This document shows, piece by piece, positions 1 to 20,000 of a stretch of DNA of 20,000 bases. The first letter of the stretch is position 1. Each line of letters starts with the position of its first letter. Position numbers and translations under genes: made by a program. Source of the stretch: an uncultured virus (IMG/VR IMGVR_UViG_3300016472_001133). Lineage: Duplodnaviria > Heunggongvirae > Uroviricota > Caudoviricetes. The stretch lies in the IMG/VR virus record IMGVR_UViG_3300016472_001133. One strand, written 5' to 3'. A model generated the notes under the pieces. The model was not told where the DNA came from, did no database searches, and worked only from the letters and a program-made list of their open reading frames with translations.

Positions 1-43
1 TTCAATAAAATATTACTGCGCAAACATAAAAAGTTCATTAATT

Positions 44-769
44 ATGATAATGAAAACATTCAACGTAATAAACAAATCATCTAAGATATCAAAAGAAGAT
101 TTAGAACTAATGGTTGAAGCTTGCAGAGTTCAATTAAAAGATCATGCTGCTCCGCTTCTTGGAAGGATTGAATGGGAAATAAAAATTGATGGCAACGATG
201 GATTTCCGATGGTCATAATGGATGATAGTGATCACGCTACTGCATTAGGTTATCATTCGCAAGATCCTGATGGGAAAGTTTGGGGTAGAGTGTTTGTAAA
301 TCCTATCTTAAATAACGGAGGAACGATATTAAATGGAACAAAATCTGTTTCTGTCGTTCTTTCTCATGAAATTCTTGAAACTTTTTATAATCCTTTTATA
401 AATCTCTGGTCGCACAGAGGGGACGAAACTTTTGTTGCAGTTGAAGTTTGCGATCCAGTAGAAAATAGCTCTTATGAAATAAACATCAATGGAAAAAACG
501 TTAGCGTTTCAAATTTTGTTCTAGACCCTTGGTTTGATAAAGAAATGATAAATGAAGCAAGATATGATTATCTATCTACAATAAAAGCGCCTCTTACACT
601 TGCACATGGGGGATATAATATAATTTTAAATTGTGAAACCGGCGAAATTAAACCTACATTTGAATCAAAACAAAATGAAGATGAGCATAACTTAATAAAG
701 CCAAGTCATGTTGCAGCTAGAACAAGTAGGAACATCGCAAAAAAACAACCTTCTATTCAGAAGAAATAG
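44..769 (+). CDS. Hypothetical protein with HExxE motif (possible metal-binding or metallohydrolase-like protein)
   Basis: 241-aa ORF containing LGYH, SHEILE, EVCDPVE and VSNFV..WF motifs. Function is inferred only. Confidence 0.5.
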   Translation: MIMKTFNVINKSSKISKEDLELMVEACRVQLKDHAAPLLGRIEWEIKIDGNDGFPMVIMDDSDHATALGYHSQDPDGKVWGRVFVNPILNNGGTILNGTKSVSVVLSHEILETFYNPFINLWSHRGDETFVAVEVCDPVENSSYEININGKNVSVSNFVLDPWFDKEMINEARYDYLSTIKAPLTLAHGGYNIILNCETGEIKPTFESKQNEDEHNLIKPSHVAARTSRNIAKKQPSIQKK

Positions 770-962
770 AAGACTTATTTGAAGCGTAAAGATCTTTATA
801 CCAACCTCCACCTTTCAAAGTAAAACCTCCGCCGGCGGAAATTAAGCGTTTCATTGTCTCTGAATTACAATTGGGGCAAGTAGTCAAAGGATCATCTTTT
901 ATTGATTGAAAGGTTTCCAATAAATGTTTGCAAGCTTCACATTGATATTCGTAAGTCGGCAT
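753..962 (-). CDS. FmdB-family zinc-ribbon protein (CxxC_CxxC_SSSS type)
   Basis: MPTYEYQCEAC...CPNC...RLIS...FTLKGGGWY is the typical family signature. Confidence 0.85.
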   Translation of the reverse strand: MPTYEYQCEACKHLLETFQSIKDDPLTTCPNCNSETMKRLISAGGGFTLKGGGWYKDLYASNKSSISSE

Positions 963-969
963 GTTAACC

Positions 970-1752
970 TCAAGAAGTAATTACGACTGGAAATAAAACA
1001 ATTTGTCCTGATACTTTTTGAACGCCAGGTTGTCTGACATTTTTTAAAACTCCATTATGATTAATAAGATCACAAAAAGAAGGATTTTGAAGAACATCAG
1101 AGAATCTATATTCTACATCATCAATCCAACATTGTTGCGAAACAAGTTGACAAATCTGCGAATAATCACTATGCCTTGAATCATGGGCTACTGCATTAGG
1201 TTGAATAACTTTAACTTGCTTTCCATTTATGCTTTTAAATGTAGACGCACAAGGAAATCCATTTATTCCTTGAAAATTTGATCCAGTAAAATGCCATCCA
1301 TAATTGCAAGCACGATTAGGAGATTGATCTATCTTTTTGTCCAAAATCCAATGTTTTCCAACCGTTGAAACAATTCCTCCTGAATAGACGCCTAATTGTT
1401 TAGTGACTTTACTATCATGAGAAATCATGGAAGCAACAGTCGTTGAAATTGTTTGCGGAGATGGATTTAAAATATGACTTGCATTGATGTACATTAAATC
1501 AGCAACTTGTGCCGTTAACAACGATGCATCAAAAATGTCAGCTAGCTGTTGTTGCAACGTAGCAGAAACGTTCACTCTAATGCCTCCGATCTTCAAGGCG
1601 TCAGACATTACATTTAATCTAACTTTTTTTCCTGAAACAGTGTATTCAAGCGATGACCAAGAAGCTTCAAAGTTTCCTGACATAACTTGATCAAAAATAA
1701 ATTTTTCTCTATCAGGGATCTTTTCAGGAAATGTCAATGATGTCGTAGTCAT
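970..1752 (-). CDS. Hypothetical protein
   Basis: 260-aa ORF tightly coupled to its neighbours. NYGWH and IQP...H...HSDYSQ look like conserved motifs, but no family was recognised. Confidence 0.6.
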   Translation of the reverse strand: MTTTSLTFPEKIPDREKFIFDQVMSGNFEASWSSLEYTVSGKKVRLNVMSDALKIGGIRVNVSATLQQQLADIFDASLLTAQVADLMYINASHILNPSPQTISTTVASMISHDSKVTKQLGVYSGGIVSTVGKHWILDKKIDQSPNRACNYGWHFTGSNFQGINGFPCASTFKSINGKQVKVIQPNAVAHDSRHSDYSQICQLVSQQCWIDDVEYRFSDVLQNPSFCDLINHNGVLKNVRQPGVQKVSGQIVLFPVVITS

Positions 1753-1755
1753 ATG

Positions 1756-2745
1756 TCATTTCTTCCAGAATGAATACATGTTTTTCTCAATTTCATAATT
1801 CATCATTTTTGTTGGACGGTTCGGTTGTTCTAACGCCCATTTAAACATTTTCATAACAGTTTCTCGAAGATTTGTTTGGTCGTTAAACCCTAAGAGTTCA
1901 TGAGCTTTCGCATGGTCGCAATAAGCTGTGTGAACCTCATTCCTCTTTTCTAGATGAACTTTCGTTGCGTTAATTCCCAATTCTTTTGCTACATCGATTA
2001 CTACATCTGCAGCTTCATTGATCGTATAATATTTGTCTGCACCAATATTAAAAATTTCTCCGTCATGAGACATCATAAGCTTCTCGAAAGGTTCCATATA
2101 AAACTTAATATCAGAGAATGCTCTAACTTGTGTTCCGTCACCAAAGATAGACAGAGGTTCATTGTTCATGGCTTTACGAATCCAAATGCCTATGACGTTT
2201 CTATATCGATCCCAAATGTTTTGATAAATGCCAACGACATTATGTGGTCGAACAATACTGTATTTTAGACCAAACATTTCATGAGCAAGCTTCAAATCCA
2301 TTTCAACTGCATACTTTGCAATTCCGTATGGGTCTTCTGGCGTTGGTAATTGATCTTCTGTAAATGGAGGCTTTCCTACGCCGTAGACGGCCATTGATGA
2401 AGTAAAAATAACTTTCTTAACATTGTTATTAACACACGCGTTAATAATATTTGCAGAAGAAAGAACATTATTCGTGTAATTGTAATTTCTAATAAATGGA
2501 CTTAATCCTTCTGCTGCATATGCTGCAAAATGAAAAACATAATCGGGCTTTTCAGATGAAAAGATACTTTCTACTGCGTCTCTATCCCAAAGATCTTGTT
2601 CGTAAAACGTCACATCTTTATGAACTGAATCGACGTATCCTCCGCTGAGGTCGTCAATTCCTACGACCTTGTATCCTTTTTCTAAAAGGTATCTAGAGAA
2701 ATTGGCACCAAGAAGTCCTGCAACACCTGTAATTAATACTTTCAT
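1756..2745 (-). CDS. NAD-dependent nucleotide-sugar epimerase/dehydratase (extended SDR)
   Basis: TGVAGLLG Rossmann motif, HFAA, FTSSMAVYG, catalytic YGIAK (YxxxK), GDGTQVRAF. Confidence 0.9.
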   Translation of the reverse strand: MKVLITGVAGLLGANFSRYLLEKGYKVVGIDDLSGGYVDSVHKDVTFYEQDLWDRDAVESIFSSEKPDYVFHFAAYAAEGLSPFIRNYNYTNNVLSSANIINACVNNNVKKVIFTSSMAVYGVGKPPFTEDQLPTPEDPYGIAKYAVEMDLKLAHEMFGLKYSIVRPHNVVGIYQNIWDRYRNVIGIWIRKAMNNEPLSIFGDGTQVRAFSDIKFYMEPFEKLMMSHDGEIFNIGADKYYTINEAADVVIDVAKELGINATKVHLEKRNEVHTAYCDHAKAHELLGFNDQTNLRETVMKMFKWALEQPNRPTKMMNYEIEKNMYSFWKK

Positions 2746-2752
2746 CTTTTCC

Positions 2753-3778
2753 TCACTTAAGTGACTCTAGAAAATCTACAACACTGTTAATTGAAAATAC
2801 ACCGCTTGACTTTAAATTATTTTCTTGTTCTAAAATTAATTCGGTTCTATCTTCAAGATTCATAGAAGAAATTAAACTAACCTTTTCCACAACGGACCCA
2901 GAACCATTTACTGTCCAACGGCTTCCTAATAATGAAGGAATTAAAAACTCTTCAGGAACAAGCGCTGGAACGTTTGAAACTATATTTTCAACGTATCTAG
3001 GAGAAGCGAATCCTCTCTGAGCATACTCTGGTTTAGTTATGTGAGTCGTACAGATAAAAGAATTTAGCCTCTTCATTGAATCATAGAAATTTAATCTAGG
3101 AGCAAACGCAACATTTGGGTGCGATTGAATCAAAGACTTTGGCGATTCACGTTCTGGAGAAACTTCTAACCAATTACCATGAACAGTCGTTTGAATACCT
3201 AAGCTTCGCAATCCCGCTGAGGGTAAAGAATAATATCTCTCAAATGCCTGAGGCCTTTCATAATTGTTGCCAACATATCCGTATTCAAAAGAAGTCGAAT
3301 TGACTGGCATTAGCTTCTTCCAGTTCGTCCAAAACATCAATCTTTCGCGTTTCCTCGTTAGATTCCTCGGTTCGAAAGCAGGATCTGCGATAATTGCTTC
3401 AGGCCACATCATTTCGTCAACATGAGAAACTTTATAATCGCAATCCCAAATCACGACAGGAATTTTCCCATGATATTTTGACAACAACGCAAATTGCCTG
3501 TCAAGATCTGGCTCAAATTTATCAGGTCCAGAATTTTTATACGTTTTCCAGCGCCATTCAACGAATAGGATATCTAAATCAGGAAATCCATCATCATATT
3601 TCAATCCTGGATATGGTGTTGCTTCTCGTTGTTGTTGGAGCGCATATACATCATGACCTCTATCAATCAAAGTATCGACCATGATGGGCCGACCATAACG
3701 ATGACCATCCGGCGTTTTGGCCTCTTTTGATGATTCAAATGACTCACAAAATCCCCAATAACTGATTCCTATTTTCAT
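2753..3778 (-). CDS. Putative GT-B glycosyltransferase, possibly DNA-base modifying (beta-glucosyltransferase-like)
   Basis: N-terminal MKIGISYWG strand, RGHDVYAL, YVGN and C-terminal SPRYVE...PALVPEEF resemble GT-B donor-binding segments. Lies between a nucleotide kinase and an NDP-sugar epimerase. Confidence 0.6.
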   Translation of the reverse strand: MKIGISYWGFCESFESSKEAKTPDGHRYGRPIMVDTLIDRGHDVYALQQQREATPYPGLKYDDGFPDLDILFVEWRWKTYKNSGPDKFEPDLDRQFALLSKYHGKIPVVIWDCDYKVSHVDEMMWPEAIIADPAFEPRNLTRKRERLMFWTNWKKLMPVNSTSFEYGYVGNNYERPQAFERYYSLPSAGLRSLGIQTTVHGNWLEVSPERESPKSLIQSHPNVAFAPRLNFYDSMKRLNSFICTTHITKPEYAQRGFASPRYVENIVSNVPALVPEEFLIPSLLGSRWTVNGSGSVVEKVSLISSMNLEDRTELILEQENNLKSSGVFSINSVVDFLESLK

Positions 3779-3779
3779 A

Positions 3780-4304
3780 CTATCCTTTTTTGTTAATAAA
3801 TTCTAGAATGGTTTTCATTTCCCAATCAAGGTCTTCAGAATCAACACATAGATGCAAAGTTTTGCATCTAGTCCATTTTATAAAATCTGCATATTTGTCA
3901 GAGATTATTTGCATTTGACGAGAATCAATGTCATGCATGTCGTCATGAAAACCCTCATATGAAGTTCTATAAGGAACAATGATTTTTACTCCAATTGATG
4001 CAGCCAAAGAATCAATGTAATTTAAAGCTTCAATATCAGTTTGACGACCATACACTTCAGAATAAACCCATTCAGATGGATAAGATCTATCTAAAATCGT
4101 TGAAGTCCCAGTCTTTTTTAGAAAATTATAAAAATACGGATCTCCATATCGTAAAGCATTTTTAAAATATGAAGGATCATTTGAAAAAGCATTCCATTCA
4201 GATTCGTTCTTAAAGTAAGGAATGTTTAATCTTCGTGATAACTCTTTGGCCATTTCGGTCTTGCCGACCTTATCTGACCCATCAAATAAAATGACCATGC
4301 TCAT
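3780..4304 (-). CDS. dNMP kinase (thymidylate-kinase-like P-loop protein)
   Basis: FDGSDKVGKT P-loop and ILDRSYPSEWVY (DR motif). Confidence 0.8.
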   Translation of the reverse strand: MSMVILFDGSDKVGKTEMAKELSRRLNIPYFKNESEWNAFSNDPSYFKNALRYGDPYFYNFLKKTGTSTILDRSYPSEWVYSEVYGRQTDIEALNYIDSLAASIGVKIIVPYRTSYEGFHDDMHDIDSRQMQIISDKYADFIKWTRCKTLHLCVDSEDLDWEMKTILEFINKKG

Positions 4305-4313
4305 AATGGTACC

Positions 4314-7300
4314 TCATGAATCCAATACTTTAACCTTACTCATAAAAGTTTTATTACCGTATCCATCGACTGTGATTTCAGAAAGACAAACGCTGTACTT
4401 GGGAATTTCTCTAATACCATCCCACCCCCAACAGAACAATCTATGATTTTGACCTCCAATACCCGTAATCGTTAAAAGCAAATAGTTTTTCCCTGTTTTT
4501 GTCTTTTTGGGTTTTGCGTCAGAAACAATAAACCAGTAAATGTCACTACCTGAAAGATCATCAACTGATTTGACACCTCTGGATTCCAACTTCTTTAGGA
4601 TATCATCAGGCATTAACATGGCTGCATTAAATGAACCAAGGTATTTAATGCTATTATCGACAATCTCACCGCGAGTCCACTCAGGTTCATCCTTAGATTC
4701 GATCAGGAGATTACGAAATGCTTCCATTCCAACGAGAGGGTTCTTTTTGGTATGCTTCTTGATTTCATTATTATGATCAATCAGGATTTGATACATTTGT
4801 CTATAGCTGCTAAACGTTCTATCTACGCCAACACAATCCAATGAGTCAAATGCCTTGATTCCGATCAGGGCTTCAAGAGCTCGTTTGTTGAATTTAGAAT
4901 GTTTCCACGTACCGTCCTCATTCCATAACATGTCCTCTATTGATTTGTATGGACGATTTTCCATGATCTCATCAACTGCAGCTTCCCCCACGCCCTTACA
5001 TGAAAGGAAGCTTGGCATGAATCTTTTTCCTTCGAGGATAGTCCAGCTCTTCGTTGCATAGTTGACGTCGATGTTTACGATCTTGTATCCAAGCGCTTTG
5101 ACCTCTGAGAAAGCCTTAGCACGCTTCTCATCATTTCCTGACATCGATTCAAGATAAGCACAAAGCCATTCCTCCTCAAAGTAAGTGAGGAGCCATGCAC
5201 AGTAGTAAGAATCAATTGCATAAGACACTGCGTGAGATGCGTTAAAACCGTATCCGGAGAAGAAGAGAATCTTTTCATAGAGTTCATCTGCCACTCTTTC
5301 AGGAACACCATTCTTCATCGCACCAGAAACGAAGTCTTCCTTGGCCTTCTTGGCGTCTGCTGCCGCGGCGTCTTTCTTTGAAGCAGAACGTTTCATAATG
5401 TTTCTGCGAATTGTATCCGTCTCTGCCTCAGGGAATCCTGCGACGACAGAGCAAAGTTTCATGGTTTGCTCCTGAAAAATGATGCATCCGTAAGTCGGTT
5501 CTAGCACCTTCTTGATAAGAGGATGTTGGTAATCGATCTTTTCAGGTTCGTTCTTAGCGCCAATGTAGATCTTGTCGACGTTTGCCGCAAGAGGACCTGG
5601 ACGATAGATTGAAGTTAGAGTAGCAATGTCAATGATACTACGAGGCTTTGCTTTCGTAAATAGACGCTGTGCGCCAGGTTGCGTACATTGGAACACGCCG
5701 GCAAACCTTCCTTCGTGATAAACATATTCATAGACTTTTTGATCATTTAGATCAATATTCTTCGGATCCATGTGTTTATCAAACCAAGCCTTAATGTCTT
5801 GGAACGTTGGATTTGCAATTCCTTCACGCCTTTGCAAAATTAGATAGATGCATCGTTCGATGATGCGCAAAGTTTCGAGGCCGAGTAGATCGAACTTAAT
5901 CCATCCGAACTCTTCGAGATGCTTATAATGCATGCCTTCAACCCATGGAGTCTGAGGTTCACCCTTTGCGAGAATAAGAGGCATACGTTCAGCAATGTCT
6001 TCAGACACGATAACACCGCCGGCATGGCGGCCAAGAGAACGATTCTGCTTGAAAAGAATCTCAATCGGTTCGGCGACTTCAGGATGCGATGCAACGAAGT
6101 CTTGCATCGACTTAGAATACTTCATCGCGTCTTCATAAGTCAACACAAAAAGGTTCTTGTCGACACCAGGTTTGAAGACTTCTTTCTTGACATCGTCTTC
6201 TACCGGAGCAAGAGCAGCATTGACTTCTTCGAATGGAATGTTATAAAATCTTGAAATGTCTTTGACAAGGCTCTTAAGCTTAAAGGTATTGTAGTTAGAG
6301 ATTGGAATAACATTGTTATTACCAAAATTATCACGGAGAAGTTCGATCAGCTTATCGCGGTCTCCAATATCAGAATCGATATCAGGAGCGCCCTGGCGAG
6401 AGGGATTAAGGAACCGTTCAAATGAAAGGTCATACTCAATTGGGTCAAGGTTCGTGACGCCGAGGACATAAGCAACTAGAGAACCTGCGGCCGAACCGCG
6501 CCCCGGACCAATCAGCATGTGTTCACGTGCAAGGTCCATGATTGCCTTCATCGTGAGGAAGTATCGAGAAAACTTCTTGTCTCGAATAATCTTCAGCTCA
6601 TACTTGATTCGCTCGATATACCCAGGCTTGTCATCCAGACCTCGCCAGATTAATCCTTTCTTACAAGCTTCGACGAGGGCCTTGTCTTCCGTCGACCCTT
6701 CAGGAATCACATATGAAGGAAGCTTCATCTCCTTATTGGGATGAATGTCACCTAACTCATTATGAACGATGTCATGAGTACGTTCGATGGCCTCGCGGAT
6801 TAGGTCATCATCATAGAAATCCATGCCTTCGGTTGTGGACAGATATGAATCCCAGACCTGGGTTGCGTTCTTCGGGTACAGTTCACATTTGAGATCATCC
6901 TTAGACTTTGGAAGCATATTAGGATCGAAGTTCTGATAGTTGAGCCATCCGAGCTTCTTGTAGATCTCACGTTCTTTCCAGTTATCAGGACGAGAATAAT
7001 GCGAATCGCAGGTGACGACTAGCCGATTCGACAAAGAGTTTCGTTTCGCAAATTCGATCAGCGCGCGGTTGACAAGATGTTGCGCTGGAAGTTTATTGAA
7101 CTGCAACTCCAAAGCAACGTTTTCGCGACCTACCGCATCTGCAAGCTTATCATAAGTGTTGCCCATCTCGAGCAAGACAGATTCAAATAGCGCAGCATCA
7201 TCGAGCAACTGATGCTTCAGATCATCAAACTTGATCTTTTGCAATTTGGAAAAGACGTCATAACTCAACGTGCCACCGAGACAATTGTGAACCAACATCC

Positions 7301-7400
7301 CATTTGCAAAGAAGTTATGATTATCTTCTACGGTAATATCATAGACGTCTTCGACGTAATCAAGTTCTTCGACCTCAACAACTTCTACAAAATTACTCAT
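4314..7400 (-). CDS. dnaE: DNA polymerase III alpha subunit, C-terminal part, fused to an N-terminal split-intein C-fragment
   Basis: GPGRGSAAGSLVAY, FERFLNPSR, PDIDSD, GRHAGG, KFDLLGL, GYGFNASHA and PHP TCDSHY. The first 39 aa are an IntC ending VHN/C. Confidence 0.97.
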   Translation of the reverse strand: MSNFVEVVEVEELDYVEDVYDITVEDNHNFFANGMLVHNCLGGTLSYDVFSKLQKIKFDDLKHQLLDDAALFESVLLEMGNTYDKLADAVGRENVALELQFNKLPAQHLVNRALIEFAKRNSLSNRLVVTCDSHYSRPDNWKEREIYKKLGWLNYQNFDPNMLPKSKDDLKCELYPKNATQVWDSYLSTTEGMDFYDDDLIREAIERTHDIVHNELGDIHPNKEMKLPSYVIPEGSTEDKALVEACKKGLIWRGLDDKPGYIERIKYELKIIRDKKFSRYFLTMKAIMDLAREHMLIGPGRGSAAGSLVAYVLGVTNLDPIEYDLSFERFLNPSRQGAPDIDSDIGDRDKLIELLRDNFGNNNVIPISNYNTFKLKSLVKDISRFYNIPFEEVNAALAPVEDDVKKEVFKPGVDKNLFVLTYEDAMKYSKSMQDFVASHPEVAEPIEILFKQNRSLGRHAGGVIVSEDIAERMPLILAKGEPQTPWVEGMHYKHLEEFGWIKFDLLGLETLRIIERCIYLILQRREGIANPTFQDIKAWFDKHMDPKNIDLNDQKVYEYVYHEGRFAGVFQCTQPGAQRLFTKAKPRSIIDIATLTSIYRPGPLAANVDKIYIGAKNEPEKIDYQHPLIKKVLEPTYGCIIFQEQTMKLCSVVAGFPEAETDTIRRNIMKRSASKKDAAAADAKKAKEDFVSGAMKNGVPERVADELYEKILFFSGYGFNASHAVSYAIDSYYCAWLLTYFEEEWLCAYLESMSGNDEKRAKAFSEVKALGYKIVNIDVNYATKSWTILEGKRFMPSFLSCKGVGEAAVDEIMENRPYKSIEDMLWNEDGTWKHSKFNKRALEALIGIKAFDSLDCVGVDRTFSSYRQMYQILIDHNNEIKKHTKKNPLVGMEAFRNLLIESKDEPEWTRGEIVDNSIKYLGSFNAAMLMPDDILKKLESRGVKSVDDLSGSDIYWFIVSDAKPKKTKTGKNYLLLTITGIGGQNHRLFCWGWDGIREIPKYSVCLSEITVDGYGNKTFMSKVKVLDS
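7284..7400 (-). other. Split intein C-fragment (IntC, 39 aa)
   Basis: VYDITVEDNHNFFANGMLVHN (blocks F/G), followed by the +1 Cys at 7281-7283. Confidence 0.95.
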
Positions 7401-8377
7401 GTTTTGAAAAACCTTCTAATAGATTCTATCACTTCATTTGGAGATTTGCAATAGTCAAGTTCCCAAATGACCAGAACATCCCATCCCTTAGATTTTGCAT
7501 AAGATATTTTTTGTTCATCTTTTTCTCTAATCTGCTGAACTGTTCCATGAATGAGATTTTGCTGCAAATCTTGATAAACCCTTTGGTCTGCGTGCCAATA
7601 CGTTCCATTGATTTCTACGATCTTCTTTGTTTCTTTTTTGTAAATGTCATATGCATATTTGCCCAAAAAAAGCTGTTGACAAACAGAATCATCATTTATG
7701 AGCTCATAAATTCTTTTTTCTAATTTCGAAGCATTTTTTCCATTGAGATTTTTCAAAACCTTAATGGCACCAGGTCGACATGTATCGCCTATTCTTTTTT
7801 TTGCCTCATTTATGTCATATCCTTTTTTTATCCAAAACTCAATGCACCTTGGACTAATTTCTCGTTTATATTTTTCAATTGATTTTTCAGGATCATCGGA
7901 TTTCTCTTTCCAATAATCAATTGTGTAAATTGGATTATAAGCACCTGACTTTTTTCTTTTTTCGCATGTACTTTTTTGCCAATCTAGAAGCTGAACTTTT
8001 GCAAGTTCTTTAACTTCATCTTCACTTTTATCAAGGTGTGAAAATTTTATTTTCCACCATTGCGGTTTTGAAAGATGAATATCATGAAACTCTTTTGAGT
8101 AGGGTATTATAGATGTTAGTCTTTTTGCAAAGATGTTTGTTGTAATAGTCGGAAAAACTAAAAAGCTTCTTGGTTTTTTACCGTGAAAAGTAGATTGTTG
8201 CTCACGGAGCTCGTCAAATCCAACTTCATATTCAAACAACTTGGCAAGTTGAGAAGGAGAATAACCTTCTCTATACATCTCGAGTATTTGATCTTTTGTT
8301 TTCCACGTAACTAGAAAACTTTCAAATATTCTGCTTTTTTCCTCTCCTAAAAATTTATTATACTTTTCTGCTCCCAT
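7397..8377 (-). mobile_element. Free-standing putative homing endonuclease, Vsr/DUF559-like PD-(D/E)xK C-terminal domain
   Basis: SKLEKRI...YDIY...IVEINGTYWHAD...KD..K...A...GWDVLVIWE. Sits between the intein halves, is visibly more AT-rich than dnaE, and overlaps the IntC start by ATGA. Confidence 0.85.
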
Positions 8378-8387
8378 TGTTTGTGAA

Positions 8388-8419
8388 CCTCCAAGACATA
8401 ATTATGTTTGTCTTGGAGG
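8388..8419 (-). promoter_or_regulatory. RBS-sequestering hairpin upstream of the endonuclease gene
   Basis: mRNA CCUCCAAGACA-AACAUAAUUA-UGUCUUGGAGG is a perfect 11-bp stem. Its 3' arm contains the GGAGG SD, 10 nt before ATG 8377. Confidence 0.8.
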
Positions 8420-8428
8420 ACCTAAAGC

Positions 8429-9400
8429 TTACAAAGTAAGAATTTGAATTCCTTCATGCTTTTTTAAATCTTGAGCTTCCATCCATCCCAGATTAGTAAA
8501 GACTTTGTGGTCTGGTGTCAGCGTAACACTCTTTCCATCCTTCAGTTTAATTCTCAATAATTTCGCGTTTTTTCTAGTCATTGCTGCCCAAGAAACTTTC
8601 TTGAATTCCTTAGACCCTGTTTTTTCGTCATATGAAAGAACCAAGACATCATCACCCATATTGAATCTTTCAACGACAGACAACAGGTTTTCTAGGCCTC
8701 TATTCGTTATGAGTTCTACATCTCCAGTTAAACATGCGGTTGACACCATCAAGTGACCACCTTGCGCAGCCTCCTTCAGCATCCTGTAATCAATTCGGGG
8801 GAACCTGTAGAAGCCCTCCAAATAACCCCGAGAAACCAGATGGAATAACCTCTGCAGACCAACTGAAGTTTTTGGTAGGACAACCAGATGATGCCGACGT
8901 TTAACTGGGTCGTTATACTTACCTGACTTCGTCTCATCTTCATTTTCGATCGTCAGAGAAGCTTCATCAGTTCCAAGATCCGTCGTCTCATCGTTTCCAT
9001 CAACAACAGCCGTGATAGGCGTGATGATAGATTCATCCTTGACCGGTTTCTCTTTCGATTTTTCGATATCGATCTGCCACTGTTTCAGATCGGGATGGAC
9101 ATACATCTCGCATCCAGGAATGAACTTGAAGTTCTTGCCTGATTTCCTCATTTTTTCAGCGTGAAGATATGCATGGCAGAATCCGTTCATGTGGCCATGG
9201 TCGGTTAATGCCCACGCATCCATGCCATTTTCTAAGACGTAATCGATGTGCTCTTGTGGATAATCAAGCCCATCAAATGTTGAGAATCCTGATATTATTC
9301 CGCCCGGAAAATAAATTCCGGGCGGAAATTACGAATGCGCGTGGAGGCCGACAAAACGATTTGGCCTCCGATCGCGCATTTCCTTCTTGCTGTTTGACAT
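8429..9400 (-). CDS. dnaE: DNA polymerase III alpha, N-terminal PHP part plus IntN; contains an in-frame TAA and 42-nt coding gap at 9290-9331
   Basis: Manual translation from ATG 9400, in frame with ORF 8429..9223: MSNSKKEMRDRRPNRFVGLHAHS*FPPGIYFPGGIISGFSTFDGLDYPQEHIDYVLENGMDAWALTDHG...GCE...STA/CLTG. Confidence 0.9.
8432..8734 (-). other. Split intein N-fragment (IntN, 101 aa)
   Basis: Begins CLTGDVELIT (block A), contains VTLTPDHKVFT (block B TxxH) and GW.EA.DL, and ends at a stop. Confidence 0.95.
9290..9331 (-). other. Candidate translational-bypass element (stop codon + hairpin + landing codon)
   Basis: After TCG (9334-9332): TAA T TTCCGCCCGGAA TTTATT TTCCGGGCGGAA TAATA TCA. Perfect 12-bp inverted repeat at 9298-9309/9316-9327; 42 nt and frame-preserving. 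Confidence 0.7.
9334..9380 (-). other. Stem-loop within the dnaE 5' coding region ending at the take-off codon
   Basis: mRNA AAUGCGCG-AUC-GGAGGCC-13 nt-GGCCUCC-A-CGCGCAUU gives perfect 8-bp and 7-bp helices. Confidence 0.75.
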
Positions 9401-9406
9401 ACCATG

Positions 9407-9415
9407 ATTATACCA
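9407..9415 (-). promoter_or_regulatory. Extended -10 promoter for dnaE (probably a leaderless transcript)
   Basis: TGGTATAAT (TGnTATAAT) followed by 6 nt and ATG 9400, with no SD. Confidence 0.6.
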
Positions 9416-9455
9416 TGCGAGGTTGTAAGTTTTGCACAGCAAAGATTCTAAAATG

Positions 9456-9482
9456 AAAAAGCTCCCGTTTCCGAGAGCTTTT
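9456..9482 (-). terminator. Intrinsic terminator after the actin-like gene
   Basis: mRNA AAAAGCUCUCG-GAAA-CGGGAGCUUUUU: stem, GNRA loop and U tract. Possibly bidirectional. Confidence 0.8.
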
Positions 9483-9503
9483 AGGATTAATCAACTTCGA
9501 AAG

Positions 9504-10508
9504 TCACATAATTTGTGCTGCGATTAAACACCCACGGGCAACTGCATGAAGAGGATCTGCTGCGTGACGAACTTCCTTGACTGGAAGAGGGAAACCGTTC
9601 TCTTCGAGCTTCTTTGCAAATAGATCGACAAATCCCTTGGCCTTTGATGTTCCACCGGCAACAACTACAGGTAATGCATCCTTGAACTTTGGAAGAGATT
9701 TGTGTCCGTCCATGGCTGAAGCAAGTTGTTTAGTCGTATAATCGATGAGACGATCATAGTAGGTTGAAACAGCAGCAAGAACTTGATTATCGTTTGGTTG
9801 ACCGACAGTGAAATCGCCTTGTTCCTTCTCTGCTTGAACGACTGAATCTGTCTCGCCTGTAGCAACGGCTGCCATACGATCAACCCAATCACCAGACTTC
9901 GTGGTTGAGAATGTGACGATAGGTTCGCCATTTAGCATAACGCAAACGTTGACCATGCCAGCTCCCCATGATAGTGTGACTCCGGTATAATCATCCTTTT
10001 CTAGTTCTGAGTAACAAAGTGCTTCGGCTTCGTTAATTGCTCTAGCTGAATACCCTACTTCTGAAAGGAGTTTCACAATGACATCCTCATGATATCCTAC
10101 ATCGAAGTCTTCATCTTCTTGATCAACAGGTTGCGCCGGGACGCAGAAAACAAGCTTCTCTCCGGGTTCAGGTGGTGAGCCAGCAACTTCTTTGAGAATA
10201 TATGTTAAAATTCTGCGGGCGTCTTTTTCTTTAGAAGAAACTACACCTTTATACATGGGACGCTTCGCTGAATCGTTTCTTTCCACTGCTTTTTCAATCG
10301 CGTCTTTGCCAAGTATGATGAATGAACCATCGGCGTCTTTAACGAAAACTTTTCCAGCTAATCCTTTTTCAATCATCTTTGTAGCGATGGGGGTCGTTGG
10401 TTTTATAACATAAAACGCATCTCGAAAATCTTTATATGTAACTTTTCCTTTCGTTCCTTCTTCTGCAAGAACGATGAACGATGTTCCTACATCTAATCCT
10501 TTAGCCAT
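9504..10508 (-). CDS. Actin-fold ATPase (MreB/MamK/FtsA-like superfamily)
   Basis: GLDVGTS (phosphate 1), AINEAEA (connect 1), SWGAGMVN (phosphate 2), VVAGGTS (adenosine) and AVARGCL (connect 2). AGGAG SD. Confidence 0.85.
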   Translation of the reverse strand: MAKGLDVGTSFIVLAEEGTKGKVTYKDFRDAFYVIKPTTPIATKMIEKGLAGKVFVKDADGSFIILGKDAIEKAVERNDSAKRPMYKGVVSSKEKDARRILTYILKEVAGSPPEPGEKLVFCVPAQPVDQEDEDFDVGYHEDVIVKLLSEVGYSARAINEAEALCYSELEKDDYTGVTLSWGAGMVNVCVMLNGEPIVTFSTTKSGDWVDRMAAVATGETDSVVQAEKEQGDFTVGQPNDNQVLAAVSTYYDRLIDYTTKQLASAMDGHKSLPKFKDALPVVVAGGTSKAKGFVDLFAKKLEENGFPLPVKEVRHAADPLHAVARGCLIAAQIM

Positions 10509-10534
10509 GTCTTATCTCCTAATTGAATTATATA

Positions 10535-10840
10535 CTATTTGTTTTTCTTCAACATCGCCAATTTCGAAGCAGAAGCGCTTACGTCATCATCGACGATAGT
10601 TTGGGTTCCCAAATCTTTTCCTTTTTTCTTCAAAGAATCAGTTGAAATTGTTGTGACAAATTTCTTCTCATCAATCTCTACAACTTTTCTTTGTCGAACT
10701 TCAGGTTTAAAAAATGAACCCTTCGGATCTATTCTTGGGTCACTTAAATCAGGCTTTCCAGTTATTCTACCTACAATAAAACCTAGAACAAAAGCTGTTC
10801 CATATAACAATATGTTTGTGGTAACAATGATAGATTCCAT
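10535..10840 (-). CDS. Small membrane-anchored hypothetical protein
   Basis: N-terminal hydrophobic stretch ILLYGTAFVLGFIVG followed by a charged tail. Immediately upstream of the actin-like gene. Confidence 0.65.
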   Translation of the reverse strand: MESIIVTTNILLYGTAFVLGFIVGRITGKPDLSDPRIDPKGSFFKPEVRQRKVVEIDEKKFVTTISTDSLKKKGKDLGTQTIVDDDVSASASKLAMLKKNK

Positions 10841-10875
10841 TGAATATAATCTATGTATTGATGATACTTAATTCC

Positions 10876-11421
10876 ATGAAAAATAATCTAGAAAAAACAA
10901 TATTAGAAATGTTTGGTGAACCAATCGGAAAAGTTCCTGGAATTACAACAGTAGGAGCTGTCGGGGTTAGAGACATGCATGAAGATAATCTAGGAGATAT
11001 TTGTCCATCCTGCGGAATGATGTCAATCGATGGAAAATGTGGATGTCCAGAAGTTGAACAAGAAAAAGTTTGCGAAGGTTGTGGACTTCCAGCTTCGCAA
11101 TGTCAGTGTGGTATGAAGAGCGTCTGCCCAATGTGCGGCATGATGCCTGTTCAACTTGATGCACCTTGCTCTTGCGGATTGAATGAAGTTGAAGAAGGTT
11201 CTGCTTGTGGTGAGTGTGGAATGTATGAAAGTGAATGTAAATGCGGTATGAGTGAAGCCAAAAAGAAAGGCCCATCAAAAGAAACTGCAAAAAAAATCCT
11301 CAAAGGAACAAAAACATTCGCTCAAAAAATGAAAAAAGTTTCTAGCTGGGCAGAAGATCCAGCTGCTGCAGCAGCGTGGATGGCACATAAAGCTACAGGC
11401 AAATGGCCGAGCGAAAAGTGA
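10876..11421 (+). CDS. Cys-rich repeat protein (four CxxCG...CxC units)
   Basis: ORF 10840..11421; likely start MKNNLEK at 10876, after an ATACTTA motif. Basic C-terminus. Confidence 0.7.
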   Translation: MKNNLEKTILEMFGEPIGKVPGITTVGAVGVRDMHEDNLGDICPSCGMMSIDGKCGCPEVEQEKVCEGCGLPASQCQCGMKSVCPMCGMMPVQLDAPCSCGLNEVEEGSACGECGMYESECKCGMSEAKKKGPSKETAKKILKGTKTFAQKMKKVSSWAEDPAAAAAWMAHKATGKWPSEK

Positions 11422-11447
11422 TTTAGAAAAATACTTTTAAATCAGGT

Positions 11448-12527
11448 TCATTTACCATGGGGTCCATTTTCTCGGACCCCTTGTGATGTCACTGTGATGA
11501 ATTTAGCCTTTGATCTAAGTTCTCTAATCGTCCTGGCACCTGAATAAGATATTCCTGATTTAATTCCTTCAAGCAAATCTGTCAATGTGTTTGCTACAGA
11601 TCCCTTGTAAGGGATCATCGTACTTTCTCCTTCAACGACAGAAACTCTACCTCTCCATTGTAGTTGAGCTTCTCGTGAAGCCATTCCCCTAAATTTCTTA
11701 AAAAGTGGAACTCCAATAGGTTGCGATGACTTATATGTCAACCCATGAGAATCTACAAGATCTCCGGGACATTCATCATGTCCTGCAAGAATAGATCCTA
11801 ACATAATCATATCAGCACCTGCAGCCAAAGCTTTAACAGCATCACCTGAATTTCTAATTCCGCCATCTGCGACGATAAAAACATCACGATCAGATTTTGC
11901 ACAATCCATCACCGATTGTAGAGTTGGAATACCATGACCCGTTCGAATTCTTGTCGAACACATGCTTCCACCACCCACACCAACCCTGATAGAGTTAGAG
12001 CCCCAATCCGCAAGATCATTAAACGCATCTAGCGTTGCAACATTGCCAGACATTAAATGAACTTCATCCCCAAGTTTAAGACGTAGTTCTTTTAATGCGT
12101 TTTTAACAGATGAATGATGGCCATGAGCAACATCAATGCAAAATGCTCTACATCCAGCTTCATATAGAGCAGTTGCACGTTCAAGATAATCCCCTGTTGC
12201 GCCAATTGCAACCATGATATTTGGTAAAGGATGTCCTGGACACTTTTCAAGTGTTTCCTTGAACATTTTTACTGAATCTTGAATCGTACAATATCGATGC
12301 AAAACCCCGAATCCACCAAAATCTTCCAAAACGCTAGCTACTTCAGGACTAATGACCGTATCCATCGGCGATCCGATGATAGGGCATTTTAGAGTCGAAT
12401 GCGATTTTGTCAACGCTGCATCAAGATCATCAAATCCCGAAACAGACACGTCAACATTTTTTCTAGACTCAATCTCTGAGTATTGGGGAACTAAAAGAAC
12501 ATCATCAAAACAAAGCGTTCGTTGCAT
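11448..12527 (-). CDS. guaB: IMP dehydrogenase / GMP reductase family enzyme lacking CBS domains
   Basis: [26 protein letters not shown], catalytic loop [28 protein letters not shown] versus GMPR is not resolved. Confidence 0.85.
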
Positions 12528-12533
12528 GCTTTG

Positions 12534-12562
12534 ATAATATCTTTATATTATTGAATTTACAA
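12534..12562 (-). promoter_or_regulatory. Sigma70-like promoter for the guaB-like gene (probably leaderless)
   Basis: TTGTAA-17 nt-TATTAT, then 6 nt to ATG 12527. Confidence 0.5.
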
Positions 12563-12568
12563 ACAATA

Positions 12569-13108
12569 TTAATCGTTTGAAGAATCTTCGGAATTAAATC
12601 CCCAATCACCGCGCATCCAAGCATTCATTTCTTCTTTTGTGATTCGATTGTGAGATTCATTCAATCGGCTCTTGGATTCAACAACGTCGCCCGAAGACAT
12701 TTCATGTTCAATGGCATGTTGTCTTCCCATTAGATATCCATGAACTTGTTGCATGTTTTCATGAGCAACTGAAATATGATCTTGAACCCAACCAGGAAGC
12801 TGATCTTCTGGGTTTAATAAATCGCAAAGATCTGCACTCATTTGTTTCATTGAATACAAACGAGATTTCACCATTGATCCTTCATCATCATGGGGATCTT
12901 CTCCATGTAAAAATCTTTCTGGATCATCACCATCGTCCATCATTCTGCCTTGATCACCAGAAACGTATCCCCAATCTCCGCTCTTCCAAGCTTCAACTTC
13001 ATCAGGAGTAATAGGAGACATAGCCTCTGAAATGGTTTTCTTTTGTTGAACAGCAGCCTTTATTTCTTCTGCTATAATTTGTTTTAATTTCGTAGCTGTT
13101 AACTTCAT
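12569..13108 (-). CDS. Hypothetical phage protein with N-terminal KLT..KLKQII.EE motif and an internal repeat
   Basis: Probable start MKLTATKLKQIIAEE. Repeat pair ITPDEVEAWKSGDWGY / ITKEEMNAWMRGDWGF. Confidence 0.7.
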   Translation of the reverse strand: MKLTATKLKQIIAEEIKAAVQQKKTISEAMSPITPDEVEAWKSGDWGYVSGDQGRMMDDGDDPERFLHGEDPHDDEGSMVKSRLYSMKQMSADLCDLLNPEDQLPGWVQDHISVAHENMQQVHGYLMGRQHAIEHEMSSGDVVESKSRLNESHNRITKEEMNAWMRGDWGFNSEDSSND

Positions 13109-13119
13109 AATATTTTCTT

Positions 13120-13683
13120 TCAAATTAAAGATTTTGAAATCCTTTGCTTCAATAGGTAAACATGACTTTCGTGTACGTCGGCAATACCTTCAAGCATGTT
13201 TGAAAGTCCATGTGTAAGAAGACCAAGTTCTTTAAGACATACCATAACGTGATCGATAACTTTAAGAAAATTTAGTTCAGCAAACAAAGATTTCTTTGCA
13301 AGGTCAGTTGATTGAGGAATCATTGTCACAGACCCTTGACCACAAATAAGTTTTAGAACTTGAGAATTTACAAGCTGTAAATCCACATTTGAAGTAGACC
13401 CTAAGCCAATTGCTTTTTCAGCAATTCCATCAATTTCTTGAACTATATTTCCATATAGTCTTTGGAACAACAGGTGATCGCCGTAATAAGGATCTCCCAT
13501 TGCGGTCCAATGATGATTTTGATGAAGAGCATACAAGTACTTGAGATGCACTAAAACGACAGAAAGAGGAGCATATGAAGAACCTCCCCATTCGGCAATC
13601 ATATTATCTGTCATCACAGATAAATTTGGTTCAACTGTAAGAACCATTTCCATAGATTCTGATAATTTTTTCTTTTTCATCAC
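13120..13683 (-). CDS. Dps/ferritin-like protein
   Basis: HHWTAMG..YYGDHLLFQRLY....EIDGIAEK matches the Dps ferroxidase pattern HW..G....H..F...Y.....D..AE. Confidence 0.75.
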   Translation of the reverse strand: MMKKKKLSESMEMVLTVEPNLSVMTDNMIAEWGGSSYAPLSVVLVHLKYLYALHQNHHWTAMGDPYYGDHLLFQRLYGNIVQEIDGIAEKAIGLGSTSNVDLQLVNSQVLKLICGQGSVTMIPQSTDLAKKSLFAELNFLKVIDHVMVCLKELGLLTHGLSNMLEGIADVHESHVYLLKQRISKSLI

Positions 13684-14732
13684 TTAAGCTCAACTTTAAA
13701 TGTAATTTTGTTTGCTGAATCTGGATGTGGAGACCAACGTACAACAAAAGGCTCACCATTTAATTTTTGTTTATCATTCCAATGTTTTACGTAAGAATCT
13801 AAAGCCAATTCATCAATTCTTCTAGGCGCTTTGCCATGAGGAAGTGTGCATGAAATAGGTATTTTTCTTGCCTTCGTTCCTTCTTCAATCTTAAATTTCA
13901 TAATTGCTCTAGGAAGCTCAGAATACTTTATGTTAAAAACATCATTGCAACGTTCTATGAACAATTGCGGAGATAAACTTTCACACATCATATCATCAAC
14001 TAAATCTTGAGAAATGATCATTTGGAATTGCGCATTTTCTTTCAACTCAAGATATTCTTCTCTTGCATCATCATGTTTCTTTAAAAGTTCTGACATTTTG
14101 TCCATCAGCTTTATTGGATCTACTGGAATTCTTGTTGAAGATCTAACAGAAGAGCAAAATTGTTTAACTGCAGATGTTTGCCATGTTGTATCCAACGATC
14201 TAGCATAATCTTGAATTAATTTACGAGCGACTCCTTCATACCAATCGTCGCTCAACATATCTTCATTGTCATGTCCAGCAGCTGCTTCGACAGCAGAAAC
14301 TTTTTCTTTTTTCTTTTCTTCAAACAAATCTTGAAGAGCAGAATCTTTTGGAAACTTCTTTACTGCTTCTTCTAAAACTTCTTTTTTCGCTTTTTTTGCT
14401 GCAGCAAGACGAACGTTAGCGGCGGGGTCAAAAAGTAAAATTGTAGATGCGTTTTCTGGAAGAACTCTTGCGACTAATTTTCTTACTTCAGGAGATTCAT
14501 GTGTTGACATAGCCAATGCAACTTTACGAGAAAAGTTTACCGTCTCTCTTCCCACGTATTCAATAACGTCTAAACGTTCATTTGCAGCTTCAACCAAAGA
14601 CTCTAGATTGTCATTGACCACGACAGAAGGACCAAAAACTTTCTTAATCTCATTGCAAAATGCTTCCGTATGGCTCTTTTCTTGCAAAGTTTCTTTGACA
14701 ACTTTCTGTAGATCAGATAATTTCAAACGCAT
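13680..14732 (-). CDS. Hypothetical phage protein (N-terminal RLKLSDLQKVVKE motif, short HEAT-like repeats)
   Basis: 350-aa ORF with AGGAG SD. SPEVRKLVA and AANVRLAAA are HEAT-like segments. Confidence 0.7.
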   Translation of the reverse strand: MRLKLSDLQKVVKETLQEKSHTEAFCNEIKKVFGPSVVVNDNLESLVEAANERLDVIEYVGRETVNFSRKVALAMSTHESPEVRKLVARVLPENASTILLFDPAANVRLAAAKKAKKEVLEEAVKKFPKDSALQDLFEEKKKEKVSAVEAAAGHDNEDMLSDDWYEGVARKLIQDYARSLDTTWQTSAVKQFCSSVRSSTRIPVDPIKLMDKMSELLKKHDDAREEYLELKENAQFQMIISQDLVDDMMCESLSPQLFIERCNDVFNIKYSELPRAIMKFKIEEGTKARKIPISCTLPHGKAPRRIDELALDSYVKHWNDKQKLNGEPFVVRWSPHPDSANKITFKVELK

Positions 14733-14796
14733 GTGTAAAAAACTCCTAGCATAACTATTCTGTTCAAACGCAGTTTTTGTAAATGTAAGTTAATAA

Positions 14797-15327
14797 CTAT
14801 GTATTGACGAACATAGACCAATCTTCGTGCCACGCAGTTGACTTAGATAAATCCCAAAAATGTAATGCTGATGGTTCAATTGGCCTTTTCGAAAGACGCA
14901 TACCAGTTTCTTCAAGCGTTTTGCCACCTTTTCTTCTATTACAATTTTTACATGCGGTAACACAATTGAACCATGTAGTCGGTCCACCCTTGCATACAGG
15001 AATCACATGATCTACTGTAACTGAAGAATAGCTTAATTCAATGCCACAATATTGGCAGCACCATGAATCTCTATTGAATAGTACCTTTTTTTGAAAACGA
15101 GCAGGCTTTCTATCAATTTTGCGAACGATATAATTCTTCAATCTTAAGATAGCTGGTAATTTGAAACTGCTTGAGCAAGTTTGATACTCTTCATTCCAAT
15201 ATGAAAGTTCACCAGTAGATCCTGTTTGAGGGTCGGCTCGACCGCTTAACATAAGTTTAATTGCCCTAACTTCAGTGATAAACTGAAGAGGTTCGCCATT
15301 TGAATTTAAAAGCAGCGATCTTTTCAT
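14797..15327 (-). CDS. HNH endonuclease (McrA-like, Zn-binding)
   Basis: RDSWCCQYCG...TVDHVIP..KGG.TTWFNCVTACKNCNRRKG. GGAGG SD. Confidence 0.9.
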   Translation of the reverse strand: MKRSLLLNSNGEPLQFITEVRAIKLMLSGRADPQTGSTGELSYWNEEYQTCSSSFKLPAILRLKNYIVRKIDRKPARFQKKVLFNRDSWCCQYCGIELSYSSVTVDHVIPVCKGGPTTWFNCVTACKNCNRRKGGKTLEETGMRLSKRPIEPSALHFWDLSKSTAWHEDWSMFVNT

Positions 15328-15344
15328 GAGTCGCCTCCCAATAA

Positions 15345-16178
15345 TTAAATCGATATCAAACTTGCTAACTGAGGATTTCCGTAAATAGCTTTTCCGACTT
15401 TAACGTTTAAGTTATTTAGCAAATCATCGTCATAATAACTATGAACGTGACCAGATAATACTGTAAACTTAACGTGTGGATATGTTTTTGCAGCAGCAAA
15501 CAAAGTATCTCCCATGATCTTAGAAGTATACCACGGCATAATTTCTAATGAAGACATTCCTTTATATTTTTCAGATGCATTAAAAGTCTCTTTAAATGGA
15601 GGAACATGAGTCATTATGATGATATGTTCACTTTCTTTAACAATAGACTTAATAGAATTTGCTACATGGTTCGCTGCAAGTTGCGCTAACTTTTGTGAAA
15701 TATTGATGATAACGTTTTTATTTAAAGTCTTTCCACCAAAAGAAGATCTTAACGCTGCATTATAATCAGCTATTTGAATCCAATCATTCATCAACAAAGA
15801 ATCGCTGTACGGATTACCATTTTGGGCATCATACCATCCATCGTGTCCAATCAAATATGTTCCTTCTTCTAATTTTACGTAAGGAACGGATGTCATATAT
15901 CTTAAAAAAGATGAAGAATTACAATAATTCACGACGTTTCTTCTTACTGTCGATATATTAGATCCGTAATAGTCATGATTTCCAAGAACGAAATAAATTG
16001 GTTTATTAAACCCAATTTCAAGAGCAGACAGATGCTGCGTTAAGGTATTAGAAACTGATATGTCTCCAGTGATTAATATTGCATCAGCTTCATGACTAGA
16101 CATCGACATTGACAAGATTTTATTAAAAATATCTCCTGCCATATCGAGATGAATATCAGTCATCCATGCTAAACGCAT
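15345..16178 (-). CDS. Calcineurin-like metallophosphoesterase
   Basis: TDIH, TGD, GNHD, THVPP and SGHVH motifs. Confidence 0.9.
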   Translation of the reverse strand: MRLAWMTDIHLDMAGDIFNKILSMSMSSHEADAILITGDISVSNTLTQHLSALEIGFNKPIYFVLGNHDYYGSNISTVRRNVVNYCNSSSFLRYMTSVPYVKLEEGTYLIGHDGWYDAQNGNPYSDSLLMNDWIQIADYNAALRSSFGGKTLNKNVIINISQKLAQLAANHVANSIKSIVKESEHIIIMTHVPPFKETFNASEKYKGMSSLEIMPWYTSKIMGDTLFAAAKTYPHVKFTVLSGHVHSYYDDDLLNNLNVKVGKAIYGNPQLASLISI

Positions 16179-16606
16179 CGAATTACTCCCATCTTCGTCT
16201 TTCTTTCATCATTGCATTTGTCACAAAGAGTTTTTATCCATGAACCTTTGCGCGGATCACCTGGACAACCACATTCTTCACAAATGCGATGTGATATCGA
16301 TTCAGCCATCGAAACCATACCTTCGATGACATCATCACCTCCGCTGTAATAAAAACGAAGAGTGCCAAATTTTTCTTTGACCTGGTCTGCAACAACCTGT
16401 AGAGATTCTTTCTCTTCTTCTGATAGATCTTTAGACTTCCAGTCTACATGATTTTGTATTTCGTGACAAAGGATATCGATGATATCAAACCATCCGGATC
16501 CACACTCAAACCCCCAAGCCATACAGGTTTCTTGTATGGATCCGTTTCTGTTTTTGAATATCTTGGGATATTTTTCGCAAAGAACTTTATCTTCTTCTTC
16601 TGTCAT
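16169..16606 (-). CDS. Hypothetical phage protein with C-terminal zinc finger
   Basis: ECGSGW, QVKEKFGTLRFY and CEECG...TLCDKC. Confidence 0.7.
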   Translation of the reverse strand: MTEEEDKVLCEKYPKIFKNRNGSIQETCMAWGFECGSGWFDIIDILCHEIQNHVDWKSKDLSEEEKESLQVVADQVKEKFGTLRFYYSGGDDVIEGMVSMAESISHRICEECGCPGDPRKGSWIKTLCDKCNDERKTKMGVIRCV

Positions 16607-16618
16607 ATAATGATCAAC

Positions 16619-16647
16619 ATTGTATACAACATTGAAATATTATACAA
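16619..16647 (-). promoter_or_regulatory. Sigma70-like promoter
   Basis: TTGTAT-17 nt-TACAAT, 12 nt upstream of ATG 16606. Confidence 0.45.
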
Positions 16648-16669
16648 AGATAAAGTTCTAATTAACTAA

Positions 16670-17191
16670 TCAGCCGCCAATGCCCATAAGAGCGGCAGCT
16701 AAAGCGTTTGATACGACTGCTTCAGCTTCAGCCTTTGCTGAAGCCTCATCCTTTCCAGCGGCAACTTCTTTTTGAATGATTATAGCAACTTGATTCTTGA
16801 CTTCTTTTTCTAAAGCAGCTTTGATTGTATTCGATGCTGTCATCGCAGCTGCTTTCACGCCGGCGTCTTTGATGTCTTTAATCGCTGCAATTGCATCTTT
16901 TCCTGCAGCGGCGACCGGCGCTGCTAATTTTTGAGCAGCTGCTGCTAGCTGTCCTCCAACTTTAGAAGCTGCTCCTGCAGCTTTTTCTCCAGCTTTCGCT
17001 CCTGCAGCACCGATTCCAGACGCTAATCCCTTGATAGCGCCCAATGCGTTGGTAAAAAATCCTTCATTGACAATTTCTTCTGCCAAGTACATCGCGCGAG
17101 CTTCAGACATAATCTCACCGGGCATCACGGGGGTTACTCTGAGGTATTCTTCTTTGATTATTTGACGAAGTTTTGATTCAGTTATTTTCAT
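16670..17191 (-). CDS. Ala/Gly-rich hypothetical protein with N-terminal KITESKLRQIIKEE motif (possible virion protein)
   Basis: Probable start at ATG 17191, with GGAG SD and ATAATTA upstream. Low-complexity helical body. Confidence 0.7.
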   Translation of the reverse strand: MKITESKLRQIIKEEYLRVTPVMPGEIMSEARAMYLAEEIVNEGFFTNALGAIKGLASGIGAAGAKAGEKAAGAASKVGGQLAAAAQKLAAPVAAAGKDAIAAIKDIKDAGVKAAAMTASNTIKAALEKEVKNQVAIIIQKEVAAGKDEASAKAEAEAVVSNALAAALMGIGG

Positions 17192-17234
17192 ATGTATCTC
17201 CAAATTGATACGATTAATTATACATCATAAAAGT

Positions 17235-17261
17235 AAAAAGGCTCGATTTTTTATCGAGCCT
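17235..17261 (-). terminator. Intrinsic terminator after hsp20
   Basis: mRNA AGGCUCGAU-AAAAA-AUCGAGCCU-UUUU. Confidence 0.8.
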
Positions 17262-17284
17262 CGAGCATCAACTGAAAACAACTT

Positions 17285-17644
17285 TTAACCAGAAACGTGA
17301 ATTTTTCTTGCGGTACTCTCTTGTTTCTTTGGTAAAGAAATTGACAAAAGACCGTCTTCAAGCTTTGCAACAATCCCTGATTCATCTACAGTTGATCTTA
17401 AATTGTAAGCATAACTAAATTCTTTTCCATGCCTAGATTTACCTGAAACTTTCAAAGTTCTACCTTCTACCGTTACGTCGACATCCATGGATTTAACACC
17501 GGGTAGTTCAATTTTAATACCTTCTTCATCAATAGAATCTAATTGACGTTGATAACTCGTCATTTCAAAGTCGTTAAAAACCTTAAATGGATCAAGCAAA
17601 TTAAACACAGGTGTGCGAATACTATCGTAGTATCTAGTCAACAT
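17285..17644 (-). CDS. Small heat-shock protein (Hsp20/alpha-crystallin)
   Basis: IELPGV....VDVTVEGRTLKVSG and AKLEDGLLSISLPK, with C-terminal IxV (KIHV). AAGGAG SD. Confidence 0.9.
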   Translation of the reverse strand: MLTRYYDSIRTPVFNLLDPFKVFNDFEMTSYQRQLDSIDEEGIKIELPGVKSMDVDVTVEGRTLKVSGKSRHGKEFSYAYNLRSTVDESGIVAKLEDGLLSISLPKKQESTARKIHVSG

Positions 17645-17749
17645 TTTTCTATCTCCTTTTTATAAAGTCGATGGATTTTGTTGCATTCCATCGTTACGGA
17701 GACATGATAAACATCATTAAAATTTTGAAAAGGGGTAAAAATATTTTTA

Positions 17750-18115
17750 TCAATACCCATTTTTAATTCTGTTTACGTTAGTTTCGCCTTTTTTCATGTA
17801 TGAATCATGAAGCTCATCCAAAGTTATGCCACTAAGAATTGCAATTTCAAAAAAATAATGAAGAGCGTCGACGAGCTCTTCGACATAATGTTCTCTATCA
17901 AACTCTTTCACATCTGTTGCACGATGATCCTTTGAGTTTTTTAATGTCTGGTTAGCTTCGAAGAGCTCATGCATACATTCATGCGTAATTCCTTTAAGAA
18001 GTTTTTGACCAGACTTAGACGTTGGATCAACTGGAAATGGAGGAAAGTCTCGTTGTTGTCGCAACAACTCCATAAATTGTTTTTGTTGCTCCCACATTTC
18101 TTGTAGCTTGTCCAT
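17750..18115 (-). CDS. All-alpha NTP pyrophosphatase (dimeric dUTPase/dCTPase, MazG-like)
   Basis: E..HELFEA...EELVDALHYF acidic metal motifs and Y.KK...N..R...GY tail. Confidence 0.75.
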   Translation of the reverse strand: MDKLQEMWEQQKQFMELLRQQRDFPPFPVDPTSKSGQKLLKGITHECMHELFEANQTLKNSKDHRATDVKEFDREHYVEELVDALHYFFEIAILSGITLDELHDSYMKKGETNVNRIKNGY

Positions 18116-18189
18116 CAATATTCCTTTGTGTTTGAAGCTTTCATGATAACAATGATAGAAAACAATATCATGAATATTGCAAATTTCAT
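18115..18189 (-). CDS. Possible 24-aa hydrophobic microprotein
   Basis: MKFAIFMILFSIIVIMKASNTKEY* fills the intergenic gap, and its TGA overlaps the next ATG (TGATG). Confidence 0.4.
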   Translation of the reverse strand: MKFAIFMILFSIIVIMKASNTKEY

Positions 18190-18196
18190 CGCAGTT

Positions 18197-18460
18197 TCAA
18201 TTCTCAAAAATTAATTTAGGAACATCGGTCAAAGTTTCAGATTGAGACTTTAATTTTTCAGCATCTTCAAGGTATTTCTTATGCTGGGCTTCAACCATTT
18301 TCTCATATTCAGGATGTAAGGTTAACGTATCAGGAGATGACTCGTCGACAGTTAAACGAACCTGTCGCATTAAATCTGCGCCATCTACTCCCATTAAAAC
18401 TGCCTCTTGAAAAATTTGAATAAACCGCATCGCAACTGAATCTGAAATTTTATAGTTCAT
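18197..18460 (-). CDS. Hypothetical protein
   Basis: 87-aa ORF with GAGG SD. Confidence 0.7.
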   Translation of the reverse strand: MNYKISDSVAMRFIQIFQEAVLMGVDGADLMRQVRLTVDESSPDTLTLHPEYEKMVEAQHKKYLEDAEKLKSQSETLTDVPKLIFEN

Positions 18461-18513
18461 AACACCTCTAATTTAATAAATCATACATAAAAAAACTATT
18501 TTGTATTATAAAT

Positions 18514-19107
18514 TTAAGGTCTTTCTAAAATTCCTCTTTCATACAATACATTTCTAATTCTTTTAGAAATTACCTTTTTTTCTTGTCGGCAGTCAATAAG
18601 TGTTGTCGTTTTTGGGTTGTTTTTTGCCCATTTTGCATACTCAATTCTAACATTTTTTTGAAGTTCAGAATCTGCCTCATATGAATCTTCAGCTTCATGA
18701 ACGTGCGAATCTCCATGAAGAATAATCGTATGATCTGGTTCTCTCAACTTTCTAGCTAATTTCATGGTATACTCCAAAGGAACTCCTTCGGCAACGCCAT
18801 ACACTATAGTAGATAAACTCCATCTGTCCATGATGATACAATCATGGTTTTTTTCTAAATGAGGCAATTTAAAAACTTGAAAAATCTTTCTATTCATATA
18901 TTGAAACCATTGAAAGATTTTTGGAAATTTTTTTGCAAGACCATTTTGAAGCATCCAATAAATGATTCTGTACGTTACCGCCGATTTAATTGGTACTTCA
19001 ATAACGATCGAAGAAAATCCTCTTTCTGAAAGTTTTCTTTTCAAAAGACGAGTTTGAGTCTGTTTTCCTACACGATCTGGTCCTTCAATCACGATGATCT
19101 TGCTCAT
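18514..19107 (-). CDS. tmk: Thymidylate kinase
   Basis: IVIEGPDRVGKQTQ P-loop, IMDRWSLSTIVYG and PDHTIIL. Overlaps the thyX end. Confidence 0.85.
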   Translation of the reverse strand: MSKIIVIEGPDRVGKQTQTRLLKRKLSERGFSSIVIEVPIKSAVTYRIIYWMLQNGLAKKFPKIFQWFQYMNRKIFQVFKLPHLEKNHDCIIMDRWSLSTIVYGVAEGVPLEYTMKLARKLREPDHTIILHGDSHVHEAEDSYEADSELQKNVRIEYAKWAKNNPKTTTLIDCRQEKKVISKRIRNVLYERGILERP

Positions 19108-19763
19108 GTAAAAGGCCCTCTCAAATTTCCTTCAATCGTCAATCCAAATGCCTCCATCGTATGATTAAAAGATCCAGTCGAATGAACAAGATCTAACATC
19201 TGTTTTGCGATGTCTCTAATTTCTACTTGGGCGTGTTCTGAATATCGTAATCGAAGAAAGTGGACAAAACTACGAAAATTGAACATGACGTCGGCAGTTA
19301 TCTGATTTCCATAAGGAAGATATAATCGAGCTGATTCCTTAGCTCTCTTCCTACTCATCCCTTTTTGAACCAACCTTTCTAACGTAGAGTGATACTTTTG
19401 TAGGCTGGATTCCATATGTTCGATGTAAATCTCTTGTTCCTCTGAGTCCCAGTCAATCGGAACGTGATATTTGTCTTCCTTAAGCTCTTTATAACGAGCT
19501 GATTCAGCATTAATTGATACGCCGATACGATGCTTCAAGAGATGGATGTGAGAAGCAATGTCTGTGGTTACCAGAAAATGCAGTGAACTCTTTTCAAAAG
19601 GGGTCTCATGTGAATTTTCGGCTAACATTTTAAGTAGCTTTGGAATTCTTTCTCTTTTATCCTCAGTTAGATCTCTTGATGTTGATGTCCATGCTGAAAG
19701 TGCATGAGTTTCGTCAGAACCATAATATCCAATTAATTCAACTTTGTTAGACCTAGGAGGCAT
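19104..19763 (-). CDS. thyX: Flavin-dependent thymidylate synthase
   Basis: HETPFE, HLLKHR..SINAESARY (ThyX motif with KHR), ESARLYLP, NFRSFVHFLRLR, AQVEIR. Confidence 0.92.
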   Translation of the reverse strand: MPPRSNKVELIGYYGSDETHALSAWTSTSRDLTEDKRERIPKLLKMLAENSHETPFEKSSLHFLVTTDIASHIHLLKHRIGVSINAESARYKELKEDKYHVPIDWDSEEQEIYIEHMESSLQKYHSTLERLVQKGMSRKRAKESARLYLPYGNQITADVMFNFRSFVHFLRLRYSEHAQVEIRDIAKQMLDLVHSTGSFNHTMEAFGLTIEGNLRGPFT

Positions 19764-19805
19764 GGGACAATATTACTATGTACTACTTTAATTGAACACA
19801 ACAAT

Positions 19806-20000
19806 TTAAATGAACAGGAAACGTCTGATACTTTGATCAATTACTTCTTTTAATTCTTCTTTAAAGTTTTTTAATTCTCTAATCTCTTCTTCCATATTCG
19901 AAAGAACATTATGCATTTTGATAATCTTCATTCTCATATCAGCTGGATTTGAAGAAGTAGAATTAATATGCATTTTAAAATAATGCTCTAATTGTTCTTT
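19806..20000 (-). CDS. Partial hypothetical coiled-coil protein (5' end outside the window)
   Basis: Open frame KEQLEHYFKMH...MEEEIRELKNFKEELKEVIDQSIRRFLFI* running from the window edge. Confidence 0.6.
   Translation of the reverse strand, partial: KEQLEHYFKMHINSTSSNPADMRMKIIKMHNVLSNMEEEIRELKNFKEELKEVIDQSIRRFLFI

Follow-up and report, generated by a model that had tools for sequence, protein, structure and literature searches.

Hopping over a stop-containing gap is a rare way of reading a gene, and bypassing has been published for the T4 gene 60 family, Hau3-type terminases and yeast byps (PMC7026636; PMC10732093; PMC5009743), whose descriptions here and below follow the available parts of the cited texts. 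In gene 60, the 5' stem-loop stops 9 nt short of the take-off codon and is unconserved among the myovirus homologues (10.1101/2022.08.31.505936; 10.1101/2024.12.09.627546; PMC7026636; PMC5009743), some of which have lost MobA yet kept the bypass (10.1101/2022.08.31.505936; 10.1101/2024.12.09.627546), and the forward push is credited to pairing of the mRNA leaving the ribosome (10.1101/2024.12.09.627546). The 10-nt bypass in the terminase gene of the Streptomyces phage Hau3 was shown for a UAA variant in E. coli, using mass spectrometry (PMC10732093), and a natural in-frame hop over a stop was stated in 2016 not to be known (PMC5009743). Here we describe a cassette in phage dnaE, a DNA polymerase gene, that is predicted from sequence and consists in order of a Shine-Dalgarno (SD)-like run, a long coding helix, a Ser codon, a stop, a short gap and a Ser-like triplet, and in which the helix probably helps ribosomes to hop the gap while the gap probably shields the gene from a selfish nuclease that would spread the cassette.

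The window, the whole 20,000-nt stretch that was analysed, is part of a 74-kb virus record, and the sequencing runs holding it are mostly freshwater. On its minus strand, an ATG at 9400 opens ORF1, whose 23 codons end in HAHS and are followed by UAA; the frame picks up at UCA with GFSTFDG, 42 nt past the Ser codon UCG. The gap is in frame, and 9400-8429 (-) is a single frame with one TAA within. The features, in the order of reading, are:

9457..9482, minus strand, terminator-like hairpin closing the upstream volactin-type actin gene and separating that gene from dnaE
9407..9437, minus strand, promoter-like motif recognised from the sequence: GTGCAAA at 9437-9431 and TATAAT at 9412-9407, 6 nt ahead of the ATG
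9332..9400, minus strand, dnaE ORF1, 23 codons (MSNSKKEMRDRRPNRFVGLHAHS), first HxH motif of the PHP domain, from the sequence and the L020 alignment
9381..9385, minus strand, SD-like AAGGA inside ORF1, directly 5' of the helix (-4.8 kcal/mol)
9373..9380, minus strand, 5' arm of the outer stem (8 bp)
9363..9369, minus strand, 5' arm of the inner stem (7 bp)
9343..9349, minus strand, 3' arm of the inner stem
9334..9341, minus strand, 3' arm of the outer stem, its last base being the first base of the take-off codon
9332..9334, minus strand, predicted take-off codon UCG (Ser)
9329..9331, minus strand, UAA stop
9298..9327, minus strand, 12-bp hairpin within the gap, starting 1 nt past the stop
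9293..9301, minus strand, GGA and six A/U bases ahead of the landing codon, from the sequence
9290..9292, minus strand, predicted landing codon UCA (Ser), 42 nt past take-off, after which GGA resumes GFSTFDG
8429..9289, minus strand, dnaE ORF2: remaining PHP domain and N-half of a split intein
7397..8377, minus strand, free-standing DUF559/Vsr-like endonuclease between the intein halves, a separate element in the fractured-gene layout
4314..7400, minus strand, intein C-half and catalytic part of DnaE

In the gapless homologue L020, HSHSGFSTFDG aligned without a gap to HQHTQFSLLDG of a solved DnaE; a PDB search with the window protein, its stop read as X, gave no match, whereas the gapless homologue did match. 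A recoded genetic code was ruled out, since TAA is a used stop in the window genome, closing 25 of 90 long ORFs, and the 74-kb contig holds no tRNA genes. The hairpin within the gap is the longest perfect inverted repeat of that contig (loop up to 20). Its 6-nt loop (9310-9315) occurs in both orientations among isolates, a micro-inversion, and the reverse-complemented loop of L002 and run X5 gives a second in-frame stop. The GGA at 9301-9299 has the spacing of the gene 60 mini-SD and, at three bases only, is weak. Other stable folds before stops are listed among the ORF ends of the 74-kb contig.

The surroundings of the gene were as follows. Upstream, 9504-10508 was assigned to Volactin (Pfam, E 7e-66), and within 9504-10840 a small ORF whose N-terminus is hydrophobic lies ahead of this volactin-type actin gene. 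The dnaE transcript is predicted from the promoter-like motif to be leaderless or near-leaderless; a like motif stands at the matching place in eight aligned loci, and a sigma-70 scan did not detect the one at 9407..9437. ORFs around dnaE at 1756-4304 and 17750-19763 are presumably nucleotide/sugar enzymes (epimerase-like, kinase-like, MazG-like and ThyX-like). Since dnaE (4314-9289) is also fractured by the split intein, the gene would need a hop and trans-splicing. The intein, its Vsr-like endonuclease and the hairpin ahead of it give this dnaE the layout of fractured genes (PMC2677866), and they are a separate element 800 nt downstream of the gap; in the available part of the fractured-gene paper, bypassing comes up solely as an alternative that is rejected, and the gap is not described (PMC2677866). 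An 11-bp hairpin at 8388-8419 lies ahead of the DUF559/Vsr-like endonuclease gene, a layout already known.

The original prediction placed two stems in ORF1, and both were found exactly as claimed. The outer stem (8 bp) pairs 9380-9373 (AAUGCGCG) with 9341-9334 (CGCGCAUU), and the inner stem (7 bp) pairs 9369-9363 (GGAGGCC) with 9349-9343 (GGCCUCC), all on the minus strand, the last paired base, 9334, being the U of UCG. The helix comprises 15 Watson-Crick pairs (11 G-C and 4 A-U) with a 13-nt terminal loop, and its 3x1 internal loop makes it two stacked stems, not a single 15-bp run. ORF1 (23 codons) had a minimum free energy of -26.1 kcal/mol, a stability reached by 1/2000 synonymous recodings with dnaE codon usage (z -4.2), 7/1500 GC-matched recodings (z -3.2), 6/4222 genomic 69-nt windows and, for 9330-9400, 2/200 dinucleotide shuffles. 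The codon-recoded controls (1/2000 and 7/1500) thus bear out the claim that the pairing exceeds chance; the accompanying description of the genome as AT-rich is right only in moderation, the GC content being 39% for the genome and 44% for the region. In the context of 9230-9400, pair probabilities were 0.96-1.0 for the inner 13 pairs and 0.55 and 0.81 for the two outermost. Contigs from four other studies (runs X5, X6, X8 and X9) span the stop and gap with helix and stop unchanged.

Relatives were collected by a protein search unselected for gaps, which gave 68 loci (17 with a stop-containing gap, 51 gapless), and by three gap-aimed pattern scans, which added 29, 10 and 90 matches. From 198 sequences, 153 had a DnaE motif and yielded 106 distinct alleles, 64 with a gap and 42 without; the 45 left out carry the pattern without a DnaE continuation and, among the matches listed, are unrelated DNA. 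Gaps measured after the Ser codon are 5-16, 38 or 42 nt long and fall at two sites. Sixty-one (5-16 nt) follow the Ser of S/T-G-F-S (site A), and three (42, 42 and, in L100, 38 nt), all containing a hairpin of their own, come after the Ser of HxHS (site B, the window's type). By frame, 25 of the 64 are in-frame, 17 are +1 and 22 are +2, and since gaps in three frames restore the exact gapless length by one rule, readthrough or a single frameshift would be insufficient. A stop occupies the A site in 64/64 (33 UAA, 19 UGA, 12 UAG), the pattern scans having selected for stops, and also in 17/17 gaps of the unselected protein search. Site-A alleles keep HxH, G and F ahead of the gap in 61, 61 and 60 of 61, and the frame past the gap is conserved well ahead of its first Met.

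The take-off and landing codons followed a common pattern. Wobble class was kept in 43 of 46 distinct junctions, with Y to Y in 25, R to R in 18, R to Y in 3 (all UCU) and Y to R in none, the window having UCG/UCA; tested on five phylogenetically independent pairs the match reached P = 0.06, and it also fits, in part, target-site duplication plus transitions. Landing triplets were mismatched at position 1 or 2 in 30/64 (27 ACN/GCN, 3 UUG), and L212, from the nuclease-first scan described below, has an AGU to AGU hop junction, which belongs to the other Ser tRNA. The landing codon is the first compatible triplet at an offset of at least 2 in 40/46 junctions, the exceptions being L028, L029, L143 and the three long gaps, in which the hairpin contains the rival triplets. 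Short-gap spacers contain 4 C in 188 bases. UCG UAG UCG (L073/L084) and UCG UGA UCG (L108), in which nine bases would give one amino acid, and also L125, are candidate in-frame stop hops, although each of them taken singly could also be a case of readthrough.

Gap and gapless alleles interleave on a quick tree of the downstream protein, from which the short rows L108, L129 and L181 were excluded (25 changes, at least 10 of them forced), and L017 and L023 have an identical downstream part. One 153-nt contig from an RNA-labelled library spans the gap unspliced; its depth is 3.9 and it may be DNA, and X19 and X20, which bear on this contig, look like a single data set. Among 50,697 phage records there was no close cultured relative (31 matches, all <60% identity), a pattern scan of prokaryote genomes gave 36 matches and zero relatives, and Rfam covariance models gave 0 matches at E<=1 over 8300-9600, with no group I or group II intron.

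A long helix ending 0-3 nt from the end of the take-off codon was found in 62/64 gap alleles versus 1/42 gapless alleles. The rule (an end within 3 nt of take-off) was set after the data had been seen and gave 62/64 versus 0/42; L009 fails it yet can form all 15 window-type pairs, and was counted. For the 78 nt ending at take-off in the 64 gap alleles, the median folding energy was -31.8 kcal/mol (z -3.5), compared with -11.1 kcal/mol (z +0.65) for the 78 nt ending at the equivalent site of the 42 gapless alleles, downstream GC being equal. Helix went with gap in 10/10 independent tree pairs (P = 0.002), which, since helix and gap travel as one module, represent co-inheritance and not independent origins. 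The helix had been expected to be absent from insert-less alleles, and so it was in 41/42; the case named beforehand as refuting, the same helix in a homologue without the gap, occurs once, in L009, a mosaic whose 5' part is 84% like the window and whose downstream part is 91-100% like L008. The L009 helix (-21.2 kcal/mol) differs from that of the window by one compensatory and two G-U changes, and its occurrence without a gap means that the helix is not strictly tied to the gap. Two alleles of the opposite kind, L112 and L188, have a 5-nt gap (UCG UA ACG) with neither helix nor SD, L188 retaining the nuclease C-terminus; they may be decayed alleles or helix-independent hops. The gapless L041, L046, L048 and L052 carry a shorter local hairpin (-21.7 to -24.3 kcal/mol) ending 6 nt ahead of the site; these four are closely related to the gap alleles L059/L185, and their hairpin is possibly a precursor or a remnant.

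Covariation in the stem was assessed in the 29 alleles that share the commonest register, 22 being left out, after alignment by sequence only: 33 cells changed on both sides, versus 8.5 in shuffled sets (0/500), while slid controls gave 5-12 cells. At the Gly wobble pair these 29 have UA 10, CG 8, GC 7 and UG 3; in each allele's best register the counts are GC 23, CG 12, UA 10 and UG 3 (48/49), and at the Phe wobble pair GC 33 and AU 15. Covariation of this kind in the aligned stems indicates upkeep by selection. RNAalifold applied to all 51 site-A sequences found no consensus structure because the helix registers differ. The strong covariation statistics come from the subtype with the gap three codons later (site A); for the window subtype, covariation involves two other lineages only, L009 and L100 (outer stem only), the latter, distant on the protein tree, retaining the outer stem of 8 bp while its inner stem differs. 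Between site A and site B the gap is displaced by three codons, and the helix end shifts with the take-off codon. Upstream of the helix, 62/64 have an in-frame ATG, and registers differ by multiples of 3 in 47/51, which argues that the 5' arm is translated, coding sequence. Two further claims of the original prediction were upheld by these data. That the N-terminal extension is shaped by RNA structure agrees with the allele counts (62/64 versus 1/42) and the compensatory changes, and that helix and gap are co-adapted is supported by both of these and by the helix end tracking the take-off codon; the proposed look at covariation in homologues gave the 33 both-side changes against 8.5 above. The suggested help from a basic nascent peptide did not survive: the extension sequence is unconserved, its median net charge is +2 versus +1 in gapless N-termini, and no residue is conserved beyond the DnaE motif common to gapless alleles. 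The KKE of the extension stems from the purine run AAGAAGGA.

Two features were missed by the original prediction, an upstream SD-like run and an association with a nuclease. The AAGGA of the window is weak, and the run is stronger in most relatives. Scored against the anti-SD reference motif, the 16 nt ahead of the helix paired at <=-4 kcal/mol in 62/64 gap alleles (median -9.0), compared with a median of -2.4 at control sites, 22% of 1133 of which reach the cut-off, and the run is found in each of the three codon phases. Once helices are looped out, the median distance from SD to landing triplet is 11 nt (8-13 in 39/49; window 9, L100 8). A strict SD ruler was rejected, as there is no compensation between the spacing from SD to helix and that from helix to landing (rho 0), and since the SD sits where gapless alleles have their ribosome-binding site, it may be an ancestral relic.

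The putative nuclease is encoded by an ORF of ~305 aa with a PDF...YExKG core (L010:1982-2905 is an example) that abuts dnaE in 39/64 gap versus 2/42 gapless alleles; in the set unselected for gaps, it lies upstream in 11/16 gap versus 2/42 gapless alleles. By motif it is of PD-(D/E)xK type, PHROG endonuclease families were matched, and Phage_endo_I stayed below the cut-off. In a nuclease-first search, the best 80 loci comprised 35 with dnaE next to the nuclease and 45 without a dnaE motif downstream. The 35 nuclease-dnaE loci divided into 23 with a gap (10 of them new), 2 with a +1 shift and 10 continuous; all 10 new gap alleles have the helix (z -3.7 to -6.3), which 0/10 nuclease-linked gapless alleles have. 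The Gly of S-G-F-S is changed in 9/10 of these nuclease-linked gapless alleles and kept in 37/40 nuclease-free gapless ones; judging from these alleles, gap and Gly replacement are two ways of altering one site. The window dnaE is adjoined by no PD-(D/E)xK gene, the volactin gene, terminator and promoter-like motif standing upstream instead, and in the 211-kb sister contig the nuclease profile matched only weakly and in part, at a place far from dnaE; the window has lost the nuclease gene or never had it alongside, and in this resembles the gene 60 homologues that retain the bypass after losing MobA.

Several other alleles differ at or near this site. Two nuclease-linked dnaE genes (L223:1325-1480 and L224:2247-2400) have a one-base shift without a stop at UUU C, reading HGHSTF and continuing in +1 as SLGDGIG, with AAGGAG and a small hairpin ahead of the shift, and are candidates for an SD-stimulated +1 frameshift at the same site as the gaps. 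L211, L213-L215, L218-L220 and L231 combine an altered motif (STFS) with a 9-nt gap, and their 12-bp basal stem is rewritten to match the altered codons. Among gapless dnaE genes, Pfam placed an endonuclease VII beside L033 and a GIY-YIG nuclease beside L061; L034, judged by eye, resembles L033 upstream, and its motif reads TMFS instead of SGFS.

Because the hairpin is kept almost only alongside a stop-containing gap, it most likely helps ribosomes to jump that gap. From the aligned alleles, the helix likely promotes forward movement of the ribosome, and the association with the nuclease suggests that the gap likely protects dnaE from it. In the window, a ribosome at UCG would pause with UAA in the A site, and the message behind it would refold, the basal stem zipping up and taking in the first base or bases of the take-off codon, which would pull peptidyl-tRNA(Ser) off its codon and keep it from pairing there again or sliding back. 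The tRNA would then re-pair at the first compatible unpaired triplet, here UCA, the 30-nt gap hairpin being skipped. The SD-like run, brought near once the helix loops out, may hold the ribosome at a distance of 8-13 nt from the landing codon; this is the weakest step, and we lean slightly against it. Translation would resume at GGA to give ...HAHSGFSTFDG..., as in gapless alleles. One difficulty is that, if fully zipped, the helix would stand 4-14 nt behind the landing codon and need to loop out of the mRNA channel. More tentatively, and with less than even confidence, the cassette can be read as a minimal, widespread and independently evolved bypass device in which an internal SD and a long coding helix, as zipper and ruler, would eject peptidyl-tRNA(Ser) at a stop and set the landing window without needing a nascent-peptide signal or A-site hairpin; it would include in-frame stop hops, tolerate mismatched landing and have spread through jumbo-phage dnaE by a PD-(D/E)xK homing nuclease.

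By analogy, the dnaE element is one that would work like T4 gene 60 but outside that family. Common to both are a stop past the take-off codon, a wobble-matched landing, an A/U-rich spacer, a gap free of premature landing triplets, a take-off that can shift by codons, and a place inside a conserved motif of a replication enzyme, next to a free-standing nuclease that in many cases is lost afterwards. In gene 60 these are the homing endonuclease MobA and a topoisomerase large-subunit gene; here they are a PD-(D/E)xK nuclease and dnaE, with Ser tRNAs. The gene 60 model invoked by the original prediction is apt as to the likeness of working and not as to the 5' structure, which there lies 9 nt upstream and is unconserved, whereas the dnaE helix includes the take-off codon and, at 47-70 nt, is the conserved structure and most constant element. 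The A-site or take-off stem-loop of gene 60 has no counterpart, the 61 short gaps being nearly C-free and too short; it spans the take-off codon and the 5' part of its gap, whereas the window's gap hairpin begins 1 nt past the stop. The nascent-peptide signal of gene 60 (KKYK region) has no conserved equivalent in dnaE extensions. For the gene 60 mini-SD, ~6 nt before landing, the window offers the three-base GGA, a weak candidate of fitting position; short gaps are too short for one, and a strong SD stands 5' of their helix instead. Landing in dnaE, unlike gene 60, often has a first-position mismatch.

Magnusiomyces byps have unused codons instead of a stop. They share matched codons around a hairpin insert with the 42-nt window gap and the 38-nt L100 gap and also tolerate imperfect landing, but are mitochondrial, present in many copies per genome and without SD (PMC7026636; PMC5009743; 10.1101/2022.08.31.505936). 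In layout, the dnaE element is, by comparison of their parts, nearer to the Hau3 terminase than to gene 60. Hau3 shares a short gap, a proposed 5' stem-loop with a flanking SD and a matched landing (PMC10732093), and a layout of this kind (5' stem-loop and flanking SD), by the main-text description, is present in 62/64 dnaE gap alleles. Hau3 has a hungry codon, UUA, in a terminase gene and a proposed regulatory role (PMC10732093), whereas dnaE has stops, and the text compared gives no nuclease link for Hau3 (PMC10732093), whereas the dnaE element is nuclease-linked. In T4 genes 38 and 25, looping out of the hairpin that separates the SD from the P-site codon gives a working spacing for initiation at AUG (PMC3014915), whereas the dnaE device would act on an elongating ribosome.

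Other readings of the locus were weighed against a helix-driven hop. The hop might be real and the helix serve something else, such as ribosome spacing, hiding an internal SD, limiting DnaE output or mRNA processing, which would accommodate the gapless L009 with a helix, the helix-free gaps of L112 and L188, the unconserved and perhaps dispensable 5' stem-loop of gene 60 homologues, and the fact that the window's inner 5' arm is itself GGAGG; with the helix end staying 0-3 nt from the end of the take-off codon in 62/64 and shifting with the gap, and with 0/10 nuclease-linked gapless alleles having the helix, we regard this as unlikely. The SD (present in 62/64 and, once helices are looped out, at a median distance of 11 nt from landing), the precedent of T4 genes 38 and 25 (PMC3014915) and the 13 landing triplets that are ACG or UUG could instead signify a split ribosome-binding site, from which a fresh start just past the gap would supply an ORF2 protein that assembles in trans with the ORF1 peptide. 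An in-frame ATG, GTG or TTG between stop and xDG exists in only 13/64, however, UCC, UCU, UCA and ACC are not start codons, and initiation does not predict that landing and take-off codons match, so that this reading is very improbable.

Removal of the gap from the RNA, as a tiny intron or by helix-guided cleavage and ligation, would draw on the two-base repeats flanking most gaps and on a long helix beside the junction that could guide an enzyme, but Rfam gave no match, the gaps go down to 5 nt and share no sequence, no joints across the gap were found in the 8 runs examined, and the RNA-labelled contig, weakly, keeps the gap without a joint; we consider it about equally improbable. Simple readthrough in the window, adding 14 residues, is suggested by 9400-8429 being one frame with a single TAA, yet L002 and run X5 carry a second in-frame stop in the flipped loop, 39/64 gaps are out of frame and all three stops are used, the insert would split a motif that aligns gap-free to a solved DnaE, and the 74-kb contig has no tRNA genes, which makes readthrough extremely improbable. 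Nor do we give more than the slightest credence to a dead allele, or a DnaE without its first strand, in which helix and gap would be scars of nuclease insertion (a template-switched inverted copy): gapless alleles are common (51/68) and the 5' arm repeats the target region in inverted form, but HxH, G and F persist in 61, 61 and 60 of the 61 site-A alleles, the post-gap frame is conserved well ahead of its first Met, and compensatory changes speak of upkeep.

A helix-assisted hop over a protective gap thus remains the preferred reading, and no published account of a dnaE helix-gap element was found in the literature searched, in which subscription journals were thinly covered. The force that pushes a ribosome forward off its codon is still debated, and in dnaE the 5' helix is conserved and covarying, the reverse of gene 60. 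The relatives offer dozens of natural variants, with gaps of 5 to 42 nt in all frames, each <150 nt and reporter-ready. If the reading is true, many truncated phage dnaE annotations would be intact genes, and homing nucleases would have, beside inteins and introns, a third way to shield the host gene.
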